From positions 1-43,929 of IMG/VR virus record IMGVR_UViG_3300032320_002037: a stretch of DNA of 43,929 nt. The stretch is one strand, 5' to 3'. Both the position numbers and the translations under genes were made by a program. The notes under the pieces were generated by a model that was not told the DNA's origin, did no database searches, and saw only the letters and a program-made list of their open reading frames with translations. Origin of the DNA: a virus (lineage: Duplodnaviria; Caudoviricetes). Of the stretch, positions 1 to 43,929 are shown piece after piece. The stretch's first letter is position 1. Each line of letters begins with the position of its first letter.

Positions 1-123
1 CAGGCTTCCTTTCCAACGCACCTTCCGCTAACCGTGCTTGCCAATCGTCATTTTTCTCATCTTTACCCTTAGCAAGCGGCCCTACTGCCATCACTTCCAC
101 GGCATAAGCCTGCCCGCTTTTAA
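1..123. repeat. Terminal direct repeat, left copy (123 bp); circular-assembly overlap
   Basis: 1-123 is identical to 43807-43929; unique length 43806 bp. Confidence 0.97.
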
Positions 124-325
124 TCGCGGCTTGCTTCCATGCCATCGGCATCGTCCAGTCATAGCCTTTAGGTAACTCCACAGCGAATTCAATCGCCTGC
201 TGCCCGGTAATCTCACGTTTCGCTTTCTCGTTCTCCACCATCTTAGCACAGAGCCAATTTGGGAAAGAGAAAGAAATTTCGACATAGAGCCCGGAGCCAT
301 TTTCTTTAGCGTTAATCAATTTCAT
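1..325 (-). CDS. 5' part of a 171-aa early protein spanning the circular junction (MKLINAKENGSGLYVEISF...)
   Basis: Manual translation: ATG at 325 is open and in frame with ORF 43616-43906 across the repeat; downstream of a sigma70-like promoter. Confidence 0.85.
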   Translation of the reverse strand, partial: MKLINAKENGSGLYVEISFSFPNWLCAKMVENEKAKREITGQQAIEFAVELPKGYDWTMPMAWKQAAIKSGQAYAVEVMAVGPLAKGKDEKNDDWQARLAEGALERKP

Positions 326-485
326 AGCGTGATTCGAGCATAGGAAAAGCACCGGATTAGAAACGCCTAATCCTGCCATGCATGCTATGCTCGCTGCACG
401 CTAGGCTTGCTATCGCCTAGATGCCATTCATAAATCTCAAAGATCAGAGGCTTACCAAGCCCATCGGTATTTCATCCGACCCCAT

Positions 486-514
486 AACATAGCATATTCC
501 CCTTATCCTGTCAA
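486..514 (-). promoter_or_regulatory. Sigma70-type early promoter
   Basis: TTGACA (514-509), 17-nt spacer, TATGTT (491-486) with extended -10 TG. Confidence 0.75.
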
Positions 515-901
515 CCCCCTTTCCCCTTTCCCGCCTCCCAGCTATTAATTCGTTTTCGCATTAACCCTTTCCTGCGACTGAATCTCAATCTCAACAGGGG
601 TTCCCTTTGCCCTTGGGGGTCATGGGGTTTGTATTATATCCCCCACACTCGCGCGGCAGATTGAAACCACTCTAGCAATTATGACGAGAGAAGAAAGAAC
701 CGCCTGGGGCCGCGAGCCTTACCGCGAGCCCATTTTCCCGCTCGCCTTTTCCTTTGCTTTTTCCATTTCCCCTCTTACATTCACCCGATGAAAGCTCCGC
801 GCCCACAGGTTCGCCCAGTAACCTCCCCGCCTCCGCCCACGATTTTCTTCGTTCGCGACTCAACAAAGAAATAACCTCTCGGTCACTCACAAATACCCAT
901 T

Positions 902-1759
902 ATGTTCGGACTACGTCTAGGTTTGCAGACACTTATCGCAAGTGGTGGTTCTCCTTTCGTCGGTGCGCTAGACGAACTCCAATCCCAGGGTGCTCAGTTT
1001 CTATACGTTGGCTCGGTCAATCGTTTGCTCACATCTCACACTGGAAATGCCATGCGCCTGCAAGGCAACGGCACAGGAAGCCCAGAGGCAGACATCCCCT
1101 TTCTTGCCAATGGTCAGCTCGATTTAGCAGCAGCCGCAGCTATCGCGGCACAGGATGGCGGAACGGCAGCTTTTGGTGTGAATTGGTATGACCAAAGTGC
1201 AAGTTTTGAAGCAACACAACCAACGGCGGCAAGCCGAATGAAGTTTAGCACGGCGCTCAATGCCAAAGGTGGCTGGGGTGACGGTTCTTCTTCTACTGCA
1301 GTCTTTTTTAATATCAATCTTGGAACCGTTTCTTTTCCTTTTTATCTTTCTGCGGTAGTGAGAACAACTCTTAGCACTGTTGGCAGATCAGTGCTTGGAA
1401 CAGATTCAAGCAGCACGACTAGATTTATGCGCGTTACAAATGGTGCAATGCAGCAAAACTGGGTCGGCACGACCTTAAACGGCACCGCCGGTGAAGTCTC
1501 AAACGGATTGCATGTGTTGGGATTTTTGGCCAATGGCGCTTCTTCAAAGAACTTTCTTGATGGGTCGCTGCTGTTAACTGGAAACGTTGGAACCGGTATA
1601 ATCAGCATGGCGCAGGGCCGCATCGGTGGACCGTCGTTAAATAATTGGCTTAATAGGGCTGGCAATGCCATTTTTGAAATTGTCATTTTTAACGGCGACC
1701 CCACTGGACTTGCTGGGTGGAGCGCATTTCAAGCTAATCAACTGGCTAGATTCTCATAA
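902..1759 (+). CDS. Putative receptor-binding/tail fibre protein with a lectin (ConA/LamG-like) beta-sandwich
   Basis: G/S/T/A-rich, WYDQS motif, C-terminal 'IFEIVIFN' strand typical of LamG-like domains. Confidence 0.55.
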   Translation: MFGLRLGLQTLIASGGSPFVGALDELQSQGAQFLYVGSVNRLLTSHTGNAMRLQGNGTGSPEADIPFLANGQLDLAAAAAIAAQDGGTAAFGVNWYDQSASFEATQPTAASRMKFSTALNAKGGWGDGSSSTAVFFNINLGTVSFPFYLSAVVRTTLSTVGRSVLGTDSSSTTRFMRVTNGAMQQNWVGTTLNGTAGEVSNGLHVLGFLANGASSKNFLDGSLLLTGNVGTGIISMAQGRIGGPSLNNWLNRAGNAIFEIVIFNGDPTGLAGWSAFQANQLARFS

Positions 1760-2148
1760 TGATTATCTACATTCCATCCTCTGCGGCTAAAGAACTGAGC
1801 GAAGCTCTTTGGGAGCTATCACGCCCAGCCTCTTTGCAAAACAGTGGCGACACCACGCAAATGTTTAGCTGGATCGACGATGTCCAAGGCAATCGCTGGA
1901 TCGAAGTCTATGACGATTTCTCCATCATCATCCACCCCAACGCTGAACTTGGTAAAATTGCCGACATTCTCCAGCCCTGGATCACCAGTGGTCACCTACC
2001 ACCGGACACCAACACAAGCCTTGCCACCCTCATCGAGTCCAAGCGCGGTCAACACTTTGTTATCTATGACGCTTTTCCACAGTTCTTTAAAAACATGAGC
2101 CTAACAATGCCTGAGCTAATCAATTCTAAGAAGATTTTAGCCCAATAA
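1759..2148 (+). CDS. Hypothetical protein (possible fibre partner/chaperone)
   Basis: TAATG coupling to the upstream gene, 129 aa. Confidence 0.6.
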   Translation: MIIYIPSSAAKELSEALWELSRPASLQNSGDTTQMFSWIDDVQGNRWIEVYDDFSIIIHPNAELGKIADILQPWITSGHLPPDTNTSLATLIESKRGQHFVIYDAFPQFFKNMSLTMPELINSKKILAQ

Positions 2149-2157
2149 CCCACACCA

Positions 2158-2526
2158 ATGAGCTCAAGCTTTCAAAATCCTTTCCAATCCCTCGGCGTTA
2201 CCCCTTGGCAACTCATCCTTGGCATAGCCTGCATTGGTTCTTGGTGGGCAACAGTCCAGCCTTTGCCAGGTAAACTTGAACAATTAAACAACACTGTTCA
2301 AAATCTTTCAACCAAAGTAGAGATTCAAGCTGTTCTTCTTAACTCTGTCAAAGAACTGCACGAGGACGTCAAAGAAAACCGTGAAGAAACCCGTATTGAG
2401 ATCAAAAATCTTCGCGAAGAACTCTCCCGTATCTATTCCCGCCTAGCTGTCAATCGGTCATTGCCAAAAACCGAGGACCTTTTAGGCAAACTTACCCAAC
2501 CAAATGAACTTTCTCCTGTCCAGTGA
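2158..2526 (+). CDS. Membrane-anchored coiled-coil protein (holin/spanin-like)
   Basis: N-terminal hydrophobic helix plus heptad coiled coil, adjacent to the endolysin. Confidence 0.5.
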   Translation: MSSSFQNPFQSLGVTPWQLILGIACIGSWWATVQPLPGKLEQLNNTVQNLSTKVEIQAVLLNSVKELHEDVKENREETRIEIKNLREELSRIYSRLAVNRSLPKTEDLLGKLTQPNELSPVQ

Positions 2527-2617
2527 GCTGACTTTTAAAGAACCCATCGGTTGGATTGTAGTTTCTTGCATTTGCCTAGTGTGGACAATGATAATTTTTG
2601 TGAATAAACAGCCATGA
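2504..2617 (+). CDS. Small single-TM protein, 37 aa (putative lysis component; absent from the ORF track)
   Basis: MNFLLSSELTFKEPIGWIVVSCICLVWTMIIFVNKQP; ATGA overlap with the endolysin start. Confidence 0.55.
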   Translation: MNFLLSSELTFKEPIGWIVVSCICLVWTMIIFVNKQP

Positions 2618-3114
2618 CTACGTTTGTTAAAGCTCTGCTCACTATTGCTCACCGTGAAGTTGGCGTTACCGAAGTTGGTAAGTCAAATCGGGGACCACGT
2701 GTGGACCAATATCAACAAGCAACATGGCTGGACAAAAAAGACTGGGGAGCTTGGTGCGCAGCTTTTGTTTGCTGGGTTGTTCGTGAGGCGCTTTCCCAAA
2801 CCAACACCAAAGAAACCGATAATTTCAAGCGCCCGCGCACTGCTGGAGCATGGGATTTTGAGCGTTGGTCCTTGGCCCAGGACTCAACAACGCAAACTCG
2901 CAAGCCAGCAGGCTCTGACATTCTTCCCGGAGACCTGATTGTTTTTAAATTTTCTCACATCGGCATTGCTCAGTCTGCACCTGATCGCCAGGGCAACTTC
3001 ACCACCATTGAAGGTAACTCTAATTCCAAAGGCTCGCGCACAGGTGGTCAGGTTTGCGAGGGCAATCGCAACATCTCCCAAGTCCGCTCACGTATTCGCT
3101 TTACACTGCCATGA
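2614..3114 (+). CDS. CHAP-domain endolysin
   Basis: WCAAFV catalytic Cys, SHIGI His, TIEGN motif. Confidence 0.85.
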   Translation: MTTFVKALLTIAHREVGVTEVGKSNRGPRVDQYQQATWLDKKDWGAWCAAFVCWVVREALSQTNTKETDNFKRPRTAGAWDFERWSLAQDSTTQTRKPAGSDILPGDLIVFKFSHIGIAQSAPDRQGNFTTIEGNSNSKGSRTGGQVCEGNRNISQVRSRIRFTLP

Positions 3115-3668
3115 TTCTTAACATCCAAGGTCTTGATTCGTTTCCTCGGACAGCGCTTTCACCGGTAGAGACGCTTCCGCCTGAGGACTTGACCATTGCT
3201 TCTGCTCGCAAAGGTCTAGCTCCTACCTTCCACGGTTCCAAGCCACCCGTTACTGAGATTCAAAAAGAAAAAGCTGTTCATCGCCTAGCCGCACACATGA
3301 TTGCTTCAGGTGCACGGCCTAAAACTGTTGCCGCCGAGCTTGATGTCGCCGAGTCCACGGTTTCTAACTGGATCCGTCAGCCTTGGTTCCAAGCTAACGT
3401 CAACCAAATCATCCAAGACGAATTCTCCGGTGACATCACTCAGATGCTCAAATCTGCAGCTTCATCCGCGGTCTTGGTCACAATGGACTTGATGAACAAC
3501 TCGGTTGACGAGAAAGTTAAACTGAGCGCAGCTAAAGACATTCTTGATCGTTTTCGTGGTAAACCTACAAACTTTGTTCACCACACAAACCATCAAATCT
3601 CCGAAAACCCTGCTGAGGAAATTAAACGCCTCGAAGAAACCCTGCTCAAAACCACAATCCAAAATTAA
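3111..3668 (+). CDS. terS: Putative terminase small subunit (HTH)
   Basis: HTH 'PKTVAAELDVAESTVSNW' and 'VKLSAAKDILDR'; ATG at 3111 overlaps the endolysin stop. Confidence 0.6.
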   Translation: MILNIQGLDSFPRTALSPVETLPPEDLTIASARKGLAPTFHGSKPPVTEIQKEKAVHRLAAHMIASGARPKTVAAELDVAESTVSNWIRQPWFQANVNQIIQDEFSGDITQMLKSAASSAVLVTMDLMNNSVDEKVKLSAAKDILDRFRGKPTNFVHHTNHQISENPAEEIKRLEETLLKTTIQN

Positions 3669-3673
3669 CCTTT

Positions 3674-4102
3674 ATGCCTCTCGATTATCAAACCTCTGAA
3701 AAGATCACTGCAATTGTTCTTGACTCTGACCCTTCCGGTCGTGCAAACCTCAAACCTAACACCAACGGCCTTGGCTATGCTTCTGGCGGTGGCACTGTAA
3801 CCCAAACTGTTTCTGCTTCCACCGGCGTAGAACTTAACAAGCTCTGCGGTCAGATCACCACCGTTGCTCTTACCACCGCTGCTAACGCTGAAGAAGTCTT
3901 CACCGTCACCAATTCCTTCGTCGACGCTTCTGACGTTGTTGTCGCTTCCACCACTTATGCTGGCGCCGGCACAATTCAGATCTCCACTAAAAAGGTGGTT
4001 GACGGAGCTTTTGACCTTGTCATTGCTAACCATCACGCTTCCAACGCACTTAACGCCGCTGTTACTGTTAACTTTGTGGTCATCAAGTCCGTTACTGCTT
4101 AA
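3674..4102 (+). CDS. Virion decoration/fibre-like protein
   Basis: GGTVTQ...TGVELNKLCGQIT motif, beta-rich, strong codon bias, followed by a terminator. Confidence 0.55.
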   Translation: MPLDYQTSEKITAIVLDSDPSGRANLKPNTNGLGYASGGGTVTQTVSASTGVELNKLCGQITTVALTTAANAEEVFTVTNSFVDASDVVVASTTYAGAGTIQISTKKVVDGAFDLVIANHHASNALNAAVTVNFVVIKSVTA

Positions 4103-4114
4103 CACTTAACCTTT

Positions 4115-4155
4115 AGCTCTCGGTAACTCACACTTACCGAGGGCTTTTCTTTTTT
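4115..4155 (+). terminator. Rho-independent terminator
   Basis: gctctcggtaa/ttaccgagggc stem followed by ttttctttttt. Confidence 0.8.
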
Positions 4156-4404
4156 ATGTACAACACAAGAGAATTTTCAGATAACGGTTTTAAAGTTGTA
4201 GCAAATACAAATGCACTAGAGGTTGGAAAATATTCCGGCATCCAGGTGCTTGAAGCTGCTGTGATTGCTTCGATTACTTTTGAGTCTGGCTATAATGGCG
4301 ACACGGGAATCCAAACTTTGACACTTCCTGCTGGACTTTATCGGCCTATGTTGTTTACCACATTGACGCTTACTAGTGGTAAAATTATTGCGGAGAAACT
4401 TTAA
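4156..4404 (+). CDS. Hypothetical small virion protein
   Basis: 82-aa beta-rich ORF in the late cluster. Confidence 0.6.
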   Translation: MYNTREFSDNGFKVVANTNALEVGKYSGIQVLEAAVIASITFESGYNGDTGIQTLTLPAGLYRPMLFTTLTLTSGKIIAEKL

Positions 4405-4416
4405 GTCAAACTTTCA

Positions 4417-4818
4417 ATGAACCCTAAGCTCGAAGCTGCATTTTTAACCAATCCTCGCTTTGAGGATGTTTCTGAAGGCGGAGTTACTCAAAAGCTCAAA
4501 CTGCTTGACGAGCTTAGGGTTTTTTCCGCAGTGCTGAATGATTTTATCCACATTCCAGCTGGATTTGTTTTTGAAGAAAGCATCCCGTCTTTTCTTTTTT
4601 CTTTCTCGCGGCCTCGTGGTGAAAGCAAACGAGCAGCTTGCATTCATGACTGGCTTTACATTTACAACTCTTACACTAATCCTGGTGGCACGTTTCCAGT
4701 AACCCGCTCGCAAGCGGATAATGTTTATTACGAATTTCTTCGAGCTAAAGGTGTTAAGCCTATTCGCGCTTACATGCGTTGGCTTGGTGTTCGCTTGGGT
4801 GGCTGGCCACATTTTTAA
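4417..4818 (+). CDS. DUF1353-family protein
   Basis: IPAGF..ESIP, AACIHDWLY, RSQAD.VY, GVRLGG motifs. Confidence 0.8.
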   Translation: MNPKLEAAFLTNPRFEDVSEGGVTQKLKLLDELRVFSAVLNDFIHIPAGFVFEESIPSFLFSFSRPRGESKRAACIHDWLYIYNSYTNPGGTFPVTRSQADNVYYEFLRAKGVKPIRAYMRWLGVRLGGWPHF

Positions 4819-4830
4819 CCTTTTAATCTT

Positions 4831-5514
4831 ATGCCTTCTAACTATAAATACTATGATGCTTTTGGTATTGAGCGCACTGTTGCTAGCGTGCTTGATCCGC
4901 TTACTCTTACAGGTGTTGGTGTAACTGCTACAAGCAATGTGATCACGGTTGCTGAAGCCTCTGTGGTTTTTCCTGGGCAACCAATCAGCTGTTTTGGAAT
5001 TCCTTTGGGTGCTTTTGTTCATTCGATAAAAAGAACTACTGGCAGCCCTACTGAGCTTACTCTTTGGGCTAGCAGTTTTAATTTAACCACTGGAGTTTGG
5101 TCAACCTCTGCCGCTAATGCTAATGCTATTGCTGGCTCAACGGCTTCTAACATTTCTGCTGTAGTTTCTGGCTTCTGTCCATTTACTATTGTTTCTCTTG
5201 CCTATGCAATGGGCATGTGGAGAAACTTACATAGTTTTGAAAGTAAACTTTTTAGTTACACAGCTGGTGTCACCAACGTAGCTGGTGCAAGCGGTGGATT
5301 AGGTATTTCAATCGTGCCAACTACTACAACGGTTGCTAGTGGTCTTGCTTCAATGACGGCAGCTCGCGTAGCAACAACCGATGCTTTAGACGCTGTGCCA
5401 CTGAAGCGCCATAACGGTGAACTTCACGGTGCTTATATTCTTGTTAGCTCTCTTGGTCACAAGAGTGTTGTTCAAGCACTGCCAGGTCGTGAGCTAATCT
5501 ACAGCCCAACTTAA
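4831..5514 (+). CDS. Putative tail fibre/virion protein
   Basis: A/S/T/G-rich 227 aa in the structural cluster. Confidence 0.5.
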   Translation: MPSNYKYYDAFGIERTVASVLDPLTLTGVGVTATSNVITVAEASVVFPGQPISCFGIPLGAFVHSIKRTTGSPTELTLWASSFNLTTGVWSTSAANANAIAGSTASNISAVVSGFCPFTIVSLAYAMGMWRNLHSFESKLFSYTAGVTNVAGASGGLGISIVPTTTTVASGLASMTAARVATTDALDAVPLKRHNGELHGAYILVSSLGHKSVVQALPGRELIYSPT

Positions 5515-5515
5515 T

Positions 5516-6349
5516 ATGGCTTCTTCTGAAAAAGTCCACTATTCAATTTTTCCCATTGCTGGCTCTATCAACGAGCGTGGAATTATTCTTCATGTTCGCG
5601 AGAGTCGTTTTACTGCCAGCACAACGCTGGTAGCTGGAACAACTCTTGCTAACTTTATGTCAGCTGAAGCTGTGGACAAAGGAGATGCAATTGAGCAAGG
5701 CTTTGGTTCTTACATTTACTGTGAACAACTGCCTAAAGAAGGCAATAACCTACGTTTTGTTTTTCTTAAATCTAAAACGCCAGCGGAACAACTTCAGGTT
5801 GTAAAGCCAAGTTTTACCATTAACGAAACAACTTATTGGCCGGATTGGCTTCTTTCTCTTTACGCACTCGAGGCTGAGATTGCTTTGCAAAGTGAATCAG
5901 GTGTTCTTGGTATTGGCGGAAACACATCTAATGCCGTTACCGGCAAGCGTATCTTAGATCGCTATATTCTTTTTAAAGGTGGCGAATTTAACACCATTCA
6001 CGAAATTGACGAGTTCTTTTCACCTGATCCAATTACCTCTCTTTCCGCTACCGAGCCTCGCCCCATGCCGGTGTTCTACAACTATTACGGTGTTCGCAAT
6101 TCACTTAACTGCATTCATGCAGGTGTAACAGTTCCAGAACCATACATTACTGCAACTTTGGTCGAAAACTTCGGCACGCCTAACGCTCAAAAAGTAACCT
6201 GGGAACAGGGTTCAGTCTTTCCACCTACAAACCAGGTTGCTTGGATTCCACACTACCGCAAGTTAATTGTCACCGAACGAGATGGTGGCTTCTACTACCG
6301 CCGGCACAAAGTTCTCCCTCCTCGTCTTAACCGCGCAATTCAAATCTAA
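5516..6349 (+). CDS. Hypothetical protein (probably structural)
   Basis: 277-aa ORF tightly packed between neighbours. Confidence 0.6.
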   Translation: MASSEKVHYSIFPIAGSINERGIILHVRESRFTASTTLVAGTTLANFMSAEAVDKGDAIEQGFGSYIYCEQLPKEGNNLRFVFLKSKTPAEQLQVVKPSFTINETTYWPDWLLSLYALEAEIALQSESGVLGIGGNTSNAVTGKRILDRYILFKGGEFNTIHEIDEFFSPDPITSLSATEPRPMPVFYNYYGVRNSLNCIHAGVTVPEPYITATLVENFGTPNAQKVTWEQGSVFPPTNQVAWIPHYRKLIVTERDGGFYYRRHKVLPPRLNRAIQI

Positions 6350-6353
6350 CTCA

Positions 6354-7862
6354 ATGACTCCCGTTGACCCCGACCAGCAAGATCGACTAAAAGCTCTTCG
6401 ACGCCTAGCCGAACTCCGTAAAAACTACGGACTCTTTGCCTATCGTCCCCAGCCTAAGCAAAACCTTTTCCACCTTGCTGCACATTACAAATACCGTTAT
6501 CTTCGCACTGGCAACCGCTTTGGCAAGTCCACTTGCGGTTCTGCTGAAGATTGCGCTTTTGCTCTTGGCGCTCGTCTTTGGCTTCCTGAATCCGATCCAA
6601 ATCGGTATTTGGGGATTCCCAAGAGGGCGACAAAAGGAGTTATTCTTGTTGCTGATTGGGACAAGGCGCGGGAAATCTTTACTTCGCTGGAAACTGGAAA
6701 GCTGATGGCGTTCTTGCCAAAGGATCGAATTGAGGCTATTTTGAAAAATCAGGCTGGTGAGGTTTCGGTTATTAAGCTTAAGAATATCTGGGGAACTGTC
6801 TCTACGATAGAGCTGGACACTGTGCGGTCGTATATGGCTAATCCAATGGGACTTGAGTCTTCTCAGTGGGATTGGATTCATGTGGATGAACCGATTCCTG
6901 AGGGAATGTGGAATGCGGTTAGTCGTGGTTTGATGGATACTGGTGGCTCAGCTTGGTTTACCTGCACACCTATTGCAGAGCAGTGGATTAATGAGTTTTT
7001 CCTTCCAGTTAAGATGATGAAGAGTCAGTTTGAGGAAGGGTTTTCCTGGGATAAGAAGCCTGAATGCTGGATCATGACTGGGTCTAGCTATGATAATCAG
7101 ACATTGGATCGTAAAGAAGTTGACCTATTTGCAAAGCAGCTTTCGGAAAGTGAAAGGGCTAGTCGAATTTATGGGTTGCCGAAGAACTCTCAGGGCCTAG
7201 TCTATGCGGAGTTTGACCAAGAAAAGCATGTGCAGATTGAATTGCCACATGGCTGGAAAGACTATGATGCACCGCCGGATAATTATACTATTCGGGTTTT
7301 TATTGACCCGCATCCGCGCACACCTCATGCGGTGCAGTTCTGGGCTACCGCGCCGACAGGGCAATCGTTCTGTTATCAGGAAATCTTTTCTCCTTGCTAT
7401 ATTCAGGATCTTTGCTCGATGATTTTGAGGATTCTTAATGGGCGCACACCGTGGCAAATTTGCATTGACCCCATTGCTTTTATTCCTAACCCGGTTGATG
7501 GTAAGTGCTACGCGGATGTCTTTATTGCTAATGGGCTTAATGTAATGCCCGCGCCTAAAGAACTTTCAACTGGGATTCAGAAAGCTAAACAAGAGCTTAT
7601 TCGGGAAAATAATATCTTTATTATGTCCTCGTGTTCGGAGACTATTAAGGAATTTTACACCTATTGTTGGGATAAAGATAAAGAAAAACCCGTTGACAAA
7701 AACGATCACATGATGGAATGTTTCTACCGGGCGTGCGTTGTTGGCCTTGATTGGATTGATACTTCACGGCAAAACATAACCCTAGACAAGAGTAATTTTA
7801 TGGATCGTTCGTTAGATCTAAACTTTTTCTCTTTTGGTAACTTTTCAAAAATTGCAGCTTAA
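6354..7862 (+). CDS. terL: Terminase large subunit
   Basis: Walker A GNRFGKS, Walker B IHVDE, FTCTP coupling motif, RNase H-like FIDPH and NDHMMEC. Confidence 0.93.
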   Translation: MTPVDPDQQDRLKALRRLAELRKNYGLFAYRPQPKQNLFHLAAHYKYRYLRTGNRFGKSTCGSAEDCAFALGARLWLPESDPNRYLGIPKRATKGVILVADWDKAREIFTSLETGKLMAFLPKDRIEAILKNQAGEVSVIKLKNIWGTVSTIELDTVRSYMANPMGLESSQWDWIHVDEPIPEGMWNAVSRGLMDTGGSAWFTCTPIAEQWINEFFLPVKMMKSQFEEGFSWDKKPECWIMTGSSYDNQTLDRKEVDLFAKQLSESERASRIYGLPKNSQGLVYAEFDQEKHVQIELPHGWKDYDAPPDNYTIRVFIDPHPRTPHAVQFWATAPTGQSFCYQEIFSPCYIQDLCSMILRILNGRTPWQICIDPIAFIPNPVDGKCYADVFIANGLNVMPAPKELSTGIQKAKQELIRENNIFIMSSCSETIKEFYTYCWDKDKEKPVDKNDHMMECFYRACVVGLDWIDTSRQNITLDKSNFMDRSLDLNFFSFGNFSKIAA

Positions 7863-7867
7863 AACTT

Positions 7868-8239
7868 ATGCCTGACTATAAGACTATTCCAAACCCAAGA
7901 GAATTCTTTGGTTGGTCACAAGACTACAAAGGGACTTTAGCCGATACTGTAAATCATCGCACTAACGTGGCTCCAGCTACTGGGCCTACGCAAGATGATA
8001 TAATTCTGGCTATTAACAAACTAATGGGCACGGCTCCAGCGCAAGCTAAACGTGCTCATGTGGGTATTCCATTTTTAATGCAAGCTGAGCCAGGAATGAC
8101 TGCAATCTCTCCATCTCGTGAAGCCTATTCTCAAGCTTATGATTTAATTCAAGGAGCAAAACTTCCTGCTGACTTAGATCAAGCAGCTCAAACACAAATG
8201 CTTTTAGCTCATCTCCGTAGCCAAGGTATCCAACCATGA
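7868..8239 (+). CDS. Hypothetical protein
   Basis: 123 aa, ATGA-coupled to the portal gene. Confidence 0.6.
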   Translation: MPDYKTIPNPREFFGWSQDYKGTLADTVNHRTNVAPATGPTQDDIILAINKLMGTAPAQAKRAHVGIPFLMQAEPGMTAISPSREAYSQAYDLIQGAKLPADLDQAAQTQMLLAHLRSQGIQP

Positions 8240-10107
8240 CCCCAGAAATTATCAAACGCCTTGAGGCTGAAATTCAGGACGAGAAGCTGGATGAGCTGCG
8301 GACTATGCTGGTTAGGAATCTGAACCGGTCTCGCGGCGACATGGCTAAGAGCTATCCCGCTTGGGACAAAGCTCTTGATACCTATCGTTCTATTCGCACC
8401 GCTGATGCACAAGACGCACGTGCGCGAAACAAAAACGAACCTGAAAAGATGACCGTGCCGCTATCCTTTGCGCAGGTCAACACGCTTGTCACCTTTCTTT
8501 TTCTTGCTTACACGCAAAAAGAATCTATCTTTGAACTTGAAGCCACAGGTCCGGAAGACTACGGTCCAATTCGTGATGCTTGTCAGGCCATCCTTCAACG
8601 TGAAGAACGGCAAACTCGCTATTATTCCAAGCTTGTCCAGGCACTGCTTGACATGGCTCGATTTAAAATTGGTGTTTTAAAAACCACTTGGCGCTATGAC
8701 ACCAAAATGGTCAAGCGTGAACAACCTTCTATGGAACTTCCTTTTGCTGGCATGGGTGGAATTACCATGGCAATGGAAATGCCTGAGCTTCAAGACGATG
8801 AAGTCACCACCTACGAAGGTAACGAGGTAGATATTATCTCGCCTTACAATTTCTTTTTTGACACTCGGCAGCCAATTTCTCGCTGGCAGCAAGGTCGCTT
8901 TGCAGCAGATGAAAGCGAATACCACTTTCAAGACCTTCGCGCCATGGAAAAGGCTGGGTCATTGACCGGAACCAAGCACATTACAGCATTCACCGCCGAA
9001 GCTTGGAAAAAGCGTGATCAAGGAACAAGGTTAGGTAGTGTTTCTCCGCAAGATACTAAGGTTGGAGAACCTAAAAAAGACTTTATGGTCTGCCTAACGA
9101 CGGTTCAAGCTAAGATTGTTCCAGCAGATTATGACCTTAGTGACTCTCAGGAGGAAGAAATTTGGGTTTTTGCTATGGCAAATGATCAACGCATTCTTGC
9201 AGCTAAGCCTTTGAATGCTCCTCATGGTGAATTTACCTATGACATTTTATCCCTTTCTCCTGATCAGCATGCCGAGATGTCTGATTCTCTTTCTTCACTG
9301 ATTGATCCTCTGCAAGAAGTTATCACATGGTTGATTAACGCTCGTGTTGCCGCAGTTCGGCAGAACATTGAAGGTCGTTTTGTTGTTGATCCTAGTTTTG
9401 TCGATCTTTCCACCCTTACCGCTGGTAGTAAATACATACTTCTTAAGAAGAACGCACCTTATAACCAGGGTGTTGCTGCATTTATTAGCCAGCTTAAGAC
9501 CGTCGATCCAACGGTTACCCACATGCAAGATGTTCAGAGCTTGTCTCAGATCATGCAGGTGGTTTCAGGCGTGAACGAAAACTCTATGGGCCAGGTTGCT
9601 TCGGGCCGACGTTCCGCTACCGAAAACCGTGCAGCCAATGCTGGCGCAGCTTCTCGCATGAAGCTGATTGCTGCCACTGTGTGGATCGACGGTCTTGCTC
9701 CCCAAGGACGCAAGATGCTGCTTAATTGCCGGCAAGATTTGACCTATGAGACTTATGAAAAAATCCTGGGTGAGTCTGCTATTAACACCTATGATAGTTT
9801 CCATCCACAGGACCCAGTAGAACTTCTTGGCAACGAAGACTATTTCTGCTACGACGGCACGCTGTCTTCTGAGAAGAATTACATGGCACAGTCTTTGCAG
9901 GAGCTTATCATTGCTCTGGCCTCTAATCCTGAACTGGCTCAAGCTGCTGGCTTTGACCTAGTCGCGATGACTAAAGAAGCCTTTGCTCTGCGTGGGCTTA
10001 AAAATCTAGATCGTTTCCAACTCCCACCTCAACCTCAAAATGGACCAATCCCACCAACTCTCCCGCCAGGAAGCGGACCAGCTCCTGCTCTCCCTCCAGC
10101 TGCTTGA
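8236..10107 (+). CDS. Portal protein (podovirus-type)
   Basis: 623 aa after TerL; 'ISPYNFFFD', 'VSGVNENSMG...RRSATE' motifs; Pro-rich C-terminus. Confidence 0.85.
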   Translation: MTPEIIKRLEAEIQDEKLDELRTMLVRNLNRSRGDMAKSYPAWDKALDTYRSIRTADAQDARARNKNEPEKMTVPLSFAQVNTLVTFLFLAYTQKESIFELEATGPEDYGPIRDACQAILQREERQTRYYSKLVQALLDMARFKIGVLKTTWRYDTKMVKREQPSMELPFAGMGGITMAMEMPELQDDEVTTYEGNEVDIISPYNFFFDTRQPISRWQQGRFAADESEYHFQDLRAMEKAGSLTGTKHITAFTAEAWKKRDQGTRLGSVSPQDTKVGEPKKDFMVCLTTVQAKIVPADYDLSDSQEEEIWVFAMANDQRILAAKPLNAPHGEFTYDILSLSPDQHAEMSDSLSSLIDPLQEVITWLINARVAAVRQNIEGRFVVDPSFVDLSTLTAGSKYILLKKNAPYNQGVAAFISQLKTVDPTVTHMQDVQSLSQIMQVVSGVNENSMGQVASGRRSATENRAANAGAASRMKLIAATVWIDGLAPQGRKMLLNCRQDLTYETYEKILGESAINTYDSFHPQDPVELLGNEDYFCYDGTLSSEKNYMAQSLQELIIALASNPELAQAAGFDLVAMTKEAFALRGLKNLDRFQLPPQPQNGPIPPTLPPGSGPAPALPPAA

Positions 10108-10324
10108 AAAAAATGAAGCTTTTTTAGTTTTTCGTCAAGAAGCTCAGGAACTTTATGACCGCTCGATTAATTCCATTCTTCAAGACACTCCTGTTGACAT
10201 TCGCACCTTTTTCATTCGTGAACGCTTAATCGGTGCAACGCAGGAACTTAAACGCTTTCTCGATCAACCTACAACAATGGCTGACGATTTAAACCAACAA
10301 ATAACACAACACAACAATGCCTAA
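10040..10324 (+). CDS. Small helical protein between portal and scaffold
   Basis: Position typical of podovirus head modules; 94 aa. Confidence 0.6.
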   Translation: MDQSHQLSRQEADQLLLSLQLLEKNEAFLVFRQEAQELYDRSINSILQDTPVDIRTFFIRERLIGATQELKRFLDQPTTMADDLNQQITQHNNA

Positions 10325-11072
10325 TAACAATGATTTGGAGGACGATCTTAATGATGACCTCCCCGAGGACGATATCCTCGATGACAACGATAACGTCGAT
10401 CCTAACGATGACGATAACAGTGATGACCTTTCTGATTCTAAGAATCAAAATCTCACACCTGAACAAATTGCTGATCTAGCTGCTCAGACGGCTATGCGAG
10501 TTCAACCTCGTCAACAACAGCAAATTCCACAACTTAGCCCAGAAGAACTGGATGCTAGACTTAACCGTTACAAAGTCAACGCTGACTTTGTCAAGCTTCT
10601 CCGTGATCCGGAAGCTCAACCAGAAAAACTAGTCGAAGCTTTCCAAGCAATGCTCGACGGAACAGCCAAGCATGCTGTTACTTCTTCCCAGTTTCTCTAT
10701 CAAAACGACCTTGGTCCTATTCAGCAAAAGCTTCAGGCACAAGAAGCTTTTGTTCGTGAACAGCAGACCAGGACATTTGTCAAAAACGTGGGCTCACAAT
10801 ACCCATCCTTGGCAAAATACGACCAGGTGATTCGCCAAGCAACAACCCTTGTTTCGCAAAGTGGCTATATTCCCAAGAGTCATTCCGACGCGCGTCGTCA
10901 GGTTGCTCTTCAAGCCCAGCAAATCATCCGTCAGATTGATCCCCAATTTTCCTTGAAAGCTAATCCAGCTCGACAGGCTAGTGGCTTTAGCCCTCGACGT
11001 TCGTCCTATGGAGGTGGACAAAACGTCCCAGCTAAAACCGGTGCAGGCAGTTTCGCAGATTACCTCCGTTAA
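10317..11072 (+). CDS. Scaffolding protein
   Basis: Highly acidic N-terminus, helical Q-rich body, directly upstream of the capsid gene. Confidence 0.75.
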   Translation: MPNNNDLEDDLNDDLPEDDILDDNDNVDPNDDDNSDDLSDSKNQNLTPEQIADLAAQTAMRVQPRQQQQIPQLSPEELDARLNRYKVNADFVKLLRDPEAQPEKLVEAFQAMLDGTAKHAVTSSQFLYQNDLGPIQQKLQAQEAFVREQQTRTFVKNVGSQYPSLAKYDQVIRQATTLVSQSGYIPKSHSDARRQVALQAQQIIRQIDPQFSLKANPARQASGFSPRRSSYGGGQNVPAKTGAGSFADYLR

Positions 11073-11094
11073 TCACAAATACCAATAAATCAAA

Positions 11095-12477
11095 ATGTTA
11101 GGTCTCATCTCTTCTACTGACTTGGAGGCACGTTACTCCGAGCGCGCAATGCGCCAAATCTTCTGGAAATATCCACAAGGTAAGGCAATTCTTTCTTATC
11201 TTCTTAGTCTTATGGACAAAGAGGAAACTGACAAACCCAAGTTCTCTTGGTTTGAGCAGTCTCATAAACATCAGGAAAGCACGACGGCAACGTCGGGTTC
11301 TCTTGGCGGCGGTGGCGCTGGTCCGTTTGTTAATTCGACAAACACCACTAGCCAAGCTGCTGCTGGCTTCACCTGGACTTCAGGCACTACTTATGGCATC
11401 TATGTTGCTGATGCAAGCAAGTTTCTTGTCGATGACTGCGTGTGGATTAAGCGCGTGCCAAACGCAGCTGCTTCCGCTTTCCTTGATCTTAAAGGTGTTG
11501 TTACTGCTATCGATACAGCTTTGAATTACATCCTTGTCACTTCTACCGAAACTATTGCTTCGGTCAGCAATGACACTGATGCTAATTCTATTGCTGTGAT
11601 CAATATTGGTAAGTCCGCTGCTGAGGGTGATCGCTCTCGTCAAGGCCGTGTTGAATTTCCGATTGAACCGGAAAACTACACGCAGATCTTCCGTCAAGCT
11701 GTTGGTCCGTTTCCGTCCACTGCTCTCAAAGCTGGTCTTCGCTTTGACAAAACTGGCATTTACGCCAGCGCTGTTAAGCAAGCTTCGCTGGACATCACTG
11801 AAGCTATTGAAATGGCTTGCTTCTTTAGTGAGCGTGGCGTTCAAACTGTAGTCAATCAAAATGGCAGTTCTGTTCCTCGTCGCCAAACTGGTGGTGTTCT
11901 CTGGTTCCTGAAGCAGTATGAACTTGCTAATGGTGGCACGTTCCTTTACCGCGATGGTGCTTCTGCTATTACTAGCAGCGCCTGGCAGACTGAGGAAGCT
12001 AAGCGTGTTATTCAGGTCAACGGTAACATCACTTGCGCTCAGCTTGAAGGTCTTCTTCGCCGCGCGTTTGAAAACACTGCTGATGGTTCTTTTGAAAAGC
12101 TGCTTGTTTGCGGTTCTACTCTCTATGACGTCTTCCAACGTTACTTCGCTCTGAAGTCTATCAAGACTACAATGCTGAAGACCAAGGAAGAATCCTACGG
12201 TATGACCATCAACATGTGGGAATCTCCTTGGGGCACTCTGTATCTCAAGTCTCATCCTCTCTTCCAGCGCCAAGCTTTCCGCTCTACGGGCTTTGTCCTT
12301 GACGTTGGTTGCCTTAGCTGGATGGATATGAATGATCGTGAAATCACTTTGCTCAAGAATCGTCAAAACAACGACGAAGACGGCCGCAAAGATGAATTCC
12401 TTGGTGAAGGTGGTCTTGTTGTAAAGGCTCCTGAAAATCATCTCTACCTGGAGGGTATCACTGGTCTTACGGTGTAA
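11095..12477 (+). CDS. Major capsid protein (SU10/DUF5309-like, HK97 fold)
   Basis: FSWFEQ, AEGD, ENYTQIFR, TGGVLWF, ESPWGTL..HPL, EGGL motifs; strong codon bias. Confidence 0.88.
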   Translation: MLGLISSTDLEARYSERAMRQIFWKYPQGKAILSYLLSLMDKEETDKPKFSWFEQSHKHQESTTATSGSLGGGGAGPFVNSTNTTSQAAAGFTWTSGTTYGIYVADASKFLVDDCVWIKRVPNAAASAFLDLKGVVTAIDTALNYILVTSTETIASVSNDTDANSIAVINIGKSAAEGDRSRQGRVEFPIEPENYTQIFRQAVGPFPSTALKAGLRFDKTGIYASAVKQASLDITEAIEMACFFSERGVQTVVNQNGSSVPRRQTGGVLWFLKQYELANGGTFLYRDGASAITSSAWQTEEAKRVIQVNGNITCAQLEGLLRRAFENTADGSFEKLLVCGSTLYDVFQRYFALKSIKTTMLKTKEESYGMTINMWESPWGTLYLKSHPLFQRQAFRSTGFVLDVGCLSWMDMNDREITLLKNRQNNDEDGRKDEFLGEGGLVVKAPENHLYLEGITGLTV

Positions 12478-12480
12478 TTT

Positions 12481-12810
12481 ATGCCTGCACTTACTGAAGC
12501 AAATGTGACGACTGAGCTTGGATTTTTTCAAGTTTCCTCGCCATATCAAATCCGCACGACCCAGGTTACTTTGGTTCTATCCAGCCAAGGCGGCACAACC
12601 AACACGGTTGACGCTGTTACGCTGGGTTATTCCAAACTTCTTGGTTCCACGCTGGCTCAGAAATCCGATGATGCTCTTGCACTACCCACGTGCCCAAGCT
12701 ACGACGGAACTAAGCTGTTTTTCTACAATCCTGCACAAGCCACTGACGCGAATCGTGATGATCCTGTTGATGTGACCGGAACTTTCCGGGTGCTTGTTTG
12801 GGGTGTTTAA
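12481..12810 (+). CDS. Putative capsid decoration/cement protein
   Basis: 109-aa beta-rich ORF right after the capsid gene. Confidence 0.55.
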   Translation: MPALTEANVTTELGFFQVSSPYQIRTTQVTLVLSSQGGTTNTVDAVTLGYSKLLGSTLAQKSDDALALPTCPSYDGTKLFFYNPAQATDANRDDPVDVTGTFRVLVWGV

Positions 12811-12817
12811 CTCTTTA

Positions 12818-12855
12818 GGCTTCGGCCCGTGGGCCTTCAACCACGGGCACTTTTC
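12818..12855 (+). terminator. Post-capsid hairpins / probable terminator
   Basis: ggc-ttcg-gcc (UUCG loop) and cccgtgg/ccacggg stem followed by a short T tract. Confidence 0.45.
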
Positions 12856-12867
12856 CTCACAAATTAA

Positions 12868-13053
12868 ATGAAACTTCCTATTCACTCCTACGATGGTATG
12901 CCTGGCGCTGCCAAAGACGTTAAAGACACTGCTATGCTTGACACTACCGCGCGTGAAAGTGTCAAACGCACTTCTGGCCCTACCCCGAACTATGACCGCT
13001 CGAAGGTCAAACATGGTTCTTTTGGTAGCCTTGGTGTTCGCGGTCACGCTTAA
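12868..13053 (+). CDS. Small hypothetical protein
   Basis: 61 aa with capsid-like codon bias. Confidence 0.6.
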   Translation: MKLPIHSYDGMPGAAKDVKDTAMLDTTARESVKRTSGPTPNYDRSKVKHGSFGSLGVRGHA

Positions 13054-13077
13054 CATCTAACCCTTAGTGCCCTCGCT

Positions 13078-13842
13078 ATGACTATTGGACAAATCAAAGA
13101 AGTAATCGCTGCGAATCTTAAAAAGGAAACCTCTTCCTTTGTCAAAGGTTCCGGTGCAACTGAAATCAATCTGCTCCACCTTGCGTTAAACAACGCTCGA
13201 AAAGTTGCAGAGAAGTTTCATGATTTTTCCATCTGTCGTAAGCGAGGGCACTTTTCTTACACTGGAACCGCTATTGATTGGCGCACACCAACGTGGTTTT
13301 CTGGCACCGGAACCGCTCGAAAAATTAAGTTCTGGTATGAGCGCGTTTCTGGCACATCGGGAAGCGGCGCTTACGGAGGTGTTGACCGCACGCTTAAAGC
13401 TCTTACGCAGGAACAACTTGCTAGGTTGTATGCGAGGGAAGACTATCGTGTGGCTCCTCTGGAAACAGCTCAGCGGTATCTTGCTGACTCTGACCCTGCT
13501 TTTGGTAACGACCCTCTTTTGGGACAGAATTACGTTATTATTGAAGGACATAATTTTTACTTGCATCCAGCTACAACTACAACTCGGTTGATTGTGGCTG
13601 ATGCTTTTTATTGGTGGACCGATTGGTCGGCTGATAATAATACAGACTGGTGGACAGACTATGGCACCGAGTTTCTTGTTCTACAGTCTATTGTTGAATT
13701 GAATCGGTTGTCGCATACTTTTGTCGGCAATGTGGAAGGAAATCTTCCGCCGCCAGTTAAAGAAGCTGCGCGGGCACTTAACGAACTAGTTCAACTGGAT
13801 AAAGATTCCTCTGAAGGTGCAATCACTATTGAAGATCTATGA
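13078..13842 (+). CDS. Putative head-tail adaptor (tail tubular A-like)
   Basis: MTIGQIK N-terminal helix, 'FYLHP', 'NTDWWTDYGTEFL' motifs; position after the capsid gene. Confidence 0.6.
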   Translation: MTIGQIKEVIAANLKKETSSFVKGSGATEINLLHLALNNARKVAEKFHDFSICRKRGHFSYTGTAIDWRTPTWFSGTGTARKIKFWYERVSGTSGSGAYGGVDRTLKALTQEQLARLYAREDYRVAPLETAQRYLADSDPAFGNDPLLGQNYVIIEGHNFYLHPATTTTRLIVADAFYWWTDWSADNNTDWWTDYGTEFLVLQSIVELNRLSHTFVGNVEGNLPPPVKEAARALNELVQLDKDSSEGAITIEDL

Positions 13843-14489
13843 GACAACAACAAAATGATCCTATCGCTCAGGCGATGCAAATTTTACAGTTTATTACCCA
13901 ACGTCGTGGGCAGCAGGCGGGCATTGAACAAGAGGCTCGTAGACTTGACTTGCAGGAGCAACAATTTCAGCAAAATCGGGATCAATTTAGCCGAGGGCTT
14001 GAGTGGCAAAAGCAAGATGCGCAAACAAAAAATGATCAGTTTACGCGTGATCTGGCTTTAAGAGAATTAGCCCAAAAGCAAGCGATGGAAGAAGCTAAAC
14101 AGAATTTTCTTTGGAACCAAACGCAGGCTAAACAGAAAAATGAGCAATGGAACGCTGAACAAGCTCAGCGGATTATGGAAAATACGCGCAATAATATGGC
14201 GCAACCGGTTGATCAAGCTTATAAGCAAATGCTTATTGATAAAGCTAGGGCTGAAATGCTTGGTCAGGATAAAGATCCACAAATGATGCAAGCAGAGCTG
14301 GATCGCGATAAGATGATTGCTGCAGTGTTGCAAGATCAAATTAACAACGCATCTCCAATGGAACGTGGAAGACTTCAAGATCAGCTGCAAACTTACATGT
14401 ATCAAAGATACAAAGATGTAATTCCTCCTTTGCGAGATTATAATCAAGACGAACTAAGAGCAATGCAAACGTATCAAACTCCACAATAA
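13839..14489 (+). CDS. Q-rich coiled-coil internal virion/ejection protein
   Basis: Q/E/M-rich helical composition; position. Confidence 0.5.
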   Translation: MRQQQNDPIAQAMQILQFITQRRGQQAGIEQEARRLDLQEQQFQQNRDQFSRGLEWQKQDAQTKNDQFTRDLALRELAQKQAMEEAKQNFLWNQTQAKQKNEQWNAEQAQRIMENTRNNMAQPVDQAYKQMLIDKARAEMLGQDKDPQMMQAELDRDKMIAAVLQDQINNASPMERGRLQDQLQTYMYQRYKDVIPPLRDYNQDELRAMQTYQTPQ

Positions 14490-14494
14490 TAGTT

Positions 14495-14899
14495 ATGCTT
14501 GACTTTACTTCAGATCCACTTTCAACTAGAAAAGCTGTTCGTGTTGGTGGTGTGCGGCGCAGAGATGAAACCCAGGAACAAATGCAACAAAGGTTGTATG
14601 GTGGTCAGGGTTATGGTGTTGCAACAGAAGATCTTAAAACGATTTTTCCAGGAACAACGCAGAATCAACAAATGGAAGATCCTAATACTAATATGCTTTT
14701 TCTTAACAGCCAAGGCATTGGTAATATGGGAATGTCTGATTACCAGCAAGGATTTTCAAACTATCCACAGGCTTCTGATTCTGGTGCACTCTATACTAAT
14801 AGAGTTACTGTTAATAACAATCTTCGCAAGCGCGGAGGAACACAGGACCAAATGCAACCTGGTCTATATACAAACATGACAAACTTTCAATATCTTTAA
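14495..14899 (+). CDS. Putative internal virion protein
   Basis: Q/N/G-rich low-complexity 134 aa. Confidence 0.5.
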   Translation: MLDFTSDPLSTRKAVRVGGVRRRDETQEQMQQRLYGGQGYGVATEDLKTIFPGTTQNQQMEDPNTNMLFLNSQGIGNMGMSDYQQGFSNYPQASDSGALYTNRVTVNNNLRKRGGTQDQMQPGLYTNMTNFQYL

Positions 14900-14908
14900 T
14901 TAAGAATT

Positions 14909-16066
14909 ATGGCTACTACACTATTCGTCAATGGGCAACCAAATCAAGTTAAGCCTGCAAAAGCTAATAATACTCGTCAACCAGATAATTCTGACATTGA
15001 CGCTATTTTCCGTGGCATGCAAAACATGCGTGGAATGGTTCGTCGGGGACTTTCTGGGCAACCACTTAATCCTGATGGCTCTGATCCAGGAAATTCTTTT
15101 GACCGTTTCATGAGTCAAAATCCTCAGCTTCGAGGAGCTGCTGAGCGTCAAGCACAGTATGACCAACAGCGTAAAAATAACTTTTTGCCAAATGTTCGTA
15201 GTTCAATAGATGCTATGAAACAACAACGTGGTTATACGGATGCACAAGGTAACTTTGTTCCGCCAACTATGCCAGTTGAACCTACGAGCAAGTATGGCAC
15301 TGGTAGTGTTCGCTGGTTGCAACCTGGCGAAACAACTCGTGGAACTATGCCTGATCCATTGACTGGAAAAACAGTTTATATGGATGAGTATTTGCCACAG
15401 CTGGAAAGAACGCAAGAAACCAAGTATGGCAAAGGTTCACGCCAGTATGGTCAAGGTGTTGTTAGAACACCGCAAATTTCTCCGCCCGGTGGGGCAAACA
15501 ACGGACGAGTTGGGCCATTGCAAGCTCCGGGAGAGCCGGGCGGAGAAACTATGTTTGGACAATTACCAGAGTATACTAGCTCTGGAATGCCTGTGAATTA
15601 TAACCGTGAGCTTGGTTATGGACCAAATAGTGGTCCTCAGTTTAATTGGAATGCTGCTTTAGGTTATAATCAACCTAATCAAGGGCCACAGCCTAATTGG
15701 AATGCGTCTTTGAACTATTTGCCAAATAGTGGTCCGCAGCAATATCTTTTTGGTCCAAATGAAGGTCCACAGCGTCCAGCAGATTTTGGCCCTCAATTGC
15801 CTAATAGTTCAGGAGAACAACTTATGGCATTAAAACGTTTGTATGGTTTTGGAGGCAATAATAATCCTACTTTGACTGCTTTGGAAGGTTTGTGGAGTAA
15901 TCTATTCCCAGGTAGCGACTATGATTATCTTCAACAACTGTTTCCAGGTCTTGTCCATCCTTCAGCTGGTTCAGGTCGAGTTATGACTGAACTAGCTAAA
16001 ATGTATCAAAATCCAGCTTATCAAGCTCTTTTTCCTCAAGTTAATCAAAGCGAGTTTTACAAGTAA
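14909..16066 (+). CDS. Putative internal virion protein with PNxGPQ repeats
   Basis: P/G/Q/N-rich 385 aa with imperfect internal repeats. Confidence 0.55.
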   Translation: MATTLFVNGQPNQVKPAKANNTRQPDNSDIDAIFRGMQNMRGMVRRGLSGQPLNPDGSDPGNSFDRFMSQNPQLRGAAERQAQYDQQRKNNFLPNVRSSIDAMKQQRGYTDAQGNFVPPTMPVEPTSKYGTGSVRWLQPGETTRGTMPDPLTGKTVYMDEYLPQLERTQETKYGKGSRQYGQGVVRTPQISPPGGANNGRVGPLQAPGEPGGETMFGQLPEYTSSGMPVNYNRELGYGPNSGPQFNWNAALGYNQPNQGPQPNWNASLNYLPNSGPQQYLFGPNEGPQRPADFGPQLPNSSGEQLMALKRLYGFGGNNNPTLTALEGLWSNLFPGSDYDYLQQLFPGLVHPSAGSGRVMTELAKMYQNPAYQALFPQVNQSEFYK

Positions 16067-16072
16067 TCTTTC

Positions 16073-19000
16073 ATGCCCACTTTTCAACAAATCTATTCGC
16101 AATATAACTCGGCTCGTCAGAAAAACCTTATTGGTCCTGACGAGTCGATTGCTGACTTTGCTAAAAAAGCTTTGGACTTTACCGGTGATCCTAGTTATCA
16201 ATCGGTAGCTGAGGGTGGAACTGTTGGAAACTGGGTGCGGCAGAGGTCTGCGGATTTGACAAATCTGGTAAACGCAGGCCCGGTGGATGAGTGGACAAGT
16301 GAAGCTGTTGGCCGAGTTGGCGATCTGTTTGGAGTTACTCCAGCCGCTTCTCGAGCTATGGGTGCAAGATTGCCACGTATGGCTGTGGACTTTTTGCCAA
16401 TGATGGCCGCAGCTCCTTTTACAGGAGGAGCAAGTTTTATTCCTGCACTAGGAATGGGAGCTACTAGCGCACTTAGTGCTGCAAGTGCTTATGAAGATAC
16501 TGGCGAGTTAGGTAGTGCTGTTATTGGAGCTGCTGCGCCTTATCTTGGAACAGCGTTGGCTCAACGTGGCGGACAAGCTGCTTTAGGATTAGCAGCAAAA
16601 TCGCCAATGCTACAAAAACTTGGTTTTACTGGAGGAACCAAGTATGTTAATGCAGCGCTGTCTGAAGCAGAGCGTGCTTTATTAGCTGCTTCTGGCAATC
16701 TTTCAGCGGAAGCTATCGCAGGAACAACTGTAAATAAAACTGTAGTAGACCGGCTTGCAGATAAAGGTCTTGGTTATTTTGGTGGACAGCTTGCAGCAAA
16801 CGCTGGGTTTTTTGGACTTGATACCGCTTATCATGGCCCTGCTGCAACTTTTAATCGCGATTACCTTTTTAACTCTCTTGTTGGAAACGTTGCTTTTGGT
16901 TTAGCAGATATTCCACGTGCTTTTAGTGCTAATGTTTTACCGGGTTCTCAAACATTTAACCTCCCCGAAGCTCCTAAGGTCTACAATTCTCCAGGAGAAC
17001 AGCGCGCGGTAGAGGCTGCAGCAATGTTCCAGGACCTTAAAGATCCTGTTGCTTTTGAACAACAGCGTAAGAAATACGGCCTTGACATTGCTGATATTTC
17101 TATGAAAACCCAAGAGCTAGCTGAAGCATTGAATGCTAAAGAAATGGGCCTTCGGGTAAACGAAACTGATTTTATCTCTAAGTGGAACAACTATGTGGCA
17201 AACACTCCTGAAGCTCAAGCAGCTCAGTTTCCCACCATCAAACGCGGCGGAGCTTTTGGTTCTGAGCTTCTAGGCATGAAAGAAGTGCTGGGTATGGAAA
17301 GCTTACCGACCAAAGCACAGGAGATTGTTGCTGGGTTTAAAAAGCAGAACGCTCAGTTGAAAGCCCAGGTTGATGGGGTGGTTAGGAATTTAGGCTCGCC
17401 AATTAAATACACAGATAGTTTGAACCTTAGCGTGGAAAAGCTTGGCTTGGATGAATTCTTGCGGACTCCGTTAGAACAGCGGGATTATGCTACGGCATTG
17501 AAAGATTCGTGGATTTCGCTGGACGGCGCGGATTTGATTCGTGACATTCATCGAAAGGATGCTGGGTTAAAGCCATTGCGTCCTGATTTGTATCAGGAGT
17601 TTATTGATTTGTTTAAAGGCAAACCAGCCACGTTTACTCCGGACAAACATATGGAGTTGCTGGTTGCTGCAAGCTTGGCGCGGGGTAAGACACCTAAGTT
17701 TGACTTGTCGAAGAAGCAAGCACAAGAAGCTATTAAGGAAGGCCAAACTGATGAGGTTGTGATTAAGGAAGCGTTGAAAGGAATGGAGGAGGAGAATAAG
17801 GAAACTATAAATACTTTTCGTCCACCTGTTAATACGCCAACTCCAGAAGCTATTGTTGTCGATACAGCAAAGTTGCAAGAACTTCAACAACAAAGAGCTT
17901 TGCTTGAACAGCAATTAGCAACAGCGCAAGCTGAAGGACGTGAAATTGATGCAAGGCTAGATCAAGAAAATCTTGTAGAGCTTAATAAGCAACTAGATGA
18001 GGCTGATGCTAGGCTCAACAAATTTAATGAATTAAAAACTCAGGCTGAGGAAGCTCCTCCGCAAGTTCAACAAACAATTAGCGATCGATTGATTGCTTCT
18101 ATTCCAGCTAAGTGGCCTGAGAATGTTAAGGCTATTGTGGCGGACTTTTATCGCACTGGAGATGATACTCAGCTGAAAGAAATTGGTATCGATAAAGATT
18201 CTGCTTTAAGAAAACAAGTTGCTTATCGTAACTTGCGCGAAGCCGATCCTGCTTATGAGCAGCGGTTGGTTGACTGGAACAAAGCTAGAACAAAAGCTGA
18301 TGCAGAGCGTAGGAAAGTTCTTAACACACTTCCGGTTAAACTAGAAACGCTTACTCCTGATATGCAGGAAGTGTTGAGGAACAACCGTGCAGATGTTCAG
18401 CGAATTCCAACTGAGTTTCTCTTGGCAGAAAACTGGAACCGAGTAAAAGATCAGGATGGAAATGAATACTTGATTCCAAAGCCGGAAGGTGAATTTCAGA
18501 GTGCTGAGGGGTTTGCCAAGACTCTGATGGGTAAATTGGTCAGCCCAGAAATGCTTTCTGAGAGTTCAAATGAACTGGTTAAACTAGCTAAGCTGCTGAA
18601 CAATCCAGAAATTGGTTATGCAGAAATGGCTGCGGATAATGCACAAGTTTATGGTGCAGCTTCTTACAAGGCTAAACAGATTCTTCTTAACACAAAAGCC
18701 TTCACCGGTCTCAAAGCCTCTGACCGCGCAGCTTTTGTCTTTGCTCACGAGCAATCTCACATTTCTTTCGCCAAAGCCATCGAAGGCAAGTATGGTCCCG
18801 ATGCCAAAATCCAAGCTGAAAAAGCTCTCGCATGGGTAAACGCGGCTGACCCACAGATGAAGAAAAACGTCGAGGACGTTTTGAAAGAACTGCATCTTGG
18901 CAAAGACCTGGCGCAGATGGATGGCATTCGTGATGTGTTGAATAACCCGGATTCACAGGAATGGCTTGCCAATGTCATGGGCATGTATGCTGTGGGGACG

Positions 19001-22000
19001 GTAAAGAGCCGTGCTCCAAAAGCAGCCTTTGCTATGCTACCGAAGCCGATTAGAGAATTTGCTGATTGGATGGTTGGGCATTTTCAAAGTCTTGTCAAAG
19101 GAGCTCAAAGCTGGATGCGGTTGTCTGGTGGAGATTATCAGGGCGCAAAGAATGTTAAAGACCTATTTGACACAATTCGTCGCTCTTATAGGCAGGCTGA
19201 ATGGGATGCTATGCAGGCAGAGAAGTTTTTGGACATTGAGCCTAGCTCTATGATTGAACGTGGAAATGAGTTTGCATTTGCACGAGATTATAGCAAGCTG
19301 GGTCAGGTTGGTGATGAGCCTGTTACTGACATGGCTACGATGAAAAAGTTCATTGGTTCCACATGGAATAAGACTATTCAGTCAATGCATACTTTGGCGA
19401 ATACAAATGAGGAACTCTTTGAACCGGTGATGGCTGTGATGAATTCACATTCAGATACGACTAACACCATTGCAGATATTTTTAAAGTAGTTGCTGGAGA
19501 GCTTGATGGAAATGATAAACTTAGAATGACTAATCAAGCTTTTAAACGTGTATTTAGCTCTGAGCCGTTGACTAAGCTGTTTAATGATATTCAAATTCGA
19601 GCTGAGGTTGCAGGAAAACGAATGATTACCGTAGATCCGCAGACTGGAAAAGAAGTTTTTGACATGACCGCGCTGTCACCTGAACTGCGTGGTAGGCTTA
19701 CACAGTTTCAACCGGAGGCTCAAATGGCTTTGGTGACTATGACTGCGCAGGCAGAAAGAGCTAACGGATTGGCACAAAAGAAATTTCTTGAGTCCTCGTG
19801 GAGTAGGTCGATTTCTAATTTTGCCACGTTGCTTGGTGCAAAAACTTCTTTCAATAAGGCTGACTTTAAGAAAGCTCAACCTATTGCTGAAGGTGTGTTA
19901 AATGACTTAAAAGCGGCTAATGAAACTGTGGATACTTTCCAACAATCACAGTTAATGGAGCAGGCGGTTAGCAAACTTTCTGCACTGGATGAAACAGATC
20001 AGGCTAGAGCAATGGAACAAGCACAGGAAATCTTTAGTCAATATGATGACTTGAAGAAGTTCTATGACGAACGTCCTGCGTTTATGTCTTTCCGTCGCTA
20101 TGGTAATGTTAAGCAAAGAATTTCTAAACCAGGTCAACCAGATGATGTTATTGATGCTGATTCAAATGCAGACTTGGTTGAGAAGCTGAAGTTTTACAAA
20201 GCCCAGGGCTGGGAAGAAGTTGGTCCGCGTGAGGTGCCTGATAAGAAACAACGTGGGCAATATAACCTTAATGCGGAGCTGTTGAAAAAGATGCAGCTGC
20301 AAGAGCGCAGGTTTAAAGAAATGATTCAGGAAAGTCCTATTGATGCAGCGGATAAAGCTGCAATCTTGTCTACTAAGACCGCATCTGAAGTTTTGATTAG
20401 CGAAATCAATGCTAAGGAATTGTTTAGACCTACAAAACGCAGGGCGCTGTCTGGTGACCTTGAACGCTTTGATTGGTGGGAACAGTTTCAGAACTATATT
20501 CCCCGCGCGATAGCCTCGGCGCAGAGGGAAGCTCTTAATGCTAAAGTCAACCACTGGATGCAGAATCCAGCTTTGACAGATATGAGGTCGCAGAAAGATC
20601 AATTCCTTGCACTCTTTGAACAAAGCAAGCAGGCTGATCCGGAGTGGGCTAGGAAGTTAAATAAAACGAATGCTGTCTGGCATATCGGATGGAACCTTCC
20701 TGGGCATATCGCTGAGGTGTTCCAGCCAATGATGTCTGGCGTGCATGAGCTTGTAGCTAAAGGAGAAAGTCTTCCTGGGGCGCTTAAGATGTTTGCAAAA
20801 GCTGAAAAAGAAACTATTCGGCTGCATGCTTATAAGTTAAAAGACAAGTTCTTTAATCCTGACAAAGCTAAACTTACCATCAACGGTGAAGACTTTGAAG
20901 GCATGCCTGCTGTGTGGCTTAAAGCCAATGGGACAACACCTGAGCAGTTAAACATTGCTCGGATGTTGCAAGCAAAGCGAGATCGAATTCAAAAAGCTCC
21001 ATTGAGTGAGTTGAGAGATTTTACTGGAGAAAATCATGCTCGCTTGCAAGATACTTTAGACGGTAAACGGCAGAGGACTTTAGGAGAGATTATTGCCAGT
21101 CCCTTTACAATGTATGCTAAAGGGGCGATGGATTTTTACTCAAAGTTTACTCAGCACAATGGTGTTGTGACTTTGGTTACAGCGTATAGAAAGTTCCGCA
21201 AAGATGGTTTGTCACATGAAGATGCCATGCAACGCGCGGAGTTGTTTGACCTTACGGTTAATAACTCTGGTGGTAGGCTGGAGCGTCCTGAAATGTTTGG
21301 CAAACTCGGTGGTGCTGGACATATGGTTTATGGCTTGAGTAGTTATATTCGAGGACGCTTTAGCCAGCTGGCAACTTATTACCGTCATGGTTTTGATGCT
21401 AAGCAGTTTGAAGGCAAGCTAACTCCAGCAGAAATGAAATCTGCACGAAAAGCTTTTCAAACCATGATCTTGGCACAGGTCGGTGCTGCTGGTGTGCTGG
21501 GCATGCCTTTTGTCGGAGCTGGAATTGCTCTTATGGAAGAGCTGCTTGGCGAAGATCTCAAAGGTAAAATGATCAACGCATTGGATGAAGTGACCAACGA
21601 TCCAACATTGACTAGGGTGTTTACTCATGGCATGATGTCAACATTGTCTGAGAGCCTTGGGGTTCCTGCAGATTTACATTCTCGCTTCGCTTTGAGTTCT
21701 TTCCTTGGGACGAATTCCTACGATGGTATGAGTGCCAAGTCATTCATGGGTCCATCGGTTGCAATGCTTGACTCGATGTTCAATCTTGGTGGTCAGATTG
21801 CTCAAGGTGAGGGCTTGGAGAAAGCTTTGACTGTTGCTGGTCCTGGTGGGGTTAAGCGTTTGGCCGAGGCTTTGAGTGAGGACTTTCAACGGAACAATCC
21901 TGAGGGTAACCTGGCAATGTCAATGCTTGGCTTTAGGTCTAGCCAGCAGATGAAACAGCGTGAACGAGAACAGATTCTGCGTAAGCAAGAATTAGAAGCA

Positions 22001-22420
22001 CGAAAAGAACTGACTAAATCAGCTACTGAGATTTCTAAAGCAATGGCATTGAGCCCGCGCCAGGGTCGCATGCAGCTAATGATGGAAGCAGATAGATTGC
22101 TGCCGCAAGGATTGGATCAGCAGGCGATAATTAAACAGCGCCAGCAGAATGTCCGAGACTTGATTAACAAAGTTGCAACAATTGAAGCTGATAAAGTTGG
22201 ACCTCAAGACGTTCGTAGGGAAATTTCTGGGCGCGTAGCTCCGCTGGCAAGCCAAACCGCTCAGTCAATGGGAGTGCAAATGCCGAATCCGGTTGAACTT
22301 GCCCGCGCCTTGGCACAACAACAAACGCGTTCTAAACTGGGCGCGACGGTTAGCCAACGACCAATTAAGAACGCGATGTTGAGAGAGATGCAGTGGGAGA
22401 AAAATCCCTGGGACTTCTAG
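16073..22420 (+). CDS. Large internal virion/DNA-ejection protein with a zincin-like HExxH motif
   Basis: 2115 aa; G/A-rich hydrophobic N-terminus, coiled coils, FAHEQSH and downstream EWLANV. Confidence 0.7.
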   Translation: MPTFQQIYSQYNSARQKNLIGPDESIADFAKKALDFTGDPSYQSVAEGGTVGNWVRQRSADLTNLVNAGPVDEWTSEAVGRVGDLFGVTPAASRAMGARLPRMAVDFLPMMAAAPFTGGASFIPALGMGATSALSAASAYEDTGELGSAVIGAAAPYLGTALAQRGGQAALGLAAKSPMLQKLGFTGGTKYVNAALSEAERALLAASGNLSAEAIAGTTVNKTVVDRLADKGLGYFGGQLAANAGFFGLDTAYHGPAATFNRDYLFNSLVGNVAFGLADIPRAFSANVLPGSQTFNLPEAPKVYNSPGEQRAVEAAAMFQDLKDPVAFEQQRKKYGLDIADISMKTQELAEALNAKEMGLRVNETDFISKWNNYVANTPEAQAAQFPTIKRGGAFGSELLGMKEVLGMESLPTKAQEIVAGFKKQNAQLKAQVDGVVRNLGSPIKYTDSLNLSVEKLGLDEFLRTPLEQRDYATALKDSWISLDGADLIRDIHRKDAGLKPLRPDLYQEFIDLFKGKPATFTPDKHMELLVAASLARGKTPKFDLSKKQAQEAIKEGQTDEVVIKEALKGMEEENKETINTFRPPVNTPTPEAIVVDTAKLQELQQQRALLEQQLATAQAEGREIDARLDQENLVELNKQLDEADARLNKFNELKTQAEEAPPQVQQTISDRLIASIPAKWPENVKAIVADFYRTGDDTQLKEIGIDKDSALRKQVAYRNLREADPAYEQRLVDWNKARTKADAERRKVLNTLPVKLETLTPDMQEVLRNNRADVQRIPTEFLLAENWNRVKDQDGNEYLIPKPEGEFQSAEGFAKTLMGKLVSPEMLSESSNELVKLAKLLNNPEIGYAEMAADNAQVYGAASYKAKQILLNTKAFTGLKASDRAAFVFAHEQSHISFAKAIEGKYGPDAKIQAEKALAWVNAADPQMKKNVEDVLKELHLGKDLAQMDGIRDVLNNPDSQEWLANVMGMYAVGTVKSRAPKAAFAMLPKPIREFADWMVGHFQSLVKGAQSWMRLSGGDYQGAKNVKDLFDTIRRSYRQAEWDAMQAEKFLDIEPSSMIERGNEFAFARDYSKLGQVGDEPVTDMATMKKFIGSTWNKTIQSMHTLANTNEELFEPVMAVMNSHSDTTNTIADIFKVVAGELDGNDKLRMTNQAFKRVFSSEPLTKLFNDIQIRAEVAGKRMITVDPQTGKEVFDMTALSPELRGRLTQFQPEAQMALVTMTAQAERANGLAQKKFLESSWSRSISNFATLLGAKTSFNKADFKKAQPIAEGVLNDLKAANETVDTFQQSQLMEQAVSKLSALDETDQARAMEQAQEIFSQYDDLKKFYDERPAFMSFRRYGNVKQRISKPGQPDDVIDADSNADLVEKLKFYKAQGWEEVGPREVPDKKQRGQYNLNAELLKKMQLQERRFKEMIQESPIDAADKAAILSTKTASEVLISEINAKELFRPTKRRALSGDLERFDWWEQFQNYIPRAIASAQREALNAKVNHWMQNPALTDMRSQKDQFLALFEQSKQADPEWARKLNKTNAVWHIGWNLPGHIAEVFQPMMSGVHELVAKGESLPGALKMFAKAEKETIRLHAYKLKDKFFNPDKAKLTINGEDFEGMPAVWLKANGTTPEQLNIARMLQAKRDRIQKAPLSELRDFTGENHARLQDTLDGKRQRTLGEIIASPFTMYAKGAMDFYSKFTQHNGVVTLVTAYRKFRKDGLSHEDAMQRAELFDLTVNNSGGRLERPEMFGKLGGAGHMVYGLSSYIRGRFSQLATYYRHGFDAKQFEGKLTPAEMKSARKAFQTMILAQVGAAGVLGMPFVGAGIALMEELLGEDLKGKMINALDEVTNDPTLTRVFTHGMMSTLSESLGVPADLHSRFALSSFLGTNSYDGMSAKSFMGPSVAMLDSMFNLGGQIAQGEGLEKALTVAGPGGVKRLAEALSEDFQRNNPEGNLAMSMLGFRSSQQMKQREREQILRKQELEARKELTKSATEISKAMALSPRQGRMQLMMEADRLLPQGLDQQAIIKQRQQNVRDLINKVATIEADKVGPQDVRREISGRVAPLASQTAQSMGVQMPNPVELARALAQQQTRSKLGATVSQRPIKNAMLREMQWEKNPWDF

Positions 22421-23685
22421 TCTTTCTTCTTCAAAGCCATATAAAACTCAGGTGTTGTAATAGCCTGAACCGCTTGACCGTTATCGAACGTAGCAGTTAC
22501 CTGCTTGATTTGTTCGATAGCGGTCATTTGGTCTATAAGCGTGTCGATGTCTTTTTGCTGAGCATGACTGAGAAACGCTGCATAGATTTTCTTTCTAGTG
22601 ACGTAGTGAGGTGGGCGTTCGACATGCAGACGAATAAACTGCTGGATGCCTGCCATAGTTGCTGCGTGCGGATTACGACCAACTCCAGCAAAGATCGTGT
22701 CAATGTGCTGTTGTGCATCGGTGACAAGATCCACTGCAAGCTGCATATCTTCTTCATCTAAGATAAGCGTGTCAGAATAAGATAACCTGGTAAGCATAGC
22801 AACTTTGATAACTTGAACTGATTTACTCTGCAAGAAGTTTTGCTGAGCCGATGAAGTGGCGCTTTCCAACTCGTGAAAGTTTTTAGCATACCATTTGTTG
22901 TAAATCTTTTTACCAAGGTCACTAAAATCAAACTTACCTATGAGCGTTTGAATTCTCTGTCCGTGCTCGATAAGCACACGCTCAGCTTCAATCTGCTTTT
23001 CGGTAATAACCGGCTCAGGAACTGGCTTGGAGTTTCTATTAGCAAAGATATAAATAGTTCTACGAGAAAAACCACCAGAGAGAGCATTCTCGTTAATCAA
23101 CGATCGAGTCAGCTCCGGTGTCATGCATCCAAGCAAAGTGATGTATGGGTAAGGAAGATTTACCGAGCCACGAGAGATAGTGGCTGCATCAAAGGTGGGC
23201 TGTGGATTATAGATTTCTGTGAGAAGCTGAATCCAGGCTAGAGGGTCACCGCCGACTTGGACGAGGTTAACAAACTCGTCAGAGAAGACGGCAGCTTTGG
23301 TGTAGTTTCTGGGTTTGTCATTCCACTTGTAAGTCATGAGGCAAGGAGATGGGACACGGTCGCCTTGTTTGTTTTTGTGCCCAGCCATGAATTCAACAAA
23401 AGCTTCTTTGGAGGATGAAGCTGGAGCCATAGGGAGAGGTTGTTTGGGTGTGGAAATCTTGCCTACAAGACGTTTGGCAATGTCTTTGGCTGTGGACTTT
23501 TTGATCCCAGGCGGGCCAACGAACATGATGTATAGGTTGGGTTGAATGTTGCCAATGGGTCCCATGTCTTTCCAAAGGTTAGGGCCGCAACAGGAAGATA
23601 GAACGGCGTAGGCTCCCCATGCATGGAAAGAATCAGGAGCTTCGTTGCCGGAAGAGTAGATTTGGTAGGCTTCTAGAAAGTTCAT
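22417..23685 (-). CDS. DUF3987-type AAA+ ATPase, putative replicative helicase
   Basis: PNLYIMFVGPPGIKKST Walker A, FSDEF Walker B, GGFSRR arginine finger. Confidence 0.72.
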   Translation of the reverse strand: MNFLEAYQIYSSGNEAPDSFHAWGAYAVLSSCCGPNLWKDMGPIGNIQPNLYIMFVGPPGIKKSTAKDIAKRLVGKISTPKQPLPMAPASSSKEAFVEFMAGHKNKQGDRVPSPCLMTYKWNDKPRNYTKAAVFSDEFVNLVQVGGDPLAWIQLLTEIYNPQPTFDAATISRGSVNLPYPYITLLGCMTPELTRSLINENALSGGFSRRTIYIFANRNSKPVPEPVITEKQIEAERVLIEHGQRIQTLIGKFDFSDLGKKIYNKWYAKNFHELESATSSAQQNFLQSKSVQVIKVAMLTRLSYSDTLILDEEDMQLAVDLVTDAQQHIDTIFAGVGRNPHAATMAGIQQFIRLHVERPPHYVTRKKIYAAFLSHAQQKDIDTLIDQMTAIEQIKQVTATFDNGQAVQAITTPEFYMALKKKD

Positions 23686-24542
23686 TAGTCAAGAATAGCT
23701 TCAAGAGTAGGTTTAAGTGGAACTCCTTTATCCGAAAGCATTTCAAAGCGGACTTTGGCTAGGAAGCCTTCGGGGGAGTTTTGAGAGTAGTAAATTTGTT
23801 GTTCGTGTGTCAAGCCGGAGCCTACGGTAAATTCGTGGCCGCTGGCAGTTTGGCAGGTTAATTGGAAACCTTGGTTACCTTTTTCACCCGTGGTGAGGTC
23901 GAAGCCGAGGATAAGGAAATCGTCGTCGATCCAACCTTTGCGCTTAAGGAGACTTTTCCAACGGTTCTCTTTGTTGCCACAGTCTTCCGCGAATCCATAA
24001 GGAGCAAGGGGAAGACGATACATAAGTCCTTCGTATCCTTGAGACCTGTATGTTGCATAAAGCTCGTCGTCCAGTCCGGGAATATTGACAACAGTTGTGG
24101 GGACAACTTTAATAGTCGTTGCCGAATGGATGACCAAGTTGGTTTTGAGAAGTTCGAGGAGGGCAGCACGCTCGTGGAAAGGGCGATGAAGATTTGTGGT
24201 ATCGACGATGTCGAAGACATGGTATTGGATTTCATGGGTGATAGATGAGGTGGCTTTGCGCTTGACTGCAACAGCGGAGTTGATCTGCTGAAGAGACTTG
24301 CCGTGGCAGTAAAGCTCGCCGTCGAGCAGCCATTCAGGTGGGCAAGCTAGAGCGAGCGGTTTAGTGAAATGCTGAACTACTTCTGGATTCCAGACTTTGC
24401 CTTCTTCCTCACGCAAGCCGCGAGACTGCATAACACCTTGGTGGTAGAGCGCGCGAACACCGTTGAGCTTTGGTTGGACATAGAATGGATGGGTAAGTTT
24501 GGATCGGTGATCCTGCCATTTGAAGGCGCACATGGGTTTCAT
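23685..24542 (-). CDS. lig: ATP-dependent DNA ligase (minimal)
   Basis: QPKLNGVR, LDGELY, YHVFD, EGLM, LLKRK, OB-fold VGSG; ATG at 24542 overlaps the upstream stop. Confidence 0.88.
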   Translation of the reverse strand: MKPMCAFKWQDHRSKLTHPFYVQPKLNGVRALYHQGVMQSRGLREEEGKVWNPEVVQHFTKPLALACPPEWLLDGELYCHGKSLQQINSAVAVKRKATSSITHEIQYHVFDIVDTTNLHRPFHERAALLELLKTNLVIHSATTIKVVPTTVVNIPGLDDELYATYRSQGYEGLMYRLPLAPYGFAEDCGNKENRWKSLLKRKGWIDDDFLILGFDLTTGEKGNQGFQLTCQTASGHEFTVGSGLTHEQQIYYSQNSPEGFLAKVRFEMLSDKGVPLKPTLEAILD

Positions 24543-24799
24543 AGAATAACAATCTGCTGAGGTTCTGGGTATTTGAAACTTACCCATTCAATGGGGGTTT
24601 TGTCTCGGTGGAACATGTTTGGTCGGATGAAGGTTTCGAAGGTAAGGGACCAGGTCTCGCACCAGCGCCGCATGTCAGCTGTGCCGCCGAATAGAGGTTT
24701 GATGAAGCGGGAATCGATCTCGACATAGGAGTCGAGTTGGAGATCGCGGAGGATTTGACAGCGGAGCTTGGAAGCTTCGTGGGGTTTTAGGAAGAGCAT
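24539..24799 (-). CDS. Hypothetical protein
   Basis: 86 aa, coupled to the ligase gene. Confidence 0.6.
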   Translation of the reverse strand: MLFLKPHEASKLRCQILRDLQLDSYVEIDSRFIKPLFGGTADMRRWCETWSLTFETFIRPNMFHRDKTPIEWVSFKYPEPQQIVIL

Positions 24800-24990
24800 G
24801 GGAGTTGGCAGAATGAGAAGTCGGTTACGAACTTAGCAACACTGTTAGCTTTGCTTAGGGATTCGTATTTGACGTAGTCGTTGAATTTACAAATTAAACG
24901 GGATAGAAGATTGACGTCTTTGTGACCGTGCCGGGTGGGTTTGTCAGTAATGCGGGCGATGGTGCCTGGTAGGTATTCAATATAGTGCAT
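24787..24990 (-). CDS. Hypothetical protein
   Basis: 67 aa directly after polA. Confidence 0.5.
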   Translation of the reverse strand: MHYIEYLPGTIARITDKPTRHGHKDVNLLSRLICKFNDYVKYESLSKANSVAKFVTDFSFCQLPCSS

Positions 24991-24992
24991 GG

Positions 24993-27461
24993 TTAAATTT
25001 CTCCTAGTCGATAGTCTTCATCTGTGTGCATCCAGGATTGACCGTAGCCTCCTTCAAAGGGGATAACAAGTCGCTCGTTGGCGATGGATAGGGTGTTGTT
25101 GAAGTAGGATTGAATTTTTGCAATTGCCCATTCCGTTTTTTCAATTGGAAACTGTCCGCAAAGCGCGTCATGCACTGAGTGCAAGGGCTGGATGATAAGG
25201 TCACCGGACGTGGTTCTGTTGTCAGGATCGAGCCACAGCTTTTGCATGGCCAGATTTGTGGCATAGGTGGTATTGGCTTGGGGTTCATGGGCGTAAGCGG
25301 CTTTGAAGGTTTGGTCGTTACCTGGGCGTCCGAAGAATGTGCGGACGTGGCCTGAGGCACAGGAGAGGGTGCGGTGCTTGGTTACTTGTTGCTGGACCCA
25401 GCGTTGCCAGGAGAGCACACCGGGGTAACGTTTGAAGAAGACGTTTTGGACTTTTTTACAATCGTTAGGTGGAACCCAGACGACGTTGAGTTCGGCGGAT
25501 TTTTTGAAGGTTTGAAGGAGGATGTTGTTCGCCATGGTGTTGGGGCCCATGTCGTATGAGGATCCGTGCTGAACAGCTTTGCAGACAGCGTAAAGATGCC
25601 CGGGGATGGAGACTGTCTTGGTGAGACGTTTGATCTCATCGCGGGGTAGGTCATTGATGTTTACGGTTACTTCGTTGAGCTGCCCTTGCATTTGCATATA
25701 CATGAGAGCGATGATTTTGGCAGGTTTCATACCTGCGCGGTAATCGTCGAGCATGGTGGGGTCACCGAGCATGGAGGCGCGAGAGGCTACTGTCCAACCA
25801 TCTGCGCCGGAAAGGTCACATTGGAAGAAGTGGTAGCCTGGGTCTGGCTGGTAGAGATATCGAAGCTGTTTTGTAATAGTCTGAAGGTTCGTTCCTGATC
25901 CTGTAACTGATCCTGAGCAAGACAAGCGGCCCGTCTCTGTTCCAACCAGGTTGTAGGAACATCTAACTCTTTCGTCAGGGTCAGTTGCCAGCTCAAGTTG
26001 CTTCCGAACGCCTTCGAGCTTCTTCCATCCGAGGGCGCAGGCCAAGAATGGATGAGTGTTTGCTCCTTGTTTGATGATGATTTTAAGCATTGCGTCTGCA
26101 TTGGCGGTGAGTTTAGTGGTTTTATGTCCAGCTTCCTTGATGTATTGAGGCTCAAAGCCGAGCTTTTTATACAGAAGGTCGCACATTTGCTTAGGTGAGT
26201 TAAGGTTGATTTCCTGGTTAGCATGACTATTGCAGGCTAACTGGAGCTCGAGCATTTTGGTTTTAATCTCGGCAAGATTAACTTTGGCAGCTTTAGTGTC
26301 ATACTTGATTCCGCGCAGGGACATGTATTGCAAAGATGGGATCAGCGACATATTAAAGTCGTAATGCTTGCGTTGGTCTGGAGTCATCGCTGCCATGTGG
26401 TTTTGATGAATTTCCAGCGTTACGGCGGCATCTTTACAACAATAGGTTCGATGGAGTTTCTTTGCTTCGGTGATGTCAAGATCGGCACCAGAAGTTCGCT
26501 CGAATTTGTAGTATGGTTCCTTTGACCAGATGGACGCTTGAGTTCCCAGGCTTTTGGGAAGTTCAGGGTATATTTCCCAGCCTGATAGCATGGTGTCATG
26601 CTGAATGTTTCGAGCGTTAATGCGCCACAGCCAGGCAAGGACAACGTAGTCATAGAGAGAGTTTTGTAAGACTTTAGGAATCGTGGGGTCGGACATCATT
26701 TTATTGAATGACTTCATTACGATGCCTTTGGTCTGGTCGTCGAAGTCAGAGAGGTTAATTGTCCAGGCTGAAGATGGATCGGTGGATATACCGATGCAGG
26801 TTACACCGTTGAGGTTTTTGTGAGTGGTTTCTTCTGGGTTTGGGACACCTCCTTCTATGTCCACGGAGCAAAGTCGTCCTTCCGAAATGGAGGCCAGTCT
26901 TGCAAGGCACTCGCTGGCGGTGAGGGAGGGTTCGAGCTTTCTGATGGGTAGGGATAACTCGTTTGAATGGGATTCTTCACAGGCACGGTTAATGTCAAAT
27001 TGAAAAAGGGGTGCTTCGTCCCAGACTTTTTGCACATATCCTGGAGAAAAGGTTCCAAGGCATTTATAAGCGCCAAAACCAGAGAACAAGGTTCCTCGGT
27101 AAACGTTGATTTTATGATATACACCGGCAGCCCAGAGTGGCGTGCTACCGAGGAGCAAGATACAGTTAGGCTGAAACTTGTTGAGGTCGGACTTGAGAAT
27201 TCGGAGGGACTCATGGAAGTCAGGATCAGATTTGTTAATGTTTTCTACGTCGCCGCTGGGCGGGATTTGATTATAGACATAACCGCGAAAGCAGTTAGAC
27301 ATGATGATACCGGAGTTTTGCAGGGCTGCGGTGAGAAGACCAGAGGAGGGACCAGCGAATGGTCGGCCCTGGGCAAGCTCGTGCGGACCTGGCGCATCAC
27401 CGATAATGGCTAAGCGGTAAGGTGCAGGGGAGAGAGGAAAGGCGTTGGGAAGGTGGGTCAT
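24993..27461 (-). CDS. polA: Family A DNA polymerase with N-terminal UDG-like domain and 3'-5' exonuclease
   Basis: IGDAPG..GRPFAGPS (UDG family-4-like); exonuclease SVDIEG, QNSLYD, YCCKDA; TETGRLS, TNLQTI, motif A CDLSGAD, motif C VHDAL. Confidence 0.92.
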   Translation of the reverse strand: MTHLPNAFPLSPAPYRLAIIGDAPGPHELAQGRPFAGPSSGLLTAALQNSGIIMSNCFRGYVYNQIPPSGDVENINKSDPDFHESLRILKSDLNKFQPNCILLLGSTPLWAAGVYHKINVYRGTLFSGFGAYKCLGTFSPGYVQKVWDEAPLFQFDINRACEESHSNELSLPIRKLEPSLTASECLARLASISEGRLCSVDIEGGVPNPEETTHKNLNGVTCIGISTDPSSAWTINLSDFDDQTKGIVMKSFNKMMSDPTIPKVLQNSLYDYVVLAWLWRINARNIQHDTMLSGWEIYPELPKSLGTQASIWSKEPYYKFERTSGADLDITEAKKLHRTYCCKDAAVTLEIHQNHMAAMTPDQRKHYDFNMSLIPSLQYMSLRGIKYDTKAAKVNLAEIKTKMLELQLACNSHANQEINLNSPKQMCDLLYKKLGFEPQYIKEAGHKTTKLTANADAMLKIIIKQGANTHPFLACALGWKKLEGVRKQLELATDPDERVRCSYNLVGTETGRLSCSGSVTGSGTNLQTITKQLRYLYQPDPGYHFFQCDLSGADGWTVASRASMLGDPTMLDDYRAGMKPAKIIALMYMQMQGQLNEVTVNINDLPRDEIKRLTKTVSIPGHLYAVCKAVQHGSSYDMGPNTMANNILLQTFKKSAELNVVWVPPNDCKKVQNVFFKRYPGVLSWQRWVQQQVTKHRTLSCASGHVRTFFGRPGNDQTFKAAYAHEPQANTTYATNLAMQKLWLDPDNRTTSGDLIIQPLHSVHDALCGQFPIEKTEWAIAKIQSYFNNTLSIANERLVIPFEGGYGQSWMHTDEDYRLGEI

Positions 27462-28927
27462 ACGAAATTAACTTGTCCTCCTAGCATTGCTTTGTAGGTG
27501 TCTTTCACACGGTTTTCCAATTCAGGGAAGCGTTTGTCGTCGATTTCACAGCCGATGATTTTGCAACCGCGTAGGATACAGGCGCGGAGAATAGAACCGC
27601 CGCCTGCAAATGGGTCGAGGATGGTCATACCTGGGAAGTGAATTGGGTCGAGGATCATCTGGTTGATGAAGTCGAGCGGTTTGGCAAAGGGATTAGACTG
27701 GAGTTTTTTATCCGGCATGCCGTCGACTTCGAGATGGCACTTGGTCATAGGTTTTGCTAGGCGTGGAGAGCCTTTCTTCATAACCATGACAGGTTCATAG
27801 GACTTGGTGGGGTTGATATGTGGCGCGTTGTTTTTGCACGAGTGCGGCTTAAGCCAGAGAAGATTCCAGTCGAGCACATTGAAGCCAACTTCGCGTCCCC
27901 AGGTAGCAAGCTTTTCTTGATGTTGCTGGGCGTAGAAGAAGAACAGATAAGTGTTGTCTTTAAGCACACGATAAGCGCCTTGGAGGAAAGGTTTCATCTG
28001 TTCTACGTTTTGATTGACATCGTGGGTAGAGCGCATTTGGTCAATACCATGCATGTCTTCCATAAGGTCCATGTCAATGCCATAAGGGATGTCGGTGATA
28101 ATGGAGTCGATCGAAGACGGCGCGAGCTTTGTCATCATGAGTTCTACGCAGTCCATGTTAAACAAGCGGTCAGAGATTTGCACCGTGCGCATTTCACGAA
28201 TTTGCTCTGGGGAAGCTGGAGTTACCGATAGTGCAGCAGGAGAGGTGGTGTTGCCGAGTTGGATAGAGATGATGCCAGTGGGCTTGGTGGACTTGGCTGG
28301 TTGAGGAATGACTAGGACGTTGGCGGATTGAAGGGCTTTGGCTTTGATGGCGTCTTGCTCTTTGCGGCCAAGGAGAATTTGCTTAGCTTGGTCGAAAGTT
28401 TTAGCGTCCCAGATTTCTTTATCTTCTCGGCGGAGAGCTAGGGCGACGATAAGGCAGTCTTTGACATAGGAGTGAGATTGTCCGACGAGTTCACCGGTGG
28501 CGCGAAGGCCCCATTGTTTCTTACGGTCAGCGGAGACTTTGGTTTCTTTCTCGTGAACAGCATTGATGGCAAGGCACTTGTCTTGCCAGCACATTTCAGC
28601 GCGGCGAGTGTTTTCGTCGAGCTCGATCATGAGTTCCATTGCGCGGTCGATGTTCATGCGACGGACATAAGGAACTTCGGTCTGGCCTAAGAGCTTGTAG
28701 GCTTCTAAGCGGCACTCGCCAGCGATGAGTTCATTAGCCTCGTTAATCATGATTGGCGTAATCGGGCCGACGAGGATGATGGAGTCGTAAATGGTGGCAG
28801 CATTGGCGGCAACTTCCTTAGGGTCACGACGGATACGCTCGGAGCGTTTGACTACGATGTCGGAGATGTTGATATAAGAAACGCCTTCGAGACGCTTGAT
28901 TTTACGAGGTTCGGTGGTAGTGGACAT
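27458..28927 (-). CDS. ParB/Srx-like domain fused to an N6/N4 DNA methyltransferase
   Basis: LIAGECRLEA, ELDENTRR, HTH; TDIPYG and ILDPFAGGGS, GCEID (beta-class order). Confidence 0.85.
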   Translation of the reverse strand: MSTTTEPRKIKRLEGVSYINISDIVVKRSERIRRDPKEVAANAATIYDSIILVGPITPIMINEANELIAGECRLEAYKLLGQTEVPYVRRMNIDRAMELMIELDENTRRAEMCWQDKCLAINAVHEKETKVSADRKKQWGLRATGELVGQSHSYVKDCLIVALALRREDKEIWDAKTFDQAKQILLGRKEQDAIKAKALQSANVLVIPQPAKSTKPTGIISIQLGNTTSPAALSVTPASPEQIREMRTVQISDRLFNMDCVELMMTKLAPSSIDSIITDIPYGIDMDLMEDMHGIDQMRSTHDVNQNVEQMKPFLQGAYRVLKDNTYLFFFYAQQHQEKLATWGREVGFNVLDWNLLWLKPHSCKNNAPHINPTKSYEPVMVMKKGSPRLAKPMTKCHLEVDGMPDKKLQSNPFAKPLDFINQMILDPIHFPGMTILDPFAGGGSILRACILRGCKIIGCEIDDKRFPELENRVKDTYKAMLGGQVNFV

Positions 28928-28976
28928 GGAAATATGAGGCACGAGAATAAAGCCCTCGTGCCAGAGGCTGGTTTGG

Positions 28977-29327
28977 TTATTGCTTATCTTCGCGAGCTAT
29001 TGCAGCTTCGTTGGTGAAGGTCAGCTTTTTGTAACGCTCAGAGAGCTTTGTGATGTTTGCGGTGAGGCATTCTTCACGCGTGATGCAGAGTTCTTGACGC
29101 AAGCCTTCGAGATAGAATTCAATGTCGCCGAGTTCTTCGATGACATTTGTTCGATCGAGAGGTTTGCGATAAATGACGCTTTTTTTAATAGCATCAAGAA
29201 GTTCTCCGGCTTCTCCAGAAATACCCATCGTCATATGAATGAGATTGGTGTCGCTGGGAGTGAGTTCGGAGTGAAGAACTTGAGCAGGTTTAACTAATGC
29301 AGTGACTAGTGCGGAGTGGGTTAGCAT
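28977..29327 (-). CDS. mazG: MazG-like nucleotide pyrophosphohydrolase
   Basis: GEAGELLDAIKK, EELGDIEFY, NITKLSERY. Confidence 0.9.
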   Translation of the reverse strand: MLTHSALVTALVKPAQVLHSELTPSDTNLIHMTMGISGEAGELLDAIKKSVIYRKPLDRTNVIEELGDIEFYLEGLRQELCITREECLTANITKLSERYKKLTFTNEAAIAREDKQ

Positions 29328-29342
29328 TAGGTTGTGAGAGGG

Positions 29343-29672
29343 CTATTCACCATCGAGTTCAAGCTGGCGAGTAATGGCTAGGTTGATACGGGAGAGGTCA
29401 TTGCGAAGTTGCTTGTGCTTTATCTGTGTTTCGTGCAAACGAGCCTGAAGAAATTCAAGATCGCTTTCGTTATCTGCAATTTGACTAAGGACTTCAAGTC
29501 GGTCGTCGTAGATTGTGAGAGACGCTTTGACATGACGAATTTCACGTTCGATGATTTCATCGACTTCATCGACTGGGATAGAGCGACGGGGTTTAACTTC
29601 TGGATCACAGTAGGTGTCTGTGCAAATGTTTTTTTGTGTTTTACGCTTAGGCATAGGAAAGAAGGCAGACAT
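29343..29672 (-). CDS. Hypothetical coiled-coil protein
   Basis: 109 aa, heptad pattern. Confidence 0.6.
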   Translation of the reverse strand: MSAFFPMPKRKTQKNICTDTYCDPEVKPRRSIPVDEVDEIIEREIRHVKASLTIYDDRLEVLSQIADNESDLEFLQARLHETQIKHKQLRNDLSRINLAITRQLELDGE

Positions 29673-29700
29673 TATCCGGTCTGCCAGCGGAGGTTAGGGG

Positions 29701-30165
29701 TTAGCCGACAGCAGCGAAGGACTTGATGACGGACTGTTTACCATATTCATCGGTGGTCTCGTTCTTCACATTGGCCATGAGGGTCACCGTGGGAAGGGAG
29801 AGGATATAGTCTTCGTTGAACTCTGGAAGCTTGGCCTTGTTTTCTTCATTGTTCTTGAGGTTAGCCACGGCGAGCATAAACAAGCCGAGCTGACGCGTAT
29901 AGCTTTCTGCGTTCCCACCGTCGCCGAACTCTGTGCCAGGGATAGGAAGCATGAGGCGCGTGCCGATAGGGTAACCAGCGTTGAGCGTCTTACCTTTGTC
30001 TGACTGCGTGGGTTCCAGGGTCTTGCACTGGATGTGCAGGAAAGAACCTTTGCCAGACTTAGATGGTGTGACGTCAGCTTTGTCGATCACTACTGGATGC
30101 TTGCCTTCGATGAGACAAGGGGAGGAGAGATCAGCGTCGTTGAGTTTGAGGGATAGCGGTTGCAT
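29701..30165 (-). CDS. Putative single-stranded DNA-binding protein (DUF669-like OB fold)
   Basis: EGKHPVVI..TPSKSGKG..LHIQ pattern; near the Sak4-like ATPase; ATG at 30165 after an AC-rich leader. Confidence 0.55.
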   Translation of the reverse strand: MQPLSLKLNDADLSSPCLIEGKHPVVIDKADVTPSKSGKGSFLHIQCKTLEPTQSDKGKTLNAGYPIGTRLMLPIPGTEFGDGGNAESYTRQLGLFMLAVANLKNNEENKAKLPEFNEDYILSLPTVTLMANVKNETTDEYGKQSVIKSFAAVG

Positions 30166-30231
30166 ATTTGTTTGTGTTTTGTTGTGTTTGTTTTGTTTGT
30201 GTTTCAAGAGCGCGATGGCTCAGGAAAAGGG

Positions 30232-30435
30232 TTAGCGTGGTGCTAGAAAAGATTGCGGGAGAGTAGGCAATTGGAATCCGGAGTCAGACTCTGGCTCGGT
30301 AATTGCTGATGACCAAGGTTTGCAAGAGGTTGCTGGGATGCCATCGAGGGTGAGGGAATCTAGGATTTCAGCAGCCATTGAGTCGATGTCGGTAGAGGAT
30401 TCTAGGTCAACGGCGACGAGAAAGGTGCGGGTCAT
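30232..30435 (-). CDS. Hypothetical protein
   Basis: 67 aa, ATGA-coupled. Confidence 0.55.
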   Translation of the reverse strand: MTRTFLVAVDLESSTDIDSMAAEILDSLTLDGIPATSCKPWSSAITEPESDSGFQLPTLPQSFLAPR

Positions 30436-31199
30436 TTGGAGAAGATAACTTGGAGTTCGGAGACTTTATCGGCTGGAAAGGATACACCGAGTTGGGAGGC
30501 GGACTTGAGGCCGAGAGCTTTGTCACGTGGCCCAGGGCAAGTGATGATCTTGCGATCGGTTTTTTGAGAAGCGCCGATGCCGGAGGTGGTTACATCGAGG
30601 AGCCAGACTTCCTCGAACCAACCTGACATGATGTGTTTGAGGTTGCCGGGGATGGCGAGGAAGTTGGTGAGGACACCGGTGAGTTCTTCTTTGTCAACAG
30701 TCATATGGGCTTCGACGCAGAGCCGCTTGCCAGAGGACTTGAGCCAGAAGATAAGCTGCCGCATGATGGAGCCGAAGGCACCCCAGTGTGCAAACTCGAA
30801 TTTAGGGTCGATGGTTTTCTTGTAATCGCCGAGCTTGGCGTTGGTCATTTTGTAGGTTTGGACGTAGGCAAGTTCGATGAGGGAAGAGAGGGAGGAGATG
30901 ACGATGGTTTCGACCTCGGGGGAATTGCAGGCTTCGAGAAGGAGAGACTGGACACGGTCCCATTGGAGCTCGCGGGGGACGGGCTTGTCGTTGTCGCGCA
31001 GTGGTGTATCATAGAACCATGTTTGATTAAGACGGTTGTTGGCTTGTAGGAAACGGACTGGGCCGTTAAGGTTATCATCGCAGTCTAGGATGAAGGGTTT
31101 GGGGAGCTGGAGTGAGACGGTGGTTTTGCCTGAACCGGGAGGACCGATGAGGAGAAAGGATTTGGGAAGAGCTGGGAGGAAGTCGGTGGATGATTTCAT
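30432..31199 (-). CDS. AAA_24/Sak4-like ATPase (recombination/annealing)
   Basis: GPPGSGKT, LDCD, TIVISSLS, EAH, WFEEVW. Confidence 0.8.
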   Translation of the reverse strand: MKSSTDFLPALPKSFLLIGPPGSGKTTVSLQLPKPFILDCDDNLNGPVRFLQANNRLNQTWFYDTPLRDNDKPVPRELQWDRVQSLLLEACNSPEVETIVISSLSSLIELAYVQTYKMTNAKLGDYKKTIDPKFEFAHWGAFGSIMRQLIFWLKSSGKRLCVEAHMTVDKEELTGVLTNFLAIPGNLKHIMSGWFEEVWLLDVTTSGIGASQKTDRKIITCPGPRDKALGLKSASQLGVSFPADKVSELQVIFSK

Positions 31200-31477
31200 T
31201 GGATAGCAAGGGAGAGTTGGCGGTTTAATTCAGCGAGGAGGGAGAGGGCGCGGGATGGGTCTGTGGAGAATAGAGTGTGGGCTTGCTGGGTTGTGCGGAG
31301 GACGTCGAGGTAGATAGAGGAGAGGATTTGTTTGTCTTGAGGGGAGAAGTTATGCTGGGCGGATGGGGTTACTGCTTGAGAGGACAGGCAGAGGATGGAG
31401 GTGTGGGTGAAATGGTTTGGTGAAGTTGGGCAGACGGAGGTGGAGTGGGCGAGGACTGGGACTGAGAGGTGGATCAT
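31196..31477 (-). CDS. Hypothetical protein
   Basis: 93 aa, ATGA-coupled on both sides. Confidence 0.5.
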   Translation of the reverse strand: MIHLSVPVLAHSTSVCPTSPNHFTHTSILCLSSQAVTPSAQHNFSPQDKQILSSIYLDVLRTTQQAHTLFSTDPSRALSLLAELNRQLSLAIQ

Positions 31478-31782
31478 AGGGTGGAGTCTTTGGTTTCCTG
31501 GAGGAGGCGTTGTGGCTCGATGGTTCCAGGTTCATCGTCAATCCAGATGTCGACAGGGAATGGGACAGCGTCACGTTTGAAACCAAAGGATGCGAAGAAG
31601 ATGGTGATGAAGGCAGGGATCTGAAGAGAAACACGGGCTTCGTGGGATAGTGAAGCTCGGCGAGTGCAGATAATGACTGTGTGACCGCAGGCTCGAAAGG
31701 CGTAAGCGATGAGAGCAAACAGTGTTGGATCAGCGGTCCAGGTTTTGTCGAGGTCGATGGAAATGGTGAGGGGTTTACTCAT
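31474..31782 (-). CDS. Minimal HAD-superfamily phosphatase-like protein
   Basis: IDLDKT motif I, CTRR, K, WIDD motif IV. Confidence 0.7.
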   Translation of the reverse strand: MSKPLTISIDLDKTWTADPTLFALIAYAFRACGHTVIICTRRASLSHEARVSLQIPAFITIFFASFGFKRDAVPFPVDIWIDDEPGTIEPQRLLQETKDSTL

Positions 31783-32954
31783 ACTGGTTTCCAGGTGTTA
31801 TGTTGATATTGGTCAGAGGCTAACATCTCCAAGCGGGATTCAGGTGGAAGTGAGCAGACATCAAAGTATGGACATTTGCCATATTTACCAACGCACCATT
31901 GGGTCTTGCGTGGGAAGAACTTGTTAGTGATGTTGGCAAAGAGCTCTTCGACCAGAGCAAGGGCATCCTGCTTGAACTCAGCAACGTGCCAGGGGTGATA
32001 GTCATATTGACGACGATGCGGCTCGAAGGGTTTGGAAGATGTGGGCTTGCCGGATTTTGTGATAGCAGCGACTGGCTTGCGGCAAGCTAAGACGTTGGCC
32101 ATGAAGCCACGGATGGGTAGATCGGGGAAGGCAGCTTTCATCGCGGAGTAATAACCTGTGGGCTGCATCGCAATTTCAAATCCATCGAAGAAGTCTTGGG
32201 AAAGGATGGAAGTTGTCTTGTGATCGACAACGTAGAGCGAGCCGTTGATTTCGGCCAGCATGTCAATGATACCAGTCCATTCGATGTGGACGGTGAGTTT
32301 GCCTGTTCCACAAAGAAACTCAGATTTTTCTTTTGCAGCACTGTTGGTTAATTTACCAAAACCCCAGTCTTTAAACATGCTGGTCGGTAACTCAACAATA
32401 CCCAGAGGATAGGCGAATGAGAACTCGACGAGAGGTTTGCCTTCGTGGATGAAGGGGGTGAGGGACTCGGATTGGTAATGGGTGATGTAGGAATGGAAGG
32501 ACTGGATCGCGTAGTCGGACGTGCGATAGTCTGGAGAAAGAGAGGCTGGGGACTGAGCAAAAGTGGACTCGATGGCGGAGTAGCAGCGGGAGAGGAGGGC
32601 TGCTTGTGTAAGCGTGAAATTATGAAGACCTTCGCGGTGGCCTTCAGCTAAAGTGATGGCATCATGCACAATAGTTCCAACCTTGTGCTTATTTCGATAC
32701 CAAACTTCCAATCCTGCATGGATTGCCGCGCCGAAGGTCAGTGCTGAGCGTGAACCACCTTGACGGGAATGGATGAGCTTGTATTCAGCAGAGCGATTGC
32801 AGCCGAGAAGAGATTCGATGGAAGACCAGTCAACTCGGAATAGAAGAGAGCCGTCCGGTTGCCAATGAAAGAGCTTGCGAATAGGCGGGAGTGTGGCTTG
32901 GAGCGAGAGGTCTGAGCGGGAGCTGGATGGAATGCGGATAGATAATTGTGTCAT
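31779..32954 (-). CDS. PD-(D/E)XK (Cas4/AddB-like) exonuclease
   Basis: FGAAIHAGLE, GIIDML, VVDHKTT, QPTGY, C-terminal C..C...C cluster. Confidence 0.85.
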   Translation of the reverse strand: MTQLSIRIPSSSRSDLSLQATLPPIRKLFHWQPDGSLLFRVDWSSIESLLGCNRSAEYKLIHSRQGGSRSALTFGAAIHAGLEVWYRNKHKVGTIVHDAITLAEGHREGLHNFTLTQAALLSRCYSAIESTFAQSPASLSPDYRTSDYAIQSFHSYITHYQSESLTPFIHEGKPLVEFSFAYPLGIVELPTSMFKDWGFGKLTNSAAKEKSEFLCGTGKLTVHIEWTGIIDMLAEINGSLYVVDHKTTSILSQDFFDGFEIAMQPTGYYSAMKAAFPDLPIRGFMANVLACRKPVAAITKSGKPTSSKPFEPHRRQYDYHPWHVAEFKQDALALVEELFANITNKFFPRKTQWCVGKYGKCPYFDVCSLPPESRLEMLASDQYQHNTWKPV

Positions 32955-33117
32955 AACAAGGGGAGAGGATTGGTTCACCGGGGAGAATCGGTGGGGATAG
33001 ACGACGATAGGAGAAGGGGCCGTTGACAGAGATGTAGGCTATGTTTAGGCGAGTGATGTGGATAGTTGCAGTGCAGAAGAGCTTTTCAAAGAAGGTGAGG
33101 AAGATGTCACAGATCAT
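32830..33117 (-). CDS. Possible hypothetical protein (overlaps the exonuclease start)
   Basis: ATGA-coupled start but long 3' overlap. Confidence 0.3.
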   Translation of the reverse strand: MICDIFLTFFEKLFCTATIHITRLNIAYISVNGPFSYRRLSPPILPGEPILSPCYDTIIYPHSIQLPLRPLAPSHTPAYSQALSLATGRLSSIPS

Positions 33118-33350
33118 ATGAGATGAGAGAGCTCTTCGTTTGTGGCAGCCCTGGGCTTGCGGCCAGAGAGAGTCTTAGCCGCGGAGGTTTTAGCTTTTTT
33201 GCGCTCGGAGGGAGCAACACGCTGGGCGCGGGTTGTTAGGATGAAGGCTTCGAGTTCCTTGTCATTCATTTGAGAGACATCTTTGTCAAGAATCTCATGG
33301 AATGGGACATCGGTGTATAGATGCTGGAGGTGTTGGGTGGATTCGTTCAT
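33114..33350 (-). CDS. Hypothetical protein
   Basis: 78 aa, coupled. Confidence 0.6.
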   Translation of the reverse strand: MNESTQHLQHLYTDVPFHEILDKDVSQMNDKELEAFILTTRAQRVAPSERKKAKTSAAKTLSGRKPRAATNEELSHLI

Positions 33351-33613
33351 TAGAAGGAAAAGGTAAGGCGGGAAATCATTTGGTTAAAGCGTTCGTTGTT
33401 GGAGACTTCTAGCTCTTCAGTGGTTGCGAGGGGGAGTTGTTCCCGCAGAGCGGTCATGAAGTGGAAGAAGAGAGAGCTAAGAGCGCCGTCGATAGAGCCG
33501 TGACGAGCCAGACGGAACTTGAAGTCTAGGATGTCTTGCGCACTGGCATCAAAGCAAAGTTCTTTGAGAACAGTTGGTTGCAGTTTATAGGGGTTTTGGA
33601 TTTTATCTTGCAT
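33350..33613 (-). CDS. Hypothetical protein
   Basis: 87 aa, TAATG coupling. Confidence 0.6.
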   Translation of the reverse strand: MQDKIQNPYKLQPTVLKELCFDASAQDILDFKFRLARHGSIDGALSSLFFHFMTALREQLPLATTEELEVSNNERFNQMISRLTFSF

Positions 33614-34128
33614 TAGAGGAGTGTTAGGGTGTTGTCTGCATTGGTTATGATTTCAACATTTGGGTAGTTGATGGATATGTCGAAAGGTGGGTTGAAGTTG
33701 GTGATTGAAATGGGGAAAGGGAGATGGTCGAAGTTCTTTAGGTGGAGTAGAGAGGTCAGGGTCGTTGGATCAGAGCAGTCAATGGGAGGAATTTGGATTG
33801 CCTCTGGAGGGCGAGTGCCGTCGACAGCAACGTGGACCTGGCCTTTTTGCTTTCTGGATCTTCGTGGGCCGATGTATACAGAACCATCAGGATTGGTGCC
33901 AAAGACAAAAGCTCGCTCGACTAAAAGGGCTTGGTCATGGGAGATTACCGAGGAGAAGTGAGGGTTTGCAGTGAGAAGGGAGAGGGCTTGCTGGAGGTTT
34001 TGGCGGACGGTGGAGGGAGAGCGACCTGAGCAGTAGATTGTTGAGGGTTCGGGATAGCGGGAGATTATTTGAGAGAGGTAGGGTTCCCATGGGAGGAAGG
34101 AGGAATAGAGTTGGGAGGAGGGTGTCAT
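33613..34128 (-). CDS. Hypothetical protein
   Basis: 171 aa, TAATG coupling. Confidence 0.6.
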   Translation of the reverse strand: MTPSSQLYSSFLPWEPYLSQIISRYPEPSTIYCSGRSPSTVRQNLQQALSLLTANPHFSSVISHDQALLVERAFVFGTNPDGSVYIGPRRSRKQKGQVHVAVDGTRPPEAIQIPPIDCSDPTTLTSLLHLKNFDHLPFPISITNFNPPFDISINYPNVEIITNADNTLTLL

Positions 34129-34142
34129 GGGAGTTGGGAGAG

Positions 34143-34211
34143 GGTGAAGAACGACAGGAGTTGAACCTGTATTCCAGAGAGGCTCTGGTCTTACTGTTAG
34201 ATGACGGTCTT
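34143..34211 (-). tRNA. tRNA-like element / degenerate tRNA with a collapsed anticodon loop
   Basis: Acceptor AAGACCG/CGTTCTT, D arm ATCT-AACAGTA-AGAC, CAGAG-CCT-CTCTG arm, perfect T arm ACAGG-TTCAACT-CCTGT; no CCA. Confidence 0.6.
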
Positions 34212-34230
34212 TGAGAGGTGGGGTTACCGA

Positions 34231-34518
34231 TTACCACTTGGTTTTATCAGCCCAGTATGCAGCAGACATCTTGCCTTTGGCGATGTTTGAAGCGTGGCGG
34301 GCTTTGAATGACTCGCGGCGTTCGCGGGCAGAAGCAGATTCGCCCTCGGTTTTAGGTGAACCGGAGACTCCTTGCTGGCCGAAGCGGATGGTTTTTACCT
34401 GGGAGCCTTCTCTAGCGACGACAACGTGAGACTTGGTGGGATGGTTAGGTGTGCGCTTGGGTGTGTTGACGTCAGAGACACCGATGCGGTTTAATAGGGA
34501 TGAGATGTTAGAGGACAT
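34231..34518 (-). CDS. Small basic phage protein (widespread family of unknown function)
   Basis: KRTPNHPTKSHVV..IRFGQQG..RRESFKARH..SAAYWA..KW, a pattern I recall from many phages. Confidence 0.75.
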   Translation of the reverse strand: MSSNISSLLNRIGVSDVNTPKRTPNHPTKSHVVVAREGSQVKTIRFGQQGVSGSPKTEGESASARERRESFKARHASNIAKGKMSAAYWADKTKW

Positions 34519-34539
34519 AGGAATGTGAGTTTGGAATTA

Positions 34540-35060
34540 AGATGCCCGTCGTTACAGTGACGGAGCCGAGGCTGGCAAGTTGTGATTTAACGTCTAACTA
34601 ACAACTGCAACCGGACGACATGCTGGATATGTTAGCGATTATCAGTGCATGTTTTTAATATCGAAATCAGGTGCTTTTAACGCGGCATAGATTTAATCCT
34701 TCACCTCGGCAGTCCCTTTGTCCAGTGGGATCAGCAAATCTCTGGCCTAGCTTTTGAGCACCATACGGTGCCTTGGCTAGGTGGTTGAAGGCAAGCTGCG
34801 CGGTTTATCAGTCCGCCGCTTTACCCTCAAATCAACACACTGGTCAGGTCGCTCACAGCGGGCCATCATCTAGCCGTGGTGTTGGTAGTCGTCACTACTT
34901 AGCGAGAGGCTTTAATGCTTTGCATTCCAAGCACTGATGACTTCAACGCTGTGCCCTCACTGCAATGTGTTGATTTGAAGGTGGGTAGTTTAATGACTTG
35001 CCCAGGTCATCTGCAACTTAGTGGGTTTACAACCGTTACAACGAGTTTTCTAAGCTGCAA
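34540..35060 (-). ncRNA. Candidate large structured non-coding RNA (~520 nt)
   Basis: Non-coding gap in an otherwise gene-packed arm; 20-bp helix 34823-34842/34963-34982, nested helices, pseudoknots; G-U pairs in the right half favour the - strand. Confidence 0.65.
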
Positions 35061-35065
35061 ATTGG

Positions 35066-35722
35066 TTACACCAGACCGGCTGGGACTTCCAGCTCGCGGC
35101 GCTTGGCGTCGATTTCCAGCGCGCGGGCAAGGCCATCTTCCGTGAAGCCACCGATGTTGTCGAAGTTGTAGCCGGGGTTAGCGGCAGACCACTTGGCAGC
35201 AAAGCCTTCGGCAGTGACGGGTTGACCATCGGAACCAATGGAGCCAGCTTCGGCCATAGCGAGGATGCGCTTGGCGAGGGTGAAGAACTTGGCATCTGGT
35301 TCGGATTCGGCTTCTTCCGTAGAGACCTCGAAGGGAATGGTGTCAGCGACCTGCTGGGCAAGGACATTGTAATCAACTTCGGAGATGAGAGGAGCTTGAT
35401 AGTCGGCATCGCCGGGAGCTCCTTTGCCGTTCACGACGAGCTTGATGTAATCGCCTTCGGAGATGAGGATTTCCACGGTGTCGCCAGCGCGGTTCTTCTT
35501 CTGTTTGCCAGTGGATGGCACAGCGAGACCGGTGTGGGCAACGAGGGCCTGGACCATAGACTTGCGCTGCTTGTTGTTCCAGCCTTGGTAGAGGCTGTGC
35601 TTGATCGCAGCATGGCGGACGTCACGGGGATTGGAGAAGGCCACGAGGTCTTCAAGGGTCGCAGGGACCATGAGAGTGACGGTTGCGCCGAGAGTGCGAT
35701 TGGAGTAAGGAACGAGGTTCAT
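35066..35722 (-). CDS. Hypothetical protein, probably highly expressed
   Basis: 218 aa, strong C-ending codon bias, AC-rich leader. Confidence 0.75.
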   Translation of the reverse strand: MNLVPYSNRTLGATVTLMVPATLEDLVAFSNPRDVRHAAIKHSLYQGWNNKQRKSMVQALVAHTGLAVPSTGKQKKNRAGDTVEILISEGDYIKLVVNGKGAPGDADYQAPLISEVDYNVLAQQVADTIPFEVSTEEAESEPDAKFFTLAKRILAMAEAGSIGSDGQPVTAEGFAAKWSAANPGYNFDNIGGFTEDGLARALEIDAKRRELEVPAGLV

Positions 35723-35798
35723 TATGTTGGTTTGTGTTTTGGTTTGTGTTTTGGTTTTGCCAGCATTTGCTGGAAAGTTTGCCTTTTGGCAAGGTGGA

Positions 35799-35826
35799 AA
35801 GATAAGCGAAAAGGGGAAAAGCGCAA
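35799..35826 (-). promoter_or_regulatory. Possible sigma70-like promoter for the 35722 gene and downstream RNA locus
   Basis: TTGCGC-16 nt-TATCTT in a 200-bp intergenic gap. Confidence 0.35.
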
Positions 35827-35923
35827 GGGGTTTTTCCCTGTTTCCGTTTATGGCTTTTATAGTGAAACGTGGTGGGTATTCGCGAGTTACCGATTTTGAA
35901 AGTTTGCAGGTGGAGAAGTTAGG

Positions 35924-37516
35924 TTAATCCTCAACGGTGATTTCGTAGAGGGTTTCCTTCGCGCGGGTGATAGCAACGTAGATGAGGTTTTGTTCTTGCT
36001 CTTCCATCCAGGGTTGTGTGGCAAATTGAGATGGCATCCAAGCATTGCGGCCGAGGAGATAGACCGTGGGCCATTCGAGACCTTTGGACTTGTGGACGGA
36101 GGAGAGGGTTAGCTTGGAGGGTTTGGTTGGATCGTAGTCGGAGAAGACAGACTCGATTTGGTTGTAGAGTTGGGTGATGGAAAGGACGGAAGGTAAGCGG
36201 AGGATGGATTCAATGGCAGAGATTTTGTCAAAGAGAAGGTCATATTTGTAAGGGGAGAGCTTGGAAGATTGCTCTCGGAGATGGGTGGTGAGGTTAGCAG
36301 CGAGCTTTTGTTTAGAGTCGGATGGTTCGCTGTGCTTTTTGCATAGGCGGATGAGTTCCTGGCCGATGTCCCGGCCTTCGATGCGGCAAGGGATTTGTTT
36401 TTCGAGAAGCTGGAAGGCTAGGGAGATTAGCGGCGCGTTCTTGCGGCAGAGGATAGCGGAGTGAGAGAGGTCAGGGAGTTGTTGGTCGAAGAGGTTGGAA
36501 TGGAAGTTGTATTCGGGCATTTGTAGGTTGACCGCGCCTTCGATTGCACCCGTGCGGGCTTGGATGTGCGGGACGATGGATTGAGCATGGCGGATGACAG
36601 CTTTGGAACAGCGGAAGCAAGTGGAGAGCGGGAGTTCTTGGGCGGAGAATTCACGCTTGAGAATGTCAAGAGCGTCGTTGTCAGCGCCGGTGAAACCGTA
36701 GATGGCTTGGTGACGATCGCCGACTGCGATGAGGCGGCCATCGAGAGGGATTTCGTCAGTGTTGGATTTACGAAGCATCCTCCTAGCAACCTCGCGACGG
36801 GTTGCATTGGTATCCTGAGCCTCGTCAATGAAGACAAAGTCGAACTGTGGGAAGGAAAGGTTGTGTTTAAGTGGAAACCAAATCATATCTCCGAAGTCAA
36901 TTTTATCGGTATTCTGGGTTGACAGACGGAAGAGGTCGGCGCAAAGGTTCATGAAGCCACCGAGCGGGAGCTTCTCTTCGTCCCAGGAGATGTCGTGGTA
37001 GTCGATGAGCTTGCGCCACTCGGCGGCGGTGTTAGGGTAGAAGAGTTCCATGCCGGTGTCTTTGGCGATGGAGACAGCTTGGCAGATGGGTGGGGAGAAT
37101 TTGTAGGTGAGACGGAAGGATTTGAGGAGTGGGTCGAGGAGGTCGGAGAGCTTGTAGGAGTTGGGTTTGCGGGAGCCGAAGTGGGATTTGAAGGCGGAGA
37201 AGGCAAAGCCGTGGACTGTGTTGACTTCGGTGTTGCGGATGTTCTTTGTGCGGACACGTTCTTTGAGCTCATCGCGGACTTTGGCGTTGAAGGACATGAG
37301 AGCGCAGCGAGCGGATGGGAAGTGATGGTTGATGGCGATCAGCATCTCGATGATTGTGAAGGTCTTGCCGGAGCCGGCGACAGCTTCGAGGATGAGGTTG
37401 CCGGTGGATTGGGATGTCCAGGTGACTGCGGCTTGCTGCTCGGAGGTTAGGGAGGAGGACGGGACTGGGAGCGGGAGAGCTGGAGGGGTGAGGGATGGGG
37501 AGAAGGATATGTTCAT
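35924..37516 (-). CDS. UvrD/Rep-like SF1 helicase
   Basis: AVAGSGKT, FIDEAQD, VGDRHQAIYGF, FRC, SVHKSKGLEW, YVAITRAK. Confidence 0.92.
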   Translation of the reverse strand: MNISFSPSLTPPALPLPVPSSSLTSEQQAAVTWTSQSTGNLILEAVAGSGKTFTIIEMLIAINHHFPSARCALMSFNAKVRDELKERVRTKNIRNTEVNTVHGFAFSAFKSHFGSRKPNSYKLSDLLDPLLKSFRLTYKFSPPICQAVSIAKDTGMELFYPNTAAEWRKLIDYHDISWDEEKLPLGGFMNLCADLFRLSTQNTDKIDFGDMIWFPLKHNLSFPQFDFVFIDEAQDTNATRREVARRMLRKSNTDEIPLDGRLIAVGDRHQAIYGFTGADNDALDILKREFSAQELPLSTCFRCSKAVIRHAQSIVPHIQARTGAIEGAVNLQMPEYNFHSNLFDQQLPDLSHSAILCRKNAPLISLAFQLLEKQIPCRIEGRDIGQELIRLCKKHSEPSDSKQKLAANLTTHLREQSSKLSPYKYDLLFDKISAIESILRLPSVLSITQLYNQIESVFSDYDPTKPSKLTLSSVHKSKGLEWPTVYLLGRNAWMPSQFATQPWMEEQEQNLIYVAITRAKETLYEITVED

Positions 37517-37519
37517 GGG

Positions 37520-37708
37520 TTAGTTTGATGAATCGGTTTCGAGGAATTCTTTGGTTTCGTGACAGACTTCGAGGGTGTAACCGGGAGAGGTGGAAACGGT
37601 TTCCCAGGTTAGAGAGCGATAGCGGGTCCAGAAGGATGGGTTAGATTGGTGTTGGTTAGACCAGCCGAGGGATCGGTAGCCGAGGGAGCGGAGTTGGGAT
37701 GGGGTCAT
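37520..37708 (-). CDS. Hypothetical protein
   Basis: 62 aa from ATG at 37708. Confidence 0.55.
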   Translation of the reverse strand: MTPSQLRSLGYRSLGWSNQHQSNPSFWTRYRSLTWETVSTSPGYTLEVCHETKEFLETDSSN

Positions 37709-37710
37709 GG

Positions 37711-38064
37711 TTACCAAAGGTTGAGGGTTTTGCCGAGAGCTTCGGCGCGTTGGGCGGCGGTGGCATGGATGTTCAGGAACTGGTCATCCAAGTCAACTGT
37801 TGGACTGGTATCCAGAACTTGCGCCAATATGAACGCATATAATCGGGTTTGCTTTTCTCCAAGGGTTGATTCCAATTCATGCACCGCGTTGAGGTCGTTG
37901 AAGTAGTCGGGAAGCTGTTCCGGCGTTGCAATGGTGTAGCTTTCCGCATGGCGAAACCATATATCACCATTAAAGAAGCGTGCCGCAGGGCCAACATTTT
38001 CGGAAGGGTAAGGCTTCCATCCAGCAACCTCAGCCAGCTTAATTCGTTTTTGTTCTTGTGTCAT
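37711..38064 (-). CDS. Phage ABA-sandwich-like protein
   Basis: LAEVAGW..LPDYFNDLNAVHELE..ATAAQRAEA; ATG at 38064. Confidence 0.6.
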   Translation of the reverse strand: MTQEQKRIKLAEVAGWKPYPSENVGPAARFFNGDIWFRHAESYTIATPEQLPDYFNDLNAVHELESTLGEKQTRLYAFILAQVLDTSPTVDLDDQFLNIHATAAQRAEALGKTLNLW

Positions 38065-38068
38065 GGTG

Positions 38069-38518
38069 TCAAAATGTCGGGTTGCAGTTGGTGCGGAGAT
38101 AGTCGGCTTGCCTGTTTTTGGTGGCGTAGGCGTCGAAGTAGGCGGTGGTGCGGGCTGCGTAGGCAGCGTCGTAGTCGGTGACGGCGGCGACCTCGATAAG
38201 TTCGTCAAAGCGGGCGGCGGCGGAAAGCTCTGCATCCGTGGCCTGCCCGTTTGCGTGCCGCTCGGCGACGTTCACCGCCTCCACGCTGCGAGGGTCTGGC
38301 GAGGGTAGCAGCGCGAGAGCTTCGCGAGCGCAGAACACGGCAAACAACCGCAACTCTTTATCCGTGAGCACGCCGTGGCGGGTGGCGATCCAGACCACCC
38401 AATCGGGGCGGGCCTTATCCCATGCCTCGCGCATGGTCTGGCAGTTTTTGACGGCCCCTTCGCGGCCATCTTGGCAGGCGTTATGGATAGAACAGAACTT
38501 TTCGATTTGTGCTTTCAT
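38069..38518 (-). CDS. Imm5-like alanine-rich helical protein
   Basis: LRLFAVFCAREAL..DPRSVEAVNVAER..ATDAELSAA; ATG at 38518. Confidence 0.55.
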   Translation of the reverse strand: MKAQIEKFCSIHNACQDGREGAVKNCQTMREAWDKARPDWVVWIATRHGVLTDKELRLFAVFCAREALALLPSPDPRSVEAVNVAERHANGQATDAELSAAARFDELIEVAAVTDYDAAYAARTTAYFDAYATKNRQADYLRTNCNPTF

Positions 38519-38522
38519 GGTG

Positions 38523-39464
38523 TCATGGTGCGGTGATAAAAGGTTTGAGTTTGTCGAGGGCTTGCTGATCTGGATACGGGGATGCCTTGATGGCATCATA
38601 CGCCTCCTGTATCGCCTCGCGCAGGTCTTCGTTCTCGGCTCGCAAACCGGCAACTTCGGCCTCGAATCCGGCGAGCTTGTATCCTGCCTCGTTGCACCGC
38701 GAGCACGACACTGTGCGGCCTGACAGGGCTTCGCGGAGTTCGTCTCGCTCGCGTTCGAGCTTGCGGGCTTTGAGGACGCCTTTGATGATAAGGTCGACGT
38801 CGTTGTCCGCGTGGCTACACGGGGGACCGTCATCTGGTTTGATGCGGTAGGTGTCTGGTGGATACTTCCAGCTTAGATGCTGGCAGTCAATCCAATTCTC
38901 GATGCCCTTAACTTGAATTACTTTCCCCGCCGCGTGGGCTGCCTTCAGTTCAGCGTAGGGGTCCACGAAGTCGGCGTAGCGCCAGCCGATGATTAGGTGG
39001 TGATCTGCGAGCTGCTTGCCTTTTTCAACCTTCCAGTGCAATCCGCACGCTTTGCCTTTGCCCCCAACTAGGCCGTTGCCGAGCAGGAACTCAACCATCC
39101 GTTCCCCATCGCACGGCATAGGGTCTCCAGCGCGGTGCCACGTCCATTCGTGGCCTCCATGCGTGAAGGTCAGCGGGCGAGTGGTGCGGAGGTGGTCTTC
39201 AACCGCATCCGCCATGATCGCATTTACCAGATTCACCCATCTGCCTATATAAAGCTGCTGCGTTTGATTGGTAGAGTGCTCATCGAAGCACAGCGGCCGC
39301 ATGCCCGGTGGCAGCATCTCGACTGTCCACCCGTCCTCGCGGTGCCACTTCATGCCGGGCGGTGGTGTGGGGAGGTTGAAGGACGCGGGCTGCTCGGCGT
39401 CCTTTACCGAGTCGAGTTCGTCCGCAAGAGCGCGGATTTTTTTGGTGATGTCGTGGATGTTCAT
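38523..39464 (-). CDS. Modular hypothetical protein
   Basis: 313 aa, Trp-rich short modules plus a C-terminal coiled coil. Confidence 0.7.
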   Translation of the reverse strand: MNIHDITKKIRALADELDSVKDAEQPASFNLPTPPPGMKWHREDGWTVEMLPPGMRPLCFDEHSTNQTQQLYIGRWVNLVNAIMADAVEDHLRTTRPLTFTHGGHEWTWHRAGDPMPCDGERMVEFLLGNGLVGGKGKACGLHWKVEKGKQLADHHLIIGWRYADFVDPYAELKAAHAAGKVIQVKGIENWIDCQHLSWKYPPDTYRIKPDDGPPCSHADNDVDLIIKGVLKARKLERERDELREALSGRTVSCSRCNEAGYKLAGFEAEVAGLRAENEDLREAIQEAYDAIKASPYPDQQALDKLKPFITAP

Positions 39465-39505
39465 GTTAATGGTGAATGATTGGTTTTGAAATTAAAACAG
39501 TTGGA

Positions 39506-40138
39506 TTAATAAGCCCATTTGGCGTCTCCTAGAATCTCATCCGAGTCAGACCACCATTCATCTAGCTGTGCATTGGTGGCAACGCTCCAATCTGGGATGG
39601 CTGAAGGGGCGTCTTTGCTGGTGAGAGAAAGCGGAAGCCACTTGAGGCGGTTGTTTGGGTAAATGGCAATCTGGCCGTTGGATAGCTTGATGACGTTGGC
39701 CTCTTTGTGTTCTTCGAGCAGTTCGGAGTCGCCTACGTCGAGGATGCCGCTGGGCTGGCCTTCTGGAAGATAGTCGATGGTGAACCAGTAATGGCCGCCA
39801 ATAGGTGGATTGCCTTTGCCCAGGTTGACGAGAACCGGCACGTCGGAGAGTTGATCCTTGCGCCAGAGTTCGACGGAGCCAGACAGGCATTCCCACATTT
39901 GGACTTTGTGAAGCGGAAGGGCCTTGTGATCTTCGTCTGGCTCAAACCAATAGACGCACTGCGGCGGGATCTTGTCATAGCAGGCGGCGTATTTCTCGAT
40001 CCATGCTTGGAAGCAGAATGGGCGGTTTCGCATGGCGCGGACTGAAACGAGCCAAGCGGGTTCAAATTCATCCACAGGACCGCCGAAGGCGTCACAGCGG
40101 ATAAAGATCTTTGTCTTTGGGAGGTTGATGTTTCTCAT
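39506..40138 (-). CDS. Conserved-looking hypothetical phage protein
   Basis: 210 aa; QMWEC, YWFTIDY, EHK, NGQIAIYPNNRLKW motifs. Confidence 0.7.
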   Translation of the reverse strand: MRNINLPKTKIFIRCDAFGGPVDEFEPAWLVSVRAMRNRPFCFQAWIEKYAACYDKIPPQCVYWFEPDEDHKALPLHKVQMWECLSGSVELWRKDQLSDVPVLVNLGKGNPPIGGHYWFTIDYLPEGQPSGILDVGDSELLEEHKEANVIKLSNGQIAIYPNNRLKWLPLSLTSKDAPSAIPDWSVATNAQLDEWWSDSDEILGDAKWAY

Positions 40139-40142
40139 AGGA

Positions 40143-40421
40143 TTATTGACATGATGTTGTTTTAGTAATGCGATGCAGGCCAGAGCCGCGCCCAGTTAGC
40201 TTGCCATAGGGGTTGTAATAGCGATGGGAGTCGAATTGGGTTTGGGATAGGATTTGAATTGTCGGTGCTGTTTTACCTTCCCAGATCATAACACCGCGCG
40301 GGAGCGGTTTGTTGCGTTGGGTGAGGTTAGCGCATTGGGCACAGATACGCGAGTTTAACAGGGAAACACGTTCTGGCTCTACTGGGCGGGAACAACCGCA
40401 AAGGATGGTAGGTGAGGTCAT
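40143..40421 (-). CDS. DksA/TraR-like C4 zinc-finger protein
   Basis: CGCSRPVEPERVSLLNSRICAQC. Confidence 0.55.
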   Translation of the reverse strand: MTSPTILCGCSRPVEPERVSLLNSRICAQCANLTQRNKPLPRGVMIWEGKTAPTIQILSQTQFDSHRYYNPYGKLTGRGSGLHRITKTTSCQ

Positions 40422-40696
40422 GGTTCGTCGAATTGCACGGGTTTGGAGTTAATTGGAAGCAGGTCAATTTTCACCGCGAGTTTGTTCACGAGGATGGATT
40501 GGCCACCCGCTAGTTGATAAAAAGAACAAATCCCGGAGAAGATGTTGAGAATTGCGTGGTGGTATTTAATCCCGTGATAAGTAATCATCGGGAAGGTAAT
40601 GTTGCCGTCGTCGGTATGAATGAGCTCATCGCGGCGTGCAGCCTCGGTGTAAGAATCGACAGAGAATAGTTGGGAAGAGATGGAGGAAGGGTTCAT
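40418..40696 (-). CDS. Hypothetical protein
   Basis: 92 aa, ATGA-coupled. Confidence 0.6.
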   Translation of the reverse strand: MNPSSISSQLFSVDSYTEAARRDELIHTDDGNITFPMITYHGIKYHHAILNIFSGICSFYQLAGGQSILVNKLAVKIDLLPINSKPVQFDEP

Positions 40697-40860
40697 TGCT
40701 GTGGGGTGGTGAGGAGCTTGATCAGAACGTCACGAGCTTTTTGTTTTGTTGCAAGAGTGTCTAAGTTTGTGCGAATTAGATCATGGTCATCAAGCCGGTC
40801 GTCGATTGCGGCGTCGATATAGTTAATAAGAGCTTGAATTTGAGCGATTGATAGGTTCAT
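40693..40860 (-). CDS. Small hypothetical protein, 55 aa (absent from the ORF track)
   Basis: MNLSIAQIQALINYIDAAIDD...; coupled on both sides. Confidence 0.6.
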   Translation of the reverse strand: MNLSIAQIQALINYIDAAIDDRLDDHDLIRTNLDTLATKQKARDVLIKLLTTPQQ

Positions 40861-41063
40861 TATTTTGTGAACTGGTAAGATTTTTTCAACTGATTAAACG
40901 TGAACCTGCGTCCGTCTTGAAGCTGACCGCCGGTCACGAAGCCTTGGGAATCCCGGCTTACCGAGCGATATTCCACGCCGAATTTATGCCATTGATCGGA
41001 GGGAATGCGGGCGAGCTGGTTGAGATTTACCAGGGTGGGTTTGGTTAGGATGAGTAGGCTCAT
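40860..41063 (-). CDS. Hypothetical protein
   Basis: 67 aa, coupled. Confidence 0.55.
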   Translation of the reverse strand: MSLLILTKPTLVNLNQLARIPSDQWHKFGVEYRSVSRDSQGFVTGGQLQDGRRFTFNQLKKSYQFTK

Positions 41064-41224
41064 GGCTGTGGTTTAGGTGTCATTTTGTCAATCTTCTCAA
41101 CAAGCTTTTCAATTTGTGGAAAGTAAGAAGTTGGGACCATGCACATGACTGGGATCATGGTTATGGCTCTCGTTGCAAAGGCTAATACTTTGCGGAGTTC
41201 TTGGTTTTCTTCTTCAAGGCTCAT
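41060..41224 (-). CDS. Small hypothetical protein, 54 aa (absent from the ORF track)
   Basis: MSLEEENQELRKVLAFATRA...; ATGA-coupled on both sides. Confidence 0.6.
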   Translation of the reverse strand: MSLEEENQELRKVLAFATRAITMIPVMCMVPTSYFPQIEKLVEKIDKMTPKPQP

Positions 41225-41466
41225 GGCTGTGGGAAATCAAGGGTTGCAAGCAGGCGTTGTGCGCGGTTAATGGTTTTCTGGGAGACCTCGTTCGCGTGGT
41301 CGAGGAACTCATGCCACATCGTGTGGGCGGCTTCGCTGGACTGGCAGGAGGAAATGCGGTCGAGAATGCCAGGTTTGCGCTGTGCGACTAGGTGTTTGAC
41401 CAGCTCACCGGGGAGATGAGGCAGTTCGGATTTTGTTGCGTTAGAGTTATGCATGTAGTTTGTCAT
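41221..41466 (-). CDS. Hypothetical protein
   Basis: 81 aa, coupled. Confidence 0.55.
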   Translation of the reverse strand: MTNYMHNSNATKSELPHLPGELVKHLVAQRKPGILDRISSCQSSEAAHTMWHEFLDHANEVSQKTINRAQRLLATLDFPQP

Positions 41467-41552
41467 TGTCGTGGATTTAAGGTTATCTCAAATGGAGCTT
41501 CTCGTCAGGAAGGTTTGCTCAAGTCCTTCGACCCGCGTGGGCGGGTTTCGAT

Positions 41553-41999
41553 TTACATCGGCACAGCTTTTTCAAGCTCTACTGGAGTCCAGTAGGTTTG
41601 AAACTTGTCGAGGAAGAAAGCCTTGCGGTCTTCCAGCTCGCGGATTTCAGCTTGTTTAGCTGTGATCTTGCGGTCGATGATTTTGCAGAACTCGGTTTTA
41701 TCCAGCGCCGCGTGGTCATCGTCCAAAGCAACTACCATCTGATAGTCCTCGGTTTTCTCGTTGATATAAACAAAGTTTACCGTAGCGTCGGAATAGCTCA
41801 AGTCAACCGCTGCGACAATGATCGTCGGAAGATCTTTAAAAGGCTCGAAGCCGATGATAATGCCGTGGAGAACCTTGTGACTAGTGTATTCCTTCTTCAA
41901 GAGCTTTACCCTTGAACCTACCTTTATAACATCTGCGCGGACAGCCACGCGGGTATCAAGTTCCATCTTCTGTCCTCTGATTTCGATCTGGTTTGTCAT
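41553..41999 (-). CDS. Hypothetical protein (SH3-like beta region plus coiled coil)
   Basis: 148 aa, IKVGSRVKLL, AC-rich leader. Confidence 0.7.
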   Translation of the reverse strand: MTNQIEIRGQKMELDTRVAVRADVIKVGSRVKLLKKEYTSHKVLHGIIIGFEPFKDLPTIIVAAVDLSYSDATVNFVYINEKTEDYQMVVALDDDHAALDKTEFCKIIDRKITAKQAEIRELEDRKAFFLDKFQTYWTPVELEKAVPM

Positions 42000-42024
42000 A
42001 GTTTTGTTTGGTTTGTTGGTTCCT

Positions 42025-42171
42025 TTACGCGGTTAGAAAATGCCGTCCTGGCTCAACTGTCACTACCCTCGGCCAGCCTTTGATTCCATGCTTTTTGAAG
42101 AAATCACAAGCGTGCCTGCGGGAGACTTTAATCTCATTTAGCTGCTCTTGGTTAATGTTAACGTTTTTCAT
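42025..42171 (-). CDS. Small hypothetical protein (absent from the ORF track)
   Basis: MKNVNINQEQLNEIKVSRRHACDFF...; alternative start at 42186. Confidence 0.45.
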   Translation of the reverse strand: MKNVNINQEQLNEIKVSRRHACDFFKKHGIKGWPRVVTVEPGRHFLTA

Positions 42172-42323
42172 GGGACTAGATGCCATTGTGTTTTATCGGT
42201 TTGTTGTTTTGTTGTCTGCTCCTTGGCGATTGAATAAATCAACCAAGCCCAGAGAAATACATGCAAGATGAAGAGCACTTCAGCGATGCGACGAATTGGA
42301 TTGTTGTCGTTAAAAGGTTTCAT
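42168..42323 (-). CDS. Small single-TM early protein, 51 aa (absent from the ORF track)
   Basis: MKPFNDNNPIRRIAEVLFILHVFLWAWLIYSIAK... Confidence 0.5.
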   Translation of the reverse strand: MKPFNDNNPIRRIAEVLFILHVFLWAWLIYSIAKEQTTKQQTDKTQWHLVP

Positions 42324-42352
42324 GGGTGGGTAAGTGGAGGTTACCGATGAGG

Positions 42353-42565
42353 TTAGGTTAGCTCTTCAAAGGTTGTTTTTATCTCCCGCTCGTTTCGTGT
42401 GATTCTGTAAGCGGGTGAGGGAAAGCCTTGTTTAAGGGCTATTGCGATAGCTGTGGCTTCTCTCGGCTCCATCCATTCCGTGCGGAAGAAGAACCGATAG
42501 AGTTCTCTGGTTCCAAAGTCGAATGTTGCTTCTAGGCGGGATATTGAAAATTGAACAGTGGTCAT
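42353..42565 (-). CDS. Hypothetical protein
   Basis: 70 aa. Confidence 0.6.
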   Translation of the reverse strand: MTTVQFSISRLEATFDFGTRELYRFFFRTEWMEPREATAIAIALKQGFPSPAYRITRNEREIKTTFEELT

Positions 42566-42570
42566 AATGG

Positions 42571-43092
42571 TTAAACGAGGTGCTTGATGTCTTCCTTGGG
42601 CCCGTTGAGCTTGCTCTCGATCAGCGCCATGATGAGGCCTGATTTGTCGCGTCGCACGCTTTCAGGCAGAGCCAGGATTGCCGGTAAACCTAGCTCTTTC
42701 AAGGTCTTCCGCACCCCGCCGAGGAGGAAGAACTTCCGAACCAAGGCTTTGTCTGCGGTGTGAAACAGCAGCTCTTTAATCTGGCCTTTGACTTTTTCGA
42801 GCTTTTTAACCTCGCTGTCGGTTGCCCCGTCCCAGAACCAATGCCGTTGCTTGTCGGGTAGTGAATGCCCTGTGGCACCTCTTAGGCCACATTTAATCGG
42901 AGCCTGGGAAAGCTCAAAGGCTCGTGAGTTTCGCTCACGCTGATGGCTGATTCTGACTGATTCCCGAATGATGGTTTGTGACACCTGCCGGATTTTGTCT
43001 TCTAGCAGTGCGCGGACAAGGGGATCAGATTCTGTCTCATAGCGAGATTTCAGACTCGCTTCTAGTTTCTTGGCTTCGATGATGGTAGTCAT
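42571..43092 (-). CDS. Hypothetical basic early protein
   Basis: 173 aa. Confidence 0.65.
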   Translation of the reverse strand: MTTIIEAKKLEASLKSRYETESDPLVRALLEDKIRQVSQTIIRESVRISHQRERNSRAFELSQAPIKCGLRGATGHSLPDKQRHWFWDGATDSEVKKLEKVKGQIKELLFHTADKALVRKFFLLGGVRKTLKELGLPAILALPESVRRDKSGLIMALIESKLNGPKEDIKHLV

Positions 43093-43232
43093 TGATTTTT
43101 GGCGTTGATCGAGCTTTGACGAGGCTCTAGGCTCGCCAGTGAGGACACTGGGAAAGGGGTGGGGAAGGGTGGGTTACCGATAGGGCGGGCGGGAAAAGGG
43201 GAAGCATGAAAAGGCGAAAGTCAAATGAATAA

Positions 43233-43528
43233 GAAAACCCCCTAGCCGGGAGCCGCAGCTAAGTCGCCGCCGCAAGTGGGGGGGGGGGGTAAATGGGAGA
43301 GAGTAAATTTGATTTCAAATTAATTTAGTGACCACCTCTTGCCCCCCCCCTTTCTGCGGCGACTAAGCGGAGGCTGGGTTTTTCGCATTCGGGCTGCATT
43401 GGCATTTCATGCCCTGTTTAACGGGCCGCCGGGTTTTAGGGGTGAACATAGCCGCGAAGCCCCGGAAGCCCCTGAAAACCATGCAAACGGCCGCAAATAG
43501 GCAAAGGCCAAAAAAGGCCCCGCCAATG
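43233..43528. other. Non-coding region with two long imperfect inverted repeats (candidate origin/terminus or structured RNA)
   Basis: agtcgccgc/gcggcgact and G12/C9 arms around an AT palindrome; cattggc/gccaatg and ggttttagggg/cccctgaaaacc. Confidence 0.5.
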
Positions 43529-43567
43529 AGCCAAGATTTTCTAACATTTATAAGGGGAAACAGATTT

Positions 43568-43600
43568 GAAGGCACTAGGAACTAAATCCCTAGTGCCTTC
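43568..43600. terminator. Perfect 12-bp hairpin downstream of the junction ORF
   Basis: gaaggcactagg/cctagtgccttc; no clear U tract. Confidence 0.45.
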
Positions 43601-43615
43601 CGTATCTATTACCAA

Positions 43616-43929
43616 TCAAACAAGCCCGGCGGCTTTATACTTCTCAAGCATAGCTTCCATTTCCGCCAACTTAGCTTCCAAAGTCTTAACTTTCTGTTTA
43701 TTCCCACTAGCGCCCTTTTCGCCGGGCGTAGCCGTTGGTAGCTTCATTCCTGCCATTTTGCCTTCGTTCATGAGATATTCCCATGCTTTCTCGGCATCCA
43801 ATTCTACAGGCTTCCTTTCCAACGCACCTTCCGCTAACCGTGCTTGCCAATCGTCATTTTTCTCATCTTTACCCTTAGCAAGCGGCCCTACTGCCATCAC
43901 TTCCACGGCATAAGCCTGCCCGCTTTTAA
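43616..43929 (-). CDS. 3' part of the 171-aa junction-spanning early protein
   Basis: Continues in frame from 325 through the repeat. Confidence 0.85.
   Translation of the reverse strand, partial: KSGQAYAVEVMAVGPLAKGKDEKNDDWQARLAEGALERKPVELDAEKAWEYLMNEGKMAGMKLPTATPGEKGASGNKQKVKTLEAKLAEMEAMLEKYKAAGLV
43807..43929. repeat. Terminal direct repeat, right copy
   Basis: Identical to 1-123. Confidence 0.97.

What the first reader, a model, noticed from the sequence alone, without database searches (positions are those of the whole stretch)
34143..35722. Possible RNP cassette: 218-aa protein, large RNA, small basic protein, tRNA mimic
Seen, co-oriented on the - strand after a putative promoter near 35800: a codon-biased 218-aa ORF, the structured RNA, a 95-aa K/R/H-rich protein, an ATCGGTAACC motif and the tRNA-like element. 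Inference: one transcript processed at the tRNA-like fold, with the basic protein binding the RNA. This is the best candidate here for an undescribed system (RNA scaffold, anti-defence decoy or replication-priming role). The linkage could also be coincidental.
Basis: inference. Interest (0 to 1): 0.8.

Follow-up and report, generated by a model that had tools for sequence, protein, structure and literature searches.

The report
Shuffled phage small-RNA cassette array
The supposed single RNA-protein machine is really a variable phage cassette of several small folded RNAs, with fixed frames and payloads that related phages swap, and the small basic protein is an optional passenger; most of these RNAs are in no family catalogue and their job is unknown.

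Summary
The window is a 44-kb uncultured tailed phage. Behind the 218-aa gene lies a variable slot of small RNA modules: two pseudoknots (A, C), a 19-bp duplex (B) clamping a 35-202-nt interchangeable interior, a near-invariant 32-nt element (D), and tRNA shells without a normal anticodon arm. Relatives lose, duplicate, reorder and swap these modules. The 95-aa gene (phrog_7595) is in only 2 of 22 complete arrays and 1 of 16 loci picked by the 218-aa protein, and none of its 80 best other loci has the array. The 218-aa gene is tightly linked (14 of 16) but acidic and of unknown fold. Best reading (0.6): an early operon cut by host RNases into small stable RNAs, like the T4/T5 'stable RNAs of unknown function' but nearly without real tRNAs; a decoy role is inference. 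No Rfam 15 match. Expression, processing and binding are untested. The scan noted B and tRNA-shell RNAs before on other DNA.

The parts
35799..35826 (-). Putative sigma-70-type promoter (-35 box 35826-35821, 16-nt spacer, -10 box 35804-35799)
   Evidence: Same pair of boxes by eye in 27 of 28 upstream regions of the 218-aa gene; 8 of 12 consensus matches, below the scanner's cut-off. Function inferred.
35066..35722 (-). p218: acidic (pI 5.0) protein of no named family; fixed upstream anchor of the array
   Evidence: 33 close homologs, 253 clusters at 50%; no Pfam/PHROG/PDB family; confident model, pLDDT 93.5; best structural match an uncharacterised phage protein, E 2e-4.
35011..35065 (-). Variable hairpin module after the p218 stop
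   Evidence: z -2.6; no blastn match in the 49 other rows; this slot holds different sequences in relatives.
34983..35010 (-). Module A: compact H-type pseudoknot with A-rich loop
   Evidence: 14 aligned copies: 96.8% of cells paired, 4 of 9 pairs with two-sided changes, 0 of 500 shuffles reach the covariation score.
34823..34982 (-). Module B: 19-bp closing duplex plus conserved internal loops (arms 34982-34951 and 34856-34823) around a variable interior (34950-34857)
   Evidence: z -6.5; in 27 rows arm changes are almost all G-U-compatible on the - strand, one two-sided change in 2 rows; interiors 35-202 nt, 23 distinct.
34781..34828 (-). Module B': short helix that starts with the last bases of B and ends before ACCA, with its own variable interior
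   Evidence: Folds as a hairpin here; shared with L206, L189, L107; 13 of 23 distinct B-to-C segments have 5-6 of 6 such pairs followed by NCCA (the window's copy is offset and was not counted).
34746..34780 (-). Variable two-tier hairpin
   Evidence: z -4.1; no blastn match in the other rows, a look-alike by eye in L159.
34706..34745 (-). Module C: near-invariant H-type pseudoknot
   Evidence: 17 aligned copies: 89.3% paired, 2 of 11 pairs with two-sided change, both from one sequence (L144), 4 of 500 shuffles; present in 16 of 22 complete arrays.
34575..34705 (-). Variable cargo between C and D
   Evidence: z +1.2 as a whole; its 3' piece recurs in L211 in another slot, before A.
34543..34574 (-). 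Module D: 32-nt near-invariant element with a hairpin; often directly upstream of cargo ORFs
   Evidence: 20 of 36 viral pattern hits carry the full element; 13 of 22 complete arrays; also in 8 rows with no p218 or p171 match; 0 hits in 185,579 cellular genomes.
34231..34518 (-). p95: small basic protein, phrog_7595, DUF5754-like; optional cargo gene
   Evidence: PHROG E 2.5e-38; 8000 of 8000 scored candidates are homologs; inside an array in 5 phages only.
34223..34232 (-). ATCGGTAAC motif; genome-wide intergenic motif, not part of the cassette
   Evidence: 7 matches in the window; absent after p95 in L114, L192, L212.
34143..34211 (-). 69-nt tRNA shell: acceptor stem 6 of 7 pairs, D arm, T arm, shortened anticodon arm with a 3-nt loop, no encoded CCA
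   Evidence: 90% identical copy in L194 with a two-sided T-stem change and no p95 next to it.
33613..34128 (-). p171: downstream anchor gene, no family
   Evidence: Follows the array in all 22 complete arrays by definition and in 14 of 16 loci picked by p218; no Pfam/PHROG hit.

Best explanation
The slot between the p218 and p171 genes is a cassette array of independent small structured RNAs in an early operon. Shown: fixed frames (A, B, B', C, D, E and tRNA shells) alternate with variable payloads (RNA domains, small ORFs, homing endonucleases), and payloads move between phages. Inferred: host polymerase makes one transcript from the promoter at about 35800; host RNases cut it (RNase III at the B duplex, RNase P and 3' trimming at the tRNA shells, pseudoknots as exonuclease stops) into several small stable RNAs, as in the T4/T5 tRNA regions; the invariant frames also serve as crossover points for payload exchange. 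Most likely job (inferred, about 0.35 on its own): decoys or aptamers that titrate host RNA-binding or tRNA-attacking defence proteins, which would explain invariant frames with fast-changing payloads. p95 is a passenger gene that uses the strong transcript.
For: Module loss among 22 complete arrays: C in 16, D in 13, E in 16. Reordering or duplication in L117, L152, L171, L194. ORFs split the array, even inside B (L152) or between B and C (L243); HNH endonuclease cargo in L190. An identical 52-nt B interior in L001, L099, L218, whose p218 are 42-76% alike, while L218 (p218 92% like the window's) has a different interior from the window. D, C or E in phages without p218/p171 matches. Covariation for A, weak for C, G-U-compatible change in B. 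tRNA shells of 69-179 nt with free inserts in 26 of 49 other rows, a few doubtful. T5's region has the same mix of stable RNAs, small ORFs and HNH genes; T5 RNA1 has the same shell plan.
Against: No transcript, end or cleavage site was observed. The order A-B-C-D-E is kept in most arrays, which also fits one RNA with a conserved core. The whole-region ensemble has 16 cross-module pairs above 0.8 probability, 7 of them A-C. C, D and E are so invariant that covariation says little; homogenisation by recombination could give the same pattern. The CCA after B' overlaps the first helix of C, so cutting there would destroy C. No sequence match to T4/T5 RNAs. Most arrays were found through RNA patterns, so presence of B is biased in that set. 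No host or target identified.
Confidence: 0.6

Rival explanations
1. One large RNA with a conserved core (A, B, B', C, D, E) and variable peripheral domains, as in RNase P or the large ornate phage RNAs.
For: Order mostly kept; nested clamp-plus-insert architecture; whole region z -3.8 with some cross-module pairs.
Against: Each of C, D, E is missing from 6-9 of 22 complete arrays; modules are duplicated, reordered, split by ORFs or found alone. The A-C pairs compete with the covarying A pseudoknot, and A's helix changes without a matching change in C. No Rfam match.
Confidence: 0.12
2. p218 is the protein partner of the RNA, for example binding B or the processed RNAs.
For: B follows p218 in 14 of 16 loci picked by the protein alone; B arms stay nearly identical while p218 drifts to 40%; the model has a basic beta-hairpin at residues 70-86.
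Against: pI 5.0; L252 has p218 and p171 with none of B-E; B, C, D, E also occur with no p218 match nearby, e.g. L152, L171, L180; being first gene behind a strong promoter explains the linkage.
Confidence: 0.12
3. One reading: p95 binds the neighbouring RNA as its dedicated partner.
For: p95 is basic (pI 10.8); it sits in 5 arrays at 72-85% identity, in different slots and not as one clade (4 changes for 5 rows, poorly resolved quick tree), which could mean repeated recruitment; equal longest-contig lengths hint at 3 more phages with both genes; other small basic ORFs occur in the slot (L212, L114).
Against: Absent from 20 of 22 and 15 of 16 arrays; 0 of 80 other loci have the array; in 3 of 3 cultured phages inspected it lies among head or lysis genes with no RNA annotated; the family is huge, so repeated capture in a variable slot is expected.
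Confidence: 0.07
4. The fixed elements act in cis on the mRNA (processing, stabilising or attenuating signals) or as DNA recombination sites; no stable small RNAs accumulate.
For: D often lies just upstream of cargo ORFs and scores as a weak terminator-like hairpin; near-identity across unrelated phages suits recombination anchors; minimal B forms of 44-49 nt lack any interior.
Against: Strand-specific G-U-compatible changes and pseudoknot covariation point to RNA; many arrays have no cargo ORF; full tRNA shells with NCCA-like ends suit stand-alone RNAs.
Confidence: 0.09

Closest known systems
Phage T5 tRNA region with RNAI, III, IV, RNA1, 2, 2H, 3 (NC_005859) and T4 rnaC/rnaD (NC_000866)
   Same: Co-oriented small RNAs of 70-170 nt mixed with small ORFs and HNH or other homing endonucleases; record notes read 'stable RNA with unknown functions' and 'tRNA-like'; T5 RNA1/RNA2 and T4 rnaC keep acceptor and T arms with a free insert; T4 RNAC/RNAD called 'of yet unknown functions' and seen on Northern blots (PMC9697503, passages).
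   Different: No blastn match at E 0.05; here a 44-kb phage with no decoding tRNA; near-invariant non-tRNA frames B, C, D, E with exchange of interiors; fixed position behind p218.
Bacterial Y RNAs (YrlA) with Ro60
   Same: tRNA-like domain that RNase P can cut and CCA-adding enzyme can extend (PMC4201824, passages); long closing stem around a variable part, like B.
   Different: No Rfam Y RNA hit; neither protein matches Ro60/TROVE in Pfam; the shell is a separate module.
Theta (minimal HDV-like) ribozymes beside phage tRNAs
   Same: Small pseudoknotted RNAs next to tRNA-like genes in phages (PMC10879173, passages).
   Different: A and C are simple H-type pseudoknots without the nested P3/L3; the cytosine after C's first helix is not conserved; a loose descriptor found none in the window array (no positive control).
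Large ornate phage/bacterial RNAs (GOLLD, ROOL, OLE)
   Same: About 550 nt of structured non-coding sequence beside tRNA-like genes (size and context recalled; search listing only).
   Different: No Rfam match; not one conserved fold but a mosaic.
Phage anti-defence RNAs: tRNA supplementation, Racr, viral sgRNAs
   Same: Phage small RNAs from strong promoters that counter host defence (PMC11555353 abstract; 10.64898/2026.06.01.729453 abstract and passages; PMC10651486 listing).
   Different: The shells cannot decode; no CRISPR repeat or tracrRNA family matched in Rfam; no target found.

Membership tests
T4/T5-type phage stable-RNA region | Cluster of co-oriented small non-coding RNAs, some tRNA-shaped without a working anticodon arm, mixed with small ORFs and homing endonucleases | tested here: met
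T4/T5-type phage stable-RNA region | RNAs accumulate as discrete stable products in infection | not testable with these tools
   Only assembled contigs of relatives were available; they show no ends, strand or level
T4/T5-type phage stable-RNA region | Embedded among canonical tRNA genes | tested here: not met
   0 tRNAs in the window; canonical tRNAs only in a few relatives such as L171
T4/T5-type phage stable-RNA region | Sequence homology to rnaC, rnaD or T5 RNAs | tested here: not met
   0 blastn matches of 9 RNAs to 50 rows at E 0.05
Canonical tRNA | 5-bp anticodon stem with 7-nt loop; detection by ARAGORN or Rfam RF00005 | tested here: not met
   6-bp hairpin with 3-nt loop; no hit
Dedicated RNP operon (p95 + RNA) | Protein and RNA genes co-occur across homologs | tested here: not met
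   p95 in 2 of 22 and 1 of 16 arrays; array in 0 of 80 p95 loci
Dedicated RNP operon (p218 + RNA) | Protein and RNA genes co-occur across homologs | tested here: met
   14 of 16; only relatives of 33% identity or more were seen in context
Dedicated RNP operon (either protein) | Physical binding | not testable with these tools
   No protein-RNA assay available
GOLLD/ROOL/OLE/tmRNA/Y RNA/6S and other Rfam 15 families | Covariance-model match at gathering score | tested here: not met
   Window 0; 20 relatives: 8 tRNA matches and 2 sub-threshold matches only
HDV-like/theta ribozyme | Nested double pseudoknot with catalytic C in J4/2 | tested here: inconclusive
   Own loose descriptor found none in the window array, without a positive control; topology of A and C differs by inspection
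phrog_7595 (p95) | Full-length profile match | tested here: met
   E 2.5e-38, residues 7-95
Known RNA-binding folds (p218, p95) | Structural match | tested here: inconclusive
   p218 best Foldseek E 0.34, best Z 5.1; p95 model pLDDT 59.5, best Z 2.8

The most novel reading that the evidence does not exclude
A natural RNA display system: invariant clamps (the B duplex, the B' helix, tRNA shells) fold, protect and release interchangeable RNA payloads, and double as recombination points, so that a phage population keeps a swappable library of decoy or aptamer RNAs against host defences, with p218 as a possible dedicated carrier protein of new fold.
Probability: 0.22. Interest if true: 0.85.

Novelty: new variant of a known kind. 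Interest (0 to 1): 0.52.

Why it matters
T4 and T5 have carried 'stable RNAs of unknown function' for decades. This locus is a compact version stripped of real tRNAs, with dozens of natural variants in which frames stay fixed and payloads swap. That separates frame from payload and gives short, synthesisable RNAs (D 32 nt, C 40 nt, E about 35 nt, B arms) whose near-invariance across unrelated phages points to specific host partners that a pull-down could name. It also removes a false lead: phrog_7595 is not tied to this RNA.

Tried and rejected
Rfam, ARAGORN: nothing in the window. Cultured phages: DNA matches only over p95, none for p218, none for D; capsid relatives at 24-27% give no host. 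Cellular genomes: 0 for D, 0 of 120 candidates for p218; host unknown. Protein atlas: no usable hit for p218. Fold searches gave no named match for either protein; this does not show a new fold. B interiors as antisense guides to the phage's own genome: only 11-16-nt chance-level matches; host genomes could not be tested. Sequencing runs: no RNA holder on record; 4 runs of one study, RNA status guessed, 2 flagged probably DNA, hold contigs of relatives that cover B, C, D and join C to D with other cargo; no evidence on expression, and the thin cover over p95 is no finding. Fremin 2023 (PMC10690425): motif and contig searches in the readable supplements found nothing, but the alignment archives could not be read, so these modules may be among its candidates. 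Paper searches showed no description of this array or a function for DUF5754; the library lacks most subscription papers. One search used a mis-indexed structure and was replaced. The p95 tree is a quick tree and the one-clade test did not finish. Resemblances considered from memory and dropped for lack of matching features: SRP helix 8, 6S RNA, Cas12b repeat, retron a1/a2 (no reverse transcriptase among the genes scanned), attC, 16S decoding site. No complex prediction was run.

Full report
Setting. The window is the whole assembly, one 43,929-base contig. It encodes terminase, portal, major head protein, endolysin, DNA polymerase, ligase, primase, helicase, exonuclease and a Sak4-like protein: a tailed phage. 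Its capsid is 24-27% like 5 cultured phages; the host is unknown. The finding lies in the - strand replication arm, between the helicase and a 171-aa gene (p171).

Observation. Both ORFs, the folded gap, the tRNA-like element, the motif and a promoter-like site are present. The 547-nt gap has z -3.8, but this comes from a 160-nt hairpin (B, z -6.5) and two small hairpins; the 3' 304 nt give z -0.3. Rfam 15 and ARAGORN find nothing.

Relatives. The 218-aa protein (p218) gave 3 viral loci; each has p218, a non-coding stretch and p171, without the 95-aa gene (p95). Only short blocks of the RNA were conserved. Pattern scans for these blocks gave 11 true loci of 53, 20 of 36 and 27 of 62, judged by a second motif in the locus; the rest were chance matches and were dropped. 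One row per contig gave a table of 50 rows including the window, of which 22 show both anchor genes; 4 of the 22 are near-duplicates. A set picked only by the p218 alignment gave 16 loci.

Anatomy. The usual order is p218, variable piece, A, B, B', C, variable piece, D, E, tRNA shells, p171; the window lacks E. A is an H-type pseudoknot: in 14 copies that I chose as A-type (others carry different elements in that slot) 4 of 9 pairs show two-sided changes and 0 of 500 shuffles reach the score (relatedness inflates this). C is a second pseudoknot with two-sided changes from one sequence only. B is a 19-bp duplex with conserved internal loops; in 27 rows the changes are A-U to G-U (10), U-G to C-G (4), C-G to U-G (2), one two-sided change (2 rows) and 3 broken cells besides, which fixes the - strand as the RNA. 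Its interior is 35-202 nt, 23 distinct sequences, mostly not folded beyond chance; minimal forms lack it, and one holds an ORF. The inner loop motif also occurs on a different 20-bp duplex in L239. D and E are almost invariant. tRNA shells keep acceptor, D and T arms and replace the anticodon arm by free inserts; 26 of 49 other rows gave at least one, a few doubtful and a few canonical. The window's 69-nt shell recurs in L194 with the same acceptor mismatch and a two-sided T-stem change.

Mosaicism. Among 22 complete arrays C is in 16, D in 13, E in 16. L117, L152, L171 and L194 reorder or duplicate modules. An identical 52-nt B interior occurs with p218 proteins 42-76% alike, while L218, 92% like the window in p218, has another interior than the window. 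A piece of the window's C-D cargo sits before A in L211. D occurs in 8 rows with no p218 or p171 match, whose neighbours look by eye like polymerase and single-strand-binding genes of other phage types (not run against a library); E occurs without B, C or D in 13 of 30 loci of 1-1.4 kb. Cargo ORFs include acidic peptides, an exonuclease-like gene read by eye, and HNH endonucleases. Against this reading: the order is mostly kept, and the single-sequence ensemble has 16 cross-module pairs above 0.8, though it cannot model pseudoknots.

p95. It is phrog_7595, DUF5754-like by features (46% of that cluster carry the family), with at least 8000 clusters and 596 of 600 viral candidates. In its best 80 loci the RNA finds no blastn match; B3, C, D, E and the shell motif are absent, 7 loci have a loose B5 half-match alone, 1 has an A-type element 2.5 kb away beside real tRNAs, 3 have a T-arm-like hairpin within 400 nt, and gaps of 300 nt or more occur in 1 of 75 upstream and 3 of 77 downstream. 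In 3 cultured phages it lies among head or lysis genes. It is inside an array in 2 of 22 and 1 of 16, 5 phages in all, in different slots, and these 5 do not group on a weak tree. In favour of some link: this recurrence, other basic ORFs in the slot, and 3 equal contig lengths. Its model is poor.

p218. It belongs to a family of 253 clusters without Pfam, PHROG or PDB match. The model is confident with no named structural match. It is acidic. B follows it in 14 of 16 loci; L252 has both anchor genes and no B-E, and L253 is a partial hit in another context. The linkage is real, but a strong promoter upstream explains it without binding.

Mechanism. Shown: modular RNA frames under selection for structure, exchange of payloads, optional p95. 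[quoted passage not shown] Inferred from the fixed-frame, fast-payload pattern and from anti-defence roles of T5's tRNA-rich region (PMC11555353, abstract): a decoy or aptamer role. None of this was observed.

Comparison and novelty. The nearest kind is the T4/T5 stable-RNA region, a lead that came from earlier scan notes and that I checked in the records. It works like that kind but shares no sequence and lacks decoding tRNAs. B was probably noted before by this scan (e1-3261363, 10 of 34 words shared); the C-D stretch and p218 were not. I found no paper on the array (searches listed under Tried and rejected); unreadable supplements of PMC10690425 may hold the modules. Verdict: RNP cassette unlikely; real, uncatalogued, shuffled small-RNA array; new variant of a known kind; interest 0.52.

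Noticed in passing
L001:3928-3962 and 30 viral loci: Module E, about 35 nt, a near-invariant hairpin with a 12-nt conserved loop; absent from the window, present in 16 of 22 arrays and in other phages; no Rfam match.
   Followed up: partly
L001:4046-4178, L003:3994-4077, L159:586-718, L214:1715-1884: A tRNA-shell family with identical acceptor, D and T arms and unrelated inserts of about 30-115 nt.
   Followed up: partly
L152, B module (270 nt); same sequence in L194: A roughly 70-codon ORF captured inside the B duplex, ending in its 3' arm.
   Followed up: partly
L239:4110-4290 (approx.): The inner loop motif of B sits on a different perfect 20-bp duplex, while the usual B duplex in that phage holds another interior; duplex and loop motif are separable.
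   Followed up: no
L170, ORF just upstream of D: A small basic ORF that looks by eye like the DUF6321 type (p95 has a weak DUF6321 hit, E 0.059); other basic ORFs in L212 (phrog_1375), L114, L241, L252. Small basic proteins recur near these arrays.
   Followed up: partly
window 28221-28230, 34223-34232, 34631-34640, 35886-35895, 42340-42349, 43173-43182: ATCGGTAAC-like motif six times on the - strand, mostly just after stops or in gaps; possibly a phage regulatory site.
   Followed up: partly
window 27458-28942: ParB-like domain fused to a DNA methyltransferase, directly upstream of a DNA polymerase with a long N-terminal extension.
   Followed up: no
L099:2150-2260 (- strand orientation), L091, L107, L166, L251: A further conserved structured element just before p171 in the more distant phages, not present in the window.
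   Followed up: no
L061:513-740: An A-type pseudoknot directly before two real tRNAs in an unrelated phage, so A may be a general tRNA-cluster element.
   Followed up: no

Follow-up and report, generated by a model that had tools for sequence, protein, structure and literature searches.

The window analyzed here is a stretch of 43,929 nucleotides that holds a complete phage record (43.9 kb, with terminal repeats present). The virion genes are encoded on the plus strand and the replication genes, namely primase, ligase, polymerase, methylase, exonuclease, and a UvrD-like helicase, on the minus strand. The polymerase shows a match of about 26% to that of the closest cultured phages. A gap of 547 bp (34519-35065) has a minus-strand gene on either side, in agreement with an earlier note, made from the sequence alone, that had described a gap of ~550 bp between genes. 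This gap is referred to as the RNA island, and its features are listed in Table 1. No tRNA gene was found within the window by ARAGORN and Rfam, and an Rfam scan of the window at E ≤ 10 returned only snoRNA and sRNA noise. A sigma-70 promoter scan gave zero promoter-like sites and one weak terminator-like match, at module C. With blastn, neither the gap nor C had a match among cultured phages, and the five matches among plasmids were at chance level (E 6).

The 218-aa gene is the constant upstream neighbor of the island. Its product had no match in Pfam, PHROG, and Atlas searches but has 457 relatives at E ≤ 0.001 among representatives at 50% identity. The predicted model is confident (pLDDT 85) and had no clear fold match (best VIA Z 5.4, rmsd 5.3, 83 aligned). 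Short C/A-rich words stand in tandem ahead of its start codon (35723-35780, minus strand), and no Shine-Dalgarno-like word precedes this gene or the 95-aa gene downstream. The latter gene is missing in L081-L083, located after module A in L186, and located after C in L193. It is an accessory gene that is mobile within the island.

Table 1. Features of the RNA island and its flanking genes, in window positions (z, folding z-score).
Feature	Position	Strand	Description
Upstream gene	35066..35722	-	218 aa; anchor for finding orthologous loci
Slot 0 insert	35012..35059	-	10-bp hairpin around a smaller stem-loop; exchangeable; z -2.89
Module F	34982..35009	-	28-nt H-type pseudoknot, coremin-like; 4-bp stem 35006-09/34994-97; loop pairs with 34982-87; spacer UUAAACUAC
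Module A	34823..34982	-	20-bp outer helix 34963-82/34823-42 around conserved core and insert slot 1; z -5.21
A core	34843..34962 (34951-62 and 34843-56)	-	CAG/CUG stem, 2-nt bulge, invariant symmetric loop UGAGGG/AGCGAC
Slot 1 insert	34857..34950	-	94 nt; crossing helices 34930-34/34879-83 and 34908-11/34872-75 (double pseudoknot)
Slot 1 insert, other stems	34936-40/34866-70; 34914-26; 34885-98	-	closing helix; two hairpins
Slot 2 insert a	34782..34829	-	48-nt armless tRNA-like hairpin; 9-bp terminal stem and ACCA; Ile-type loop CUGAUAA 34805-11; z -3.08
Slot 2 insert b	34743..34781	-	two-stem hairpin with CCA end; CCA doubles as first strand of B; z -3.75
Module B	34709..34745	-	37-nt H-type pseudoknot; CCAG 34742-45 pairs with loop CUGG 34722-25
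Slot 3 insert	34619..34708	-	unexplained; second CUGAUAA word 34639-45
Module F2	34575..34617	-	second coremin-like pseudoknot, 19-nt loop; also a descriptor match
Module C	34544..34574	-	31-nt near-invariant hairpin, probable 3-bp pseudoknot (CAG/CUG); ends 25 nt before next start codon
Downstream gene	34231..34518	-	95 aa; phrog_7595 (annotated unknown function); no Pfam match

The folding of each strand was compared with shuffles. The minus strand of the whole gap folded clearly better than its shuffles (z -3.75; 0/100 shuffles as good), while the signal on the plus strand was weak (z -1.78; 7/100). The signal sits in the right half only (34745-35062, z -6.09 on the minus strand), and thus the claim that the gap is almost entirely paired was overstated. 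The left half (34543-34745) scored z +0.36 on the minus strand and z -1.02 on the plus strand. It lacks a folding signal because its conserved parts are pseudoknots, which are missed by nested folding. These parts are in the minus sense, the same as the flanking genes, and so the idea that the left half is read from the plus strand was not borne out. An alternation of G-U and G-C pairs on the minus strand was seen in F, the slot-1 insert, and B, where it is retained.

All helices named in the earlier note are present in the sequence. The outer helix 34823-42/34963-82 has 18 Watson-Crick and two G-U pairs on the minus strand, 34854-60/34947-53 forms all seven of its pairs, 35012-21/35050-59 has nine Watson-Crick pairs and one G-U on the minus strand, and the hairpin 34746-81 is present in the predicted fold. 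The putative gccgagg/cctcggc helix (34565-71/34704-10) is complete in the window (7/7) and in no other locus; at least 5/7 pairs are kept in 17/20 loci, with an invariant 3' side. The proposed pseudoknot tcgct/agcga (34849-53/34901-05) was not supported: it pairs 5/5 in the window, 4/5 in L190 and L198, and 3/5 in L200, with no compensatory change. The structured RNA of the gap is genuine and is encoded by the minus strand.

Relatives were collected through the upstream protein, which gave 35 loci (3 viral and 32 metagenome). After the removal of 7 short and 5 duplicate loci, 23 protein-anchored loci formed the census set. Searches with DNA patterns added further loci, and many matches that were due to chance were excluded by eye. 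All relatives are metagenome assemblies, and some mosaics could be assembly chimeras at the 30-40-nt constant blocks.

The counts across the 23 loci were 19 for F, 22 for helix A, 20 for the A core, 18 for B, 17 for C, 15 for D, and 9 for E; D and E are missing from the window's island, and in L216 no module was detected by the patterns used. The order F-A-B-C is retained wherever the modules co-occur, and single modules are lost independently. The modules are almost letter-identical across phages whose upstream proteins are 24-92% identical. The span from F to C is shortest in L193 (about 120 nt) and longest in L206 (about 600 nt), and the distance from B to C ranges from 86 to 359 nt. In L186, two protein genes lie between A and B. 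C is also present in four loci without a relative of the upstream gene (L138, L144, L152, and L153), where it is followed by a long ORF whose start we take to resemble a DNA polymerase exonuclease domain. The earlier note had read the gap as one large, ornate RNA of ~520 nt. This reading fails because modules are gained and lost independently, the span varies, genes are inserted, and C occurs alone elsewhere. What stood was the claim of an uncatalogued structured RNA under selection, as covariation was seen and no Rfam match was found. Instead of a single RNA, the gap is very probably a chain of small conserved modules that hold exchangeable folded inserts. Order and pairing are conserved for the constant modules (F, A, B, F2, and C; relatives also have D and E), and the inserts between them are exchanged among phages. 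A caution follows for other phages: long "ornate" intergenic folds can be strings of small parts.

Exchange was measured with insert types defined as clusters at 70% identity. Slot 1 holds 13 types in 22 loci, with the window's own type found in five of them, and slot 2 holds 21 types in 28 loci. The upstream proteins of L195-L199 are 98-100% identical, and their slot-1 inserts are unrelated in 9/10 pairs. L081 and L157 share a slot-1 insert that is 100% identical, with proteins that are 41% identical. Related lake phages thus swap folded RNA inserts very quickly.

Covariation among homologs gave compensatory changes in F, the A core, and the slot-1 insert, and weaker ones in B and C. The covariation shuffles take no account of relatedness and, therefore, B, C, and F2 are more weakly supported than F and A. 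Among 17 variants of F, 4/10 pairs change on both sides and 95.9% of cells are paired, compared to 15-47% in slid controls; the loop-spacer pairing exchanges A-U and G-C in 6/17 variants. F2 has one homologue (L212), in which 12/12 pairs are retained with zero compensatory changes. The closing stem of the A core covaries (CAC/GUG, AAG/CUU, and CGU/AUG), and in L185, L204, and L206 the outer helix around this core is another one altogether. Across loci, 24-162 nt separate the two strands of helix A. In L185, L186, L204, and L206, helix A encloses another, larger conserved core (about 140-160 nt between the strands, no Rfam match), and L165 has a third kind of core within helix A. For the slot-1 insert, 6/30 named pairs are compensatory, one of them in a crossing helix, and 99.2% of cells are paired; this comparison covers four sequences, the window and three distinct relatives, from which the structure itself was derived.

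F was compared to the coremin motif xrRNA-C and its Watson-Crick variant xrRNA-WCC, which are described from plant and other RNA viruses (PMC10520033, PMC10321173). The main text of both papers contains no mention of phages or bacteria under the terms searched. As in coremin (PMC10520033), F has a 4-bp first stem, a spacer of ~10 nt (UUAAACUAC), a pseudoknot between loop and spacer, and a hairpin directly downstream, which is helix A; in 25/27 contexts helix A directly adjoins F. The Watson-Crick loop-spacer pairing is shared with xrRNA-WCC. In contrast, the 8-nt loop of F (CUGRGYAN) breaks the YGAD/YGNNAD rules, loop 1 is C rather than the G of the WCC type (PMC10520033, PMC10321173), the second stem has 6 bp rather than 3 bp, and F belongs to a dsDNA phage rather than an RNA virus. 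Since its loop departs from these rules, F is likened to coremin and not classed with it. A stem-UUAAA-pseudoknot descriptor run on 45 island segments gave 34 unique sense matches, in 27/45 segments, vs 0 antisense. On the whole window it gave eight matches, including F and F2. One other, at 42289-42309 (plus), has a CGAC/GUCG stem on the strand opposite to the nearby genes and may be due to chance. Over the window as a unit, matches to the 13-nt coremin word showed no enrichment (10 at ≤3 mismatches vs 7.4 expected), and the two best of them are F and F2. A reading of the island as antisense to rRNA was rejected: the best match, 12 nt to E. coli 23S 2234-2245, falls within F, with ~0.1-0.15 expected by chance, the matching spacer end is kept in only 5/17 F variants, and the variation tracks the pseudoknot.

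B, C, and D share one position, after the slot-2 insert, and in most loci they start at the terminal CCA or CAG of the preceding stem. A single sequence, L140, supplies both of the compensatory changes seen in B, which fall in its 4-bp pseudoknot stem. Among 21 variants of C, 100% of cells are paired and 1/10 pairs is compensatory, and the pseudoknot pairs never vary. The near-invariance of B and C may stem from gene conversion and not from selection. A 20-nt pattern of C had 10 matches in GTDB genomes, and the hairpin was completed in 0/10. By eye, C resembles helix 69 and the 530 loop, with mismatches. D, a third pseudoknot similar to B and C (L081:3926-3968 and 29 other variants), has a shifted first stem, CAGG/CCUG, in L185, L224, and L241 (by eye). 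The slot-3 insert has no homologue among the fetched loci and no folding signal (z +1.43 minus, -0.55 plus).

Several inserts mimic tRNA anticodon arms or acceptor ends without decoding ability. Insert a of slot 2 has an acceptor-like stem with NCCA and a 7-nt YU-NNN-RA loop, as in tRNA. It was rejected as a tRNA, as it has no D or T arm and no cloverleaf, and ARAGORN and Rfam were silent. The 5' strand of this insert shares nucleotides with the 3' strand of helix A and, thus, the two folds are mutually exclusive. The same scaffold carries a CUUCUAA loop in L190 and L160 and an 8-nt loop in L191, and the loop of a second scaffold alternates between CUGUAAA and CUGUCAA; in both scaffolds the anticodon triplet varies within a retained CU...AA loop. 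Across islands, anticodon-type loops showed a modest enrichment, with 17 on the sense strand and 9 on the antisense strand (p 0.08), compared to 5.3 in loop shuffles. Under a looser test the two strands hardly differed (38/618 vs 41/832). Stems with NCCA numbered 82/534 sense vs 37/351 antisense, in loci that are not independent. Armless mitochondrial tRNAs exist, and insert a is similar to them in having only acceptor and anticodon arms; a literature search found no armless tRNA in phages. Species 1/2 of T4 and the stable RNAs of T5 are non-decoding stable RNAs among phage tRNA genes. The island is similar in its non-decoding RNAs and differs in having swappable slots.

Neither insert b of slot 2 nor, by blastn, the slot-0 insert has a homologue among the fetched loci, and an inner motif similar to that of the slot-0 insert was seen by eye in L081 and L217. 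The earlier note had stated that large phage RNAs often sit near tRNA genes; the relatives do have tRNA-like genes near the island, and the window has none. The relatives carry tRNA shapes detectable by Rfam, some with the anticodon arm replaced. Module E (L081, L083, L155, L157, L167, L180, and L190) is a tRNA frame downstream of D with an acceptor stem, a D-like arm, a T arm, and ACCA, and its anticodon arm is swapped for 20-100 nt of variable folded cargo. This design is like that of laboratory tRNA scaffolds for RNA expression.

We propose that this gap represents a single allele of an RNA-cassette island, hypervariable within a clade of uncultured phages of ~44 kb, in which barriers would protect a processed transcript with decoy RNAs; the chances for this reading are about even. 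The island would be transcribed from the minus strand within the message of the replication arm. Host nucleases would cut this message, and the pseudoknots would halt 5'-to-3' decay, with F (helix A serving as its downstream hairpin) and F2 as candidate barriers, and B and C by analogy. The outcome would be stable RNAs starting at each barrier, and C would also protect the next mRNA. Ordinary H-type pseudoknots were shown not to stop Xrn1 (PMC10321173), and bacterial RNase J1 is blocked by a flaviviral xrRNA (PMC5760640). RNase J may be absent from the host. A role of the pseudoknot modules as exonuclease barriers could go either way. The constant modules would also serve as blocks of homology at which recombination exchanges the inserts.

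In the weakest step of the model, the inserts would be decoys for host RNA-binding or tRNA-cutting defense proteins; Retron-Eco7 is an example of a tRNA-cutting defense (PMC12673091). Such a role, suggested by likeness to tRNA parts, is possible though doubtful, and it would explain the rapid turnover of inserts. A tentative and somewhat unlikely extension is a system of RNA-only cassettes, where an exonuclease-blocking scaffold stabilizes and exchanges a library of small anti-defense decoy RNAs. Equally tentative is the makeup of this library, which would include armless mimics of tRNA with exchanged anticodons, cargo in a tRNA frame, and aptamer-like pseudoknots. If true, RNA-only cassettes would be the RNA counterpart of anti-defense protein hotspots.

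Another explanation, which we consider unlikely, is that the constant modules are maturation signals that release the inserts. Helix A would be an RNase III-type stem, the stems with NCCA would be RNase P-type substrates, and B, C, and D or the A core would be new self-cleaving ribozymes. The start of B, C, and D at the CCA or CAG that closes the preceding stem in most loci is consistent with this, as are the frequent position of D a few bases ahead of a tRNA-shaped unit and the invariant loop of the A core between stems that covary. However, no Rfam ribozyme match was found at E ≤ 10, an HDV-like descriptor (run without a positive control) had zero fits on either strand, and no hammerhead core was found. 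The CCA is also dispensable, as L140 has ACGG/CCGU, and 31-37 nt is small for a ribozyme. The closest known case is that of the theta ribozymes, minimal HDV-like elements reported to release phage tRNAs (PMC10879173). In both, a short conserved element lies right behind a tRNA-like 3' end, but compared to the theta ribozymes as described there, the element of the island is a single H-type pseudoknot, and no nested double pseudoknot or catalytic junction was found. B follows a stem with CCA, and the unit upstream is a tRNA in L154 and L168 only.

It is distinctly unlikely that the island is one long noncoding RNA in which F-A-B-C form a single folded scaffold that accommodates variable domains at its periphery, in the style of GOLLD. 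The constant order of these modules would fit this explanation, and the putative helix between the tail of B and the head of C keeps at least 5/7 pairs in 17/20 loci. There is also a precedent in GOLLD, with a variable 5' part and tRNAs in a linker (bioRxiv 2024.12.08.627333). Compensatory changes are absent from this B-C helix, however, which would form at the expense of the stems in B and C, and the predicted fold has no helix linking both ends. Modules are lost singly, genes split A from B in L186, and other phages carry C by itself. Compared to GOLLD and ROOL as described in the same preprint, the island is similarly phage-encoded, pseudoknot-rich, and near tRNA islands (judged by tRNA matches in relatives), but it lacks a fixed fold of several hundred bases and its parts reassort. 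GOLLD, ROOL, and OLE were rejected as assignments: no covariance-model match was found in the window or in relatives (20 loci each, two scans), and there is no single fold of several hundred bases, with modules lost singly, a span of about 120-600 nt, and genes inserted.

A third explanation is that the modules are only message punctuation and recombination linkers, similar to PeSLs, and that the inserts are functionless, decaying relics of tRNAs. The exchange of inserts at constant blocks would be expected here, and HNH homing endonuclease-like ORFs were seen by eye right after C in L197 and L206, which could drive the spread of cassettes. The precedent is the PeSL cassettes of T4-type phages (PMC2839356), where conserved noncoding blocks also surround exchangeable cassettes in a hypervariable region. 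The cassettes in that account are ORFs, whereas those of the island are mostly folded RNAs, and the blocks of the island are several kinds of pseudoknots and helices with no sigma-70 promoter found. The lack of such a promoter and the weakness of the terminator-like match, present at C only, argue against this explanation, as do the six compensatory pairs among four diverged copies of the slot-1 insert, which is, therefore, under selection. We consider this explanation very unlikely. Last, a single-stranded DNA structure or a plus-strand RNA, an idea raised in the earlier note, is hardly credible: the left half folds slightly better on the plus strand, but the conserved modules of that half are in the minus sense, the alternating G-U and G-C pairs of F, B, and the slot-1 insert are retained on the minus strand, and the A-rich pseudoknot loops favor that strand by 34 to 0.

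Phage RNAs that act against defense systems are known from pseudo-ToxI of phage PhiTE, a decoy (PMC3475682). As described for pseudo-ToxI and the type III antitoxins (PMC3475682, PMC5086642), these RNAs are 30-40-nt H-type pseudoknots similar to the modules, but the island has no tandem repeats or identified toxin gene. A type III antitoxin array was rejected, as each module is single-copy in the window and the downstream protein has no Pfam match. The island is not GOLLD, ROOL, or OLE, a tRNA, or a type III antitoxin array and, by the tests run, is probably not a theta ribozyme. No description of the island surfaced in the literature searches, and the motif search matched nothing except a Chlamydomonas paper on an unrelated subject. 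The 10,000 candidates of Fremin et al. 2023 (PMC10690425), of which three of the six text supplements gave zero matches, may include some of the modules.

Phage tRNA islands contain many folded RNAs without an assigned function. This locus offers a natural comparison set, as its scaffold is fixed, each slot has more than 12 alternative inserts, and the folds are defined by compensatory changes. With RNAs of 30-100 nt, it becomes testable whether bacterial viruses have xrRNA-type barriers, whether there are new small ribozymes among the constant modules, and whether phages use tRNA-fragment decoys against tRNA-cutting defenses. No RNA run was listed among the sequencing runs with this sequence. 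Sequences of this kind also appear in three wastewater runs, guessed to be RNA, where 5-7% of words were shared and the contigs derive from relatives. One of these contigs repeats the L190-type changes in the helix 34936-40/34866-70.
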